A stretch of 64,000 nucleotides of DNA. Source: a bacterium (GTDB taxonomy: Bacteria > UBA8248). Under the pieces are notes generated by a model. It did not search any database. It saw nothing but the letters and a program-made list of their open reading frames with translations, and was not told where the DNA came from. Location: NCBI GenBank assembly GCA_965199855.1, contig OZ241326.1, positions 544,001 through 608,000 of the forward strand, given 5' to 3'. Positions within the stretch are counted from its first letter, which is position 1; every line of letters starts with the position of its first letter. This document shows positions 1-64,000 of this stretch, piece after piece. The position numbers were made by a program, and so were the translations under genes.

Positions 1-312
1 GACGCCGAGGTCTGCGAGGCCGTCCAGGCGGATCGCCCCGCCTACAGGAAGCTCCTGTTCCGCGGCGGGAGGCTGACCGGCGCCATCATCCTGGGGAAGG
101 CCCGGGAAATCTGGGCGACGAACGACGTGGGGATGCTCAAGGGCCTCGTCCACGCGGGGACGGACGTCTCCGCGTGGAAGGCGCATTTGCGGAAAAACCC
201 ATTCGACGTGAAGCGCGCGTTTCTGGCCTCGGGGGCGGCGGGCGGCCTGCTGCCCGAGACCGTGCTGGGGCGTCCGTCCGCTCCGGCGCGCGAAATCAGC
301 GTCTCTTCCTGA
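1..312 (+). CDS. C-terminal part of FAD/NAD(P)-dependent oxidoreductase (NirB/rubredoxin-reductase-like, AorC-type); 5' truncated by window
   Basis: Frame is open from base 1: DAEVCEAVQADRPAYRKLLFRGGRLTGAIILG...NDVGMLKGL. YRKL..GGRL.GAI is typical of this C-terminal domain; lies directly upstream of AOR. Confidence 0.7.
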   Translation, partial: DAEVCEAVQADRPAYRKLLFRGGRLTGAIILGKAREIWATNDVGMLKGLVHAGTDVSAWKAHLRKNPFDVKRAFLASGAAGGLLPETVLGRPSAPAREISVSS

Positions 313-330
313 GCGAGGGGGGTCGATTCC

Positions 331-2205
331 TTGACTGAATACGCATACGCGGGAGAAATCCTCCGGGTCGATCTCTCGGGCGCGAAGGTCTGGGCGCAGA
401 GGTTCGAGGAAGCCGCCGAGCCCAGGAAGTGGGTGGGCGGCGCGGGCCTGGGCGCCAGGATCCTGTGGGACGAGGTGCCGCCCGAGGCGGGCTGGGATCA
501 CCCGGAGAACCGCCTCGTCATGGCGACGGGCCCCCTGGCGGGCCTGCCGGTCTGGGGGACGGGCGGGCTGACCGTGGTGACGCGGGGCGCGCTCACCAAC
601 GGGGCGACCAACACCCAGGCGAACGGGTTTTTCGGCGCGAACCTCAAGTATTGCGGCTACGACGCCATCGCGCTTCAGGGGGAATCGCCCGACTGGGTCT
701 GGCTCCACATCCATGACGGGGGGGCGGAGCTTCGGGACGCCGCCGAGCTGCTGGGCAAAGACACCTGGGAGACGCAGGAGGCGCTTGAGGAGAAGCTCGG
801 GCTGAGCGGCCACGGCCTGAGCGTCTACAGCATCGGGCCGGCGGGCGAGAGCCTCGTGCGCTTCGCCGCCATCCAGGGCGACTACGGCCACGTGGCGAGC
901 AAGAACGGCTGCGGCGCCGTCATGGGGAAGAAGAAGCTGAAGGCGGTGGCGATCGAGCGCGGCAAGAAGGGGGTGGCCGCCGCCCATCCCAAGGCGCTTT
1001 TCGCGGCGGCGGACGACATCGCCCACAGCCTGAAGAACGACCCCTCCACGAGGGGGCTGTATCTCTACGGCACCCTGGGCGGCGTGCGGAACCTCCAGGG
1101 CATGGGCGCGCTCCCGATTCGCAACTACACGACGAACGTGTGGCCCGAAGAGGTCGAGACGAAGCAGTGGGAGGCCAGCGGCCTGCGCGAGGGCTTCGAC
1201 CACCGGGGCCATCAGTGCAGCGCGTGCGGGATGCACCATTGCCACATGCACGTCATCTCCTCGGGCCCCTACAGGGGGCAGGTGGTGGACGAGCCGGAAT
1301 ACGAGGGCTGGTCGGGGGCGGGCTGGACGATCGGGGCCACGGACCCCCAGCAGGTCACCTGGATGAACACGCGGCTGGATCGCGCCTGCGTGGACGTGAA
1401 CGAGTTCGGCTGGCTCTGCGGCTGGGTGATGGAGTGCCGGCAGAAGGGCTACATCACGGATGGCGACCTGGGCTTCCGCCTCGAATGGGGGGACATCGAG
1501 GGGGCGAACAGGCTGCTCGACATGATTTGCAGGCGCGAGGGCATGGGCGACCTTCTGGCCGAGGGCACGAAGATCGCGGCGGAGAAGCTCGGCGGAGACG
1601 CGCGCGACTGCGCCATCTACACGGAGATCGGAAACTCCCCCCGCGGCCACGACCACCGCTCCCGCTGGGAGGAGATGATCGACACCTGCACCGGCTCCGG
1701 CGGGACGCTGGACACCGCCCCGCCCGTGTTTCCCACGGACTATGGCCTGCCGGCGCGCGTAGAGCCCCAGGACCCGGAGGCGGTGCCCAGGCTCGTGGGC
1801 GGCCTCCGGGGGCGCCGCGCGTTCGAGGATTCCCTGGGGGCGTGCGTGTTCACCACGCGCGCGCCGATGGACGTCCTGTGCCGCTCCATCCAGGCGGCCA
1901 CCGGCTGGGACGTGGACAAGGAGGAGGCCATACGGACCGGCCGGCGCATCAACGCCCTGATGCGCGCGTTCAATTTGCGCTGCGGCATCGGCCCCGAGGT
2001 CGAGAAGCCCTCCAGACGCTACGGCTCGACGCCGGCGGACGGGCCGATCGCGGGCGTCTCGATCATGGAGCAGTGGGAGAAGATGCTCGACATCTGGTAC
2101 GAGACGGTGGGCTACGACAGGGAGACGGGGCGGCCGAGGCCCGAGATTCTGCGCGAACTCGACCTCGAGGACGTAGCCGAGGCGCTGTGGGGCGCGGGCG
2201 TCTAG
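331..2205 (+). CDS. aor: Aldehyde ferredoxin oxidoreductase family (W/Mo-pterin) protein
   Basis: YAGEILRVDLS start, GCGAVMGKKKLKAV, 4Fe-4S ligands CSAC...C plus SLGAC, EPEYE motif; 624 aa. Confidence 0.9.
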   Translation: MTEYAYAGEILRVDLSGAKVWAQRFEEAAEPRKWVGGAGLGARILWDEVPPEAGWDHPENRLVMATGPLAGLPVWGTGGLTVVTRGALTNGATNTQANGFFGANLKYCGYDAIALQGESPDWVWLHIHDGGAELRDAAELLGKDTWETQEALEEKLGLSGHGLSVYSIGPAGESLVRFAAIQGDYGHVASKNGCGAVMGKKKLKAVAIERGKKGVAAAHPKALFAAADDIAHSLKNDPSTRGLYLYGTLGGVRNLQGMGALPIRNYTTNVWPEEVETKQWEASGLREGFDHRGHQCSACGMHHCHMHVISSGPYRGQVVDEPEYEGWSGAGWTIGATDPQQVTWMNTRLDRACVDVNEFGWLCGWVMECRQKGYITDGDLGFRLEWGDIEGANRLLDMICRREGMGDLLAEGTKIAAEKLGGDARDCAIYTEIGNSPRGHDHRSRWEEMIDTCTGSGGTLDTAPPVFPTDYGLPARVEPQDPEAVPRLVGGLRGRRAFEDSLGACVFTTRAPMDVLCRSIQAATGWDVDKEEAIRTGRRINALMRAFNLRCGIGPEVEKPSRRYGSTPADGPIAGVSIMEQWEKMLDIWYETVGYDRETGRPRPEILRELDLEDVAEALWGAGV

Positions 2206-2232
2206 TGCCCGCTCCGCCCGGGGGCCGCGCCC

Positions 2233-2559
2233 GTGAGCGAGCCGGAAGGCGCCGGGAGGATTCGCGTCCGGCTGGAGTTCATCTCCTGGGCTTCAACCTT
2301 CGTGGGCGGAGACGGAAACGAGCGCAAGCTTTTCGAGGAGGAGGCTCCCGAGGGCGCCACCCTGCGCGAGGTTCTCAAGCGGATGAGCCGGCGCTTCCGC
2401 GCTCTGGACGAGGCGCTCTGGCACGACGGCTCGGACGAGCTGGCCGAGCATCTGGAGATCGCCGTCAACGACGCGCTCCTGGGCATTCGCCACACGCTCG
2501 ACTCCGAGATGAAGGAGGGCGACCTCATCCTCCTCATGGGGCAATACATGGGCGGGTGA
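2233..2559 (+). CDS. MoaD/ThiS family sulfur carrier
   Basis: Ubiquitin-like pattern (IAVND, EGDLI) with C-terminal GG; follows AOR. Confidence 0.85.
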   Translation: MSEPEGAGRIRVRLEFISWASTFVGGDGNERKLFEEEAPEGATLREVLKRMSRRFRALDEALWHDGSDELAEHLEIAVNDALLGIRHTLDSEMKEGDLILLMGQYMGG

Positions 2560-2655
2560 GCGCGAAGGCGCTGTCTATAAGGACCCTTGAATCCGCAGTC
2601 CTTTCATCAGGGCTTCCATTCCACGTTCGACCGATGCGCTTCTCTGAATCGTTTT

Positions 2656-3591
2656 TCATGGTCCAAAGGCGTTGATGAATTTCCTCGCGAGGTCGAAGCT
2701 CATTCTCCGCCTGTAAAAGCCGTCGTCGCGCATTCCCTTGAACGGGGTCAGGAAAACGTCGGCGGTATCGCGTCGAAACAGTCTGATATGATGATTCAGC
2801 TTTTCCGCCAGCGCGGGAACGTTCCGGAAATCGCTGCTGATGCGGGTGATAAACCTGGAAGATGCCTTGACGGGGTAATCTTCTATTTCCTTCGCGTCGC
2901 AAAACCTGATGGAGGGCTCTCTCGTGTTGTCAAACGATATGAATCCCAAATCGCCCCGGGGGTCGTTGAATCTCAGAACGCTGTCATTTTTCTCGACGGG
3001 CAGGCTTTTTCGCATGGCGTCGAGGGCGCCCATATATCTGTTGTCATAATAAACGCCTACGTCCCGACTCCGCTGGCTGTCGAACAGCGCCAGACATGCC
3101 GGATTTTCCGTATCGCTGAACATGGCGTCGTGCAGCAGCACGTAACTCCTCAGACGGGAGCGAAACAATCCGGCGTGCAAAAAACTTCCCGGAATCAGAA
3201 TGGCGACGTGTTCGCAATGGTTCAGGCATAATTCCAGGCAGTGCTTGTAGAGATCGTCATATCGGGAATCCGGAAATTCCAGCCCCCGGCGCGTGGCGGA
3301 ATTGCGGGCGAGCCAGGGCGGATTCGTAACGCATACGTCATATCCTTTCGGGAAATTCGCTATGGTGTTTCGTTTTTTTACGTCCCTGTTCGCCGGTGCC
3401 ACGTCATAGGAGGCGAATTCGTTGCACGCGCCCATCTCCCGCAAGGCGCGGATAATGTGGTTCGCTCCGGCGAACGGCTCCAGGACGCGCGCGTGAGGCA
3501 GGCGGGCCGCTTTCGCCCATCGCCTGAATGGATCGAAATTGAAGGGGTTGCCTCTGGTGTAGAATTGACCTCGCGCGCGCTTGCGGCTCAT
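2656..3591 (-). CDS. Orphan N6-adenine DNA methyltransferase-like protein
   Basis: GQFYT (motif X), LEPFAG (motif I), TNPPW (motif IV); GC visibly lower than flanks; ATG at 3591 with GGAG RBS. Confidence 0.7.
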   Translation of the reverse strand: MSRKRARGQFYTRGNPFNFDPFRRWAKAARLPHARVLEPFAGANHIIRALREMGACNEFASYDVAPANRDVKKRNTIANFPKGYDVCVTNPPWLARNSATRRGLEFPDSRYDDLYKHCLELCLNHCEHVAILIPGSFLHAGLFRSRLRSYVLLHDAMFSDTENPACLALFDSQRSRDVGVYYDNRYMGALDAMRKSLPVEKNDSVLRFNDPRGDLGFISFDNTREPSIRFCDAKEIEDYPVKASSRFITRISSDFRNVPALAEKLNHHIRLFRRDTADVFLTPFKGMRDDGFYRRRMSFDLARKFINAFGP

Positions 3592-3707
3592 CGCTCCGTT
3601 CAATGTCGCCGGACGGCAATGGCGGATTTTCCTGCTGTCATCTTATGAACGAGCCTCGAAGTCAACGCCTTTCGCGCGCTCCCGTCCCCTGCGCGGGAGC
3701 GGCGCGC

Positions 3708-4172
3708 TCAGAGCGGATGGTTCGGGTCGAGCATCCCCAGAAACGCGGCGCACCTCTCGGCTTCGGCGGATTCGCCGATGGCGGCGGCGCATTGCGCCAG
3801 CCCGTGGACGGCGCGCAGGAAGGGCCGGTTGGCGGGGATTTCCCAGGGGATGCGCCCGTCGCCGCGCCAGCCCGAGGCGCGCGCCTTGTCCAGCCCCCGG
3901 TGGTAGGCGACCCGGAAGAAGGCGTACGCCCCGATCGCGTCCTCGCCGGCGAGGGCGACGCGCCCCAGCGCCACCCAGCCGGAGAGGGCGTCGGGATGCC
4001 GCGCCGCCAGCGCCTTCAGCTTCTCCAGGGAGCGCTCGCGCTTCTCCCCGCCCGCCAGAACCTCGTCGCGCAGCCGATCCGCCGCGCCGAGCGCCTCCGG
4101 CTCGGGCGGAAGGGAGGCGCCGGGAATCGCGCCGGAGGCGATGTCGAGCAGGTCGTCCGCTTCGTCGGGCAT
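3708..4172 (-). CDS. DUF3151 family protein
   Basis: AYAFFRVAYHRGLDKARASGWRG.G.IPWE.PANRPFLRA signature; AAGGAGG RBS. Confidence 0.8.
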   Translation of the reverse strand: MPDEADDLLDIASGAIPGASLPPEPEALGAADRLRDEVLAGGEKRERSLEKLKALAARHPDALSGWVALGRVALAGEDAIGAYAFFRVAYHRGLDKARASGWRGDGRIPWEIPANRPFLRAVHGLAQCAAAIGESAEAERCAAFLGMLDPNHPL

Positions 4173-4267
4173 GGCGGCTTTCCTCCTTCGGAAGAGAGAA
4201 TTTCCGGCGGCATTATACCCCGAATCCGGCTGGATGGCTCCTCCCGCGGACGCCGCCGCGCCGGGGA

Positions 4268-4296
4268 TTGACGCCCCCGAATCGCTTTGCTAGCTT
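4268..4296 (+). promoter_or_regulatory. Sigma70-type promoter of glyA
   Basis: TTGACG-17 bp-TAGCTT with TG extended -10. Confidence 0.55.
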
Positions 4297-4361
4297 CTCG
4301 CCGCCCTGTGAATTTCCACCCGCTTCCCGCGCGCCTGAAAATCAAACGGAGGTCCCGCGAG

Positions 4362-5618
4362 ATGCCCTCAGCGCTTGAGCTCGCCGATCCCGACGTCTTC
4401 GCCGCCATGGAGAATGAAAAGCGGCGCCAGGCGGACGAGCTCGAACTCATCGCCTCGGAGAACTACGTGAGCCGGGCGGTGATGGAGGCGGCGGGCGGCG
4501 TGATGACCAACAAATACGCGGAGGGCCTGCCGGGGAAGCGCTACTACGGCGGCTGCCGGTTCGTGGACGCGGCGGAATCCCTCGCCATCGAGCGGGCGAA
4601 GGCGCTTTTCGGCGCGGATCACGCCTGCGTGCAGCCGCACAGCGGCGCCCAGGCGAACGCCGCGGTCTATTACGGCCTGATGGAGCCGGGCGACACCCTG
4701 CTGGGCATGAACCTCTCCCACGGGGGGCACCTCACCCACGGCCACCCCGTCACCTTCTCGGGCCGCTGGTTCAACGTGGTCGCCTACGGGGTGGACCCCG
4801 AGAACCACGTCATCGACTTCGGTGAGGTGGAGGCGCAGGCCAGGGCGCATCGGCCCAAGGTCATCGTCGCGGGGGCGAGCGCGTATCCGCGCTCGATGGA
4901 CTACGCGCGCTTCCGGGAGATCGCGGACGAGACGGGCGCCGTGGTGATGGCGGACGTCGCCCACGTAGCGGGGCTCATCGCGGGCGGGGCGCACCCCAGC
5001 CCGGCGGGCCACGCGCAGATCATCACCACCACGACGCACAAGACGCTGCGGGGCCCCCGCGGCGGCATGATTCTTTGCGACGAGGACTACGCGGCGCGGA
5101 TGAGCAAGGCCGTCTTCCCCGGGCTTCAGGGCGGGCCGCTCATGCACGTCATCGCGGCGAAGGCGGTGGCGCTCAGGGAGGCGGCCGCCCCCGGCTTCAG
5201 GGACTACGCGGCGCAGGTCGTGAAGAACGCGAAGGCGCTCGCGGCCGCGCTCCTTCGGCGCGGGGTTCATCTCGTGTCGGGCGGCACGGACAACCACCTG
5301 CTCCTGCTGGATCTGCGCGAGGCCGGCTTCAGCGGGAAGAAGGCGGAGGCCGCCCTGGGCCGGGCGGGGATCACGGTGAACAAGAACGCGATTCCCTACG
5401 ACGCGAGAAAGCCGGCGCTCACGAGCGGGATTCGCGTCGGGACGCCCGCGCTGACCTCGCGCGGCATGAAGGAGGCCGAGATGGAGGCGGTGGGCGGCTG
5501 GATGGCCGACGCGCTCGCCGACGTCGAGGACGAGTCGCGCATCGCCTCGGTGCGCGGGGACGTCCGCTCGCTTTGCGAAAAATTCCCGATGGGGCCGGAG
5601 GGCGCCAGACCGGAGTAG
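4362..5618 (+). CDS. glyA: Serine hydroxymethyltransferase
   Basis: [40 protein letters not shown]; GGAGG RBS before ATG 4362. Confidence 0.97.
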
Positions 5619-5632
5619 CGCGGCTCCCCGCC

Positions 5633-7045
5633 CTACGGGGGCGGCCTTTCCACTTTCGCGATTCCCGTCTTTTCCATCTGATGCGCGAGCGCCAGCGTCC
5701 GGTGATCCTCGAAGGGCGCGCCCATGATCTGCGCGCCGAGCGGCAGGCCCTCCGCGCTCATGCCGGCGGGAAGCGCCGTGGCCGGCCCCCCGAAGAAGTT
5801 CCAGAGCCTCGTCAGGGAGATCAGGAGCGCGCGGATTTCCACCTCCCTGCCCCGGACGACGGCGGACGAGGCGGAGCGCGGGGCGGCGGGAATCGGCGTG
5901 GCGGCGGAGAGGAGGAGGTCCGCCCGGCCGAAGACTTCCCTGTGGACGCGCCTCGCCCACTGCTCCCTGAATCTGAGCGCCTGGATATAGGAGGCGGCGG
6001 GGATGAAGAAGCCGGGCCGGATTCTCTCGATGACGCCCGGGTCGAAGTCCCCCGCTCTTTCCCGGACGTTCTTCTCGTGCGCGGCCGCGGCCTCCGAGAC
6101 CATCACCACGGACGCCGCGTGAAGCGCGCTTTCGACGTCGGGAATCTCGACGTCGAATACCCTGGCGCCCGCCTCCCCGAGCGCGCGGGCGAGCCTCTCC
6201 ACCGCCTCCGCCACGGAAGGCTCCGAGCGTCCCTCGTAGAAGGAGCGCGCGTGGCCGACGCGGAGTCCCTCGATGGGCGCGTTCAGCGCGCCCATGAAGT
6301 CGGGCGGCCCGCAGGGGACGGAGGAGGCGTCGTCCGGGTCGCGTCCGGCGACGGCGGACATCATCAGCGCGCAGTCCTCGGCGGATCGCGCCAGCGGCCC
6401 GAAGGAGTCGAGCGACCACGAGAGCGGCGCGCATTTCGATTTCGGGACGAGGCCGTGGGTGGGCTTGTGTCCGACCACGCCGCACAGCGACGCGGGAATG
6501 CGGATGGAGCCGCCCGTGTCGGAGCCGATGGCGATGGAGACCTGCCCCGTCGCCGCGCTGTTGCCCGAGCCGCCGCTCGAGCCGCCGCTCATCCGCTCCG
6601 CGTCCCAGGGGTTCTTCTGATCCCCGTAATGGGGGTTGCGTCCGGTGGGGCCGAAGGCGAACTCGTGCAGGTTCAGCTTGCCGAAAATCACGCCGCCGGC
6701 GCGGCGTATCCTCCGCGTCAGGGGGGCGTCGGAGTCCGCCGCGCCCTCCTTGTCGATGACGCCGCCCGCCGTCGTGGGCAGCCCTTCCGCGTCGATGAGG
6801 TCCTTCAGGCCGATCGGCGCGCCGGCCAGGGGTCCCGGGTCGCCGCCCCGCTCGACGGCGGCGTCCACCTCCCGCGCCGCCCGCATGGCGCCCTCCGCGT
6901 CGAGCGCGATCCAGGAGTTCAGCGCCTTCCCGACGCGCTCCGCGCGCTCCAGGTGCGCCTCGGCGACCCGGACGGCGGTGAACTTTCTTTCCCTGACGCC
7001 CGCGGCGATTCGCGCGGCGGTGAGGTTCGCGAGATCGCCGCTCAC
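5633..7045 (-). CDS. Amidase-signature family enzyme (GatA/AtzE-like)
   Basis: IGLKDLI, GGSSGGS, GSDTGGSIRIPAS (Lys-cisSer-Ser triad); likely GTG start at 7045. Confidence 0.9.
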   Translation of the reverse strand: MSGDLANLTAARIAAGVRERKFTAVRVAEAHLERAERVGKALNSWIALDAEGAMRAAREVDAAVERGGDPGPLAGAPIGLKDLIDAEGLPTTAGGVIDKEGAADSDAPLTRRIRRAGGVIFGKLNLHEFAFGPTGRNPHYGDQKNPWDAERMSGGSSGGSGNSAATGQVSIAIGSDTGGSIRIPASLCGVVGHKPTHGLVPKSKCAPLSWSLDSFGPLARSAEDCALMMSAVAGRDPDDASSVPCGPPDFMGALNAPIEGLRVGHARSFYEGRSEPSVAEAVERLARALGEAGARVFDVEIPDVESALHAASVVMVSEAAAAHEKNVRERAGDFDPGVIERIRPGFFIPAASYIQALRFREQWARRVHREVFGRADLLLSAATPIPAAPRSASSAVVRGREVEIRALLISLTRLWNFFGGPATALPAGMSAEGLPLGAQIMGAPFEDHRTLALAHQMEKTGIAKVERPPP

Positions 7046-7046
7046 C

Positions 7047-7247
7047 CTATTTCTCCCTCGCCAGGGAGCGCAGAAAGCCCGCGTGTCCGGCCGGCTCCGT
7101 CTGCGGGGAGAGCCGCTCCAGCAGCGCGGGGCGTCCGCGATCGAGGGCTTCGAGGGCGGCCGCGATGGCGGCGCGCCTCTCCGGGTCGAGCGCGTCTCCG
7201 AAGGCGTCGGCGCAACGGATCTTGAGGGCGTCGTCTGAAATCGCCAT
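7047..7247 (-). CDS. Small 66-aa protein coupled to amidase (AtzG/GatC-like partner?)
   Basis: GGGAGG RBS before ATG 7247; MAISDDALKIR...LERLSPQTEPAGHA; stop is 1 bp before the amidase start. Confidence 0.6.
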   Translation of the reverse strand: MAISDDALKIRCADAFGDALDPERRAAIAAALEALDRGRPALLERLSPQTEPAGHAGFLRSLAREK

Positions 7248-7453
7248 GGCGTCCTCCCGGAAAGCGCGGCGCGCGCTGAGGGGCGGCTCGTTCGTTCGCG
7301 GATGGACGCATGATGCTTCGTCTCGCCCGGCATTGCAATCGCGGACGCGAAGGCGGCGCGGGCTTTCGCTTCGCCCGCGGGCGGTTGCCTCCGCGCGGGC
7401 GCGGGGGCAAAATGCGGGGCGCGTCCTTTTCATCCGCCCCGCCGGAGGCGTCC

Positions 7454-8101
7454 GTGAGCAGATTCGCAGGGCCCCTTCTCATCGCCGCGCTCCTGCCCCT
7501 GTGGGCGGGGGGGTGCGTGCCCGTGGGCGTCATGGTCGCCAAGAAAACCCTGACCTCCGCTCTGGAGGATCGCTCCTTCGAGCAGGGGCTTGAAGACGCG
7601 AAAATACACGCGCATCTGCTGAAGGAGTATTTGCGGGTCGATAGCGGCCTGCCCGTGGACGTGAACACGGACGTGTGGGAGGGGCGGGCGCTGCTCACCG
7701 GCGCGGTGGACGCGGCGTGGAAGCGCGAGGCCGTCCTGCGCATCGCGCGCGGCGACCCGCGGATACGCGCCCTGTACGATCACATCCTCCTGGGTTCCGC
7801 GGACGGGGCGGAGCGCGGCCGCGCGGCGGCGGGGACGGCGCCGGCGGAGGAGCGCGACATCGTGAAAATCGGCCGAATCGCCGGCGATGCGTGGATAAAG
7901 GCCAAGCTCAAGGCGCAGTTTCTGGCGACGGAGGGCGTGCGCTCCGTGAACTACCGCTGGCAGTCCGCGCGAGGCAGGGTCTACATCATCGGCCGGGCGA
8001 GGACGGAGCAGGAGAAGAAGATCGTCCTCCAGATCATTCGCGGAACGAAGGGCGTCCTCCGCGTCCGCGAGTATATCGAGATAAAGCCGCCGCGGCGGTA
8101 G
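7454..8101 (+). CDS. BON-domain lipoprotein (DolP/OsmY-like)
   Basis: Lipobox-like WAGGC; two BON repeats (DAKI...GRALLTG; DAWIKAKLK...GRVYIIG). Confidence 0.8.
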   Translation: MSRFAGPLLIAALLPLWAGGCVPVGVMVAKKTLTSALEDRSFEQGLEDAKIHAHLLKEYLRVDSGLPVDVNTDVWEGRALLTGAVDAAWKREAVLRIARGDPRIRALYDHILLGSADGAERGRAAAGTAPAEERDIVKIGRIAGDAWIKAKLKAQFLATEGVRSVNYRWQSARGRVYIIGRARTEQEKKIVLQIIRGTKGVLRVREYIEIKPPRR

Positions 8102-8142
8102 GGCTTCCGAAAATTCTCCCCCCGGGTCCGGCTTCCGGATAG

Positions 8143-9157
8143 ATGATTCGCCTGAGCGTTCTGGATCAGTCCCCCGTCCGCGCGGGAGGGACGGCGGCGG
8201 AGGCCATCGGCGAGACCGTCCGGCTGGCGCGGGCGGCCGAGCGTCTGGGCTATCACCGCTACTGGCTGGCGGAGCACCACAGCCACGGGGCGTTCGCGGG
8301 CACCTCGCCCGAGGTGCTGATCGGCCGCATCGCCGCGGCGACGAGCCGCATTCGCGTGGGCTCGGGCGGGGTGATGCTCAGCCACTACAGCGCGCTCAAG
8401 GTGGCCGAATCCTTCCGGGTTCTGGAGACGCTCCACCCGGGCCGCATCGACCTGGGGCTGGGCCGCGCCCCCGGCGCGGACAGGCTCGCCTCCGCCGCCC
8501 CTGGCGGCCGCCCCGGGCGGCTTTCGCTACGATGATTTTCCGCAGAAGGTCTCCGACCTTCAGGGCTGGCTGGAGGGGCCGCTGCCGGAGGGCCACCCCT
8601 TCGCCCGCGTGCGCGCCATGCCCGACGGAGAGACGGCGCCCGAGGTGTGGCTTCTGGGAACCTCGGGTCAAAGCGCGATTCTCGCCGCGCGCTTCGGCTG
8701 CGCGTTTTCCTTCGCCCACTTCATCAGCGCGCGCGGCAGCGTTCAGGTGATGGACATGTATCGCAGGGATTTTCGCCCCTCCGCCCGATGGAAAGCCCCC
8801 GCGGGAAGCCTCGGCGTTTTCGTGATTTGCGCCCCGACCGAGGAGGAGGCGCTCTACCACGCGGCGAGTAGGCCCCTCGTGATGCTCAGGAGCCGCCGCG
8901 GCGAGGGAGGCGGCGTGCCCGCGCCCGAGGAGGCGCTCGCCTATCCGTGGACGGAAGCCGAGCGCGCCTTCGCGCGGGATATCGACAGCAGAACCATCGC
9001 GGGGGACCCCGATCAGGTCGAACGGGCGCTCCGGGAGCTGGCCTCCGCGCACGGGGTCGATGAGCTCGTCATCGTGAACGTGATGCACAGCTTCGAGGCG
9101 AGGCTCAAGTCCTACGAGCTTCTGGCGGAGGCGTTCGGACTGGGGGAAGCATCCTAG
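8143..9157 (+). pseudogene. LLM-class flavin-dependent oxidoreductase, frameshifted near 8500 (real or assembly error)
   Basis: LSVLDQSP, YWLAEHH, GRIDLGLGRAPG. Removing one C from CCCC at 8498-8501 joins 8143.. to the 8609..9157 frame. Confidence 0.8.
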
Positions 9158-9273
9158 CCCCTTCGACCCGCGAGGCTCCTTCTGCTACCCTTCGGCGCGT
9201 TTTCGGGGTTCATTTTCCGCTCGCGCGCGCCTGGGGCGCGTTCGCGTCCGCCGCTGTCCGAAAGGAGCGATTC

Positions 9274-9771
9274 ATGGGGCTTTCCGCCGTAATGACGACG
9301 AGCCGGGGCGAGATACGGCTCGATTTGCATGAGGACAAGGCGCCGGTGACGGCGGCGAGCTTCGTGAACCTCGTCCGGCGGGGCTTCTACGACGGCCTCG
9401 TCTTTCACCGCGTCATCGCCGACTTCATGATTCAGGGCGGCTGCCCCGCGGGCACGGGGAGGGGCGGGCCCGGCTATCAGTTCGAGGACGAGTGCTCGCC
9501 CGATCTGCTCCACGACGGCGCGGGCGTCCTCTCGATGGCGAACGCGGGGCCGGGGACGAACGGCTCGCAGTTTTTCATCACCCACGTCCCCACCGCCTGG
9601 CTCGACGGCAAGCACACCGTTTTCGGGCGCGTCGCCTCCGGCCAGGAGGTGGTGGACGCGGTCGAGCAGGGCGACGCGATAGAGAAAATCGAAATCGAGG
9701 GCGACGCCTCCGCCCTGCTCGAGGCGCAAAAGGACAGAATCGCCGCGTGGAACGAGGCGCTGGACGCCTAG
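9274..9771 (+). CDS. Cyclophilin-type peptidyl-prolyl isomerase
   Basis: [43 protein letters not shown]. Confidence 0.95.
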
Positions 9772-9979
9772 ACGCGCGGGCGGGGAGCGGACGCCGGCAG
9801 GCTTCTTTTCTTCGGGGCGCTCGCGAGCGTCTCCCCCGCCCGGCCGTTCTCTCCCGCGCTCTCTCTCTCTGAGGGCCTCCCCCCGGCCTTCCCCCCGGGA
9901 TGCCGCGAACCCGGAAATGGGGTATGCTTGCGGGGATTCTACATTTTCGCGCGCGCGTTCAAGCGGGGAGCGCAAGCCT

Positions 9980-11185
9980 GTGAAGTTTTCCTTCTTCATG
10001 ATGCCGCTTCACCATCCCTCCGAGAATCCCTCGCTCGCCTACCAGCGCGACGTCTCGCTCATCGAATACGCGGACGCGCTCGATTTCGACGAGTTCTACA
10101 TCGGAGAGCACCATTCCGGCGGCTGGGAGACGATTCCCGCCCCGGAGATGGCGCTCGCCATGGCGGCCGCCCGCGCGCAGCGGATTCGTCTGGGCACCTC
10201 GGTGATCAGCCTCCCCTTTCACCACCCGTTTCACGTGGCGGAGCGGATGGCGTTTCTGGATCAGCTCACCCGGGGGCGCGTCATCCTGGGCGTGGGGCCG
10301 AGCAATCTGGCGAGCGACATCAAGCTGTTCGGCGTCCCGCCGGGGGACCTGCGCCCGATGATGCGCGAATCGGTGGACGTCATCGTCAGGCTGCTGGAGG
10401 CGCCCGAGCCGTTCGACTACGAGGGCCGGTTCTGGAAGCTGCGGGACGCGCGCCTCCAGGTGCGCTCCTACCAGAGCCCGAGAATGCCGCTCGCCATCGC
10501 CACGGCGGGAAGCCGGGGCGCGATCGAACTGGCCGCCGAATACGGGATGATTCTGCTCTCCCTGGGCGGCGGGAGAATCGGGGACAACCTCCCGCTCTCC
10601 GAGCAGTGGCCCTACATGGAGGAATGCGCGCGAAAGCGCGGGGCGCGGGTCTCGCGCGAGAACTGGAGAATCGCCACGCATGTGCATCTGGCCGAAAGCC
10701 GGGAGAAGGCCTGGGCTGAGGTCGAGGAAGCCGCCATGCGCGACATGGACTACTTCATGGACATCGGTCTCAAGCCCGCCTACGAGGCGCATCCGGATCA
10801 GCCGCGCTCGGAGATCACGCCGCGGATGGCCGCCGAGCGGCGCAGCTGGATCGTGGGCACGCCGGACGACGCCATCGAGACGATCGAGAAAATCCGGGAG
10901 GAGACGGGCGGCTTCGGCGGCCTCATGCTGACGACGCACGAATGGGCGGGCGATCAGAAGATCAGGGCGTCCCTCGAGTTGTTCGCCCGATACGTGATGC
11001 CGCACTTCAGAGGGCACACGCGGGATTTGAAGGCGGAATGGGGCAGGCTCCGGAAGGACGCGGCGGAGGGGAAGCTGCCCCCGCAGGGAGGGACGCCCTC
11101 CTGGGAGGCGCCCGGGTGGGAAGGACACAGGAGCAGTCTGTTCACCTATCCGCCCGAGCCCGGGGATTTCCCCAGGACGGATTAG
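9980..11185 (+). CDS. LLM-class flavin-dependent monooxygenase
   Basis: FFMMPLHHP, IGEHH, IRLGTSVISLPFHHP, LDQLTRGR; GTG start after GGGGAG. Confidence 0.88.
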   Translation: MKFSFFMMPLHHPSENPSLAYQRDVSLIEYADALDFDEFYIGEHHSGGWETIPAPEMALAMAAARAQRIRLGTSVISLPFHHPFHVAERMAFLDQLTRGRVILGVGPSNLASDIKLFGVPPGDLRPMMRESVDVIVRLLEAPEPFDYEGRFWKLRDARLQVRSYQSPRMPLAIATAGSRGAIELAAEYGMILLSLGGGRIGDNLPLSEQWPYMEECARKRGARVSRENWRIATHVHLAESREKAWAEVEEAAMRDMDYFMDIGLKPAYEAHPDQPRSEITPRMAAERRSWIVGTPDDAIETIEKIREETGGFGGLMLTTHEWAGDQKIRASLELFARYVMPHFRGHTRDLKAEWGRLRKDAAEGKLPPQGGTPSWEAPGWEGHRSSLFTYPPEPGDFPRTD

Positions 11186-11289
11186 GGCGGAGCGGGAGGC
11201 GGCCGCCCCGCGCCGGATGTGGTATCGTCGAAGCGGACGGGGCGGAGCGGCGCGCCCCTTGAGCCGCGCGAGGATGAGGGCCCCGGAAT

Positions 11290-12201
11290 ATGAGCGTTTC
11301 GTTTTCGGGCGAGGCTGTGGACGCGAAGGACGCCCTGCTCGTCGTGGCGTTCGCCGGATGGAACGACGCGGCGGAGTCCGCGACGATGGCGGCGCGCTAC
11401 CTCGTCCGGCGCTTTCGGGGGAGGCGGGTGGCGAGGATTCAGCCGGATGACTTTTTCCAGTTCTCGGATCACAGGCCCCTCGTCAGGATCGGCGAATCCG
11501 GCGAGCGGCGCATCGCGTGGCCGTCGAACGAGTTTTTCCACTGCCGGACGCCCGCGCGCGACCTGATCGTCGGAGTCGGGGTCGAACCCCACCTGAAATG
11601 GAAGCGCTTCGGCCGCGGCGTGTTGGAGGTAGGGAGTCGCTTCGGCGCGCGGATGATGGTGACGCTGGGCGCGCTGCTGGCGGGCGGACTGCACACCCAG
11701 CCCAGCCATCTGGTGGCCGTCGCCACCGACCCGGCGTTGCTCGCGCCCTCGGGCGTGGAGACGACGCGCTACGAGGGCCCCACGGGAATCGTGGGCGTCA
11801 TCCACGCGCTGATGCAGGACGAGGGGCTTCCCGCCGTGAGCCTGTGGGCGAACGTGCCGCACTACATCGCCTCCCTCTCCAACCCGAAGGCGGCGCGCGC
11901 CCTGCTGGAGAGCCTGGGCGCCGTGGGCGGCTTCGAGGTCTCCCTGGGGGACTTCGACGACGCCATCCGGGCGTTCGACGAGAAGGTGGAGAAGATGGTC
12001 GCCGGGGATCCCCGCATCGCCAAATACGTGGACGACGTTCAGAAGGGCCAGATCCCCGACGAGATTCCGGGGCTGGACTTCGACGACTCCCTCGAGCCGG
12101 AGCCCGACGAGCCGGAGGACTCTCTGCCCCCCGGCGACCAGGTGGCCGACGAGATAGAGCGTCTGATGAGGCGAAGGCCCGGCGGGCCGGAGCCGGATTG
12201 A
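11290..12201 (+). CDS. PAC2 (proteasome assembly chaperone) family protein
   Basis: AFAGWNDAAESA, GVEPHLKW, YEGPTGIVGV, SLWANVPHY. Confidence 0.85.
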   Translation: MSVSFSGEAVDAKDALLVVAFAGWNDAAESATMAARYLVRRFRGRRVARIQPDDFFQFSDHRPLVRIGESGERRIAWPSNEFFHCRTPARDLIVGVGVEPHLKWKRFGRGVLEVGSRFGARMMVTLGALLAGGLHTQPSHLVAVATDPALLAPSGVETTRYEGPTGIVGVIHALMQDEGLPAVSLWANVPHYIASLSNPKAARALLESLGAVGGFEVSLGDFDDAIRAFDEKVEKMVAGDPRIAKYVDDVQKGQIPDEIPGLDFDDSLEPEPDEPEDSLPPGDQVADEIERLMRRRPGGPEPD

Positions 12202-12252
12202 GCCGGCGGCGCGCGCCCGGGAGCGTGAACTTCCCGCAGTCGGAGGCTTCTG

Positions 12253-14583
12253 ATGCCGGAGCGCTTCTACCAGGAGATGTTCGGCGGGCCCGATGACGGC
12301 GGGGACCTCATCGGCGCCGACGTTCCCCGCGTGGACGGCCCCCCCAAGGCGGACGGCTCGCCCGTGTTCTCGGCGGATCACCGGCTGGTCAATCCGCTCT
12401 ACGTCGTTCCCGTCACGGCGCCCGTCGCGTGCGGGACGCTGGAGCGCATAGACGCGGGGGCGGCGGAGAGGGCGCCGGGCGTCGCCTGCGTGCTGACCGC
12501 GAAGGACATTCCCGGCCGGAAGGTTTACGGGATGCTGGTCGCGGATCAGCCGGCGCTCGTGGAGGAGCGCATCTACTCGCTTCAGGACGTCGTGGCGATC
12601 GTGGCGGCGGAGACGCCGGAGCAGGCGGAGTTCGCCGCCGGGCTGGTGAAGATGAAGGCGAAGGCGCTTCCCGCCGTGTTCGACGCGCTGGACGCCCTGA
12701 AGGAGGACGCCCCCCTCGTCCGGCCCGGGCATCCGATGGCCAAGGGCAACGTGCTGACCCACCTGAAGATTCGCAAGGGCGACGTGGAGGAGGGCTTCGC
12801 CCGGGCGGCCGTGGTCCTGGAAAACACCTATGAAACCCAGTTCATCGACCACGCCTACCTGGAGCCCGACGCGGGCTACGTGGTTCCCAACCCCGACGGC
12901 TCCATCACCTGCACGGGGCCTACCCAGTGCCCGCACATGGTGCGGCGCGTCATCGCTCCGGTGCTGGGGCTGGGGCAGAACGAGATTCGGTTCCTCTCCA
13001 CGCCGCCCGGCGGCGGCTTCGGCGGCAAGGAGGAGACCTCCATCGAAATCGCCATGCGGGCGGGCCTGGTCGCGCTCAGGACGCGCCGCCCCGCCATCTA
13101 CAACTACGCGCGGGAGGAGTCCCTCGGCGGCAAGGCGAAGCGCGTGCCCGCGGTGATTCGCCACAAAATCGGCGCCAGAAAAGACGGGACGATCACCGCC
13201 ATGCGCGTCCACGTCTATCTGAACAAGGGCCCCTACGCGGCGGTGGGCCCCGGCATCATCAAGAAGCTCATCATCCACTCCTCGGGCGCGTATGAGTGCG
13301 AAAACGTCTGGGCCGACGGCTATCTCGTGCTCACGAACAACATCAACACGTGCGCCATGCGCGGGCTGGGCGTTCCCCAGGTGCATTTCGCGATCGAGAG
13401 CCAGATAGACGAGCTGGCGCGCGCGCTGGAGATGGACCCCTTCGGGCTGAGGCGGCTGAACGGCTACCGGCCCGGCTCCTCCACCGCGACCCGCCAGGTG
13501 CTGGATCAGAGCGTGGGCTACATGGAGTGCCTCGACAGGGCGGAGGAGGCGCTCGGGCCGCATCCCCGGGAGGAGGCGAACGGCGACGGGCTTTTGCGCG
13601 GGCGCGGCGTGGCGGGGTTCTGGTATTCCACGGGCGCGGCGGCGCCCTCGGATTCGTGCGGCGCCCAGGTTCACGTCACCGACGACGGGAAGGTGCAGGT
13701 GGGCGTCGGCATCATCGAGCTCGGGCAGGGCGCGCACACCGTTCTCGCCCAGATAGCGGCGGAGGCCATGGGCGTGCGCTTCGAGGACGTGCGCGTCATG
13801 CAGGTGGACACCGACGCCGTTCCCGAGAGCGGCTTCACGGCGGGCTCGCGCTCCACCACGATTCCCGGCAACGCGATATGCGAGGCCGTCGCGGAGGTGC
13901 GGGGCGTCCTGGCGCCCGTGGCGGCGGAGATGCTCGAAGGCGCCGCGGAGGACGTGGCCTTCAGAAACGGCGGCGTCTTCATCAAGAGCGCGCCCGAGCG
14001 CTCGCTCTCCTTCGCCGCGGTGGTCTCCCAGGCGCTTCTGATGGGCAGGCGGATTACCGGCCAGGGCTGGTTCTCGACGGGGCCCCTGACGTTCGACCCC
14101 GAAACCGGCGAGGGCAGGCCGTTCATGGTCTATAGCTACGGCGTCCAGGTGGCGGACGTGGCGGTCGATCCCGCGACCGGAGAGGTCTGGGTGAAGCGCA
14201 TGGTCGCGGCCCACGACGTGGGGCGCGCCATCAACCCCCAGGGGGTGACGGGGCAGATAGAAGGGGGCATCGAGATGGGCATCGGACAGGCGCTGATCGA
14301 GGAGGTCGAAGTCCGCGAGGGCCGCGTGCTCACGCCCGATCTGGCGCGATACGAGATTCCCGTCTCGATGGACACGCCGGAGTTCACCACCATCATCGTG
14401 GAGGCGGCCAACGAGACCGGCCCCTACGGCGCCAAGGGCGTAGGGGAAAGCGCCCTGGTTCCCACCCTCGCCGCCGTCTCCAACGCCGTGCGCGACGCCG
14501 TGGGCCATCGCTTCACCCGGCTGCCCATCACGCCGGAGAGCGTCGCCATGGCGGTTCGCGGGGAAGCCGCCGGCGCCGCTTGA
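12253..14583 (+). CDS. Xanthine dehydrogenase family molybdopterin-binding subunit
   Basis: HAYLEP, GGGFGGK, AMRGLG.PQ, ELGQG, GQIEGG, GAKGVGE. Confidence 0.92.
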   Translation: MPERFYQEMFGGPDDGGDLIGADVPRVDGPPKADGSPVFSADHRLVNPLYVVPVTAPVACGTLERIDAGAAERAPGVACVLTAKDIPGRKVYGMLVADQPALVEERIYSLQDVVAIVAAETPEQAEFAAGLVKMKAKALPAVFDALDALKEDAPLVRPGHPMAKGNVLTHLKIRKGDVEEGFARAAVVLENTYETQFIDHAYLEPDAGYVVPNPDGSITCTGPTQCPHMVRRVIAPVLGLGQNEIRFLSTPPGGGFGGKEETSIEIAMRAGLVALRTRRPAIYNYAREESLGGKAKRVPAVIRHKIGARKDGTITAMRVHVYLNKGPYAAVGPGIIKKLIIHSSGAYECENVWADGYLVLTNNINTCAMRGLGVPQVHFAIESQIDELARALEMDPFGLRRLNGYRPGSSTATRQVLDQSVGYMECLDRAEEALGPHPREEANGDGLLRGRGVAGFWYSTGAAAPSDSCGAQVHVTDDGKVQVGVGIIELGQGAHTVLAQIAAEAMGVRFEDVRVMQVDTDAVPESGFTAGSRSTTIPGNAICEAVAEVRGVLAPVAAEMLEGAAEDVAFRNGGVFIKSAPERSLSFAAVVSQALLMGRRITGQGWFSTGPLTFDPETGEGRPFMVYSYGVQVADVAVDPATGEVWVKRMVAAHDVGRAINPQGVTGQIEGGIEMGIGQALIEEVEVREGRVLTPDLARYEIPVSMDTPEFTTIIVEAANETGPYGAKGVGESALVPTLAAVSNAVRDAVGHRFTRLPITPESVAMAVRGEAAGAA

Positions 14584-14667
14584 GCCTTCCGGAGCGCCAG
14601 ACGGGCCGGGCGGCGCGCGCGCCCGGCTTCGCCTTCTCTCCGGCGGCGGGGCGGGAATGAGGGCGCG

Positions 14668-15735
14668 ATGCGCGCGTTCGTGATGGCGGCGGGCTACGGC
14701 AGGAGGCTCGGCGGGCTGGGCGAGGAGGTTCCGAAGCCGCTTCTGCCCCTGGGCGGCGCGCCGCTCATCGACTTCGCCCTGGCGAAGCTGGCGGCCGTCG
14801 GCGCGCGGGAGGCGGCCGTCAACCTGCATCACGGCGCGGAGAGGATTCGCTCCGCCGTGGGCGATCGCGCGCGCGGGGTGGACGTTCGCTATTTCCACGA
14901 GCCGGAAATTCTGGGCACCGCCGGCGGGCTCAAGAACGCGGAATCGTTCCTGCGCGGGGTGGACGAGCCTTTTTTCGTCCTGAACGCGGACGCGCCGTGC
15001 GGCGCCGATCTCGAAGCGGCGCTCGGGCATCATCGGGAAGGCGGCTTTCTCGCCACGCTCATTCTCCGGGAATCGCCGGAGGCGCGCGAATACGGCGAGC
15101 TCGCCTTCGACGAGGCGGGACGCCTGCGGAGGTTTCTCGGCGCGCGCGCGCCGGGCGCCCCGCGGGGGGAATCGCGCGCGGCCATGTTCACCGGCCTGAG
15201 CGTCATGTCCCCCGAAATGCTGGATCACGTTCCCGCGGGCGCCGCTTCGGATATTTCCAAGGAAATCTACCCGCGCCTGCTGGAGAGCGGCGCGCGCCTC
15301 GGAGCGGTTTCTACCCGCGCCTACTGGATCGACGCGGGCGCGCCCTCCCGGTATCTGCGGGCGAACGCGGACGTCCTCTCGGGCGCGTTCACGCCGGATT
15401 TCGTCTGGCCGCCCGAGGGCTTCGTGCTGATCGAAGGCCCCCCGGTGGAATGGGGAGAGGGCTGGATCGATCCGCCCGCGCTGACGGCGCCCGACGCCTC
15501 GCTCGGGCGGGGCGCCAGGGCGGGGCCCTTCACCGTCCTCATGGAGGGTGCTACGCTTGAAGGGGGCGCCGCCGCGCGGGAAACCGTCGTCTTTCCGGGC
15601 GGCGCCGTCGGCGCGGGCTCCACGCTGGAGCGGTGCGTCGTCGGGCCCGGCGCCCGGGCGCCGGCGGGGGGCGCGGCCGTCCGCCGGACGGTTTTTCTGA
15701 GCGGCGGGCGGGGCCCGGAGAGCTTCGCCGCGTGA
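14668..15735 (+). CDS. NDP-sugar pyrophosphorylase / nucleotidyltransferase family
   Basis: MAAGYGRRL...PKPL, EPEILGTAGG, YWIDAG; C-terminal beta-helix-like repeats. Confidence 0.85.
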   Translation: MRAFVMAAGYGRRLGGLGEEVPKPLLPLGGAPLIDFALAKLAAVGAREAAVNLHHGAERIRSAVGDRARGVDVRYFHEPEILGTAGGLKNAESFLRGVDEPFFVLNADAPCGADLEAALGHHREGGFLATLILRESPEAREYGELAFDEAGRLRRFLGARAPGAPRGESRAAMFTGLSVMSPEMLDHVPAGAASDISKEIYPRLLESGARLGAVSTRAYWIDAGAPSRYLRANADVLSGAFTPDFVWPPEGFVLIEGPPVEWGEGWIDPPALTAPDASLGRGARAGPFTVLMEGATLEGGAAARETVVFPGGAVGAGSTLERCVVGPGARAPAGGAAVRRTVFLSGGRGPESFAA

Positions 15736-15788
15736 GTCGATGAAGCCCCGCGCCTCATCGGAAGAGCGAGCCGCTGAAGGAGCCGGCC

Positions 15789-17381
15789 ATGAAGACGCCT
15801 CTCGCCGCCGGGCGCTCCCCCGTGTTCGCCGCCGGCGGCATGGTGGCGACCAGCCAGCCCCTCGCCGCCGGGGCGGGCCTCCACGTTCTGAGAGAGGGCG
15901 GAAACGCGGTGGACGCGGCCATCGCCGCCGCCGCCGCCCTGAACGTGGTGGAGCCGCAGTCCACGGGGATGGGCGGGGACATGTTCATGCTCTGCTGGGA
16001 CGCCGGCGAGAGGAAGCTCCTCGGCCTGAACGGTAGCGGAAGGAGCCCGGCCAAGGCCGCCCCGTCGCGCTACCGGGAGTTCTCCTCCATGCCGGAGGCG
16101 GGGATTCTCTCCTGCACCCTGCCCGGCGCGGTGGACGGCTGGTTCGCCGCCCTCGAGCGGTGCGGCGGGGGGCGGATGGACATGGCGGCGCTTCTCGCGC
16201 CGGCGATTCGATACGCGGAGGAGGGCTTCCCCGTCTCTCCCGTCATCGGGCGGGCGTGGGCGAACCAGACGGAGAAGCTGAAGGCGTGCGAATACTCGCG
16301 CCGGACCTACCTGCCCGCCGGCCGCGCGCCCCGGATTGGGGAGAAATTCCGCAACCCGAGGCTGGCCGCGTCGCTCAGGGCGATAGCCGAGGGCGGCCGC
16401 GAGGCCTTCTACGAGGGCCCGATAGCGCGGGAGATCGTCCGCCACGCGAAGGCGCTCGGCGGCCTGTTCGAGCTGGAGGACTTCGCCGCCGTGAAGTGCG
16501 CGTGGACGGAGCCGGTTCGCGCGAGCTACCGCGGCTTCGAGCTTTGCGAGATGCCGCCTCCGGGGCAGGGCGTCGCCGCGCTGATGTGCCTGAACCTTCT
16601 GGAGGCGTATCCCCTGGCGGAGATGGGCCGGGGCTCGGCCGACCATCTCCACGTCATGATCGAGGCGATGAAGCTCGCCTTCGCCGACAGGGATCGCCAC
16701 GTGGCGGACGCGGAGAAGGCGGAAGTCCCCCTGAAGGGGCTTTTGTCCCGCGAATACGCGGCGGAGCGGCGGGCGCTCATCGACGGGAAGAAGGCGGGGT
16801 CGCCCGGCGCCGGAAGCCCCCGGGCCTGGAGCGACACGGTGTATCTCGCGACGGCGGACGCCCGGGGCGGCATGTGCTCGTTCATCAACAGCCTGTTCCA
16901 TCATTTCGGCTCGGGCGTCACCGGGGGCGAGACGGGAATCGTGCTTCAGAACAGGGGCAGCGGCTTCGTTCTGGAGGAGGGCCACCCGAACTGCGTCGCG
17001 CCGGAGAAGCGGCCCCTGCACACCATCATCCCCGGCTTCGTGATGCGGGAGGGCGAGCCCTGGATGAGCTTCGGCGTCATGGGGGGCGACATGCAGCCCC
17101 AGGGCCACGCGCAGGTTCTCTCGAACATGGTGGATTTCGGCATGGACGTTCAGGAGGCCATCGACGCGCCCCGCTTCCGCGTTCTGGGCGGCCTGGAGGT
17201 GGCCATAGAGCGCGGGGCTTCCGAGGACGCGCTTCGGACGCTCGAGTCGCGCGGCCACGCCGTCCGCCGCGCCGGGGGCTACGAGGGCTTCGGCGGAGGG
17301 CAGGGAATCGTCCGGCTCGACGACGGCGTGTTCATGGGCGGCTCCGACCACCGACGGGACGGATGCGCCGTCGGCTTCTAG
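15789..17381 (+). CDS. ggt: Gamma-glutamyltransferase
   Basis: GGNAVDAAIA, GMGGD, DTVYL (Thr nucleophile), KRPLHTIIP, GVMGG, DHRRDG. Confidence 0.92.
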   Translation: MKTPLAAGRSPVFAAGGMVATSQPLAAGAGLHVLREGGNAVDAAIAAAAALNVVEPQSTGMGGDMFMLCWDAGERKLLGLNGSGRSPAKAAPSRYREFSSMPEAGILSCTLPGAVDGWFAALERCGGGRMDMAALLAPAIRYAEEGFPVSPVIGRAWANQTEKLKACEYSRRTYLPAGRAPRIGEKFRNPRLAASLRAIAEGGREAFYEGPIAREIVRHAKALGGLFELEDFAAVKCAWTEPVRASYRGFELCEMPPPGQGVAALMCLNLLEAYPLAEMGRGSADHLHVMIEAMKLAFADRDRHVADAEKAEVPLKGLLSREYAAERRALIDGKKAGSPGAGSPRAWSDTVYLATADARGGMCSFINSLFHHFGSGVTGGETGIVLQNRGSGFVLEEGHPNCVAPEKRPLHTIIPGFVMREGEPWMSFGVMGGDMQPQGHAQVLSNMVDFGMDVQEAIDAPRFRVLGGLEVAIERGASEDALRTLESRGHAVRRAGGYEGFGGGQGIVRLDDGVFMGGSDHRRDGCAVGF

Positions 17382-17437
17382 GTGCTCGGGGCGCTCGCCC
17401 CGAAGCGGAGTCCGGCGGCGGCGGGAGGCTTTTCGCC

Positions 17438-18298
17438 ATGCGGCTTCCGGCGGCGATTCTGGCGGCGGCGCTTTGCCTGGCCGCCGGACCCGCGGCGGGG
17501 GCGTCCGGCTGTCCTGGCGAGGGCCGCCCCATGAGCGGCGGCGGCTGGACGCGCCGAGGCTCCCCCCCGATCGAGACGCGAAACGTCCGGCTCCTCTTCG
17601 GGGACGGGATGATCGCGCGCATGACGGCGGTGCGCCTGCGGCATCGGGATTTCCGCGTTCGCCTGCGCTGGCGGGAGAAGTCGGAGCGGCTCTCCCCGGT
17701 CGATCTGGGCGGCCTCGGCAGGCGGCTGGGCGCGGCCGTCGTGCTGAACGCGGGCTATTACGGCGCCGGCGGAAGGCCCCTGGGGTATTTCCGCTCGGGG
17801 GGGCGCGTGTTCAACGCCCGCGTGCTGTATCGGGGGCGGCGCATCGCCCTGCACTTCGGCGCGCTGTTCACGGTCGCGCGGGAGGACGGCGCGCCGGCCA
17901 TCGTCTCCCGCGGGCGGTTCCGGGAGGCGGACGCCGCCGAGGCGCTTCAGGCGGGCCCCCTCCTCGTGAAGGACGGCGCGCCCGTCCCGGGGCTGGCCCG
18001 CTACCGCGAATACGCGCGCCCCGCGCGCAGGACGCTGCTCGCCCTCGACGCGCGCGGGAGGCTCCTCGTCCTGGTGAGCGAGAGCGAGACGCGCGGCGTC
18101 TCCTGGTGCGAGCTTCAGAAATACCTCCTCCTGCCCGAATCGAGGGGCGGCCCCGGCGTCCGCGACGCCATGAACCTGGACGGCGGCGCGAGCTCGCAGC
18201 TCTGGGCGCGCGCCGGGGGGAGGGAGATCCTCATTCCGGGCCGGCCCGTCCCCGCCTTCGTCGTGATCGCCCCGAGAAGGGCGGGCGCGTCTCCTTAG
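17438..18298 (+). CDS. Phosphodiester glycosidase (DUF2233/NAGPA-like) family exported protein
   Basis: Signal peptide, LNAGYY, QAGPLLV, RRTLL, AMNLDGGASS; ATG 17438 after GGGAGG. Confidence 0.8.
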   Translation: MRLPAAILAAALCLAAGPAAGASGCPGEGRPMSGGGWTRRGSPPIETRNVRLLFGDGMIARMTAVRLRHRDFRVRLRWREKSERLSPVDLGGLGRRLGAAVVLNAGYYGAGGRPLGYFRSGGRVFNARVLYRGRRIALHFGALFTVAREDGAPAIVSRGRFREADAAEALQAGPLLVKDGAPVPGLARYREYARPARRTLLALDARGRLLVLVSESETRGVSWCELQKYLLLPESRGGPGVRDAMNLDGGASSQLWARAGGREILIPGRPVPAFVVIAPRRAGASP

Positions 18299-18383
18299 TC
18301 CGCCCCGGAAAACCGGCCTCCCGGCCTCGCAGGTGAAGCGCGAGAGCGCCTCCATTCATGCGTCCCGCCTCGCTTCGCGGCCG

Positions 18384-18642
18384 CGGGCGGTTCGAGAATT
18401 GTGGGGCGGCCTTGGGGAGGGGTCGCCCCTGCGGGGTCCGCGGCGGGGTTTCTTGGGGCGCCCGGAAGGGTTTCCGTCCGCCGCGAAAGCGATGGATGCG
18501 CTTTTGCCAATTTCGACAAAATCAGACAAATTCAAGGCCGATACAGACAAATACGCAGCTATTTCCCGTCCTTTTTCGACCCTTTTGAGACCCCTTTGAG
18601 CATCCCGCCCGCCCCCCGGTTCGCCCGCTTCCCTCCCCCCGT
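18384..18642 (-). repeat. Modular non-coding repeat, copy 1 (inverted relative to copy at 33.5-33.7 kb)
   Basis: 18384-18433 revcomp matches 33665-33714 at 45/50; 18511-18534 revcomp matches 33587-33610 at 23/24; gapped similarity extends to ~18602, and 18611-18642 resembles 62627-62660. Confidence 0.85.
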
Positions 18643-18697
18643 GGGCGCACTTCCGCCGCATCGGGAATATACCCCGGCCCGGCGCCATCGCCGCCTC

Positions 18698-18727
18698 GCA
18701 AATGCGGGCAGTTGCGGGCAAACGCGC
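18698..18727 (+). repeat. 3 x 10-bp tandem GCARATGCGG-type repeat
   Basis: GCAAATGCGG GCAGTTGCGG GCAAACGCGC; same unit at 33422, 33910, 36432. Confidence 0.7.
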
Positions 18728-19007
18728 GCGCGGTGCCTCCGTGGGGCGTGTCGGCGGCTGGATTCTCGGGGAATGCGCCCGTTTCCGGGCCCCGCCCGCC
18801 GCCCGGCGGGAGGGCGTGGGGGCGGTTCGGGAGCCGTCCGTTTCCGGAGCGACGGCCGAACGGCGGGAGGGATGAGGCCGGGGGGGTGGATTCCGGCGCG
18901 AAAATGAGCGATAATACGCTTTCTCGATCCAGGATTCGTTCTTTCGTTTTCGGGATTCGCATGAGGCGAGAGGCATGTCTTTTCACTATCCAGGGAGGTT
19001 CACGCAG

Positions 19008-19973
19008 ATGAAAACGCATCGCATCCTGTGGCTCGCGCTGGCGGCCGTTCTTTTCGCTTCGCTCCCGCTCGGGCGCGCGTCGGCCGCCTGGCCCGAGAAG
19101 CCGATTCAGTTCATCATTCCCTTCGGCGCCGGCGGCGGCGCGGACATCGAGGGGCGCCTGCTCGCCAAGGAGATGGCGAAGGTGCTCGGCGTTCCCATGG
19201 TGGCCATCAACAAGCCGGGCGCGGGCGGGGCCGTGACCTACACCTTCGTGAAGAATTCCAAGCCCGACGGCTACACGGTGGCCTGGAACTCCACCTCCAT
19301 CCTCACCTCCACGAACATCGGGAACGTGCCGTGGGACTACCACGCCCTCGATCACATCGGGCGGGTGCACTTCCAGCCCCTGGTCGTGGCGGTGAACGCC
19401 AAGTCGAAGTGGCGGACGGCGAAGGATTTCGTGAGCGACTGCAAGAAAAAGCCCGGCACGCTCAAGATCGGCCACGCGGGCACCGGCAGCACCACCCATC
19501 TGACCGCCGTCATCTTCACGAAAATGACGGGCTGCAAGGCCATCCTCATTCCCCTGGGCGTCAAGCGGCGCAACGCCGCGCTTCTGAGCGGCGAGGTGGA
19601 CGCCATGGGCGCGCCCCTGACGGGAGCGGTGCGGCTCTGGAAGGCGAAGAAGTTCCGCATCCTCACGCACCTCACGGGCGAGCGCAACAAGACGATAGCG
19701 AGCGTGCCGACCATGAAGGAGCTCGGCTACGACATCTCCTTCGATCATTTCCGCGGCCTCAGCGTCCCCAAGGGAACGCCCGCCGCGGTGAAGGCGAAGC
19801 TCGTGGACGCCATGGTGAAGGCGGCGCGCTCGAAGTCCTTTCTGAAGCTGGCCGGGACCAAGGGATTCACGGTGGACCCGAGCGGGCCGGAGGATTTCGG
19901 CAAGATGCTCGCCAAGCGCGACAAGATCGTCGCGGACATCATGAAGGCTTCGGGCATCTACCGCTCCAAGTAG
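19008..19973 (+). CDS. tctC: Tripartite tricarboxylate transporter substrate-binding protein
   Basis: Signal peptide, WPEKPIQFIIPFGAGGGAD, NKPGAGG, KPDGYT. Confidence 0.9.
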   Translation: MKTHRILWLALAAVLFASLPLGRASAAWPEKPIQFIIPFGAGGGADIEGRLLAKEMAKVLGVPMVAINKPGAGGAVTYTFVKNSKPDGYTVAWNSTSILTSTNIGNVPWDYHALDHIGRVHFQPLVVAVNAKSKWRTAKDFVSDCKKKPGTLKIGHAGTGSTTHLTAVIFTKMTGCKAILIPLGVKRRNAALLSGEVDAMGAPLTGAVRLWKAKKFRILTHLTGERNKTIASVPTMKELGYDISFDHFRGLSVPKGTPAAVKAKLVDAMVKAARSKSFLKLAGTKGFTVDPSGPEDFGKMLAKRDKIVADIMKASGIYRSK

Positions 19974-20067
19974 CGGCCGCGCGCGCATGAGGGCCGCCTC
20001 CCTCTCCCGCGAGGGGGCGGCCCTCGCTTTTCCTGCGGGCTTTCTCTCTCCGGGACGGGTCATTCCC

Positions 20068-20550
20068 ATGGGCTTGAGAAACATCGTCGGCGCGGCGGCG
20101 ATTCTGGGCTTCACGCTCTTCTACGGCGGCCTCGCCACTCTGCTCCCGAAGCGCTCCGCCACCGACGCGCCGGGGCCTCATTTCTTTCCCTATCTCATCA
20201 CGCTCTCGATAGTCGTTCTCTCCGTCATGCTTCTGCTTCAGGGGGCGCGGGGGATGAGAGACTCCTCCGGCCTCGTCGATCTGGCTCCCCGGAGACCCTC
20301 CTCGAACCCGGACTACAGCCTCGGGCGCGCGGCGGCCGGCCTCGCGCTGACGGGCTGCTACTTCTTCGCCCTGCCCGCGTTCGGGTTCTTCTGGACCACG
20401 CCCGTCTTCTTCGCCGCGCTCATGCGGGTGACGGGCGAGCGCCGCCCCCGGGTTCTTCTGGGGCTGGCGACAGCCGTTCCCCTGTTCCTGTTCTTCCTGT
20501 TCCGCGACCTGTTTCAGCTTCCCCTTCCGAGGGGGAGCTTTCTGGGATGA
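20068..20550 (+). CDS. tctB: TTT small membrane subunit
   Basis: Four TM segments, GPHFFP, C-terminal LPLPRG. Confidence 0.82.
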   Translation: MGLRNIVGAAAILGFTLFYGGLATLLPKRSATDAPGPHFFPYLITLSIVVLSVMLLLQGARGMRDSSGLVDLAPRRPSSNPDYSLGRAAAGLALTGCYFFALPAFGFFWTTPVFFAALMRVTGERRPRVLLGLATAVPLFLFFLFRDLFQLPLPRGSFLG

Positions 20551-20557
20551 CGCGAGC

Positions 20558-22075
20558 ATGAACGGCGACCTGCTTCAGGGGTTCTACCTCGCCCTCGCGC
20601 CGACGAGCATCCTCGCCACGGCGCTGGGCGCCCTGCACGGCCTCATCTGCGGGATGATGCCGGGGCTGACGACGAGCGCAGGCATCATCATCCTCTTTCC
20701 GGTCACCTTCATTCTGGAGCCGACCACCGCGGTGGCGCTCCTGCTCGGCGTCTTCGCCGGCGGAATGACGGGGGGCAGCTTCGCCGCCATCCTCATCAAC
20801 ATCCCCGGCTCGCCCTCGGCCTCGGCCACCACGGTGGACGGCTACCCCCTCACCCGGAAGGGCGAGGCCGGCCGGGCGCTGGGCGTTTCCATCGTCTCGG
20901 GCTTCACCGGCGGCCTCTTCAGCTTCTTCTGCCTGCTGCTGATCGCCCCCCAGCTCACGAAGGTTGCGCTTCAGTTCCAGGCGGCCGACCTGTTCGGGCT
21001 GGTGTTCTTCGGCATGTCCGTCATCTCGGCCTTCGCGGCGAAGTCGCTCGTCAAGGGGCTGCTGTCCACCTTTCTCGGCCTCATGATCGTCACGGTGGGG
21101 ATGGACCCCCTCGTCGGGACGGCGCGCTTCACCTTCGGCGACGCGAACATGCTCGCGGGAATCCACTTCATCCCCGCGCTCGTGGGCCTCTTCGCGGTTC
21201 CGGAGATCGTGGCGAACCTCGCGGAGGGAAACATCCGCTCGGCCGCCTCGCGGTTCGGCCGCGTGCTTCCGAGCTGGGAGGACGTCAAGAAAATCCGTCT
21301 TCCGGTGGCCATCGGCTCCATCGTGGGCACGTTCGTCGGCATCCTGCCGGGGGCGGGCGGGCCTATAGCGGTTTTCGTGAGCTACGACTACGCCCAGAAG
21401 GTCAGCAGGGAGCCCGAGAAGTTCGGCAAGGGCTGCGTGGAGGGGGTGGCCGCTCCCGAGTCGGCGAACAGCTCCATCGCCGGCGGGGCGCTCATCCCCA
21501 TGATGACGCTGGGGATTCCGGGCGATCCGATAACCGCCATCCTCATCGGCGCCCTGCTGGTGCACGGCATGGCGCCGGGGCCGCTGCTTTTCGTGGAGCA
21601 GGGGCCTTTCGCGTTTTCGGTTCTCTTTTCGTATTTCATCGCCATTTGCAGCACGGCGCTCGTCGCGCTCCTGGGGCTGCGGGCCATCGTGAAGATGCTT
21701 TCCATCCCCCGCTCGCTCCTTTTGCCGATCATCGTCGCCCTGTGCGTTCTGGGGACGTATGCGCTGCGAAACTCCTTCTTCGACATCTACGTCATGTTCT
21801 TCTTCGGTCTCGTGGCGCTCTCCTTCAAATGGCTCGACGTTCCCGTCGTGCCGCTCCTGCTCGCCCTCGTGCTGGGGCGGCAGCTCGAGGAGCACCTGCG
21901 GGTCGCCCTCGCCGCCTCGAAGGGCGACGTCTCGATTTTCTTCACCTCCCCCTGGTGTCTGTTCTTCCTCTGCCTGTCGGTGCTCTCCTTCGCCTGGCCG
22001 TTCCTGCTCGAATGGAGGATGAAGAGCCGGGCTTCGGGGAGGAGAGGCTCCGCCTCCGCGCCCTCCTCCGCGTAG
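20558..22075 (+). CDS. tctA: TTT large permease
   Basis: GMMPGL, AILINIPG, DGYP, APESAN, TLGIPG. Confidence 0.92.
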   Translation: MNGDLLQGFYLALAPTSILATALGALHGLICGMMPGLTTSAGIIILFPVTFILEPTTAVALLLGVFAGGMTGGSFAAILINIPGSPSASATTVDGYPLTRKGEAGRALGVSIVSGFTGGLFSFFCLLLIAPQLTKVALQFQAADLFGLVFFGMSVISAFAAKSLVKGLLSTFLGLMIVTVGMDPLVGTARFTFGDANMLAGIHFIPALVGLFAVPEIVANLAEGNIRSAASRFGRVLPSWEDVKKIRLPVAIGSIVGTFVGILPGAGGPIAVFVSYDYAQKVSREPEKFGKGCVEGVAAPESANSSIAGGALIPMMTLGIPGDPITAILIGALLVHGMAPGPLLFVEQGPFAFSVLFSYFIAICSTALVALLGLRAIVKMLSIPRSLLLPIIVALCVLGTYALRNSFFDIYVMFFFGLVALSFKWLDVPVVPLLLALVLGRQLEEHLRVALAASKGDVSIFFTSPWCLFFLCLSVLSFAWPFLLEWRMKSRASGRRGSASAPSSA

Positions 22076-22287
22076 AGGGCCCGAACGACGCCGCCCCCGT
22101 TGCCTGACGGGGCGGAGGCGAGCATGAACTTTCGGCGAAAAGGCGCCGCTTGACCCCAGGCCGAGGCTCGTCTAGCCTGCCTTTGCGGCAAAATCGGTTT
22201 TCCGTCAAAGGTCGGTCTCTCGGACGCCGCGCGATCGGATTCCGGCCGGTCGGGTTCGCGCGCTTCCATTTCGAGGGAGGTTGGCTC

Positions 22288-23508
22288 ATGGCAGGCTTCG
22301 GAAAAAGAGCGTTCGCCGCCGGAGCGGCGATTCTGGCGTTTGGCGTCTTCGGCGCGTCCGCCTCGCTTGCGGCGAAAACCGTCAGAATCGGCGTCCTCTC
22401 CCCGCTGACGGGGCTTTATTCCATCGTGGGGAAAAGGACGAGCCAGGGGATCAATCTGGCCGTCAAGGAGATCAACGACGCCGGCGGCGTTTTGGGCCGC
22501 AGGATCGAGGCGCTGATCCGCGACTCGGAGACCAACCCCGCCAGCTCGGTGCGCACCGCGAGGCGCCTGATTCTGCGCGACGGGGTTTTCGCCCTTCTCG
22601 GCCCCCTGCACGGGGGGGCGGCCATCGCCGTCCTGCAGGAATCGAAAAAGCTCAAGACGATGAATTTCCCCTGGGCGGCGACCGAGGAGATCAACACGAA
22701 GTTCTGCAGCCGCTACACTTGGCGGGTGGGGAGCAGCGCGCAGCAGACCTCGCGCGCGGGCGCCGTCATCGCGCACCGGCTGGGCTACGGGAACTGGGCG
22801 ACGATATCCTCCGACTTCTCGTATGGCCGCTCCGTCGTCCGGCAGTTCTGGAACTATCTCAAGGAGCGCGACCCGAAGGCGAAGCGTCCCTACGCGGCCT
22901 GGCCGAAGCTGGGGGAGAACGACTACTCCCCCTACATCAACAAGATGCTGAAGGCGAAGCCCCAGGCGATCTACGTAGGCCTCTTCGGCGCCGACCTCAT
23001 CAAGTTCATGAAGCAGGCACGCTCCTTCGGGATGTACGAGAAGGTGAAGATATTCACCGATTTCGGCGGCAACCACGTCGTGCTCAAGGCGCTTGGCGAT
23101 CAGGCGCCCTTCGGCCATTGGGCGAGTTCGCGCTACCTGCACAACTATCCGGCTTCCGCGAACAACAGGCGGTTCGTGGAGAGCTTCCGCAAGGCCTACG
23201 GCGTGTACCCGGACATGACGGCGGGCGAGGCCTACGCCACCGTCCACGTGATCGCGGAAGCGATCCGCCGCGCCGGCGCCGTGGACAAGGAGAAGGCGAT
23301 TGACGCCATGGGCGGCGTCGCCTTCAACGCGCCGGAGGGATGGATCATCATGCGCCCCTCGGATCACCAAGGCTGGCAGTCCAGCTTCTGGGGCGTGATT
23401 TCAAAGAGCGGGAAATATCCGTTTCCGGTTCTCTCGAACATCCAGGTGATATCGCCCGTCGAGGGCTCCCACCCGGACGAGAACACGGGCCAGGGCTGCC
23501 GGAAATAG
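22288..23508 (+). CDS. ABC transporter substrate-binding protein, LivK-like family
   Basis: Signal peptide, RIGVLSPLTG, LAVKEINDAGGVLGR. Confidence 0.88.
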   Translation: MAGFGKRAFAAGAAILAFGVFGASASLAAKTVRIGVLSPLTGLYSIVGKRTSQGINLAVKEINDAGGVLGRRIEALIRDSETNPASSVRTARRLILRDGVFALLGPLHGGAAIAVLQESKKLKTMNFPWAATEEINTKFCSRYTWRVGSSAQQTSRAGAVIAHRLGYGNWATISSDFSYGRSVVRQFWNYLKERDPKAKRPYAAWPKLGENDYSPYINKMLKAKPQAIYVGLFGADLIKFMKQARSFGMYEKVKIFTDFGGNHVVLKALGDQAPFGHWASSRYLHNYPASANNRRFVESFRKAYGVYPDMTAGEAYATVHVIAEAIRRAGAVDKEKAIDAMGGVAFNAPEGWIIMRPSDHQGWQSSFWGVISKSGKYPFPVLSNIQVISPVEGSHPDENTGQGCRK

Positions 23509-23584
23509 TCATCGCGCGCGAAGCCCGCGGCGCCCCGGGGAGTTTCCGGGGCGCCGCCTCATCTTTCTCTGGAGGCCTGGGCGC

Positions 23585-24466
23585 ATGGCGCTGGAGGTCG
23601 GCTTCTGGCTGACCCAGCTTCTGAACGGGTTGGCCAACGCGATGGTTCTGTTCCTGATCGCCTCGGGCCTGACCATCCTCCTCGGCGTGCTGGGCGTCCT
23701 GAATCTGGCCCACGGCTCGTTCTACATGCTGGGCGCTTTTCTCATCTTCTCGAGTTCCGCCATCAAGAATCCGGGCTGGTTCTGGGTGGGTCTGCTCCTG
23801 GCGCCCCTCGTGGTTGCGGGGTTCGGAACCATCATCGAGGCGTTCTGCCTGCGCCCTTTGTATCGCCGGGAAAGACTCTACACCCTGCTCCTGACGTATG
23901 GCTTCACGCTCATCCTGGATGATCTGGTCCTGCTGATCTGGGGCCGGGACTACAAGTCCGTTCCCATTCCCTCGCTGTTCGAGGGGCGCATCTTCGTCGG
24001 CGACTTCAGCTATCCCGTCTATTTTCTCTTCATCATCGCGGTCGGCCCGCTGCTGGGCGTTTTCCTCTGGCTCATCCTGCATCGAACGGATTTCGGAAAG
24101 CTCATCCGCGCCGCCGCCACGGACAGCGAGATGCTCGACGCCCTGGGGGTGCGCGTGAACCGGGTCTTCACCGGCGTCTTCGCCCTGGGCGCATGGCTCG
24201 CGAGCCTGGGCGGAATCCTGGCCGCGCCCATGCGGAGCGTCGAGCCCGGCATGGGGGTGGAGATCATCATTGAATCATTCATCGTCGTCATCGTCGGCGG
24301 GATGGGCAGCTATCTCGGCGCGTTCGTCGGCGCCGTGCTCATCGGGATGCTCAAGGCGTTCGGCATCGAAATCCTCCATAATTTTTCGATGATTTTCATC
24401 TACGCCCTCGTGCTGCCGATTCTGATTCTGAGGCCGCGAGGGCTGTTCGGCGAGACGACGATATAG
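23585..24466 (+). CDS. Branched-chain-type ABC permease (LivH-like)
   Basis: GLTILLGVLGVLNLAHG, FGKLIRA, VIVGGMGS. Confidence 0.9.
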   Translation: MALEVGFWLTQLLNGLANAMVLFLIASGLTILLGVLGVLNLAHGSFYMLGAFLIFSSSAIKNPGWFWVGLLLAPLVVAGFGTIIEAFCLRPLYRRERLYTLLLTYGFTLILDDLVLLIWGRDYKSVPIPSLFEGRIFVGDFSYPVYFLFIIAVGPLLGVFLWLILHRTDFGKLIRAAATDSEMLDALGVRVNRVFTGVFALGAWLASLGGILAAPMRSVEPGMGVEIIIESFIVVIVGGMGSYLGAFVGAVLIGMLKAFGIEILHNFSMIFIYALVLPILILRPRGLFGETTI

Positions 24467-24487
24467 GGGCGGGCCCCGGGGGAGTTC

Positions 24488-25516
24488 ATGGAAGGCTTGT
24501 CGGGCAGGAAAAATTTTTCGGGCCGCCTCGCGCGGCTTCTCTCCGCCCGCTCGGGCGTCGCCGCCCTGCTTGCGCTCGCCGCGCTCGCTCCCTTTCTGGT
24601 TCGGGGCGACTACTACGTCCAGCTTTGCACGGAAATCCTGATAGCGAGCCTGCTCGCGATCAGCCTGAATTTCCTGATCGGGTTCACCGGCCTCGTCTCC
24701 CTGGGGCACGCGGTCTATCTGGGCGTAGGCGCCTACGCCTTCGCGCTGACGACGAAGAACGCTTATCCCTCGATGTGGGTCGGATTGGCGGCGGCGGGCG
24801 CGTCCTGCGCGCTTCTCGCCTGGTTCATGGGCGTTTTTTGCGTGCGCCTGGCGGGGCTGTATTTCGCCATGCTGACGCTCGCCTTCTCCCAGGTGGTCTA
24901 TACCGTCGCCTACTACTGGCGCGGCGTTACCGGCGGGGACGACGGAATGCTCGGCATTCCGAAGCCGGAGATAGGCGTTCCGGGAATGTTCAGCGTCTCC
25001 CTGGAGCCGTTCGTGAATTTTTACTACTTCGTTCTGGTCATCGTGGGAGCGCTCGTCTTCGTCGCATGGCGGATCGCCCGTTCGCCTTTCGGGAGGGTTC
25101 TGGAGGCGATTCGGGAAAATCCCGAGCGCGTGGAGTTCATCGGTCTGCCCACGCGCAGATACAAGCTGATCGCCTTCGTGGTCGCCGGCGCCCTCGGCGG
25201 CTTCGCTGGAGGTCTTTACGCGGCTTTTCAAGGCTATATTTCGCCCGATTTGCTCTATTGGACCCAATCGGGCGAGATCGTTTTGATGACGATCCTGGGC
25301 GGCATGTATTCTTTTCTGGGGCCCGCCTTCGGCGCGGGGATGCTCCTGTTCATTCGGGATACGGTGCTGAATTTCATGGAATACTGGAGAATCGTCGTCG
25401 GCGGCGTTCTGGTGCTCCTGGTTCTGTTCCTGCCCGGCGGCGTTCTGGGGTTCTTCGAGGGCTGGGTGTCCGGCTCATCGACAGGCGGAAATCATGGCGA
25501 CGGCGCCCGTTCTTGA
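24488..25516 (+). CDS. Branched-chain-type ABC permease (LivM-like)
   Basis: GFTGLVSLGHA, YFAMLTLAF, SPFGRVLEAIREN. Confidence 0.9.
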   Translation: MEGLSGRKNFSGRLARLLSARSGVAALLALAALAPFLVRGDYYVQLCTEILIASLLAISLNFLIGFTGLVSLGHAVYLGVGAYAFALTTKNAYPSMWVGLAAAGASCALLAWFMGVFCVRLAGLYFAMLTLAFSQVVYTVAYYWRGVTGGDDGMLGIPKPEIGVPGMFSVSLEPFVNFYYFVLVIVGALVFVAWRIARSPFGRVLEAIRENPERVEFIGLPTRRYKLIAFVVAGALGGFAGGLYAAFQGYISPDLLYWTQSGEIVLMTILGGMYSFLGPAFGAGMLLFIRDTVLNFMEYWRIVVGGVLVLLVLFLPGGVLGFFEGWVSGSSTGGNHGDGARS

Positions 25517-26246
25517 AACCCGGAACCTCAGCAAGGCGTTCGGCTCGCTTCGGGCGGTGAGCGAGGTGAACTTTCAGGTTCCGGAGGGGGAGCTGCGCGC
25601 CGTCATCGGGCCCAACGGGGCGGGAAAAACCACTTTTTTCAACCTGATTTCGGGAAAGCTCGAACCGACGGGCGGCGGCGTCTATTTCGAGGGAGAGGAC
25701 ATCACAGGCTTCCCCCCTCACGCCGTGGTGAAAAAAGGGGTGGGCCGCTCTTTTCAGATTACAAACGTATTTCCGCGCCTCTCGGTGCTGGACAACGTTC
25801 GCCTCGCCGTTTTAGCGAAGCGAGGCAAGGCGATGGATATGCTCTCTCCCATCGAGAGGCGAGTCGAAGAGCGGGAAGAGGCTCTCGCCATCCTGGGCGA
25901 GGTGGAGCTCGAGCGGAAGGCGGAGCGCCCGACCACGGAGCTGGGCCACGGGGAAAGGAGAAACCTGGAGCTCGGAATCACGCTGGCCCTCGAACCCCGG
26001 CTGATTCTGCTGGACGAACCGACGGCCGGCATGTCGATCGAGGAGACGGCGAGCACCATCGAACTCGTGAGAAAAATATCCCGTGACAAAACGGTCGTCT
26101 TCACCGAGCACGACATGAGCGTGGTGTTCTCGATAGCCGATCGCATATCCGTCCTGCATCAGGGGAGCGTCATCGCCGAAGGGGCGCCCGATGAGGTTCG
26201 CGGCGACGCCGCCGTTCGCCTCGCCTATCTGGGGGAGGAGGCTTGA
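25494..26246 (+). CDS. ABC ATP-binding protein (LivG-like)
   Basis: GPNGAGKTT, LLDEPTAG, EHDM, AYLG. Confidence 0.92.
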   Translation: MATAPVLETRNLSKAFGSLRAVSEVNFQVPEGELRAVIGPNGAGKTTFFNLISGKLEPTGGGVYFEGEDITGFPPHAVVKKGVGRSFQITNVFPRLSVLDNVRLAVLAKRGKAMDMLSPIERRVEEREEALAILGEVELERKAERPTTELGHGERRNLELGITLALEPRLILLDEPTAGMSIEETASTIELVRKISRDKTVVFTEHDMSVVFSIADRISVLHQGSVIAEGAPDEVRGDAAVRLAYLGEEA

Positions 26247-26944
26247 TTCTCGCGCTTGAGAAGGTGAACACGTTCTACGGGCACAGCCACATCCTGTTCG
26301 ACGTGGATTTGTCCGTCGCCGAGGGGGAGGTGGTGAGCCTTCTCGGCAGAAACGGCGCGGGAAAAACCACCGCGCTCCGCTCCATCATGGGGCTGACGCC
26401 CCCGCGCGCGGGCCGGGTGCGCTGGCTGGGCGAAGAGGTGCAGGGCCGCAAGCCCCATGAGATTTCAAGGAAAGGGGTGGGCTTCGTCCCCGAGGACAGA
26501 AGAATCTTCTCCCGGCTGAGCGTGGAGGAGAACCTGGAGACGGGGGCGTTCAAGCTGGAGCGGCCCGGCGGCTGGACGCTCGAGCGCGTCTATGGTCTTT
26601 TCCCCAGGCTCGGGCAGCTGAAGTCCCGCAAGGGGAGCGAACTGAGCGGCGGCGAACAGCAGATGCTGGCCATCGCCCGGGCGTTGATGGGAGCGCCGAA
26701 GCTCGTTCTGCTCGATGAACCCTCCGAGGGGCTGGCGCCGGCCATCGTGAAGGACGTGGGCGAGATGATCGGGATGTTCAGGGATGAGGGAATCGCCGTC
26801 CTTCTGGTGGAGCAGAACGCCCGCTTCGCCTGCCGGCTCTCGGATCGCGTCTATGTCATCGACAAGGGCAGGATCCGCTTCGAGGGCGCGGTCGCGCAGC
26901 TCGAGGCGGAGGAAGAGTTGAAATCGCGCTACCTGGCGGTTTAA
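26243..26944 (+). CDS. ABC ATP-binding protein (LivF-like)
   Basis: GRNGAGKTT, LSGGEQQM, LLDEPSEGLAP. Confidence 0.92.
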   Translation: MILALEKVNTFYGHSHILFDVDLSVAEGEVVSLLGRNGAGKTTALRSIMGLTPPRAGRVRWLGEEVQGRKPHEISRKGVGFVPEDRRIFSRLSVEENLETGAFKLERPGGWTLERVYGLFPRLGQLKSRKGSELSGGEQQMLAIARALMGAPKLVLLDEPSEGLAPAIVKDVGEMIGMFRDEGIAVLLVEQNARFACRLSDRVYVIDKGRIRFEGAVAQLEAEEELKSRYLAV

Positions 26945-26982
26945 TCTTCATTTTCCGCAGGTGGAAGCGAGGAGGATTCGGG

Positions 26983-27990
26983 ATGAACGCCCGCGTCGAA
27001 TTCGGCTTGATCATGGCCCTGACCATCCGGGGGCTGGCCGTCGGAAACTTCGGGGACATGAAGGCGGTGGCGCGGGAAGCCGAGAGGCTGGGCTTTGATT
27101 CGGTATGGCTGTGCGACCATTTCCTCACGCTCGCCCCGGACTCCTACGCGAAGGACGCCGGCTTCGACGCGGCGGGGGCGTCGGAGGGCGCCGGCGCCGG
27201 CTCCATCCCCCTGCTCGAGACCTGGACGGCGCTCAGCGCCCTCTCGCAGGTGACGAAGAAGCTTCGCCTGGGAACCAGCGTTCTGAGCAACTCCTACCGC
27301 ATTCCCTCGGTGCTCGCGAAGATGGGCGCGACGCTGGATCACGTCAGCGGCGGGCGGCTCGACCTGGGTCTCGGCGCGGGCTGGATGCGGGAGGAGTATG
27401 AGGCCTACGGCATCCCGTTCCCGAGGGCTTCCGTCCGGATCGCCCAGATGGAGGAGGCCGTTCAGCTGATTCGCAGGATGTGGACGGAGCCCAGCCCTTC
27501 GTTCGAGGGCGCGCACTACGCGATAAAGGGCGCGGTGTGCGATCCCCCGCCGGTTCAGAAGCCCTCGCCCCCGATATGGATTGGCGGCGAGGGGAAAAAG
27601 GTTTTGCGGGTCGCGGCGAGATACGCCGACGGCTTCAACGCGCGCTGGTGGCCCCCCGAGCGCTACGTTGAGCGCAGGGAGGAGATCGACGCCCACTGCG
27701 AGGAGGCGGGGCGCGACCCCGGAGGGCTCAGACGCTCCCTGATGTGCCTCCTTCTGCCGGGACATGACCGTGCGCGCGTCGAGGCGCAAAGAAAGCGGTT
27801 TGCCGCCATTCCGGAAACGGGTATAATCTCGGGAACGCCCAGGGAATGCGCGGACCGGATGATGGAATACGTGGAGGCGGGCGCGCGCCATTTTCTCTAT
27901 ACGATTCCCGACGTCGCCGAAATGGACGCGCTTCGCCTCGCGGGAGAGGAGATTCTGCCCCTCGTCAGGAGCATGGCGAACGGGGGGTGA
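26983..27990 (+). CDS. LLM-class oxidoreductase, probably F420-dependent subgroup
   Basis: GFDSVWLCDHF, LETWTALSAL, LDHVSGGRLDLGLGAGW, PIWIGGEG. Confidence 0.82.
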   Translation: MNARVEFGLIMALTIRGLAVGNFGDMKAVAREAERLGFDSVWLCDHFLTLAPDSYAKDAGFDAAGASEGAGAGSIPLLETWTALSALSQVTKKLRLGTSVLSNSYRIPSVLAKMGATLDHVSGGRLDLGLGAGWMREEYEAYGIPFPRASVRIAQMEEAVQLIRRMWTEPSPSFEGAHYAIKGAVCDPPPVQKPSPPIWIGGEGKKVLRVAARYADGFNARWWPPERYVERREEIDAHCEEAGRDPGGLRRSLMCLLLPGHDRARVEAQRKRFAAIPETGIISGTPRECADRMMEYVEAGARHFLYTIPDVAEMDALRLAGEEILPLVRSMANGG

Positions 27991-28022
27991 CGCCGTCCTT
28001 CTCGGAGCGGGGAGATTTTTCG

Positions 28023-28745
28023 ATGAATGAAGATCAGGGTTTCGCCGACTACCTCAAGCCCACGGAGTTCATTGATTCGGACGATCCCGCCATCGCCTCG
28101 AAGGCGCGGGAACTCACCGGGGACTGCGCGGACGACAAGGAGAAGCTCGGCAGAATCTATTATTTCGTCCGCGATTTCCCCTACGACATTCTCGATTCGT
28201 TCCGCTATCTCGCCGAGGGAAAGAGGCAGGCGAGCGACGTGCTGAAAAACGGCAAGGCGTTCTGCATGGGCAAGGCCAGCATGTTCGCCGCCCTCTGCCG
28301 CGCCTCGGGCATTCCCTCCCGCATCGGCTTCCAGCAGCTTCATTGTCCGGACAAGCCTTTCATGAACGAGGAGGTCGCCAAAATCTGGGGGGATCGCAAG
28401 CTGCCGTGGCACTCGCTCGGAGAGGCGTATCTCAACGGCAGGTGGCTCAGGCTCGACGCCACGATCGACAGGGAGTTCGCCGCGCGGAAGGGGCGGGAAT
28501 ACGCCCGCGAGTTCGACGGAGAGAACGACATTCCTTCCGTGGAAGGCCCGCTCATCAAGGACCTCCCCAGCCATCAGGACTACCCGAAGGACGTGGCCGA
28601 CTGGTATGAGCAGGTCGCCAGGGACGTCGTCGCCTCCGTGGATGACGACGTTGCGCATCGGGATGTTCTCAGCGATCAGGAATGGTCCGGCCCCGACGCG
28701 GAGAAGATGAAGGGCCGGGCCGCTTCCCACGGACGCCCGGGATAA
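28023..28745 (+). CDS. Transglutaminase-like domain protein
   Basis: YLKPTEFIDSDDP, FCMGKA (Cys), WHSLGEAYLNGRWLRLDAT (His, Asp). Confidence 0.85.
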   Translation: MNEDQGFADYLKPTEFIDSDDPAIASKARELTGDCADDKEKLGRIYYFVRDFPYDILDSFRYLAEGKRQASDVLKNGKAFCMGKASMFAALCRASGIPSRIGFQQLHCPDKPFMNEEVAKIWGDRKLPWHSLGEAYLNGRWLRLDATIDREFAARKGREYAREFDGENDIPSVEGPLIKDLPSHQDYPKDVADWYEQVARDVVASVDDDVAHRDVLSDQEWSGPDAEKMKGRAASHGRPG

Positions 28746-28774
28746 TCAAGCCGCGCGGTGAAAGGAATTCGCTG

Positions 28775-30283
28775 ATGTCAGGAAGCGTCGTGAGCATTGC
28801 GCAGTTTCCGCTCACCCAGGAGGCGGAGCAGCAGCATATCGACGGACGCTGGCTCAAGGGCGAGCGCGGCGAGCCGATGGACGTCCTGAATCCCTCGAAC
28901 AACGAAGCGATTTTCCGGTTGTTTCCGGCGTCGGACGCGCAGGTGGATGAGGCCGTCGCCTCCTCCTGGCGGGCGTTTCGGGATTCGTCCTGGAGAAGGA
29001 TGCCCGCGCTGGAGCGCGGAAAGCTCATCGGCAGACTCGCGGCGCTGATGCGGGAGCGCGCGGAAACCCTCGCGCGGCTCGAGGCGATCAACACGGGAAT
29101 TCCCATTCGGGAGAGCCGCCTGGAGTCCGCCTCCTCCGCGCGCCACTTCGAATATTTCGCCGGGTGGTCTGGAAAGGTCGCGGGCGCGGCCCAGCCTCTC
29201 ATGAACGATCGGCTCGCGTATTCGACGCGGGAGCCTCTGGGCGTCGTGGCCATCATCGTTCCCTGGAACACCCCGCTCAAGCTCATGTCCCGGGGGCTGG
29301 CCGCCGCTCTGGCCTGCGGCAACGCGGTGGTCGTCAAGCCCTCGGCCGTCGCCCTGGCCTCGGTGCTGCATTTCGGGAAGCTGGCGGAGGAGGCCGGCTT
29401 TCCGCCGGGCGTGATCAACATCGTGGCGGGCCCGGGGCGCTCGACGGGCGCGAGGCTCGCCGGTCATCCGGACGTGAGGAAAATCGTGTTCACCGGCGGC
29501 ACGGAGGGCGGTCTGGAGGTTCTCGGACTCGCCGCCTCGAACGTGACCCCCGTGCTGGCGGAGCTGGGCGGCAAGGGCCCCATCATCGTTTGCGAGGACG
29601 CCGATCTGGACGAGGCGGCCGACGGCGTGATGAGCCAGGCGTTCGCCCGCCAGGGCGAGGTCTGCTTCGCCGGAACCCGCCTGTTTCTTCCGAGCGCCGT
29701 CCACGATGAATTTCTCGACAAGATTCTCGAGCGCGTCGGCGGGATGCGCGTCGGCGACGCCATGAGCGAGGAAACCGACATGGGGCCGCTCATTTCCCGG
29801 GGCCACCTCGCCGACGTCGTTGGCTGCGTCGAATCGGCCCTGGAAGACGGCGCGCGCGTCGCCTGCGGGGGCGGCCGCGCGGCGGGCGAAGGGCTTCCGG
29901 ACGGGAATTTCATGCAGCCCACGGTTCTCGCGGGCGTGGACCAGAGCATGAGGGCGGCGCGCGAGGAGATTTTCGGCCCCGTTCTCACCGTTCACGAATA
30001 CCGGTCTCTCGACGACGCGGTTCGGGACGCCAACGCCACGGAGTTCGGGCTGGCGAGCTACGTCTGGACGAGCGACCTGCGCCGGGCGCATCGCCTCGCC
30101 GCCGAGCTGGATTCCGGCAACGTGTTCATCAACACCTACCGCTATGGCTCCGAAATTCCGTTTGGCGGCGTGAAGAAGAGCGGCATCGGCAGGGAGCACG
30201 GCGAGGAGGCACTCCGGGAGTACACCCAGGTGAAGAGCGTCTGCATCGGTCTTTCGAGATGGCGCTCCTGGAACCGGGACTAG
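28775..30283 (+). CDS. Aldehyde dehydrogenase
   Basis: IVPWN, FTGG, ELGGK, GEVC, EEIFGP, PFGGVK.SG.GRE. Confidence 0.95.
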   Translation: MSGSVVSIAQFPLTQEAEQQHIDGRWLKGERGEPMDVLNPSNNEAIFRLFPASDAQVDEAVASSWRAFRDSSWRRMPALERGKLIGRLAALMRERAETLARLEAINTGIPIRESRLESASSARHFEYFAGWSGKVAGAAQPLMNDRLAYSTREPLGVVAIIVPWNTPLKLMSRGLAAALACGNAVVVKPSAVALASVLHFGKLAEEAGFPPGVINIVAGPGRSTGARLAGHPDVRKIVFTGGTEGGLEVLGLAASNVTPVLAELGGKGPIIVCEDADLDEAADGVMSQAFARQGEVCFAGTRLFLPSAVHDEFLDKILERVGGMRVGDAMSEETDMGPLISRGHLADVVGCVESALEDGARVACGGGRAAGEGLPDGNFMQPTVLAGVDQSMRAAREEIFGPVLTVHEYRSLDDAVRDANATEFGLASYVWTSDLRRAHRLAAELDSGNVFINTYRYGSEIPFGGVKKSGIGREHGEEALREYTQVKSVCIGLSRWRSWNRD

Positions 30284-30337
30284 CCCGGCGCCGCGAATTT
30301 CGGGAAGCTTCTGAAGGCATTTCAGGGAGGAATCGAC

Positions 30338-31300
30338 ATGAACGGGAAAAATTGGCTGATTTTCGCGCTCGCCGCCGTCGTCGCGGGCGCGTCGGCCGCG
30401 CCCGCCTCGGCGGCATATCCGACGAAGCCGGTGGAGATGACCATCACCTTCAAGGCCGGAGGAGCGGCGGACATCTCCGGCCGCACCGTGGCGAAGGCGG
30501 CCGAGGGGGTGTTCGGGCAGCCGATAGTCGCCGTGAACCGTCCGGGCGCCGGGGGAACCATCGGCTTCGCCTACGTCAAGACCGCGCCGGCCACCGGATA
30601 CAAGATCGGCTGGCTTTCGGCCTCGATTCTCACCGGCACGACCATGGGCCGCCTGCCCTATGACTACCGCGCCTGGGATTACGTTTCCCGCGTCGTGTTC
30701 GAGGCGACCGCCGTCGTCGTCCGGGGAGACTCGCCCTACAGGACGCTTCCCGACCTCGTGAAGGCGGCCAAGTCGAAGACCCTGAAAATCGGGAGCGCCG
30801 GCTCGGGCAGCTTCACGCGGCTCACGGCCTCGGCGCTGGCGAAAAAGGCGGGCTTCAGGTTCCGGCACGTTCCTTTGGGCAAGCGCCGCGTGCCGAGCCT
30901 CCTGGGCGGGGAGGTCGATGCGATTTCCGTCCATCCGCCCGAGGTGCTGGCGCTTCACAAGGCGGGCAAGGTCCGGATGCTGGCCGTTTCCTTCCCGAAG
31001 CGCCATCCGGCCTACCCCAAGGTTCCCCTGTTCAGCGAGCACGGGTGGGATGTCGGCTTCTATCAGTTCCGGGGCATCCACGTTCCCAAGGGAACGTCCG
31101 CGGAAGCGGTTCAAAAGCTCCACAAAGCCTTCGAGGCGGCTTCCAAGGATCCAAAAGTCCTGGCCGCCGCTGAAAAGAGAGGCTTTCTGGTTTCCTACAT
31201 GGGGCCGGACAAATTCCCGGCCTTCGTGGCGAGGCAGAACGCCCTGATCAAGGATATCGTCGTTTCGCTGGGGCTGGACAAGAAGAAAAAGAAGAAATAA
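30338..31300 (+). CDS. tctC: TTT substrate-binding protein (second copy)
   Basis: Signal peptide, YPTKPV, AGGAAD, NRPGAGG. Confidence 0.88.
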   Translation: MNGKNWLIFALAAVVAGASAAPASAAYPTKPVEMTITFKAGGAADISGRTVAKAAEGVFGQPIVAVNRPGAGGTIGFAYVKTAPATGYKIGWLSASILTGTTMGRLPYDYRAWDYVSRVVFEATAVVVRGDSPYRTLPDLVKAAKSKTLKIGSAGSGSFTRLTASALAKKAGFRFRHVPLGKRRVPSLLGGEVDAISVHPPEVLALHKAGKVRMLAVSFPKRHPAYPKVPLFSEHGWDVGFYQFRGIHVPKGTSAEAVQKLHKAFEAASKDPKVLAAAEKRGFLVSYMGPDKFPAFVARQNALIKDIVVSLGLDKKKKKK

Positions 31301-31351
31301 GCCCCGGAAAGCCGGCGCGCGGGGCGAGAAGCCGCAAGGGACTCGGCGTTT

Positions 31352-31846
31352 ATGGCGAAGGAGCCCGGAAAAGGCGGACGGCCGAGCGTTGGAAGCCTCA
31401 TCGCTCCGGGCCTTCTGGCGGTTTTTTGCGTCTGGTATGCCTCGATCATCCTGGAATTGCCCCAGGGGCCCGGAGAGGAGGGCCCCCTGGGGCCTTCCTT
31501 CGCTCCCTGGCTGTGGGCGTCGCTTCTCGCCGCTCTCGTCCTGACTGAAATCGGCGCGAGCCGCTTCGCCGCGCCCGAGGGGAGAGAGGGCGCTTTCATC
31601 AAGCGCAGAAGCCTTCTCGACGCGCTGACCCTCGTCCTTTTGCTGGTCGGATTCGCCCTCGCCATGCAGCGCGTCGGCTTCTCCGCCGCGGCCGCGCTGT
31701 TTCTCGCCGTCTCCGTCCGGTGGAGTGGAATCCGCGACTGGAAAATCATCCTCCCCTACGCCGTCGTCTTCGCCTTGGCGGCGAACTACGTCTTTCACCA
31801 CGTTCTCCAGGTGCCCCTGCCGCAGGACTGGCTCCCCCCAAGATGA
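31352..31846 (+). CDS. tctB: TTT small membrane subunit (second copy)
   Basis: Four TMs, GPSFAP, LQVPLP. Confidence 0.8.
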   Translation: MAKEPGKGGRPSVGSLIAPGLLAVFCVWYASIILELPQGPGEEGPLGPSFAPWLWASLLAALVLTEIGASRFAAPEGREGAFIKRRSLLDALTLVLLLVGFALAMQRVGFSAAAALFLAVSVRWSGIRDWKIILPYAVVFALAANYVFHHVLQVPLPQDWLPPR

Positions 31847-33333
31847 ATCTCCTGATGGACGGCCTCATCCAGGCGCTCGCGTGGAAGCCTCTTCTGTTCG
31901 CCCTCCTGGGAAGCTTTCTGGGAATCGTGTTCGCGGCCATCCCGGGCCTTACGGTGAGCATGGGCATCATCCTTCTGCTCCCCTTCACCTTTCACATGGC
32001 AGGCGTGACGGCGATGAGCCTTCTGGTGGGCGTCTTCGTCGGCGGAATGACCGGAGGAAGCATCTCGGCCATCCTGCTGAACATCCCCGGCAATCCCGCC
32101 GCCGTCGTCACGAGTCTGGACGGACACCCGCTCGCCAAAAAAGGGCAAGCGGGGATGGCGCTGGGCGCGGCGTTTTTCTCCAGCTTTCTGGGCGGGCTGT
32201 TCAGCCTTTTCTGTCTGGCGACCATCGCGCCCCAGTTGGCGGACTTCGCCCTGAACTTCGGCGCGCCGGAGCTGGCGTCGCTGATCCTGCTGGGGCTTTG
32301 CCTCATCTGCGGATTCGCCCAGACCTCGATGCGCAGGGCACTCGTCTCGGGCCTGCTCGGCCTGAGCTTCTCCACCGTCGGCATGGACCCCATCGATTCG
32401 ATACCGCGCTTCACGTTCTCCGTCGTCCAGATTCAGCAGGGGGTTTCGTTTCTTCCGGTGATGATCGGGCTTTTCGCGGTGCCCGAGATCATATCGGGAG
32501 CGCGCGGCGCCGCCGTCTCCCTGCCGGGCTTCTCCACGCGCCTGCGCGATTTGCTGCCCGCCCCGGGAGCCTTTCTCGGACTCTGGAAGACGCTCGCGCG
32601 CTCCTCCCTCATCGGAACCGCCGTCGGGCTGCTGCCCGGCACGGGGAGCGCCGTCGCCGCCGTGCTGAGCTACAACGCGGCGCAGCGCCGCTCCCGGGAG
32701 CCGGAATCGTTCGGCGCGGGAAATCTGGAGGGCGTATCCGCGCCGGAGGCCGCCAACAGCGCCATGACCGGCGGCGCGATGATTCCGATGCTCACGCTGG
32801 GAATCCCCGGCGATCCCGTCACCGCCGTGATGCTCGGCGCGCTCACCATTCAGGGCCTCGCGCCGGGGCCTCTCCTGTTCGAGAGCCACGCCGGCTTCGT
32901 GTTTTCCATCTTCGGGTCTTTTCTCGTCGCCCTGTTCCTCACCATCATCGCCGCGCTGCTGGGCATACGCCTGTTCGTTCAGGTGCTGCGCGTGCCTCCC
33001 GGCCTGCTTTTTCCGGGCATCGCCGTGTTCTGCGTCATCGGGGCGTTCGCCCTTCAGAACAGCTTTTTCGACGTGTTCCTGATGATTGGCTTCGGGCTGC
33101 TCGGCTTTTTCATGCGGAAGTTCGACTATCCGATCATGCCCTTGCTGCTGGCGATCATCCTGGGGCCCGTGTTCGAGAAGAACGCCAGAATGTCGCTCAT
33201 CCTCTCGGACGGCGACCCGGGCATCTTCCTGCGCAAGCCGATCAGCCTGATGTTCCTGGCGCTGGCCCTGCTCTATCTCGTCAGCGTTTTTCTCAGGCGG
33301 ACTTCTCTCCAGGAGAAGCGGGGCTCCGCCTGA
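31843..33333 (+). CDS. tctA: TTT large permease (second copy)
   Basis: AIPGL, AILLNIPG, APEAAN, TLGIPG; ATGA overlap with tctB. Confidence 0.92.
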   Translation: MNLLMDGLIQALAWKPLLFALLGSFLGIVFAAIPGLTVSMGIILLLPFTFHMAGVTAMSLLVGVFVGGMTGGSISAILLNIPGNPAAVVTSLDGHPLAKKGQAGMALGAAFFSSFLGGLFSLFCLATIAPQLADFALNFGAPELASLILLGLCLICGFAQTSMRRALVSGLLGLSFSTVGMDPIDSIPRFTFSVVQIQQGVSFLPVMIGLFAVPEIISGARGAAVSLPGFSTRLRDLLPAPGAFLGLWKTLARSSLIGTAVGLLPGTGSAVAAVLSYNAAQRRSREPESFGAGNLEGVSAPEAANSAMTGGAMIPMLTLGIPGDPVTAVMLGALTIQGLAPGPLLFESHAGFVFSIFGSFLVALFLTIIAALLGIRLFVQVLRVPPGLLFPGIAVFCVIGAFALQNSFFDVFLMIGFGLLGFFMRKFDYPIMPLLLAIILGPVFEKNARMSLILSDGDPGIFLRKPISLMFLALALLYLVSVFLRRTSLQEKRGSA

Positions 33334-33421
33334 TTCCCCGTTTTCCGTCCTTCTTCGCCCGCGCCTCCCGGGGGCCTGCCGAGAATCTCCCCGCCGAGAT
33401 GTTCCACGAGGAACACAGCGA

Positions 33422-33714
33422 GCAAATGCGCGCAGATGCGGGCAGATGCCGCGGCCTTGCGAAATGACCCCTCCCGGCGCCGCCTTTTCGCATAATCCGT
33501 TTATTTTCAATGAGTTGATATTTTTCCCGCGCTCTGAAGGGTCTTGAATTTGTCGAAAAAAGGCGCGAATTTGCGGGATAAAGGCGTGAATTTGTCGGAT
33601 TTTGTCGAAAACGGAATCGTTTTCGTTATGACGAGGACGGAGCGCGCGCGTCGCTCCTGAAACGCGCAGGGGCGACCCCTCCCCGGGGCCGCCCCACAAC
33701 TCCCGAGCCGCCCG
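33422..33714 (+). repeat. Modular non-coding repeat, copy 2 (10-bp tandem block, IHF-like site, GAATTTGTCG block, GC hairpin block)
   Basis: See alignments under copy 1; tandem GCAAATGCGC GCAGATGCGG GCAGATGCCG at 33422-33451. Confidence 0.85.
33508..33520 (-). promoter_or_regulatory. IHF consensus site
   Basis: Minus strand TATCAACTCATTG matches WATCAANNNNTTR exactly, in an AT-rich patch of a GC-rich genome. Confidence 0.5.
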
Positions 33715-33860
33715 TCGCCGGACGACGCCCCCCGGATTCCGCAATTCCTCCTCCTCGCCGGGATTGACGACGCGAGAACGGCGCGGGGCGAAAAACGCCC
33801 TGACCCATGCCCACGCCTTCGTCATCATCCGCTTCCCGAAACCCATGGTTTCGCCTCCTC

Positions 33861-33933
33861 CCTCTCGCGCCTCCGGAATCTAGCGCGTCGCTCCTTCTGG
33901 CGCGGCATCGCAAATGCGGGCAAATGCGCGATC
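33861..33933 (+). repeat. 73-bp direct repeat, left copy
   Basis: 70/73 identical to 36383-36455. Confidence 0.92.
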
Positions 33934-34003
33934 AATCCCGGCAGGGCGGAAGGATTGTCCCGACGGAGGAATGGATTGCGTACGCCGCGGTGAAACGCGC
34001 TCT

Positions 34004-34031
34004 CTGGATTCCGGCCTTCGCCGGAATGACG
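34004..34031 (-). repeat. CGTC-type REP-like palindrome
   Basis: CTGGATTCCGGCCTTCGCCGGAATGACG; 8-bp stem ATTCCGGC/GCCGGAAT. Confidence 0.7.
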
Positions 34032-34058
34032 GCGGAAGGACGCGGGGTTTATGGTTCC

Positions 34059-34082
34059 GTAGGGGTGGTTCGGAAACCGCCC
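34059..34082 (+). repeat. GTAG-type REP-like palindrome
   Basis: GTAG-GGGTGGTT-CGGA-AACCGCCC. Confidence 0.6.
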
Positions 34083-34238
34083 GCATCCATAGGATATTCG
34101 CGGGGCGGGGAGGAAACCCCGGCCAATCCGTGCGCGGGACGCGCCCGCCCGGCGGACGGCTGGATGGCCGGCGCGAACCGCCCCGCGCCGGGGATCAGCG
34201 GGATGGAGCCGCGCCGTGATTCGTGGTATCTCCTCTTT

Positions 34239-34907
34239 ATGCCCAACGACTCGCCGAAACCGCGTCTGACGCTCGAAACCCTGCTTGAAGAAGCGCGGGC
34301 GTTCGCCGGGGCCGAATCGGTCTGCGAGGAGCCGGCCATTTACGGCGTGACGGACGGCAAGGCGCTCGGCACGTATTTCGAGCGCAAGTTCCGCGCGCGG
34401 CTGAGCGGGAAGTATCGATTCGAGGCGGGAAGTTCGGCCTTGGGGATTGATTTCCCCGATCTGAACGTCGAAATGAAACTGACCAGCGTCAGGTAGCCGC
34501 AGTCATCCTGCCCGTTCAGGTCGGCCCGCGAAAAAATTTACGGACTGGGTTATTCGCTTCTCGTTTTCGTATATGACAAATTCGACGATCCGGAAGCGGC
34601 CGTGGGAACGCTTCGCATCCTCCACGCCATATTCATCGAATCGAGGAGAACGGGAGACTTCCAGACGTCAAGCGGCATTCTCGGCATCCTGGAAAACAAC
34701 GGAAACGCCGAGGATTTGGTCGCCTTCATGCGGGAGCGGAATCTGCCCGTTGACGACATTCAGGCCCTGCGGCTGGCGGAGGAGGTGATGGAGAATCCGC
34801 CGCAACCGGGATATTTGACGATTTCGAACGCCCTCCAGTGGCGGCTGCAATACAAGAGAGTCATCGAGACGGCGGGGGCCGTGGACGGCGTTCAGAAAAT
34901 CCGGTGA
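34239..34907 (+). pseudogene. Type II restriction endonuclease-like gene with in-frame TAG at 34494-34496
   Basis: GVTDGKALGTYFE, GIDFPDLNVEMKLTS (D...E-x-K); frame continues after TAG as PQSSCPFRSAREKIYGLGY into ORF 34602..34907. Confidence 0.8.
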
Positions 34908-34914
34908 CGCGGGC

Positions 34915-36405
34915 ATGGCGCGAAAAGCGGTGAAAATCGAATTCGGCGATTTCCAGACGCCCGCCGCGCTGGCGGGGGACGTCTGCGCGCTGCTGGCTCG
35001 CGCGATGCCGCCTCCCGCTTCCATCGTCGAGCCTTCATGCGGAACGGGCGCGTTCCTCGTCGCCGCTTTGAGGCGGTTTCCGAAAGCGAAAGCGGCGCTC
35101 GGATTCGAGATAAATCCCCGATACGTCGAAGCGGCGAGGCGGGCTCTTGCGGGGGCGGACGCCCGCGTCAGCGTCGAGCGCGTGGATTTTTTCAGGGCCG
35201 ACTGGGGGCGTCTGCTTCGGGGGCTCCCGGAGCCGCTGCTCATCATCGGCAATCCGCCCTGGGTGACCAGCGCCGCGCTCGGCAGGATGAGCGGCTCCAA
35301 CCTGCCGGCGAAGAGCAATTTTCTCGGTCTCGGCGGCATGGACGCCATGACGGGCAAAAGCAATTTCGACATCTCCGAGTGGATGCTTCTGAATCATCTC
35401 CACTGGATCGAGGGCCGCCGCGCGACGCTCGCCATGCTGTGCAAGACGACCGTGGCGCGCAAGGTTCTGGCCTATGCGTGGAGAAAGCGCATGGGCCTGG
35501 GCCGGGCGTCGATTTACGCCATCGACGCCGCCGCGCATTTCGGCGCGGCGGTGGACGCATGTCTTCTCGTGTGCTCCTCGACGCCTGGACGCCGCGCTTT
35601 CGACTGCTCCGTCCATGACGCGATTGACGCGGAAGCGCCGACGCGCGCGATCGGCTTTCGGGATGGCCAGATGGTGGCGGAGGCCGCGCTCTACGATCGC
35701 TGGAAGCATCTGCGGGGAGAAAGCGCGCATCGGTGGCGCTCCGGGCCGAAGCACGACTGCTCCGGGGTCATGGAATTTCGGAAGGAGGGCGGGCGCTACC
35801 GGAACGGCCTGGGCGAACTCGTCGAGCTGGAAAGCCGGTATCTGTATCCCATGCTGAAAAGCGCGGAACTCGCCAACGGGAGGACGGAGACGCCGAAGCG
35901 GTGGATGCTGGTTACGCAGCGAAGCGTCGGGGAGGATACGAGCGCGATTCGGGACCGCGCCCCGAAGACGTGGAGGTATCTCCAGGCGCACGCGGACCGG
36001 CTGGACCGGCGCCGAAGCTCGATCTACAGAAACCGGCCCCGCTTTTCCATGTTCGCCGTCGGCCCCTACACGTTCAGTTCCTGGAAGGTGGCGATTTCCG
36101 GCTTCTACAAGAGGCTCGACTTCAGGACGCTGGGCGAAGCGGGGGGCAAGCCGATCCTTCTCGACGACACCTGTTATTTTCTCCCCTTCGACGATGAGCG
36201 GCAGGCGCGCCTGACGGCCGGTTTGCTCAACTCCGAGCCGGCGAGGGGATTTCTGAACGCCTTTGTCTTCTGGGACGCGAAGCGCCCGGTCACCATTGAT
36301 ATCCTGCGGCGGCTCGATATCGGGGCGCTGGCTCTCGAATGCGGAATCGAGCTCGAACCCGCCGCGCCGGGCGAACGGGACGCCTCCCGCGCCTCCGGAA
36401 TCTAG
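34915..36405 (+). CDS. N6-adenine DNA methyltransferase (gamma class)
   Basis: FGDFQTP, VEPSCGTGAF, IGNPPW; 7 bp downstream of the REase-like gene. Confidence 0.88.
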   Translation: MARKAVKIEFGDFQTPAALAGDVCALLARAMPPPASIVEPSCGTGAFLVAALRRFPKAKAALGFEINPRYVEAARRALAGADARVSVERVDFFRADWGRLLRGLPEPLLIIGNPPWVTSAALGRMSGSNLPAKSNFLGLGGMDAMTGKSNFDISEWMLLNHLHWIEGRRATLAMLCKTTVARKVLAYAWRKRMGLGRASIYAIDAAAHFGAAVDACLLVCSSTPGRRAFDCSVHDAIDAEAPTRAIGFRDGQMVAEAALYDRWKHLRGESAHRWRSGPKHDCSGVMEFRKEGGRYRNGLGELVELESRYLYPMLKSAELANGRTETPKRWMLVTQRSVGEDTSAIRDRAPKTWRYLQAHADRLDRRRSSIYRNRPRFSMFAVGPYTFSSWKVAISGFYKRLDFRTLGEAGGKPILLDDTCYFLPFDDERQARLTAGLLNSEPARGFLNAFVFWDAKRPVTIDILRRLDIGALALECGIELEPAAPGERDASRASGI

Positions 36406-36455
36406 CGAGCCGCTCCTTCTGGCGCGGCATCGCAAATGCGGGCAAATGCGCGATC
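36383..36455 (+). repeat. 73-bp direct repeat, right copy (contains MTase stop codon)
   Basis: 70/73 identical to 33861-33933. Confidence 0.92.
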
Positions 36456-36486
36456 GATTCGAGGATTTTCCCTTCATTCAGGCGTA

Positions 36487-36732
36487 TCGGAGGGCAAGCG
36501 CGTCATCCCCGGCGTGATCGATTCCACCTCGAACTTCGTCGAGCATCCCGAACTGGTGGCCGACCGCATCGTTCGCTGCGCCGCCGCGGTCGGACGGGAA
36601 AACGTCATCGCCGGCGTCGATTGCGGCTTCGGCGCCTTCGCCGGCCGGGTTCAGGTGGATCGCCGCATCGTGTGGATGAAGCTGGCCGCCCTCGCCGAGG
36701 GCGCGGCGCTGGCCTCGAAGCGGCTCTGGTAG
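36487..36732 (+). pseudogene. 3' remnant of cobalamin-independent methionine synthase II family gene
   Basis: GKRVIPGVIDSTSNFVEHPELVA...VIAGVDCGFG...KLAALAEGA.LASKRLW; 5' part absent. Confidence 0.85.
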
Positions 36733-36940
36733 GACGGGGCGAAGGCCGGCGAACGAGAGCGGCCGCCCTTAAGCGATAGCCGGCAGCCGCCCCGGGCGGC
36801 GGGCGGGACCCGAACCCTTCCCCTTTCTGATTTCCCGCTCCCCCGTTTTTCCCGAAAAGCGGTCTGGTTTTTCGCGCCATGGCGCCGTTGGACGGCTCCG
36901 CCTTCCCCGCCGGGCGAAAAATATAATTTTCCCGACCGGC

Positions 36941-36970
36941 TTGACAAAAGAAAAACAGGGAATATATTAT
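36941..36970 (+). promoter_or_regulatory. Sigma70 promoter of hsp20
   Basis: TTGACA followed by TATATT (16 bp spacer) or TATTAT (18 bp spacer). Confidence 0.7.
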
Positions 36971-36984
36971 TTTTTAGAAATAAG

Positions 36985-37013
36985 ATTATATGAGTGTAAT
37001 TAACTCATATAAT
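36985..37013. promoter_or_regulatory. HAIR-like (HspR-type) operator
   Basis: Perfect ATTATATGAGT-N7-ACTCATATAAT; core resembles CTTGAGT-N7-ACTCAAG. Confidence 0.7.
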
Positions 37014-37075
37014 TGGTTTTTCAAGCGGGGCGGCAGAGCCCCTCAGACAAACCCGCACCATGAGGAGGACGCACG

Positions 37076-37489
37076 ATGTCGAACATGACGAGACGCGCTT
37101 CGTTCCATGATCTGGTCGGTCGGATGCTCGAGGAGACGATCGCGAAGCCTTTCGCGCAGGATTCCGAGGAGGGGCTTCTGCCCGTCGATGTCTCGCAGAC
37201 GGAGAAGGATGTCGTGGTCCGGGCGTCCATCCCCGGATTCCGGAAGGAGGACGTCGACGTTCGCGTCGAAAAGGGGGTTCTCTCCATCAAGGCCTCGAAG
37301 CAGGCCGAGGAGGTCAACGGCGAGAGATACTACCGCCGCGAGCGCTTCACGGGCTCCCTGAGCCGCCGCATCGCGCTGCCGGGCATGGTGCGGGATCACG
37401 ATTCGACCGCGGAGCTCAGGGACGGCGTCCTCACGCTTCGCGTCCCCATCGCCGAGGAAGCCAAGCCGAAGCAGATCGTGATTCAGTAG
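37076..37489 (+). CDS. Hsp20/alpha-crystallin small heat-shock protein
   Basis: LPVDV, ASIPG...EDVDV, YRRERF.G...R, AELRDGVLTLRVP; GAGGAGG RBS. Confidence 0.93.
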   Translation: MSNMTRRASFHDLVGRMLEETIAKPFAQDSEEGLLPVDVSQTEKDVVVRASIPGFRKEDVDVRVEKGVLSIKASKQAEEVNGERYYRRERFTGSLSRRIALPGMVRDHDSTAELRDGVLTLRVPIAEEAKPKQIVIQ

Positions 37490-37497
37490 GACGGACG

Positions 37498-37541
37498 GCG
37501 CGGCGGCGCCCGGGCCCTTCCCGACCCGGGCGTCGCCGCGC
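37498..37541 (+). terminator. GC-rich stem-loop after hsp20
   Basis: 17-bp stem (one G.T pair); no U-tract. Confidence 0.45.
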
Positions 37542-37819
37542 GTCGAAGGCGGAATTTTCGCCTGCGGGGAATTCTCCTTCGTCGCCCTGTCCCCGCTCAC
37601 CATGACGCCGCCGGGGGGCGCTTCCTCCTCCGCGGGAACGAGATCGCCCCTGCGGCGCTCCTCGGTTTGCGAACCCGGAAGAGCGGAGCCGGCGGCCCGC
37701 GAGGTCACGACCTCGGCGCGGTCGATGGCTTCCGGCGGCGAATCCTCGAAGCGGAGCGCCGCGTCCCGGGAGCCGAGAGGCTGATTTCGCGCGGGTCGCC
37801 CATGGGACGGGGAATCCCC

Positions 37820-37879
37820 GAAACGCGAAGGAAACGAAACCGAAACGGCAATTTAACCGAACCGCAAGACGCCCGTAAA
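37820..37879 (+). promoter_or_regulatory. 11-bp-phased GAAAC/TTAAC boxes (GlnR-box-like) upstream of urt/ure
   Basis: GAAAC at 37820, 37831, 37842; TTAAC at 37853; GTAAA at 37875. Confidence 0.5.
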
Positions 37880-37993
37880 GAACGCCCCCTATATTTCCGC
37901 TTCGTCGGAGAGGATTCTCGCGCTTCACTTTTCAGGGCCGCGCCGTCCGGCTTCCCGGACGGGCGGCGGCGCAAAGAGGGGGAGATCAGGAAA

Positions 37994-39319
37994 ATGAGGA
38001 ACGGAAAGCTGGCTGGGGCGGAAAAGGTTTCTCGCCGGGGGTTTCTGAAGAAGGCGGGAGCGGCGGGGCTCGGCGCGGCGGCGGCGAGCGCGCTGCCGTT
38101 TCCGAACGTGCTTCGGGCGGCGGAGCCCGTCAAAATCGGGGTTCTGCACTCTTTGAGCGGGACCATGGCGATCAGCGAGGTTTCGCTGCGCGACGTCGTC
38201 CTGATGGCCGTGGAGGAGATCAACGCCGCGGGCGGGGTGATGAAGCGTCCCGTCAAGCCCGTCGTCGTCGATCCGGCCTCGGACTGGGATTTGTTCGCCG
38301 AGAAGGCGAAGCAGCTCCTCCTCAGGGAAAAGGTGACCGCGACCTTCGGCTGCTGGACGTCGGTGAGCCGAAAGTCCGTCCTGCCCGTGTATGAGAAGAA
38401 CAACGGACTCCTCTTCTACCCGGTTCAATACGAGGGGGAGGAGTGCTCCCGAAACGTCTTCTACACGGGCGCGACGCCGAACCAGCAGCTGATACCGGCG
38501 GCGGAATACATGATGAGCGAGGACGGCGGCGGGTTCAGGAAGTTCTACCTGCTCGGCACGGACTACGTCTTCCCGCGCACGGCGAACAAGATACTCAGGG
38601 CCTTCCTGCTGGCGAAGGGCGTGCCGGCGGCGAACATCATGGAGGAATACACGCCGTTCCACCACCAGGACTACCAGACCATCGTGAGCAAGGTGAAGTC
38701 GTTCGCCTCGGGCGGCGACGCCGCCGTGCTGAGCACCATCAACGGCGACAGCAACGTTCCCTTCTACAAGGAGTTCGCGAACCAGGGGCTGCGCTCGGAG
38801 GACGTGCCCATCATGGCGTTCAGCGTGGCGGAGGACGAGCTTCGCGGCATGGACGCCAAGTCGCTCGTCGGGCATCTGGCCGCCTGGAACTACTATCAGT
38901 CGATCAGCACGCCGCAGAACAGGAAATTCGTCAAGAACTTCAAGATGTATTGCAAGAGAAGGGGCCTGCCGGGCGGGGCGAGCCGGGTGACGGACGATCC
39001 CATCGAGGCGGCCTATCTCGGCGTCCACATCTGGAAGAAGGCGGTGGAGAAGGCGGGCGCGACGGCCGTGGACGCCGTCCGCAAGGCGGCCTACGGCATG
39101 GGCTTCGAGGCGCCGGGAGGGTTCAAGAAGATCGACGAGAAGAACCACCACCTGCACAAGCCGGTGCTGATCGGGGAAATCCTCAAGAACGGACAGTTCC
39201 GCATCGTCTCGCGGACGAAGGGGCTCGTGGCGCCCGAGCCCTGGAGCAAATACACGAGCCCGGACAAGAGCTGCGACTGGGTGAATCACCAGGGAACCTA
39301 CACGAAGACGCAAGCCTAG
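37994..39319 (+). CDS. urtA: Urea ABC transporter substrate-binding protein (Tat signal)
   Basis: SRRGFLK, GVLHSLSGTMAISE, FGCWTSVSRK, YPVQYEG, GTDYVFPR. Confidence 0.95.
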   Translation: MRNGKLAGAEKVSRRGFLKKAGAAGLGAAAASALPFPNVLRAAEPVKIGVLHSLSGTMAISEVSLRDVVLMAVEEINAAGGVMKRPVKPVVVDPASDWDLFAEKAKQLLLREKVTATFGCWTSVSRKSVLPVYEKNNGLLFYPVQYEGEECSRNVFYTGATPNQQLIPAAEYMMSEDGGGFRKFYLLGTDYVFPRTANKILRAFLLAKGVPAANIMEEYTPFHHQDYQTIVSKVKSFASGGDAAVLSTINGDSNVPFYKEFANQGLRSEDVPIMAFSVAEDELRGMDAKSLVGHLAAWNYYQSISTPQNRKFVKNFKMYCKRRGLPGGASRVTDDPIEAAYLGVHIWKKAVEKAGATAVDAVRKAAYGMGFEAPGGFKKIDEKNHHLHKPVLIGEILKNGQFRIVSRTKGLVAPEPWSKYTSPDKSCDWVNHQGTYTKTQA

Positions 39320-39328
39320 CCGCAAGAA

Positions 39329-39378
39329 CCGCCCATGGAGGAGCGCCCGGGACTGGTCGGGCGCTCCTCCATGGGCGG
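39329..39378 (+). terminator. Perfect 21-bp stem-loop between urtA and urtB
   Basis: CCGCCCATGGAGGAGCGCCCG-8 nt-CGGGCGCTCCTCCATGGGCGG. Confidence 0.7.
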
Positions 39379-39435
39379 CCCAAAAACAGAATCCGTGAAC
39401 TGCGAATCCCGGCGGCGCGGGGCGAAGGAGGGAGC

Positions 39436-41166
39436 ATGAGGCGGGCCGGAATGGCGGCGATTCCGCGCGGAGCGGCGCTCGGGTGCCTCGCCCCCTGCGT
39501 CCTCGCTTCGGTTCTCGCGTCCGGCTTCGGCCTCGCGTGGGAGCGGGAGGCGCGGGCCGGGACGTTTTCACCGGAAATCCGGGCGGAAATCGCGCAGCTG
39601 GAATCGAGAGACGGAAAGACGAGAAGACGCGCGGCCCTCGCTCTCGCGAAGCGCCTGGATCCGAAGCTGCTGCCTCTTCTTCTGGCGCTTCGGGAGGGCG
39701 GTCTTTATCGATGGAGGCCCGCGTCGGGGCGGGCGCGAATCGTCATCGGCGGAGACGCCCTGACGCGCGGCGGCGAGGAGCGCGTCCCCCTTTTCTCCAT
39801 CCAGGGGAAAAAGCCTCTCGCCTCCCCGGACGGGAAGCCCCTCCTCGCTCCCGCCGGGCAGCTCGCCGAGATTCGCGCCGGCCGGAGAATCCGCCGCGCG
39901 ATCAGACCCTATATCAGCCGGCTCCAGAGCGCCGCGCAGCTGCGTTCCGCCGATCCGAACGCGCGGCGCGCCGCGGCCACGCGCCTGGCGAGGGTGGGGG
40001 ATCAAACCCTCATTCCGCTGCTGGACGGGGCTTTGAAGGATGAGGCGCACTGGCTGGGCCGCCACGCGCTCGTGGAGGCGAAGGCGCTGATCCGCCTCAA
40101 ATCGCCCGATCCCGGGCAAAGACGCGCGGCCGCCGCCGTTCTCGGCGAGATTCGCGGGCTGAACGCCCTCTCCGAGCTCAGGCGTCAGGCGAAGGAGGAC
40201 GCGGCGCGCTCCGCGCGCGAGGCGGCGCGCGAGGCCGTCGGGGAAATCGAGCGCTACCTGGGCTGGACGTCCGTCCTCGGCGTCCTGTTCCGGGGGCTGA
40301 GCCTGGGCTCCATCCTGCTGCTGATGGCGCTGGGGCTGGCCGTCGTCTTCGGGCTGATGGGCGTGATCAACATGGCGCACGGAGAGTTGATGATGCTGGG
40401 CGCATACGCCGCCTTTCTCGTCCAGGGCGCGTTCATCGCGCATTTTCCCGAAAATTATTTCGGCTGGTATTTCCTGGCGGCGCTTCCCGCCGCTTTTCTG
40501 GCTTCGGCGCTGATGGGCTGGCTGATGGAAGCCTCCATCATCCGCCACCTGTACGGCAGGCCGCTGGAGACCCTTTTGACCACCTGGGGGATCAGCCTGA
40601 TCCTGCGGCAGGCGGTTCGCCAGGCGTTCGGCGCGCAGAACGTGGACGTGAAGTCTCCCGGGTGGCTGAGCGGGGGCTATCACCTGATGGTCGGCGTCCA
40701 GTTTCCCTACAACCGGCTTTTCGTCATCGCGCTGGCCGCCTTGTGCGTTGCGGGCGCCTACGGGCTTCTCTTCCGCACCCGGGCGGGGCTGCGGATTCGC
40801 GCGGTGACCCAGAACCGGGGCATGAGCGCCTGCCTGGGCGTTCGCTCGAGGCGCGTGGACGCGGGCGCGTTCGCCTTCGGCGCCGGGCTGGCGGGGCTGG
40901 CGGGGGCGGCGCTGAGCCAGATCGGGAACGTGGGGCCCGACCTGGGGCAGAACTACATCGTGGATTCCTTCATGGTCGTGGTGACGGGAGGGGTCGGGAA
41001 AATCCTGGGTACCATCGTGGCGGGCCTGGGCATCGGCGGGATGAACAAGGCGCTCGAGCCGGCGATGGGCGCGGTGTTCGGCAAGGTGGTGATTCTCGCG
41101 CTGGTCATCCTCTTCCTGCAAAGAAGGCCGGAGGGCCTGTTCGCCATCCGGACGAGAGGGGCCTGA
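39436..41166 (+). CDS. urtB: Urea ABC permease with N-terminal HEAT-like repeats
   Basis: GLAVVFGLMGVINMAHGE, RPLETLLTTWG, RIRAVTQNR, YIVDSF. Confidence 0.92.
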   Translation: MRRAGMAAIPRGAALGCLAPCVLASVLASGFGLAWEREARAGTFSPEIRAEIAQLESRDGKTRRRAALALAKRLDPKLLPLLLALREGGLYRWRPASGRARIVIGGDALTRGGEERVPLFSIQGKKPLASPDGKPLLAPAGQLAEIRAGRRIRRAIRPYISRLQSAAQLRSADPNARRAAATRLARVGDQTLIPLLDGALKDEAHWLGRHALVEAKALIRLKSPDPGQRRAAAAVLGEIRGLNALSELRRQAKEDAARSAREAAREAVGEIERYLGWTSVLGVLFRGLSLGSILLLMALGLAVVFGLMGVINMAHGELMMLGAYAAFLVQGAFIAHFPENYFGWYFLAALPAAFLASALMGWLMEASIIRHLYGRPLETLLTTWGISLILRQAVRQAFGAQNVDVKSPGWLSGGYHLMVGVQFPYNRLFVIALAALCVAGAYGLLFRTRAGLRIRAVTQNRGMSACLGVRSRRVDAGAFAFGAGLAGLAGAALSQIGNVGPDLGQNYIVDSFMVVVTGGVGKILGTIVAGLGIGGMNKALEPAMGAVFGKVVILALVILFLQRRPEGLFAIRTRGA

Positions 41167-41170
41167 GCCG

Positions 41171-42337
41171 ATGCCGCATGAAGCCCCGGCGGATCGCGCG
41201 GAGAGGAGAATCGGCGGCGGCGCCCTCGCGGCGGCCGCGCTCTGGTTCGTCGTCGCCATGCCCTCCCTGAACGCCTTCGGGACGCCGGGCTCCTTCTTTC
41301 ACGTCTCCGACTTCACGCTCAACCTGTTCGGGAAATTCCTGGCCTACGCCATCCTCGCGCTGGGGCTCGACCTGATCTGGGGCTTCACGGGCATCCTGAG
41401 CCTGGGCCACGGCGTGTTCTTCGGCCTCGGCGCCTACTGCATGGGCATGTATCTGACGCTCGGCATCGGCGGCGAGGGGGTCTATCAGAGCAGGTTGCCC
41501 GACTTCATGGTCTGGAACCGGGTGAAGGAGCTGCCCCTGTTCTGGGAGCCGTTTCATTCGTTTCTCTTCACCTCCCTCGCGGCGGCGCTGGCGCCCGGCG
41601 CGCTGGCGGCCGCCTTCGGCTTCCTCGCCTTCAGAACGCGCGTGCGCGGCGTGTATTTCGCCATCATCACGCAGGCCCTCGCCCTCTGCGCCTGGCTCGT
41701 CCTCAACCGCAACGAGGTGAACCTCGGCGGAACGAACGGCCTCACCAACTTCAAGAAAATCCTGGGCTTCGCGCTCGCGGAGGCCTCCACCCAGCGGGGG
41801 CTTTACGTCGTCACCGCCCTCGCGCTTTGCGGGGCGTATCTGCTCTGCCGCTGGATAGCGGACTCCCGCGCGGGGAAGATTCTCCTGGCGATTCGGGACG
41901 CGGAGAGCCGCGTGCTCTACTCGGGCTACACGCCCGCGAACTACAAGGCGTTCGTCTTCACCGTCTCCGCGATGCTGGCGGGAGTCGCCGGCGCGCTGTA
42001 TGCGCCCCAGGTGGGCATCATCACCCCCGGACGAATCGGCGTGCTGCCCTCCATCGAGATGGTCATCTGGGTGGCGGTCGGCGGGCGGGGGTCGCTCATC
42101 GGCGCCGTCGTCGGCGCCGTCGGGGTGAACTGGGCGCGGAGCTGGCTGACGTCGAGCTATCCGGATTACTGGCTCTATTTCCTGGGCGGCGCGTTCATTC
42201 TCGTGGTCCGGTTCTTCCCGGACGGAATCGTCGGCGCGGCGCGCGGGGCGCTGCGAAAGCTGCGGAGGCGGGCGCGCGCGTCGGCGGGGCCGGAAAGCCT
42301 CTCGTCCCGGCGGGGCGAGGCCGGGGGCGAGGCGTGA
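41171..42337 (+). CDS. urtC: Urea ABC permease
   Basis: LDLIWGFTGILSLGHG, LPDFMVW, RVRGVYFAIITQA. Confidence 0.93.
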   Translation: MPHEAPADRAERRIGGGALAAAALWFVVAMPSLNAFGTPGSFFHVSDFTLNLFGKFLAYAILALGLDLIWGFTGILSLGHGVFFGLGAYCMGMYLTLGIGGEGVYQSRLPDFMVWNRVKELPLFWEPFHSFLFTSLAAALAPGALAAAFGFLAFRTRVRGVYFAIITQALALCAWLVLNRNEVNLGGTNGLTNFKKILGFALAEASTQRGLYVVTALALCGAYLLCRWIADSRAGKILLAIRDAESRVLYSGYTPANYKAFVFTVSAMLAGVAGALYAPQVGIITPGRIGVLPSIEMVIWVAVGGRGSLIGAVVGAVGVNWARSWLTSSYPDYWLYFLGGAFILVVRFFPDGIVGAARGALRKLRRRARASAGPESLSSRRGEAGGEA

Positions 42338-43101
42338 CGCTGACTTCGAGGAGCATTCTCTATCTGGAGGACGTGTTCGTCGTCTTCGACGGCTTCAAGG
42401 CGCTGAACGCGCTGAACTTCGGAATGGACAGGGGGGAGCTGCGCTGCGTCATCGGCCCGAACGGAGCGGGAAAGACCACGCTGCTCGACGTCGTCACCGG
42501 CAAGGTGAAGCCCGACTCCGGCCGGGTGATATTCAAGGAGAAGACCAACCTCGCCCGGATGCGGCAGGAGGAAATCTCGAACGCGGGGGTCGGCAGGAAG
42601 TTCCAGACCCCGACGATTTACGAGAACCTGACGGTGCGCGAGAACATCGAGCTGTCCGTGAAGCAGGAGAAGAAGGTGCTGCCGCTCCTGTTCGCCAAAT
42701 CCCCGCCCGAGGCGCGGGAGAAGGTCGAGGAGACGCTCGACGTCATCGGCCTCGCGTCCAGGGCGGACCGGCGGGCCGGCCTGCTGGCCCACGGCGAGAA
42801 GCAGTGGCTGGAAATCGGCATGGTGGTGGCGCAGGACCCCGACTTGCTGCTCGTGGACGAGCCCGTCGCCGGAATGACCGACAGGGAGACGGAGAAGACG
42901 GCGGATCTTCTGCGGAAGGTCGCCGAGCGCCGCTCGGTTCTCGTCATCGAGCACGACATGAAATTCGTGCGCGACATCGCCGAGCGGGTCACCGTGCTTC
43001 ACGAGGGTGCCGTCATCTGCGAGGGCTCCATCGATCACGTGCGCGGGGATCCGCGCGTCGTCGAGCTCTATCTCGGCAGGGGAGGCGGGGAGCGTGCTTA
43101 G
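42334..43101 (+). CDS. urtD: Urea ABC ATP-binding protein
   Basis: FDGFKAL, GPNGAGKTT, GRKFQTP, HGEKQWLEIGM. Confidence 0.93.
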   Translation: MTLTSRSILYLEDVFVVFDGFKALNALNFGMDRGELRCVIGPNGAGKTTLLDVVTGKVKPDSGRVIFKEKTNLARMRQEEISNAGVGRKFQTPTIYENLTVRENIELSVKQEKKVLPLLFAKSPPEAREKVEETLDVIGLASRADRRAGLLAHGEKQWLEIGMVVAQDPDLLLVDEPVAGMTDRETEKTADLLRKVAERRSVLVIEHDMKFVRDIAERVTVLHEGAVICEGSIDHVRGDPRVVELYLGRGGGERA

Positions 43102-43789
43102 GGTGGAGAACCTGCGCGCCCGCTACGGGAAGAGCCGCGTCCTGCGGGGGCTGGACATCGAGGTGGGCGCGGGCGAGATCGCGGGCGTCCTCGGCAGAAA
43201 CGGCATGGGCAAGACCACGCTGCTGAAGGCCGTCGCCGGCCTGCTCCGGCCCGAGTCGGGAAAAATCGAATTTCAGGGGCGGGACATCACCTCGGCGAGA
43301 CCGGAGGCGCGCGCCAGGCTCGGGGTGGCCTACGTTCCCCAGGGCCGCGAGATTTTTCCGCAGCTGAGCGTGCGCGAGAATCTTCTGCTGGGGCTCGAGG
43401 CGCATCCGGCGCGCCCCAGGAGCTACGACGAGGGCGTCTTCGAGCTTTTTCCCGCCTTGCGGGAGATGCTCGGTCGAAAGGGCGGGGCGCTGAGCGGAGG
43501 CCAGCAGCAGCAGCTCGCCATCGCCCGCGCCCTGGTGAGCGAACCCAGGCTCCTGCTGCTCGACGAGCCGACCGAGGGCATACAGCCTTCCGTCATCCTG
43601 GACATCGAGAGCGTTCTGTGGAAGATCAAGGAGCGCGGCGAGGTGGGCGTCATTCTGGTGGAGCAGTATCTGGAGTTCGCTTGGCGGCTCTCGGACAAGT
43701 ATTGCGTGATGGAAAAAGGGGAGTTCACGGCCGCCGGAAAGGCGGAGGGCGAGTACGACGGCGCGCTCCTGGAGCGCCTGACCGCCTGA
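43094..43789 (+). CDS. urtE: Urea ABC ATP-binding protein
   Basis: [35 protein letters not shown]. Confidence 0.93.
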
Positions 43790-43832
43790 GCCGCCCGCGG
43801 AGGGCTTCGGTCTCCGGGAGGGGAGGAGCGTT

Positions 43833-44138
43833 GTGCGCCTGACACCGAGGGAGCGGGAGAAGCTCCTCGTTTTCCTGGCGGCGGAGCTGGCGCGGAAGCG
43901 CCGCGCGCGCGGACTCAGGCTCAATTACCCCGAAGCCGTCAGCATCATCACGGCCGAGGTGCTCGAAGGGGCGCGCGACGGGCGGTCCGTCGCCGAGCTC
44001 ATGCGGCTCGGCGCGGGGATTCTCAGGAGGGCGGACGTCATGGAAGGGGTGCCGGAGATGATTCGCGAGGTGCAGGTGGAGGGCACCTTCCCCGACGGCA
44101 CCAAGCTCGTGACGGTGCACGACCCGATACGCGACTGA
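43833..44138 (+). CDS. ureA: Urease gamma subunit
   Basis: [31 protein letters not shown]. Confidence 0.97.
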
Positions 44139-44149
44139 GGGAGAGGCGC

Positions 44150-44521
44150 ATGATACCCGGCGAATATCTTCTGGCGGAGGGCGATATCGTCTTGAACGAG
44201 GGGCGCGAGACCGCCTCCCTCGTCGTGGCGAACCGGGGGGACAGACCCATCCAGGTCGGCTCGCACTTTCATTTTTTCGAGGCGAACCGCCTGCTCGACT
44301 TCGACAGGAGGGCGGCCTTCGGCATGAGGCTGGACATGCCCGCGGGAACGGCCGCGCGCTTCGAGCCGGGCGACGAGAAGGAGGTCGCGCTCGTCGCGTT
44401 CGCCGGCGCGCGCGCCGTCATGGGGCTGAACGGGCTGACGGAGGGCGCGCTCGATTCGGACGCCGCGCGGGAGGGCGCGCTCGAAAGAGCCCGCGCCGAA
44501 GGCTACGGAGGAGCGGGCTGA
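44150..44521 (+). CDS. ureB: Urease beta subunit
   Basis: [35 protein letters not shown]. Confidence 0.97.
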
Positions 44522-46233
44522 TGGCGTTCCGGATGGACAGGCGCGCCTACGCCGACATGTTCGGCCCCACGGTCGGGGACAGGGTGCGGCTCGCGGACAC
44601 GGAGCTCTTCATCGAGGTCGAGGAGGATCGCACCGTCTACGGCGATGAGGCGAAGTTCGGCGGCGGCAAGGTCATCCGCGACGGCATGGGGCAGTCGCCC
44701 ACCGAGACGCGCGGCGCGGACGCGCTCGATCTGCTCATCACCAACGCGCTGATTCTCGACTACTGGGGGGTGGTGAAGGCGGACGTCGGCGTCAAGGACG
44801 GGAAGATAGCCGGCGTCGGCAAGTCGGGGAATCCGCACCTCATGGAAGGGGTGGACATGATCATCGGCGCCGCCACGGAGGTGCTGGCGGGCGAGGGGAT
44901 GATACTCACCGCGGGCGGCGTCGACACCCACATCCACTTCATCTGCCCCCAGCAGATAGACGAGGCGCTCTCCTCGGGCGTCACCACCATGTTCGGCGGG
45001 GGAACCGGCCCCGCCACGGGAACGAACGCCACCACCTGCACCCCCGGCGCCTGGAACATCGCCAGAATGCTCCAGGCGGCGGAAGCCTACCCCATGAACG
45101 TCGGCTTTCTGGGAAAGGGCAACGCCTCGCGCCCGGAGCCTTTGGCGGAGCAGATTCGCGCGGGGGCGGCCGGGCTGAAGCTCCATGAAGACTGGGGCAC
45201 CACGCCCGCCGCCATCGACTGCTGCCTGTCCGTGGCGGACGAGATGGACGTGCAGGTGTGCATCCACACCGACACGCTCAACGAATCGGGCTTCGTCGAG
45301 ACCTCCATCGCCGCGCTCGGGGGCAGAACCATCCACACCTACCACACCGAGGGGGCGGGCGGCGGCCACGCGCCCGACATCATCCGCGTGTGCGGCGAAG
45401 CGAACGTGCTGCCCTCCTCGACGAACCCCACGCGCCCCTTCACGGTGAACACCGTGGACGAGCACCTCGACATGCTCATGGTGTGCCACCACCTGGACGG
45501 CGGGATTCCCGAGGACGTGGCCTTCGCCGAGTCGAGAATCCGGGCGGAGACCATCGCGGCCGAGGACGTTCTCCACGACATGGGCGCGTTCAGCATGATG
45601 GGCTCCGACTCCCAGGCCATGGGCCGCGTGGGCGAGGTGATCATCCGCACCTGGCAGACGGCGGACAAGATGAAGCGCCAGCGCGGCGCGCTGCCCGAGG
45701 AGCGCGGCGCGAACGACAACCATCGCGCGAGGCGCTACGTGGCGAAATACACCATCAACCCGGCGATCGCGCACGGAATTTCCGATTACGTGGGCTCGAT
45801 CGAGGCGGGGAAGATGGCGGACCTGGTTCTCTGGAAGCCGGCCTTCTTCGGCGTGAAGCCCGACGTGGTGGTGAAGGGCGGCCTCATCGCGCGCGCGGCG
45901 ATGGGCGACCCCAACGCCTCCATCCCCACCCCGCAGCCCGTTCTGGACCGGCCCATGTTCGGCGCGATGGGAGGGGCGGTCGGCCCGACGGCCTGCGCCT
46001 TCGTCTCGCGGGCGGCGGCCGACGCGCGGGTGGGAGACGCGCTGGGGCTCGCCAAAATCGTGGCGCCGGTCTCGAACTGCCGGGGGATCGGCAAGAAGGA
46101 CATGCGGCTCAACGACGCCCTGCCCGCGATCGACGTGGACCCCGAAACCTACGTGGTGCGGGCGGACGGCGCGGCGCTCGCCTGCGAGCCGGCGAGCGAG
46201 CTGCCCATGGCGCAGCGGTATTTTCTTTTCTAG
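44521..46233 (+). CDS. ureC: Urease alpha subunit
   Basis: [43 protein letters not shown]. Confidence 0.98.
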
Positions 46234-46241
46234 GAAGCGGG

Positions 46242-46685
46242 ATGATCCTCGTCGAGGAGATCAGGGGCAGGCTCTCCGGGGATGAGCGGAGGCGGGTCGA
46301 GCGCGTGGCGCTGGGCTGGGAGGACAGGCTCAGGAGCCGCCAGCGGGCGCGCTCGGACGCGGGCACGGAGCTCGGCGTCGCCCTGCCGACGGGGAGGGCC
46401 CTGAGCGAGGGCGACGTTCTCTTCGAGGACGATGAGCGCGTCATCGCCGTCTCCGCGATTCCGGAGGACGTGCTGGCGCTCCACGCGGATTCCGCCCTCG
46501 AGCTGGGCCGCCTCTGCTATCAGGTCGGCAACCGCCACGCGCCGATCTGCGTGCGCGAGGATCGCGTTCTCACCCCGTATGACGGCGCGCTCGAGGCGCA
46601 CTTCGAGAAGCTCGGTGTGAGGTGCGAGAAGACGAGGGAGCCCTTCACCCACGACTTCGGCGCCTTTCACGGGCATCGCCACTAG
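46242..46685 (+). CDS. ureE: Urease accessory protein UreE
   Basis: R.RQR, GDVL, YQVGNRH, short His-containing tail. Confidence 0.88.
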
Positions 46686-46688
46686 GAG

Positions 46689-47369
46689 ATGAGCGTCTAT
46701 CGGCTCCTGCAGATATCGGACTCCGCCTTTCCGCGCGGGGCCTTCGCCCACTCCTGGGGCCTGGAAGCCTACGCGCAGGAGGGGCGCGTCGCCTCGGCGG
46801 AGGCGCTGGAGGAGCTCATCGCGTCGGTTCTGCGGCACGGCGCGGCCGCGCTCGACGGCGTCTATCTGCGCGAGGCCTTCCTGGCGAGGGAGGAAGGCGA
46901 CCCGGATCGCCTGGCCGCCCTGGACGGCGCCTACGACGCCGCCATGCCCGTGAAGCCGCTGCGGGAGGCGAGCCGGAGCGTGGGCCGCCAGTTCCTGAGA
47001 ACGGCGCGGGGCTTCATCGACGATCCTTTTCTCGGCGATCTGGAGGCCCGGGCGCGCATGGAGCGGATTCGCGCGCATTATCCGCTCGCGTTCGGGTGCG
47101 TCGCCGGCTCTCTGGGCGTCGCCTGCGCGGAGGCGCTGGAATCGTTCTGCTACGGCGTCGTCTCCGGCCTGGTCTCCGCCGCGGTGCGCCTGGTTCCGAT
47201 CGGACAGACGGAAGGCCAGCGCGTCGTCTCGAACCTGGAGGGCGAGGCGCGGGGCGCGGCGGCGCGCGCCATGGAGCTTCCCCTCGAGGACGCGCATTCC
47301 CTGGGGCCGGGGCGCGAGATCAGGGCCATGGCGCACCGGAGGCTGCATACGCGCCTGTTCGTGTCCTGA
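46689..47369 (+). CDS. ureF: Urease accessory protein UreF
   Basis: [27 protein letters not shown]. Confidence 0.92.
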
Positions 47370-47425
47370 GCGCGAACCTGGCCGGGAGGCTCGCGCGCCC
47401 GCTTCGCTTCCGAATGGAGAGAGGG

Positions 47426-48045
<620 letters not shown>

Positions 48046-48046
<1 letters not shown>

Positions 48047-48894
48047 TGCCGGGCGCGCCCGCGCCGTCCGGGGTGGGACGCCACGGCGCCGCCCTGGCGC
48101 GCTTCGTGCGCGCGGGAGGACGGACGCGGCTCGCGGATTCGTTCTTCAGGGTGCCCCTCCAGCTGATTCGCCCCCACTATCCCGAAGGCGGGGATCCTGC
48201 CCACGTGACGCTGCTCAACCCCACGGGCGGGCACGTGGGCGGAGATCGCCTGGAGCTCGAGATCGCCTTGGGCGAGGGCGCGCGCGTTTTGTGGACGACG
48301 CAGGGGGCGACGAAAATCTACCGGAGCCTGGGCGAGCCGGTGATATCGACGACGGAGATCGAGATGGGCCCGGGAAGCGGCCTCGAGCTTCTGCCCGATC
48401 CGATCATTCCCTACCGAGAATCCATCTACGCGCAGGAGACGAGAATCCGCATGGCCGGGGGCGCGAAGCTCCTCTACGGGGAATCGCTCTATCACGGGCG
48501 CGCCGCCTCGGGCGAGCGCTTCGATTATTCGTCCCTGGAGCTGAGGCTGGGCATCGACCGCGAGGGCGCGCCTCTCCTGCGCGAGGCGATGCGGGTGCAT
48601 CCGGCGGAGTCGGACCCCGAGCGGCTCGGCCTCTTCGAGCCCTACCCCTATCTGGGTTCCTTCTACGTCGTGGGCGGAGAGGACGAGGCGCGCCTCGTCG
48701 CCGAGCAGGCGGACGCGCTTCTGGCGCGCTGGGCGGGGCTGGCCGGCGGCTGCTCGCCGCTGTCGGGGCCGGGCGCGCTGGTTCGCTGGCTCGCGGAGTC
48801 GCCGGAAGTCTTGAGGAAAACGCACTTCGAGGTCTGGCGCATCGCCAGAAAAGCGCTTTTCGGCCGGGAGGCGAAGCCGCTCAGAAAATTCTAG
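48046..48894 (+). CDS. ureD: Urease accessory protein UreD
   Basis: NPTGG.VGGD, TTQGATKIYR, LPDPIIP, GERF, C-terminal LRKF. Confidence 0.9.
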
Positions 48895-49016
48895 GGACGC
48901 CCCCGCTTCGCTCCATCCGTTGCTTCACTCTTCCGAACGCGTCGAGGCTTTCCTCGCCCGGTCCCCGCCGCGCTTCGGCTTTCGCCGTCCGAGGGCGGGC
49001 CGAAGCGCGGACGCCC

Positions 49017-51335
49017 CTATTCCGCAAGCGGGCCGAAGGCGGGCGGGGGGATGCGCCGCTTCGAGGCCGCCTCGTAGGCCGAGGCGATTTTCAGGAGCGC
49101 GTCCTCCCTGCCGGGTTCGGCGCGGAACACGAGGGAGAAGGGCAGGCCCGGCTCGGGGATGAGAGTCGCCTGATCGTTGGGGGCGGGGACGAACCGGGTT
49201 CCGTCCTCGCTGAGCTCGAAAACGGGGTCGTAGACCGTCCGCACGTAGCCCGCCGGCACGAGCGCCTCCGTCAGCCCGGCGTTCGGCCCGCTCTGCGATT
49301 CGGGCCGCGAGTTCAGCAGGAGGCCGGGCTGGCCCGCGCCTCCGATGACGGCGGGCGGAAGCGGCGTGTGCAGGCGCACGAGGGCGTCGAGCCTGTTTTC
49401 GAGGATCACCATCATGTCGACGCGCCGAAGGAGCTCGCGGAGCATGATGCGCTCGCTCACCCCCTGCCGGCTCCCGAGCGGATTGCGCGGATCGCTCACC
49501 TCCTCCCAGTTCCTGAAGGCGGCGCGCTGGTCGTCGCCCCAGAATTTGGAGCGCGCGTTCAGCTCGGCGAAGCCGGTGAGGGTTTCGGTGAATCCGCGCG
49601 CCTGCCAGTCCTCGGCCCGGCGCGAGAGGTACTGGTGGATGTGGTAGCGGAACGTCATGGCGAGTTCCTGCTGCTGCACGGTGGCGAGGTCGAGGTTGGC
49701 GGGCGGCTCGATTCTCCCCTCGGCCATGTCGAGCATGTAGTCGATGGGCCGCATGCCGCCCGCGCCGAAAATTCTGCCCGGCGCGAATTCGGTGGGGACG
49801 ATGGCCGCGGCGAACTCGGGGAAGAGCGGCTCGCCCTCGGGGGTGAGGCGGAACATGAGGTCGGGCATGAACACGGGCGTGAGCCTTGCGAGGGCGCGCC
49901 GGAAGTCCGTCTTCATCGTCTCGATATCGGGGTCGCTCCGCCAGAGCGGATCGGCGGATTCCAGGAGCGTCGCCCCGAGCTTCCCGCCGAGGACGGTCTT
50001 GATCTCGCGCGCCGCCGCCTCGACGATCGGCTCCTCCGACTTGGAACCCCTCGGATAGACCATGGACTCGCGGATGACGCCGACGCGCGTTCCCGCCAGC
50101 GCGCCCGCCTCGCCGCTCGTTCCCGCGTGCGCCGCGTAGGGCGTCTCCAGGATGGAGGAGCGCGGCACCGTCGTGAACGGATCGCGCGGGTCGTAGTAGC
50201 CGTTTTCCGGATCCTTGAGGGCGTCGAGTATCCGGGCGCAGTCCCGGAGCGTCCGCGCCATGACGCCGCTCCTGTCGCAGTAGATGTCCGCCCCGATGGC
50301 GCCGCCGTCGAAGCCGAGCATCGCCTTGTGCGGGAGGATGAGCGCGACGGCGTTGTGGTTCGAGGGGCCCCGGCAGGAGGCCCGCGTCTCCTCGCCCAGG
50401 CTCGCCATCACCATGTTGACGCTCACCGAGAGCGCCGAGCCGGAACTCGAGCCCAGCGACGCCGCGCGCGCGGTGTCGTAGGGGTTCGAGGGATTCCCGC
50501 CCCAGGAGCTGCGCTGGTAGCCCAGGACGGAGGGCAGCGCCTTCTCGGGCCGGTGCCGGCCGCCCGGGTCGCCCGCGCGGCCGTTGTATTCGGTGCTGAC
50601 GGCCTTGGCGAAGATGACGGCGCCCTTGCTCCTGAGCTGCTCGACGAGAATATGGTCGCGCGCGGGAAAGTCGATGTCGTAGCGGGCGTCGCCCCCGCCC
50701 GTCGAGCGCATGTCCTTCGTGTCGAAGGGATCCTTGAAGGAGAAGACCACGCCGTGCATCGGCATTTTTTCGAGGTCCGGGCTCGCCCCGTATTCGGCGT
50801 CCAGCTCCGCCGCGCGCTCCAGGGCGTCGGGATAGCGCCGGAAGATCTCGCAGACGGGGGGCGCGCCCGGCGGAAGCGGCCCCTCTTCGGGACGCCTGTC
50901 GAAATCGCCCCGGCAGGTGACGGAGCGCTCGCCGCGAATGTTCAGGGTGGCGAGGGCGTTGACTTGGCCCGCGTTCGGGATGCCGGCGATCATGCCGTAT
51001 TGCTGCTGGACGTCCGGGTCGGAGGCCGTGTCCTCCATGCGCCCGAACTCGAGGGGCGGCCCCCTGTATTTGTCGAGGTCGGGCAGAACGTCCGCGGCCT
51101 TCACGGTCTCCGTGGGAAAGCGAAGCGGCGCGCCCCCCCGCACGGCACCCCTGGCCTCGGGAACCGGCGCGCCGTCCTCGGTCACCAGCGCGCTGGCGAC
51201 GCCGTTGTAGGCGCGGACGCGCGCGACGTAGCGCTCTACGGTCTCGACGCAGGTCGTCCGCCCGGAGCGAATCGCCTCCTGCAAATCCTCGATGGTCGCC
51301 TCTTCCAGGCGAAACGCCCCGGCTTCATCTCCCAT
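49017..51335 (-). CDS. Long amidase-signature family protein
   Basis: LEEATI, FSFKD, GSSSGS, GEETRASCRGP, C-terminal AYEAASKRR.PP; 772 aa. Confidence 0.85.
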   Translation of the reverse strand: MGDEAGAFRLEEATIEDLQEAIRSGRTTCVETVERYVARVRAYNGVASALVTEDGAPVPEARGAVRGGAPLRFPTETVKAADVLPDLDKYRGPPLEFGRMEDTASDPDVQQQYGMIAGIPNAGQVNALATLNIRGERSVTCRGDFDRRPEEGPLPPGAPPVCEIFRRYPDALERAAELDAEYGASPDLEKMPMHGVVFSFKDPFDTKDMRSTGGGDARYDIDFPARDHILVEQLRSKGAVIFAKAVSTEYNGRAGDPGGRHRPEKALPSVLGYQRSSWGGNPSNPYDTARAASLGSSSGSALSVSVNMVMASLGEETRASCRGPSNHNAVALILPHKAMLGFDGGAIGADIYCDRSGVMARTLRDCARILDALKDPENGYYDPRDPFTTVPRSSILETPYAAHAGTSGEAGALAGTRVGVIRESMVYPRGSKSEEPIVEAAAREIKTVLGGKLGATLLESADPLWRSDPDIETMKTDFRRALARLTPVFMPDLMFRLTPEGEPLFPEFAAAIVPTEFAPGRIFGAGGMRPIDYMLDMAEGRIEPPANLDLATVQQQELAMTFRYHIHQYLSRRAEDWQARGFTETLTGFAELNARSKFWGDDQRAAFRNWEEVSDPRNPLGSRQGVSERIMLRELLRRVDMMVILENRLDALVRLHTPLPPAVIGGAGQPGLLLNSRPESQSGPNAGLTEALVPAGYVRTVYDPVFELSEDGTRFVPAPNDQATLIPEPGLPFSLVFRAEPGREDALLKIASAYEAASKRRIPPPAFGPLAE

Positions 51336-51534
51336 GACGCATCCTTTCCCGTCCTTCCGCGCTCTCCCCCCGCCCCGGCGGACGCGGCGCCTCCCGATCC
51401 CGCAAGCGATGCCGGAATACTATGGGCGGCGCTCCGTTTTCGCAACAGCCGGACGAGCGGCTCTTTTCGCAAAACGGGCGCAGATGTGCGATGATGCGAC
51501 AAACGAAAAGCGAAGCGAACGAAGGGGGCCGGGG

Positions 51535-53157
51535 TTGAAAGACGACGCGACGACGCGCCTGGACGCCCTCGTGGTGGGCGCGGGCATCGCCGGGCTGTTC
51601 ATGCTTTATCGGCTGCGCACCCTGGGCTTCTCGGCGCGCGCGTATGAAGCGGGCGGCGACGTGGGCGGCACCTGGTACTGGAACCGCTACCCGGGCGCGC
51701 GGTGCGACACGGAGAGCGTCCAGTATTCCTATCAATTCTCCGAGGAGCTCCAGCAGGAGTGGGAGTGGAGCGAGCGCTACGCGGGCCAGCCGGAGATTCT
51801 GCGCTACGTCCGCCATGTGGCCGAGCGCTTCGACTTGAGGCGCGACGTCGTCTTCAACGCGCGGGTCGCCTCCGCCGCCTTCGACGAGGAGGCGAGCCGC
51901 TGGCTGGTCGAGATCGAAGGAGGCGAGCGGGTTTCGGCCTCCTTCTGCGTCATGGCCACCGGGTGCCTGTCCTCGCCCAACCTGCCCGCCTTCGAGGGCC
52001 TCGACGACTTTGCGGGCCCCGTCCATCACACCGGCCTCTGGCCGCATGAGCCGGTCGATTTCTCGGGCAGGCGGGTGGGCGTCATCGGCACGGGATCCTC
52101 CGCGATGCAGTCCATCCCCGTCATCGCGCGCGAGGCGGCGCGGCTCCTCGTCTTTCAAAGGACGCCGCATTACGCGGTGCCCGCCCACAACGGCCCCCTG
52201 AGCGAGGAGCGCCTGCGGGAGGTGAAGGCGAATTACGCGGAGCTGAGGGAGAAGGCGCGGAGGCTGCCCGCGGGCTTTTACCAGACGTATAACGACAAGG
52301 CGGCGCTGGAGGTCGGCGAGGACGAGCGCGAGCGCGAATATGAAGAGCGCTGGGCGCGCGGGGGGCTTCCCTTTCTCGCCGCGTTCACGGACCTGCACTT
52401 CAGCGAGGAGGCGAACCGGACCGCGGCCGAGTTCGTCCGCGGCAAGATTCGCCGGATCGTGAACGATCCCGAGACGGCGGAGCTGCTTTGTCCGCGGACG
52501 GTGATCGGGTGCAGGCGCCTTTGCGTGGACACGGGCTACTACGAAACCTACAACCGCCCGAACGTCCGCCTGATCGACGTGAGCGAATCGCCCATCGAGA
52601 GGATAGCGCCCGAAGGGGTGGTGACGGCGGGGCGGCTGCATGAAATCGACGTGCTCGTCCTCGCCACGGGGTTCGACGCCATGACGGGCGCGCTGCTCAA
52701 GGTGGACGTCCGCGGCCGCGCCGGGCGGACGCTCCGGGACAAATGGCGCGAGGGCCCCCGCTCCTACCTGGGCCTCATGACGGAGGGGTTCCCGAACCTG
52801 TTCACCATCACGGGCCCCGGAAGCCCCTCCGTGCTGACCAACATGCACGCTTCCATCGACCACCACGTGGAGTGGATAGGCGCGTGCCTCGCGTTTCTGC
52901 GCGAGCGCGGCCTGGCGGGCATCGAGGCGTCCCCGGAGGCGGAGGACGCCTGGGTGGCGCACAACAACGAGGAGGCCGCCAGGACGCTTCGCTACCGCTG
53001 CGCCTCCTGGTACCTCGGGGCGAACATACCGGGCAAGCCGCGCGTGTTCATGCCCTACATCGCCGGCTTCGACGTGTATGCGAAAAAATGCGCGGAAATC
53101 GTCGAGGCGGGATACGAGGGGTTTCATCTCCTCTCGCGGGAAGGAGACGAGGGATGA
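51535..53157 (+). CDS. Baeyer-Villiger monooxygenase (cyclohexanone monooxygenase family)
   Basis: GAGIAG, GGTWYWNRYPG, FxGxxxHxxxWP fingerprint, GTGSS, SWYLGANIPGK; start uncertain. Confidence 0.93.
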   Translation: MKDDATTRLDALVVGAGIAGLFMLYRLRTLGFSARAYEAGGDVGGTWYWNRYPGARCDTESVQYSYQFSEELQQEWEWSERYAGQPEILRYVRHVAERFDLRRDVVFNARVASAAFDEEASRWLVEIEGGERVSASFCVMATGCLSSPNLPAFEGLDDFAGPVHHTGLWPHEPVDFSGRRVGVIGTGSSAMQSIPVIAREAARLLVFQRTPHYAVPAHNGPLSEERLREVKANYAELREKARRLPAGFYQTYNDKAALEVGEDEREREYEERWARGGLPFLAAFTDLHFSEEANRTAAEFVRGKIRRIVNDPETAELLCPRTVIGCRRLCVDTGYYETYNRPNVRLIDVSESPIERIAPEGVVTAGRLHEIDVLVLATGFDAMTGALLKVDVRGRAGRTLRDKWREGPRSYLGLMTEGFPNLFTITGPGSPSVLTNMHASIDHHVEWIGACLAFLRERGLAGIEASPEAEDAWVAHNNEEAARTLRYRCASWYLGANIPGKPRVFMPYIAGFDVYAKKCAEIVEAGYEGFHLLSREGDEG

Positions 53158-53777
53158 GCGATGAGGCGCGGCTGCGCGAGGCGGCGGACAGGCTGGAGAT
53201 GACGGAGGCGTCCATGCTCTCTCTCGCCTGCCGCGACGCGGGCGACTGGGAGAATCTGCTGGACTGCTTCCACCCGGACGCGGAGATCGCCACCTCGTGG
53301 TTCTCGGGGCGCGCGCGCGAGTTCATCGAGGAGTCGCGCCGCATGATGGGCGGCCACCACGCGGGGGATTCCCAGAAGCACGCGGCGGGCAGCGTCCGCG
53401 CCCGGGCGCGCGGCGCGCGCGGCGTCTGCGAGTATTACGTCGTCCTGCATCAGCGGCGGACGCTGGACGGCTTCGAGTTCGACTTCTCCACCTGGAGCAG
53501 CGTGGTGGACTTCCACGAGCGGAGAGGCGGGCGGTGGCGCATCGCCCGGCGCGCGACGATCTACGAGAAGGACCGCATGGACCCCCACAGGCCGGGCGAG
53601 GCGCCTGCCTCGTATTTCGAGGCGATGGACCTCGCGCCCTACCCCAAAGCGCTTCGCTACCACTGCTGGCGCAACGAGAGGTTCAGCGGCCGCCCGCCGG
53701 GGGAGAATCTCATCCTCGAGGGAACCGACGCGTCGCGGCGGGTGCGGGAGGAAGCCCGCCTGTGGCTGGCGGGCTAA
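53154..53777 (+). CDS. SnoaL/NTF2-like family protein
   Basis: RDAGDW...CFHPDA, ERRGGRWRI..R..IYEKDR; ATGA overlap with BVMO. Confidence 0.8.
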   Translation: MSDEARLREAADRLEMTEASMLSLACRDAGDWENLLDCFHPDAEIATSWFSGRAREFIEESRRMMGGHHAGDSQKHAAGSVRARARGARGVCEYYVVLHQRRTLDGFEFDFSTWSSVVDFHERRGGRWRIARRATIYEKDRMDPHRPGEAPASYFEAMDLAPYPKALRYHCWRNERFSGRPPGENLILEGTDASRRVREEARLWLAG

Positions 53778-53982
53778 AGAGGTTCGAGTCGGAACGATGA
53801 AAATCCCGGTTAGTTCGTCAAAATGTCAAGAGCAATACATTCAGAAAGAAATTTTTAATGCCTGTGAATTGTCCAATCTGCCAAAAACATGTAAATTACA
53901 AGAAAAATTAGCAAATATATTGAATTTGGAGTATATTGCGACATGGCAAACGGTTTTTATTTCGTGGAAAAAGGAGGGCCAA

Positions 53983-54249
53983 ATGGAAAATTTCGATCAA
54001 AAAAATCCAAAAATTAAGTCGGGAGAATCGCCATCAAAGCGCGAAAAATTCATAGAACTAGCGGAGAAGCGGACCATCAACGCACTCAAAGCCATTCGGG
54101 TGCTCAGCAAGCTAGGAAATCGTAATGCCTATGATTACAACGACGCAGATGTCAAAAAGATTGTCAAAGCCCTCATAGATGAAATTGAAGCTTTGAAAGT
54201 GCGCATGAATAATACCAAGGGCTCTGATGGTATTGATTTCAAGCTCTAA
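53983..54249 (+). CDS. Small helical hypothetical protein (88 aa)
   Basis: AAGGAGG RBS; KREKFIELAEKRT.NA...I..L.KL.N...YDY...DV.KI. I recall this pattern from small ORFs leading RM/defence operons (unverified). Confidence 0.75.
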   Translation: MENFDQKNPKIKSGESPSKREKFIELAEKRTINALKAIRVLSKLGNRNAYDYNDADVKKIVKALIDEIEALKVRMNNTKGSDGIDFKL

Positions 54250-54269
54250 ATTTTAGGGATAGTAAAGGC

Positions 54270-56813
54270 ATGGAAGACAATTATAAATTGTGTCATGAGC
54301 TACTTTCTTGCGATAGCGAATCAGACGTTATTTTGCTCCTTAAAGAGAGGGGATATTGGGACAAACCGGAACTGTGGCGCTTTTACGGCGATGTTGAAAA
54401 CAATTGGGGGCAAAGCGGCAATCAGATGAAGTTGGCCGAAGTTGCCCTAGTGGAAAAAATTGTCAATTCTGTTGATGCTCGTCTTACCAATGAATGTCTT
54501 ATACGTGGGATCGATCCTGCTGGCCCTAATGCTCCGAAGTCGATCCAAGAAGCAGTCGCACGTTTTTTTGCTAATGGTACGGGGAGTCGGGTTGCAACTG
54601 GTGGCCTGATTGAAAATTGGGGTGATATTAAAATCCGAGAAGTTGCAGAGGGAATCACTTTTTGTGTCACGGGTGTCCGGCCTGAACAGCTTAGCATCAC
54701 GATTGCTGATTGTGGAGAAGGGCAGACGCCGAACCTCTTCCCTGATACGATTTTGTCCCTTAGTAAAAGCAACAAGATGTATATCCCCTTTGTCCAGGGG
54801 CAATTCAACCAGGGTGGGAGTGGCGTCCTTCGTTTTTGTGGAGAAAAGAATTTTCAACTTGTGGTTAGTAGGCGAAATCCTAAACTCCTAAAGAAGGATA
54901 GCACTGAGAGAGATCAACAGTGGGGTTTTACTATCGTGCGGCGAGAACGTCCTTCTGGGAGTCGAAAAATATCTAGATACACCTATCTTGCGCCAGTAGG
55001 GGCCGATACGGACAAAAATGCCCACAAGGGTCGAGTTTTGTCGTTTGAGGCCGAGAGCTTCCGAGTGTTTCCGAACGACGATGGGCCGTATTCACGCGAG
55101 GCTATTTATGGAACCGCCGTCAAGATGTTTGATTACCGGTATCTGGGTGAGAAATCGAACATTTTGCGAGGCAATAGTTTGCTCAGCCGTCTCGATCTTC
55201 GGTTGCCTAAGATTGCTTTGCCTGTCCGACTCTATGAATACAGAAAGAGTAAAAAGGGCGACTTCCTAGATGTTGGGAGCCGACGAACGACCCTCTCGGG
55301 CTTGCAACGCCGCTTGGTGGGAAATCCGAATGTCGAGAGGAATTTTCCGATTTCCATCCCCCTCTATCTTGAGGGGGAGGAATTCATTGTGCACATCTTT
55401 GTATTTAGGCTAGAGGGAGCAACTAACGAGAAAAACGGGAAAAACAAAAATGCAAAATCTAAGAAGCGCGGCGGCTCGAGAAGTTATCGTAGGCGGGAAG
55501 GTGTAGTCTTCGTGCAAAATGGTCAGACTCAGGGCGATTTGCCAAAGGATTTCTTCCGGCGTGATGCGGTAAAGATGAAATCTATCGCTGATGATCTTCT
55601 GGTCTTTGTCGAATGTGATGGGTTGAGCGACGTTGCTCGTGAAGATTTGTTTATGTCGAGTCGAGATCGCCTCGTCGAGAGTGCCTTCAAACAATCTTTG
55701 GTTGCCCGTTTAGAGCAAAGCATCCGCGATTGTCAGGAATTAAGGGATCTCCGAAATCAAAGACAGCAAGAGCGGATGAGCGAGCACGTGAAAGAGGAGC
55801 AACCATTTGTTGATGTGTTGCAATCGTTGATGAAAAATTCACCGAACCTCAAAACGCTACTTCAGTTGGGAGGTCGGATATCGGCATCCTTTGATACTCG
55901 ACCAACCGGTTCCGACAAAAAGAAAGAATTCAAGGGAGAGTTCTATCCGAATTATTTTAAGACCAAGGGAGTTGAATACGGAGTTACGTTTAAGCGTCTA
56001 TGTCCCATCAATCGAAGTATGCGGCTTATTTTCGAGACTGACGCACGGGACGATTACTTTACTCGCTCGGCAGAGCGCGGGGTTTTCACGCCGACCTGGA
56101 TCGCTAAGGACGGTAAAAAGCGGAAGGTTAGCTTAAGTGGCCCGAGGCTCAAGAGTGGTATTGCAACTGTCATGCTGGATCTGCCGGATGATGTGACCGT
56201 AGGCGATGACATCGAGTTCATCGCGCTTGTGAATGATACACTCAGTGAGTTCGAAAATCGCACCGTAGTGAGCGTGAAGCCCAAGACAAAGATTAAAGAC
56301 AATCCTTCTGGTTCTTCCAAGTCCCCCAGACGGCCTGGTCCGGAGGATGGCAAGCGGCGAGAACAACCTTTGGCGCTTTCTCCACCTAGGATCAAACGCG
56401 TTTATCGAAAAGAATGGGATAACGAAGGCTTCGATGCGTTTACCGCTATGAAGGTAGAGCACCTTTCTTACCTTGAAGATGAAGAAGCGGAACTCTACAT
56501 CTTCAAGGTGAATATGGACAATGCCCCTCTCGAAAACGAAGCTAAGCAAAAACGCCTGGATAGCAATCAGTACAACCTACTTCGTCAACAATTTCTTTAT
56601 GCGAATGTTCTGATAGGTCTCTCGCTTCTGCTTGATGAGAAACAAAACAAACCACAGAAAGAAGCAGAAGGGGAGGTCCTTCAAGAGAGTGTCGAAGAAC
56701 GCATCAACAGTATGTGTCGTGCACTGGCGCCTTTCCTACCTGCTCTTATTTCTCTCCGGACGGAAGATATTCAGGCTGACGATCAGTTTGAGGGTTTAGA
56801 GGAGGCTGTATAG
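54270..56813 (+). CDS. Large GHKL/MORC-like ATPase-domain protein
   Basis: N-box EKIVNSVDA, G1 IADCGEG, G2 QGQFNQGGSG, G3 GTAVKM; 847 aa. Confidence 0.72.
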   Translation: MEDNYKLCHELLSCDSESDVILLLKERGYWDKPELWRFYGDVENNWGQSGNQMKLAEVALVEKIVNSVDARLTNECLIRGIDPAGPNAPKSIQEAVARFFANGTGSRVATGGLIENWGDIKIREVAEGITFCVTGVRPEQLSITIADCGEGQTPNLFPDTILSLSKSNKMYIPFVQGQFNQGGSGVLRFCGEKNFQLVVSRRNPKLLKKDSTERDQQWGFTIVRRERPSGSRKISRYTYLAPVGADTDKNAHKGRVLSFEAESFRVFPNDDGPYSREAIYGTAVKMFDYRYLGEKSNILRGNSLLSRLDLRLPKIALPVRLYEYRKSKKGDFLDVGSRRTTLSGLQRRLVGNPNVERNFPISIPLYLEGEEFIVHIFVFRLEGATNEKNGKNKNAKSKKRGGSRSYRRREGVVFVQNGQTQGDLPKDFFRRDAVKMKSIADDLLVFVECDGLSDVAREDLFMSSRDRLVESAFKQSLVARLEQSIRDCQELRDLRNQRQQERMSEHVKEEQPFVDVLQSLMKNSPNLKTLLQLGGRISASFDTRPTGSDKKKEFKGEFYPNYFKTKGVEYGVTFKRLCPINRSMRLIFETDARDDYFTRSAERGVFTPTWIAKDGKKRKVSLSGPRLKSGIATVMLDLPDDVTVGDDIEFIALVNDTLSEFENRTVVSVKPKTKIKDNPSGSSKSPRRPGPEDGKRREQPLALSPPRIKRVYRKEWDNEGFDAFTAMKVEHLSYLEDEEAELYIFKVNMDNAPLENEAKQKRLDSNQYNLLRQQFLYANVLIGLSLLLDEKQNKPQKEAEGEVLQESVEERINSMCRALAPFLPALISLRTEDIQADDQFEGLEEAV

Positions 56814-56815
56814 CT

Positions 56816-58042
56816 TCATCTTATTCGGTGGATCAAAACAACCTCTCGTGCGCCGGGAGAGCGTGATTTTTGTTGAGCGTGCCATTTCCGGTTGGGCACA
56901 TTGCGCCAAAGGCGGCCGTCGCCCGTTTGGATGTTCCAGGGCAATTCCTCGCGCAATCCGCAATGTTCCATAACTTTAAGGTATTGAGGGAGTTGCCAGG
57001 CCGCTTCTGAAAACGCGACCATCTGAACTATGGTTGTTTCTTGACCGGCTATCCGCGCTACGGACTTAAAAGATGCTTCCAAGTTGTCAAAGTACGATCT
57101 TAGTTTTGGATTTTTTCTGTCTCCCATTGTGTAATAGGATGACCCAAATCCATCAAGTGTGCCTGTGATCCAGAACGGTGCGGGCGTTTCACGCCGACCA
57201 TCCACTTGCCATCGGTGATAGATAACGTGGATACCAGGATAAGGCGGCGAAGTGATAATGAGCTTCGGGGGAGATATGCGTTTTACAATGCTTTCAGTTT
57301 CTGCTCCGACAATGCTCCTATTTAAGCAGATTACCCGCGGTTGCGGGAAATTGTCCGCTCTATTGATTTTCACACGAAATGTTAAAGTGTCCTCTAGCAT
57401 CGTTTTAGCTAAGCGATGAAGTTCCCTGCGAAAGCGGGGAATTGAAGGGCGAATCTTTCGGGCGTCAAGTGCCCATTGGGCCGTGCGCAGCACAGTGCAA
57501 CGGGCTAAGGTTTGCGCTCCCTTGCATCGAAGTTTTTGCACCGAAGCTAGGCATTGCTCAATCGCCTTGCGGAATCGCCAGGACGACCGATCTTCGAGGT
57601 TCTTGTAATAGCCTGCATCGGCATAATTCTCAAAATAGAAGCTAGGTGCGTGCATGTTCACGGTGCTTGATAGGCGATTCATCCACCGTCGGAATTCTTT
57701 GACATCCCGATCAGTCAAGATGAGCGTTTTCGCTTTGCAAACAAACTTGGCTAGCGAACTAATATCAATACCGAGCGCGTTGCGCCCCGAGGCTACAGCT
57801 TCGACTAGCGTAGTGCCGCCCCCGACGAAGGGATCAATAATCCAGTCTCCTGGTTCTGAAAACACCTCGATTACTCTCCTCGCGAAGACAGGTGAAAATC
57901 TGGCGGGGTAGCGATAGAAATTGTGAGTCAGGCCCGTTATTCGTTTAGGACATCGCGCCGCTAGGATGATTTTCTCAAGATTTGCTTGGATGCATTCGGA
58001 TTCTGGATCAAATTTGTTCATTCTTTCCTTTCGTTTGCTCAA
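56816..58042 (-). CDS. Amino (likely N4-cytosine) DNA methyltransferase, alpha motif order
   Basis: THNFYRYPARF (X), DPFVGGGTT (I), ITSPPY (IV); alternative ATG at 58021. Confidence 0.85.
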   Translation of the reverse strand: MSKRKERMNKFDPESECIQANLEKIILAARCPKRITGLTHNFYRYPARFSPVFARRVIEVFSEPGDWIIDPFVGGGTTLVEAVASGRNALGIDISSLAKFVCKAKTLILTDRDVKEFRRWMNRLSSTVNMHAPSFYFENYADAGYYKNLEDRSSWRFRKAIEQCLASVQKLRCKGAQTLARCTVLRTAQWALDARKIRPSIPRFRRELHRLAKTMLEDTLTFRVKINRADNFPQPRVICLNRSIVGAETESIVKRISPPKLIITSPPYPGIHVIYHRWQVDGRRETPAPFWITGTLDGFGSSYYTMGDRKNPKLRSYFDNLEASFKSVARIAGQETTIVQMVAFSEAAWQLPQYLKVMEHCGLREELPWNIQTGDGRLWRNVPNRKWHAQQKSRSPGAREVVLIHRIR

Positions 58043-58209
58043 CGATAGCGGGAGATGAGCCTATCCCTTTTTGAAGCGACCCTAGGCTAGTAGAGTTCGC
58101 TTTTACTTTCGATTATTAAAGCCTCACAGCAATTCCTCATAAATCCTTTTCATGTCGGCCGCTGGAATGCGGCGCGGCTTTCCGCGTCATTTTTCACCGG
58201 ACGCGGCGC

Positions 58210-59250
58210 TCAGCCCCGGTCCGCTTCGGCGATTTTCGTCCGGAGGAGATCGTAGTTCGCGCGGCCCATCCTGACCTCGCCGTCGTCGATCATCCGGGCG
58301 ATTTCGGCCACCGCGTCGTTGCAGGGGGAGGGAACGCCGAGTTCCTTCGCCCGGCGCGACACGAGCCCGCTGATGTAGGCCATCTCGCTCCTGCGGCCCT
58401 TGATGTGATCCTGAATCGGGGCGGTGCGCGAGCGCGGCCCCACGTGGCCCAGCAGCGTCTTCATGGCGGTGACCAGCACCTGATCGTCGGCGCCCGCGAA
58501 GTCGTCCGCCGTCAGCCCGAAGACGGGCTCCACCCCATGGCCCAGCGCCTCGCCCACCGCCATCGCCTCTTTTCCGAGCCTGACCGAGACGTCGATGATG
58601 CCCGGCAGCTCCCGGGCCTCCGCGTTCCTGAGGCCCAGCAGGCCGAAGGGCCCCATCGTCATGCAGTTGGCGATCAGCTTCGTCCACTTGACGCCCTCGA
58701 TATTGGGGGTGAGTTCGGTCACGCCGACGTGGGCGATGAGGGCGCGAACCTCCTCCGCGCGCGGCGTGAGCGACCCGTCCAGCTCCCCCACGGCGAACCA
58801 GGTGCCCTTGCGGGGGGTGTTCCGCTGGATGAAGCCGGGCGTGAAGATTTCCGCGGAGAGCTCCACGCAGCAGCCCACCACGCGCTCGCGCCCGATGACG
58901 GAGGCGATGGTCTCGTTGTTCATGCTGTTCTGCACCCCGACGAAGACGCCATCGCCCTTGAGGTAGGGCTCGATGAGTTCGCACGCCCATCGGGTGTCGA
59001 AGGATTTGACGATCAGCAGAACGACGTCGAATTTCATCCTGAGCGAGGCCAGCTCGCAAAGATGGCGCGCGCGGACGGGGACGCGCAGGTCCAGGCCCGG
59101 CATCTCCACGCGCAGCCCCTCTTCGCGCATCGCCTCCACGTGCTGCGGCCACTGGTCGATGACGACGACGTCGAGGCCCGCGTCGATCAGGTCGGCCGCC
59201 ACGCTGCCGCCGATGGCGCCCGCGCCCAGGACGGCGATTTTCCCGTTCAT
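58210..59250 (-). CDS. Ketopantoate reductase (ApbA/PanE) family oxidoreductase
   Basis: GAGAIG, VKSFDT, VQN, KWTKLIAN, QD...GRRSE. Confidence 0.85.
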   Translation of the reverse strand: MNGKIAVLGAGAIGGSVAADLIDAGLDVVVIDQWPQHVEAMREEGLRVEMPGLDLRVPVRARHLCELASLRMKFDVVLLIVKSFDTRWACELIEPYLKGDGVFVGVQNSMNNETIASVIGRERVVGCCVELSAEIFTPGFIQRNTPRKGTWFAVGELDGSLTPRAEEVRALIAHVGVTELTPNIEGVKWTKLIANCMTMGPFGLLGLRNAEARELPGIIDVSVRLGKEAMAVGEALGHGVEPVFGLTADDFAGADDQVLVTAMKTLLGHVGPRSRTAPIQDHIKGRRSEMAYISGLVSRRAKELGVPSPCNDAVAEIARMIDDGEVRMGRANYDLLRTKIAEADRG

Positions 59251-59395
59251 GTCTTCCCCTCGCCTTTCAGAGTCTCCCGCGCGAAAAGAATGGACGCGCC
59301 CGGCGGTCCGCGCGCGCGTCCGCCCGCTTCCCGATGCTCTTCGTCTCCGGCTTCCGGGAAAATTTCCCCGGCGCGAATCCTGGCCTCGCCGCGTC

Positions 59396-60571
59396 CTACA
59401 AATGCTTCATGGCGCGAACGCGCTGGGCCTGGTTGGTGCCGGCGGAGTGGAGGAAGCTGATGACGTCGCGCAGGTATTTCTCCATCGGCGCGTCCGTCGC
59501 GCAGCCCGCTCCGCCCCAGACCTCGAGAGCCCGGGAGGCGATGCGGCATCCGGCCTCGGAGGCGAACGCCTTGGCCATGTAGCCGAGCTTGGGGTCGTAG
59601 CCCTCCCGCATGGCGCGCCACGCGGCGTAGTGCAGGGTTCGCCGCGCGGCCTGGTATTCGATGAAGCAGTCCGCCAGCATGAAGCCCGCGCCCTGATGCT
59701 CGATGAGGGGCTTTCCGTCCTGAACCCTGGCTTTGGCGAACTCCAGCGCGTCCTCGTAGGCGGCGCGGGCGGGCCCCAGGGCCGTGGCGGCGGATTCGAT
59801 GACGGAGCCGCGCGAGAAGGGCCCCGAGCGCGCCGCCGCGCCCCCGCCCACCGGCGTGACGCGGCACGCGTCCGGCACGCGGCAGTCCTCGAAGAGGAGC
59901 TCGGCGTTTTGCGAGAGGCGCTGGCCCATCTTCTCGTGAATCCGCCCGATGGAGAAGCCCGCCATGTCCGGCGTCGCCATGAAGTAGGTGACGCCGCGCG
60001 AGGCGGCGACGCCCGGGTCCGTGCGGCAGACGATCACGTAGAGGCTGGCGACGCCCGCGTTGCTGATGTAGCGCTTCGTTCCGTTCAGAATCCAGTCCTC
60101 CCCGTCCCGGACGGCGCGCGTCTGGACGCCCAGCCCGGGGGCTTCTTCGGGGATGAAGTTCTCCGAGCCCGCCTCCGGCTCCGTCATCCCGACGGCGAGG
60201 TGGAAGCGGTGGTCGGCCAGAAACGCGGGCAGGAACCGCGCGCGCTGCGCCTCGCTCCAGACGGAGTCGAGAAAATGAATCACCTTCCAGGTCTGATCGA
60301 AGGTCACGGCCACGCCCAGGTCTCCCCAGCCGATCTCCTCCCCGACGACGCAGAGCGTCAGGATGTCGGCGCCGCCGCCGCCCCTCTCCTCGGGAACCGA
60401 GAGCGTTCTCAGGCCGAGCCTGCTTCCCGCCTCCAGGATGTCCCAGGGGAATCGCTCCCGCGGGTCCGCGATCCGCTCGCGTTCGAGGACGCGGGGCCGC
60501 AGCTCGCTTTTCGCGTAGCCGCGCGCGAGCCGCTGCAGCTCGAGCTGGGCCTTGGTGAGGCTCAGGTCCAT
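59396..60571 (-). CDS. Acyl-CoA dehydrogenase family protein
   Basis: VGMTEPEAGS, LNGTKRYISN, KMGQR, R.QDGKP, WGGAG, EKYLRD. Confidence 0.92.
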   Translation of the reverse strand: MDLSLTKAQLELQRLARGYAKSELRPRVLERERIADPRERFPWDILEAGSRLGLRTLSVPEERGGGGADILTLCVVGEEIGWGDLGVAVTFDQTWKVIHFLDSVWSEAQRARFLPAFLADHRFHLAVGMTEPEAGSENFIPEEAPGLGVQTRAVRDGEDWILNGTKRYISNAGVASLYVIVCRTDPGVAASRGVTYFMATPDMAGFSIGRIHEKMGQRLSQNAELLFEDCRVPDACRVTPVGGGAAARSGPFSRGSVIESAATALGPARAAYEDALEFAKARVQDGKPLIEHQGAGFMLADCFIEYQAARRTLHYAAWRAMREGYDPKLGYMAKAFASEAGCRIASRALEVWGGAGCATDAPMEKYLRDVISFLHSAGTNQAQRVRAMKHL

Positions 60572-60582
60572 CGCGCGCGCCC

Positions 60583-61616
60583 TCAGTCCATCACGATGGC
60601 CGCGCGGCCGGTGACGCTTCCCGCCTCCAGGCGCTCGTGAACCTTTTCGGCCTCCTCCAGCCGGTAGGTTTCCGTGACCAGGGGCCAGACCTCTCCGCGC
60701 TCGCAAAGCGCCAGCGACTCGACGATCTCCTGCTTCGTGAAGGAGCGGCTGCCCATGACCTCCAGCTCCCCGTTCAGGAGGCGGCCGGCCGAGAGGCGGA
60801 ACGGCCTGGGCGTGAAGCCGCCCAGCGTCACCAGGCGCCCCCCCTTGCCGAGGGATTCGGCCGCGGCCTCGAGGGTCGCCTCCTGCGAGACGAAATCGAC
60901 GGCCACGTCCACGCCCGCTCCGTTCGTGAGTTCGAGAAGGGCTTCCGCGAGGCCGTCCCTCGAGGCGTCAACCGCCGCTTCCGCCCCGATTTCCCTGCAC
61001 TTGACGAGCTTCTCCGCGGAGACGTCCACGGCGATGACGCGCGCGTTCGCCCAGCGGGCGAGCATCACCATGTGCGCCCCCACGCCTCCGCCCGCGCCGA
61101 TGACGGCGACGGTCTCCATCGGCGCGATGCGCGCGCGGCGCACCACCTTGTAGGGGGTGACGACGGCGTCGCAGATGACGGCGACCTCCGCCGGATGCGC
61201 CCGGTGGTCCAGCCCTTCGGGCACGCGGATGTAGTTCCGCGCGGGCAGGTGACGTATTCCGCGTAGCCGCCGTCGCGGTGCCTGCCGACGAAGCCGGCCA
61301 TGTCGTCGCAGAGAGGCTCCCGGTTCACCCGGCACCAGCGGCACCGCCCGCACGTCAGGTAGCAGTGAAAGGTGACGATGTCGCCCGCCTTCACGCTCTC
61401 GACCCCCCGGCCCGTCTCGACGATTTCGCCCGCCACCTCGTGGCCGATGATGACGGGGTAGTCCGCCTCGACGCGGCCCGCGCGCGCGTGGTGAACCGTG
61501 AGGCCCGCGCCGCAGGCGAGGACGCGCGCCACGGCCTCGCCCGCCCCGGGCGTCGGGTCGGGGACGTCCTCGAAGGAAAAAGGCGCGCCCTTCTCCCTCA
61601 GCACCATGGCCTTCAT
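60583..61616 (-). pseudogene. Zinc-binding alcohol dehydrogenase, frameshifted near 61248 (real or assembly error)
   Basis: MKAMV, GHEVAG, CGRCRWC...C, GAGGGVG. Adding one G to GG at 61248-61249 restores GGYAEYVTLPARNY. Confidence 0.8.
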
Positions 61617-61638
61617 GGGGATATCTCCTTCCGGTGCC

Positions 61639-62550
61639 TCACGCTCCCTCCAGGGCGGCGAGGGACTTCGCGGCCCAGTCGCAGCCCACCTGGCTCGCCC
61701 ACAGGTCCATCAGTTTCTGGGTGACGGGGCCGGGCGCGCCGCGCGCCATCCTCGTCCCGTCGATGGAGGAAACCGGAAGGATGCAGATGCTGTTTCCGGT
61801 GTGGAAGGCCTCGTCCGCCACCAGCAGATCGTAGCGCGTGAGGTTCGCCTCCCGCACCGGGACGCCGAGCTCCTTCGCCATGTCGATGACGTGGGCGCGC
61901 GTGACGCCGGCCAGGCAGTTTCTCTCCGTGGGCGTGAGCAGCTCCCCGTCCCGCACGAAGAAGCAGTTGTAGCTCGGCCCCTCGGCGACGAAGCCGCTCA
62001 CGTCGAGCATGATGGCCCAGGCGTCCGCCTCCTGCGCCTGAAACTCGGCCTGGACGTGGTTCATCTTGTTGCCCACCTTGGCGCGCGGCTCGACGCACTC
62101 GGGCGGAATGCGGCGCACGCCGGAGACGATCGAGCGCACCCCCTCCCTGTAGCCGCGGGCGAAGCGCGAATAGTCCATCGGCAGGGTGAAGATGACCACG
62201 GTGTGCGCCCCGCGCGTGTGGGTGGCGGAGGAGCTGACGCCGCCGCCCCGGGTGACCCAGTGGTTGACGCGGAACTCCTCCCCCTCGCCATACGCGGAGC
62301 GGTTGCGCTCGATGAGCTCCATCGTGAGGGCTTCCATTTCGTCCGCGCTCATGCCGGGGTCGAGCCGCGCGTATCGGCAGGAGAGATAGAGCCTGTCGAT
62401 GTGCGACCGGAGCCGCCAGGGGCGGCCGTTGAAGGTGCGCGAAGCGTCATACACGCTGTCGCCGTAGAGAAAGCCGCGGTCCAGGATGGAGACGCTCGCT
62501 TCGGATTCCGGGACGAAGCGGCCTTTGACGCAGGCGATTCTCTCGCTCAT
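61639..62550 (-). CDS. Aminotransferase class IV (IlvE/Dat-like)
   Basis: DRGFLYGDSVYD, HIDRL, AK (PLP Lys), EGPSYN, LAGVTR; start 62550 or 62577. Confidence 0.9.
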   Translation of the reverse strand: MSERIACVKGRFVPESEASVSILDRGFLYGDSVYDASRTFNGRPWRLRSHIDRLYLSCRYARLDPGMSADEMEALTMELIERNRSAYGEGEEFRVNHWVTRGGGVSSSATHTRGAHTVVIFTLPMDYSRFARGYREGVRSIVSGVRRIPPECVEPRAKVGNKMNHVQAEFQAQEADAWAIMLDVSGFVAEGPSYNCFFVRDGELLTPTERNCLAGVTRAHVIDMAKELGVPVREANLTRYDLLVADEAFHTGNSICILPVSSIDGTRMARGAPGPVTQKLMDLWASQVGCDWAAKSLAALEGA

Positions 62551-62626
62551 GGGCAGGTTCTCCTCGCTTTTCGCCATCCTATCACCGATCGCGCGGGCGC
62601 GCATCATCCGGCGAGGGAGGCGCGCC

Positions 62627-62700
62627 ACCGGGGGGAGGGGAAATCGGGAACGAAGCGGAGTCGTCAAAAGGTCGGGAAAAGGCCGTGAATTTGTCGAAAT
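62627..62700 (+). repeat. Partial third copy of the modular repeat
   Basis: GGGGGGAGGGGAAATCGGG...TCAAAAGGTCGGGAAAAGGCCGTGAATTTGTCGAAAT resembles revcomp 18511-18642 and 33531-33610. Confidence 0.55.
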
Positions 62701-62793
62701 TCGCAGGCTTCGTCCGGGCGGCGGCGCCGGCCTGAACGAGGGATGAAAAAGGGATACAATCTCCCGCCCGCGAGAGAGAGGGAGGAGACCGCG

Positions 62794-64000
62794 TTGCCCG
62801 GAGAAGGCAGAGCCATCGAGGAGACGTTCAACCAGGCGCTGGGCGCGGCGCTGCGGGAGGCCGCCGCGCGCTGGCGGGCCGCGCCGGACGCCGTCCGGGT
62901 GGAGGAGACGCGGACGCTGGCGGGCAGGGGCGCGCGCGGCATGCGGCCGGACATTCTGGTTGTCGAGAAGGGGGCGCCGCCGGTGGTGGTCGAATGCTCC
63001 TTCGACGGCGCGGACGCCGACGCGGACGCAATCGCGCGCCTGGGGCGCAGAACGGCGCAGGGGGGTCTCGAAATCAAGACGGCGGTCGCCGCGCGCATTC
63101 CGCCCGCGAACCGTCTGCGCTCCCAGGCGGAAATCCGCCGCGCTCTGGCCGGCGGCGAGCTCATCCACTACGCCCTGCACCAGAAAATCGCCGACGGGGA
63201 CGCCGCGCGGCGGCGCTGGCCATTGAGGGGCTTTCTGGCGGGCCGCGTCCATGACCTGGCGGCGCTGCTTCCGGCGGCGGCGCTGCCGAGGGAGGACGTG
63301 GAGGAGGTCGCCCGCGAGGTCGCCGAACTGGTGGATCAGGCGGCGGGCAGGCTCGAATGGGCGCTGTCCGAGGCGCGGCAGCTGGAAATCGCCGAGCGGG
63401 TTCACCAGCGAACCCCGCTCAAGGGCCTGCGGACGACGATGGTGCTGTGGCTCAACGCGCTCGCCACCCAGCAGCGGCTGAGCATTCAGGGGGTGGAGAG
63501 CGTCCCGCCCCTGGAGTTCGGCGGGGCGGAGCTGCCCGCGCCCTCGGAGCTGGCGGCGGTCTGGCGCGCCGTTCTGGAGGAGAACTGGCGGTCGATCTTC
63601 GAGCCGGCCGTTCGCGTCCTGGAGAAGGCGGGCGGCGTCCATCCCCGCGCGGCGGGCGAGGCGCTGGCGCTGCTCCTTCGGGCGGTGGAGAGGATCGAGC
63701 TGGCGCGGCTGGGCCCCCGCATCAACGTAGGCGCCGAGCTGTTCCCGAAGCTGAGCGACGACAGGAAGACGGCGGCGGCGTTCTACACCCAGCCGGCCGC
63801 CGCCGAGCTGCTCGCCGGCCTGGTCATCCGCCCCGACGCGCTGACGGCGGACGAATGGGCGTCGCCGGAGATATTCCGCGGGCGGCGGCTGGCGGATCTG
63901 GCCTGCGGGACGGGGACGCTGCTGCGGGCGGGCTACGCCCGCGTCGCCGCCCTGCACGAACGCGCCGGGGGCACGGTCGAGAGCGCCGCCGCGCTGCACC
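62794..64000 (+). CDS. Type IIG-like fused restriction endonuclease-methyltransferase, 3' truncated by window (not in ORF track)
   Basis: GGAGGAG RBS, TTG start, open to window end: RPDILV...VVVECS, AAFYTQP (motif X), ADLACGTGTLL (motif I). Confidence 0.82.
   Translation, partial: MPGEGRAIEETFNQALGAALREAAARWRAAPDAVRVEETRTLAGRGARGMRPDILVVEKGAPPVVVECSFDGADADADAIARLGRRTAQGGLEIKTAVAARIPPANRLRSQAEIRRALAGGELIHYALHQKIADGDAARRRWPLRGFLAGRVHDLAALLPAAALPREDVEEVAREVAELVDQAAGRLEWALSEARQLEIAERVHQRTPLKGLRTTMVLWLNALATQQRLSIQGVESVPPLEFGGAELPAPSELAAVWRAVLEENWRSIFEPAVRVLEKAGGVHPRAAGEALALLLRAVERIELARLGPRINVGAELFPKLSDDRKTAAAFYTQPAAAELLAGLVIRPDALTADEWASPEIFRGRRLADLACGTGTLLRAGYARVAALHERAGGTVESAAALH

Follow-up and report, generated by a model that had tools for sequence, protein, structure and literature searches.

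Within the 64-kb window (the whole stretch of DNA analysed), the segment at 53778-58190 has a GC content of 47.2%, set against 69.5% in its left flank and 70.4% in its right flank. It holds exactly three genes, one for a helical protein of 88 aa, one for a protein of 847 aa and a convergently transcribed one for an amino-methyltransferase, with the following features:

53778..58190, no strand: low-GC island with the three-gene cassette, delimited by composition
53890..53900, plus: candidate operator or cis element TGTAAATTACA upstream of the small gene, including the conserved heptamer TAAATTA
53908..53937, plus: sigma-70-like promoter candidate TTAGCA-18-TATATT, a consensus match only
53983..54249, plus: small 88-aa helical protein (class-A partner), with ribosome-binding site AGGAGG at 53972-53977
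54270..56813, plus: gene for the 847-aa GHL (GHKL plus transducer) ATPase
54390..55679, plus: residues 41-470, Bergerat ATP-binding and transducer (S5-like) domains
54453-54479, plus: ATPase motif EKIVNSVDA (ExxxNxxDA)
54708-54722, plus: ATPase motif DCGEG (DxGxG)
54798-54818, plus: ATPase lid GQFNQGG
55110-55124, plus: ATPase motif GTAVK
55683..55868, plus: residues 472-533, long helices, predicted coiled coil (full-length model, moderate confidence)
55938..56291, plus: residues 557-674, Ig-like beta-sandwich with conserved FETDAxxDYFxR
56367..56810, plus: residues 700-847, small beta unit and helical C-terminal region, NMDN at 748-751
56816..58021, minus: DNA amino-methyltransferase, 401 aa from ATG 58021 (408 aa from an upstream TTG)
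57809-57835, minus: methyltransferase motif I, DPFVGGGTT
57239-57253, minus: methyltransferase motif IV, TSPPY

The small gene and the ATPase gene lie on the same strand, separated by 20 bp (54250-54269), and the stop codons of the ATPase gene (TAG, 56811-56813) and of the methyltransferase gene on the minus strand (TGA, 56816-56818) are 2 bp apart. The first-pass annotation had described a low-GC island of exactly three genes, an 88-aa ORF with a strong ribosome-binding site 20 bp ahead of an 847-aa ORF, four Bergerat-fold boxes in the latter, and a DPFxGxGTT/TSPPY methyltransferase converging on it; all of this was borne out, including the translation of the four boxes at 54453-55124. The mechanical ORF of the small gene is longer (53797-54249, 150 aa), and conservation in its relatives is limited to the last ~70-88 residues; since AGGAGG precedes the ATG at 53983, the 88-aa reading is right. 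Its invariant residues are F23, A27, R30, R39, N46, Y50, D56, I60, F86 and L88. The gene order of the cassette is seen again, identically, in many phyla, and the arrangement is thus not due to chance.

The ATPase and the methyltransferase

A model of the N-terminal part of the 847-aa protein (pLDDT 93.9, pTM 0.94) retrieved GyrB 43K, ParE and Hsp90 with Foldseek at E 1e-11 to 1e-9, and residues 41-470 align with Hsp90 N+M, MutL LN40, MORC2/3/4, SMCHD1 and Topo VI-B. These model-based comparisons uphold the GHKL fold proposed earlier and identify the protein as a GHL ATPase, composed of a Bergerat fold and a transducer domain. Among 136 sequences of 30-71% identity, N66, D69, D147, G151, K169, G177, G182 and R325 are invariant, and E62, G149, G281 and K285 are conserved at 90% or above; R325, located in the second domain, is predicted to contact ATP. 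The transducer domain also has basic, low-complexity loops in its sequence.

The ATPase family comprises 2522 clusters at 50% identity and is matched by no model of Pfam, NCBIfam, PADLOC or PHROGs. The window ATPase has no match to PF13589 (HATPase_c_3) at E 0.1, and the MORC S5 motif GhXhhpXXRhl is not evident in it by eye; sub-threshold PF13589 matches occur at equivalent positions in nine of 60 distant family members, a single distant plasmid homologue exceeds the Pfam cut-off (26.1 bits), and PF13589 is found in 26-30% of the members of the Atlas neighbour clusters. When the ATPase and the small protein were compared with the 5027 models of PADLOC-DB v2.0.0 at E 0.1, no family was matched, in agreement with the earlier labelling of both proteins as unknown; the only matches of the cassette in PADLOC were of the methylase to generic MTase_II models.

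The methyltransferase is of the alpha-type order, with motif I followed after ~185 residues by motif IV. It matches PF01555 (3.7e-14) and PADLOC MTase_II (2.8e-17), its matches in the PDB are confined to the SAM motif, and (T/A)SPPY is kept in all 88 homologues (88/88). Judged by sequence, both its SAM-binding motif and its (T/A)SPPY catalytic motif are intact. It had initially been called an N4-MTase; the 'N4' was overstated, with the TSPPY motif as its sole basis.

The first-pass annotation had remarked on the absence of a visible nuclease motif, and the family and fold searches agree: no nuclease fold came up in residues 471-847, where a coiled coil and an Ig-like sandwich were all that was seen, with residues 700-847 hardly covered by the fold searches. 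Foldseek and VIA-wide searches with a full-length model of moderate quality returned only Ig-like matches for the C-terminal half, and a profile search of PDB sequences returned nothing. The invariant residues of this half include D591, D656, N748 and N751 and no His or Lys, and to our knowledge they therefore fit no classical nuclease signature. A search of the literature found no phage-defence or cleavage experiment for any member of the family.

Linkage, distribution and mobility of the cassette

Of 33 genome loci, 31 have a methylase homologue and 31 the small protein. Among 90 assessable loci, drawn from many phyla, 86 have a methylase homologue, which lies within 200 bp downstream in 79/90 and is convergent within that distance in 76/90, and the identities of ATPase and methylase to the window copies co-vary (r = 0.87, n = 79); the two genes are inherited together across phyla. 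The survey of homologous neighbourhoods likewise confirmed an earlier expectation that the trio is kept as a unit across genomes. Hosts of the cassette are found in the Nitrospirales, Oceanobacillus, Cyanobacteria, Phycisphaeraceae, Phototrophicaceae, Alphaproteobacteria and Gammaproteobacteria, and relatives are carried on archaeal plasmids.

At this site, the cassette is present in two of 13 congeneric genomes (G008 among them) and missing in 11, and it occurs in six of 51 genomes of the class. Its foreign GC content and patchy presence among congeners indicate that the island is horizontally acquired. In about half of 30 surveyed loci, at least one of the four nearest ORFs belongs to a mobile-element or defence-type family (integrases, resolvases, transposases, ArdC, Hachiman, Thoeris and AbiV/SIR2), and at locus L018 a gene for a NotI-like endonuclease lies within the cassette (PF12183, 8.7e-39).

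With moderate confidence, we favour the reading of the island as a mobile, methylation-linked, restriction-modification (RM)-like cassette of the GHKL/paraMORC kind, with the GHL ATPase as effector and the small protein as regulator; it probably belongs to a widespread RM-like family without a recognised DNA-attacking part. Housekeeping genes account for about half of the surveyed neighbourhoods, as might be expected if the cassette did not serve in defence and were instead a selfish or regulatory element, its methylase an orphan-like epigenetic enzyme and its ATPase an accessory chaperone or regulator. We regard this as very improbable, given the patchy distribution and foreign base composition noted above, the integrases and known defence systems that often adjoin, and the tight, convergent methylase of co-varying divergence, a pattern typical of RM modules.

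Alternatively, the ATPase of an RM-like cassette could act as a matchmaker, sensing unmethylated sites and activating a nuclease that is encoded elsewhere or varies with the host, in the manner of MutL with MutH or Vsr. The same analogy has been drawn for MORC and paraMORC proteins (Iyer et al., PMC2292703), and the NotI-like gene at L018 would fit it. Against this, no nuclease gene was conserved beside the cassette in the survey of homologous loci, and a host-specific partner is difficult to reconcile with a self-contained unit of two or three genes that crosses at least six phyla; such a role is consequently considered rather unlikely.

The upstream gene and the proposed mechanism

The small protein could be placed in no family of Pfam, NCBIfam, PADLOC, PHROGs or the Atlas. 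Pfam at E 0.1 gave no HTH match for it, only a weak HepT-like one (0.078). In all seven matches seeded from it (7/7), a GHL gene is next. The upstream slot is variable: the small protein fills it in 47 loci, with HARE-HTH, Mrr_N or other winged-helix proteins elsewhere. The sister-clade partners were recognised in Pfam (HARE-HTH, 1.5e-8 to 4e-7; Mrr_N, 2.6e-11), and these variable partners matched no nuclease family there. The initial proposal of the small protein as a component of the system was accordingly too general; it is specific to one subfamily, and winged-helix proteins replace it in sister clades.

The TAAATTA ahead of the small gene, within TGTAAATTACA, is the sole copy in the window. 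Of 42 distinct class-A loci, 30 have the heptamer in front of the small gene, compared with 4.1 expected (shuffle mean; maximum 9), a count that overstates independence since these loci are mutually related. It was found at five of 34 loci of other classes, in none of 32 regions upstream of a methylase, and twice in the 122 kb of coding sequence examined. Dyad symmetry around it was not above control (85/190 pairs; control mean 72.7, maximum 96). The sigma-70-like promoter candidate begins 8 nt past the box, in a region where the number of such matches is not above chance. From its recurrence at class-A loci, the box is put forward as a candidate operator for the small gene.

For the RM-like cassette favoured here, the methylase would mark host DNA, probably as m4C. 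Upon binding ATP, the ATPase would dimerise via its N-terminal strap, as do Hsp90, MutL, MORC and Topo VI-B, and the dimer would close on DNA devoid of the host mark; its conserved C-terminal half (coiled coil, Ig-like sandwich and helical end), in which the acidic and polar residues D591, D656, N748 and N751 are invariant, would go on to cleave this DNA or put it out of action in some other way, by analogy with R.HgiDII as a precedent. The 88-aa protein would be a subfamily-specific third component in the place occupied by HARE-HTH, Mrr_N and other winged-helix proteins in sister clades. It is most likely a DNA-binding regulator of the controller type, with the TAAATTA box before its own gene as its site, and as such could hold back ATPase expression once the cassette has entered a new host. 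A role as an adaptor subunit is less likely.

The disabling of DNA may not involve cleavage at all. An ATP-gated GHL clamp could trap or compact unmethylated DNA, as eukaryotic MORCs do chromatin, and thereby stop its replication or transcription, with the upstream partner assisting in loading or reading the modification. Such a scheme would agree with the lack of a nuclease fold or classical signature in any part, with the succession of GHL module, coiled coil and beta-sandwich in the ATPase, with the basic loops of its transducer domain, and with variable partners that are DNA-binding winged-helix proteins lacking a nuclease match in Pfam. We know of no prokaryotic example of restriction by such a clamp, however, and the C-terminal half was modelled at moderate confidence only. 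Moreover, restriction nucleases are notoriously difficult to recognise (PMC2441816), and failure to detect one is weak evidence. This alternative is judged unlikely. Were there, on similarly long odds, a nuclease-free clamp guided by interchangeable small DNA-binding partners to entrap topologically and silence unmarked DNA, it would represent a prokaryotic counterpart, and possible ancestor, of eukaryotic MORC-mediated silencing.

Comparison with known systems

The layout of the cassette matches that of Type II RM systems with controller (C) proteins, such as PvuII and Esp1396I, in its small co-oriented upstream gene, convergent methylase and conserved box (at which binding is predicted). C proteins are Xre-type HTH proteins, whereas the 88-aa protein has no HTH match, and the TAAATTA box shows no significant extended dyad. 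In methyl-directed nicking of the MutL-MutH/Vsr kind, MutL acts together with MutS and either a separate nuclease or an endonuclease domain at its own C-terminus; none of these is present or conserved here.

Tiamat is described as a GHL ATPase with a DUF3684 core and a C-terminal PD-(D/E)xK nuclease (bioRxiv 10.64898/2026.09.30.754977). By that account, it resembles the window ATPase as a single large GHL ATPase in defence, with relatives that swap the effector domain and some methyltransferase neighbours; the window ATPase differs in having neither DUF3684 nor PD-(D/E)xK. It also lacks any match at E 0.1 in PADLOC, in which we take a Tiamat model to be present. Furthermore, at Tiamat loci, as far as described, the methylase co-occurs only with a helicase, unlike in the window cassette (bioRxiv 10.64898/2026.09.30.754977).

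More closely comparable are the Type II enzymes R.HgiDII, VeiORF1182P, NmeAIP, EcoUTORF4938P and LweSORF291P, which are reported to have a GHKL N-terminus (Orlowski and Bujnicki, 2008; PMC2441816). The C-terminal region of this group fits no known nuclease fold and, compared by description, the window ATPase shares with it this feature, the N-terminal GHKL module and a position beside a methyltransferase. R.HgiDII is a confirmed restriction enzyme (PMC2441816), so the cutting subunit can be a GHKL protein in which no nuclease is visible. The cassettes differ in that M.HgiDII is listed as a 5mC methylase (PMC5867850) and the window encodes an amino-methyltransferase with TSPPY, and in the 88-aa partner, of which no counterpart is mentioned for the R.HgiDII group in the available part of the source (PMC2441816).

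Prokaryotic MORC ATPases of RM loci and paraMORC1-5 have likewise been described (Iyer, Abhiman and Aravind, 2008; PMC2292703). As presented there, they share with the cassette the GHKL and S5/transducer module, a sporadic, laterally mobile distribution and linkage to methylases, and paraMORC1 and paraMORC5 bear uncharacterised C-terminal extensions. Most of their loci hold superfamily II helicases (~70%) and recognisable nucleases (PMC2292703), neither of which is conserved at the surveyed cassette loci. The comparison of the window ATPase with paraMORC1-5, families defined by PSI-BLAST seeds, is one of published descriptions. The initial claim of an undescribed kind of system was too strong, and only partly right, since R.HgiDII and four REBASE subfamilies of GHKL restriction enzymes, together with the paraMORC RM families, were already in print; judged from these descriptions, the cassette looks like a variant on the GHKL/paraMORC theme.

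The island and its three genes

The cassette occupies an island of 47.2% GC that is set off by sharp borders from flanks of 69.5% and 70.4%, and among the ORFs of the window it holds three genes and no others, as the first-pass annotation had described.

Features of the island (positions within the window)
53778-58190: low-GC island
53797-54249: first mechanical ORF, 150 aa
53797-53982: 62-codon N-terminal extension of that ORF
53890-53900: TGTAAATTACA, containing the only TAAATTA in the 64-kb window
53972-53977: ribosome-binding site AGGAGG, ahead of the ATG at 53983
54270-56813: 847-aa ORF
56802-56817: terminator-like hairpin at the junction of the convergent genes
56816-58021, minus strand: methyltransferase gene, 401 aa, converging on the 847-aa ORF
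58171-58188: terminator-like hairpin at the island's right border

Only the last 70-88 residues of the 150-aa ORF are conserved in relatives and, with AGGAGG standing before the ATG at 53983, the 88-aa reading of the small gene that had been proposed at the outset is therefore upheld. The N-terminal extension is not conserved in relatives and overlaps both the TAAATTA box and a promoter-like site; most probably, therefore, it is not translated and represents leader or promoter DNA. The coordinates also agree with the earlier description of a 20-bp gap between the small gene and the 847-aa ORF and of stop codons 2 bp apart at the convergent junction, while the four Bergerat boxes of the large protein and the DPFVGGGTT and TSPPY motifs of the methylase each translate where they had been placed. 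Scans for promoters and terminators returned counts no higher than those of shuffled sequences, and the sites are candidates only. A search for att sites and for direct or inverted repeats flanking the island gave short matches only, of a kind that often arises by chance.

A GHL ATPase and its convergent methylase

Searches of Pfam, NCBIfam, PADLOC and PHROGs at E 0.1 or 0.01 left the 847-aa protein without a match, and the PDB yielded one chance Fab match (E 0.61) when searched with the single sequence and no match at E 10 when searched with the family profile. A full-length AF2 model built from 27 close homologues was poor (pLDDT 58.6, N-terminal half disordered) and was used for the C-terminal half only; residues 1-470 were modelled, with a pLDDT of 93.9 and pTM of 0.94, from an alignment of 136 sequences (30-71% identity) that had been collected by searching 1.84 billion representatives with a profile. 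Foldseek matched this second model to the GyrB 43K fragment, ParE and Hsp90 at E 1e-11 to 1e-9, indicating that both a Bergerat and a transducer (S5-like) domain are present. The GHKL fold first suspected from the motifs is thus borne out, and the protein, as modelled, is a GHL ATPase, not specifically a MORC protein. The invariance of N66, D69, D147, G151, K169, G177, G182 and R325 across the 136 sequences, together with conservation of at least 90% at E62, G149, G281 and K285, argues that the enzyme is active. Of 60 distant members, 9 show sub-threshold matches to PF13589 at equivalent positions; a single plasmid homologue scores above the Pfam threshold, and 26-30% of members in the ESM Atlas neighbour clusters carry PF13589.

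As the first reading of the sequence had noted, no nuclease is apparent in the C-terminal half; fold searches found none, the last 150 residues being barely covered. The residues conserved there across the 136 sequences (T590, D591, Y596, F597, R599, D656, N748 and N751) include neither His nor Lys, and so fit none of what we take to be the classical nuclease signatures. No fused forms turned up in a search of proteins of 1484-4235 aa, which is weak evidence. Should this half prove to cut DNA, its fold would be new among restriction nucleases and would come with an ATP switch; such an enzyme might also be useful. That the ATPase is instead a nuclease-free clamp we regard as unlikely; were it so, this would be the first restriction system to act by clamping, with direct implications for how eukaryotic MORC silencing arose.

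The ATPase belongs to a large family: 1624 of 7999 candidates scored in 90% clusters lie at E <= 0.001, and at 50% identity it comprises 2522 clusters, of which 860 lie at E <= 1e-30, ranging over bacteria and archaeal plasmids. Species-representative genomes provided 33 loci, hosted by Nitrospirales, Oceanobacillus, Cyanobacteria, Phycisphaeraceae, Phototrophicaceae, many Alphaproteobacteria and Gammaproteobacteria; 31 of the 33 have a homologue of the small protein, and likewise 31 have one of the methylase. With 80 metagenome, 7 viral and 3 plasmid loci added, the linkage count was restricted to loci whose 3' end was complete and that had no less than 400 bp of sequence beyond it, by which 33 loci were excluded; the window's own locus was also dropped, leaving 90. 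A methylase homologue was present at 86 of these, lying within 200 bp downstream at 79 and convergent at 76 of the 79; the four loci lacking it are the most distant relatives (24-33% identity). The identities of ATPase and methylase to the window copies co-vary (r = 0.87, n = 79), and (T/A)SPPY is found in all 88 methylase homologues. On this linkage, the ATPase-methylase pair is the invariant core of the cassette. As for the methylase product, TSPPY and the best PDB matches, which align over the SAM motif only, would lean towards m4C over m6A.

The upstream slot and a candidate operator

The gene directly upstream of the ATPase, on the same strand, belongs to one of several classes without detectable mutual similarity.

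Classes of upstream partner
Class A (the window's type): 47 loci, helical protein of ~85 aa
Class B: 20 loci, ~380-aa protein with winged-helix-like C-terminus
Class C: 11 loci, ~210-aa protein
Class D: 8 loci, ~190-aa protein with HARE-HTH (PF05066, 1.5e-8 to 4e-7)
Class F: 4 loci, protein with Mrr_N (2.6e-11)
Class G: 2 loci, HTH_17 in one of the two
Class PIN: 5 loci, PIN-domain protein

Comparison of classes A, B, C, D, F and G by hhalign gave probabilities of 2% or less throughout, leaving unsupported the notion that the small protein forms an N-terminal module of the longer partners. When a search of 51 genomes of the host's class was seeded from the small protein, a GHL gene followed each of the seven matches, and the small protein is accordingly an obligate partner within its subfamily. 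Across the family, the ATPase and methylase are the constant pair, the small protein being subfamily-specific and its slot swapped between clades. Neither Pfam, NCBIfam, PHROGs nor the Atlas gave an HTH match for the small protein, and its predicted complex with the ATPase (score 0.00) provides no verdict either way.

Among 29 upstream proteins scanned, no nuclease family was found except in the PIN proteins, which may be merely neighbouring toxin-antitoxin genes, and in one NotI-like gene. The latter is an endonuclease ORF (5141-5968; PF12183, 8.7e-39) in a Rhodobacteraceae MAG (L018:3988-8523), flanked on one side by the small-protein gene (3988-4197) and on the other by the GHL gene (6001-), where it looks like a second restriction-modification (RM) element nested in the cassette. 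As no other gene is conserved, the effector, or its core, would have to be the GHL ATPase. A role as a MutL-like matchmaker would require an unlinked nuclease and is rather improbable.

An element missing from the first-pass annotation emerged upstream of the small gene. Of 42 distinct class-A loci, 30 carry TAAATTA or its complement at a distance of 83-159 nt ahead of the small gene's conserved K19 codon, whereas in dinucleotide shuffles the count averaged 4.1 and did not exceed 9. These loci are mutually related, which inflates the apparent independence of the count, although the intergenic DNA around the heptamer is otherwise divergent. Five of 34 loci in other classes have the heptamer; it is missing from all 32 regions examined ahead of the methylase gene, and 122 kb of coding sequence hold two copies. 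The window's copy stands 8 nt before a promoter-like TTAGCA-18-TATATT. A covarying palindrome or hairpin around the box was considered and rejected (flank complementarity 85/190; control mean 72.7, maximum 96). The box is read as a candidate operator, which would favour the small protein acting in a controller-like manner, despite the lack of an HTH match.

Mobility and relation to known systems

Among 13 genomes of the host genus (G000 included), the cassette is found at the syntenic site only in G000 and G008. The G008 copy is 67% (ATPase) and 73% (methylase) identical, with flanking genes at 74-81%; at this position, the two relatives inspected (G001, G007) instead show host-like DNA of 1.4-1.7 kb. 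G008 possesses a second, divergent cassette (37%) elsewhere (the pair being C10:2275666 and C10:2501506; L137, L142).

Inspection of the nearest two ORFs to either side at 30 loci (118 ORFs) revealed mobile-element or defence families at about half, and housekeeping neighbours at the others. Integrases or resolvases (L007, L017, L021, L058, L094), transposases (L019, L023) and ArdC (L024) lie beside the cassette, which is adjoined by Hachiman (HamA and helicase; L003:10209-13713), Thoeris (SIR2-STALD ThsA and ThsB TIR; L120:11885-13908) and AbiV-HEPN with SIR2_2 (L017).

Several individual neighbourhoods may be recorded. Just upstream of one cassette, on the opposite strand (L029:2620-5163), is an 848-aa protein with HATPase_c_3 and a C-terminal HATPase_c, the architecture of HEF_HK/paraMORC-like proteins (PMC8011034). 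On a viral contig (L121:4786-9031), a canonical HATPase_c_3 protein of 595 aa (3.8e-19) immediately precedes a 33%-identical family member, placing two different GHKL proteins in tandem. Inovirus-like REP_ORF2-G2P and Zot-family assembly genes and a serine recombinase flank the cassette at L058:9895-11788, which suggests that it sits on or beside a filamentous-phage-like element. Distant plasmid homologues neighbour PAPS-reductase (DndC-like), SIR2 and DUF262 genes and, in Halogeometricum, another methylase; at those of Ensifer and Hymenobacter plasmids (L034, L035, L115; 24-30% identity) a large ATP-binding protein also adjoins, and the upstream gene of L115 is DndB-like (5.7e-18). These three contexts may reflect a link to sulfur-type DNA modification, or defence-island clustering only.

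A tight, mobile pair of methylase and effector with co-varying divergence, foreign base composition and patchy distribution, as seen here, is typical of RM-type modules. Such a module is plausible for the cassette, and the defence system first proposed is to that extent plausible, if unproven; we somewhat favour an RM-like effector model, and a role other than defence, housekeeping neighbours notwithstanding, appears very improbable.

The first-pass term "undescribed" may stand for the family, all members of which are unnamed and lack a domain model, no published description or experiment having been found in the open-access literature searched; the kind itself is known. R.HgiDII, a confirmed Type IIP enzyme, combines a GHKL N-terminus with a C-terminus fitting no known fold, and four further REBASE subfamilies share such an N-terminus (PMC2441816). 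Iyer et al. (PMC2292703) described RM loci that encode MORC or paraMORC1-5 ATPases, and proposed that these loop or clamp DNA in concert with nucleases; the paper's paraMORC lists might already include members of the present family. We rate the family as a very large and unnamed GHL-ATPase/methylase group with an effector half of unassigned fold, a predicted modular DNA-binding partner and a candidate operator. It offers a compact three-gene test case for what GHKL ATPases of RM loci do, and the exchange of upstream partners between clades, with the TAAATTA box, a handle on the regulation or targeting of such systems. Compared by description only, the cassette differs from most of the R.HgiDII-type, MORC and paraMORC systems in being without a helicase or recognisable nuclease, in its alpha-type amino-methyltransferase (M.HgiDII being a 5mC enzyme), and in having a swappable upstream partner.
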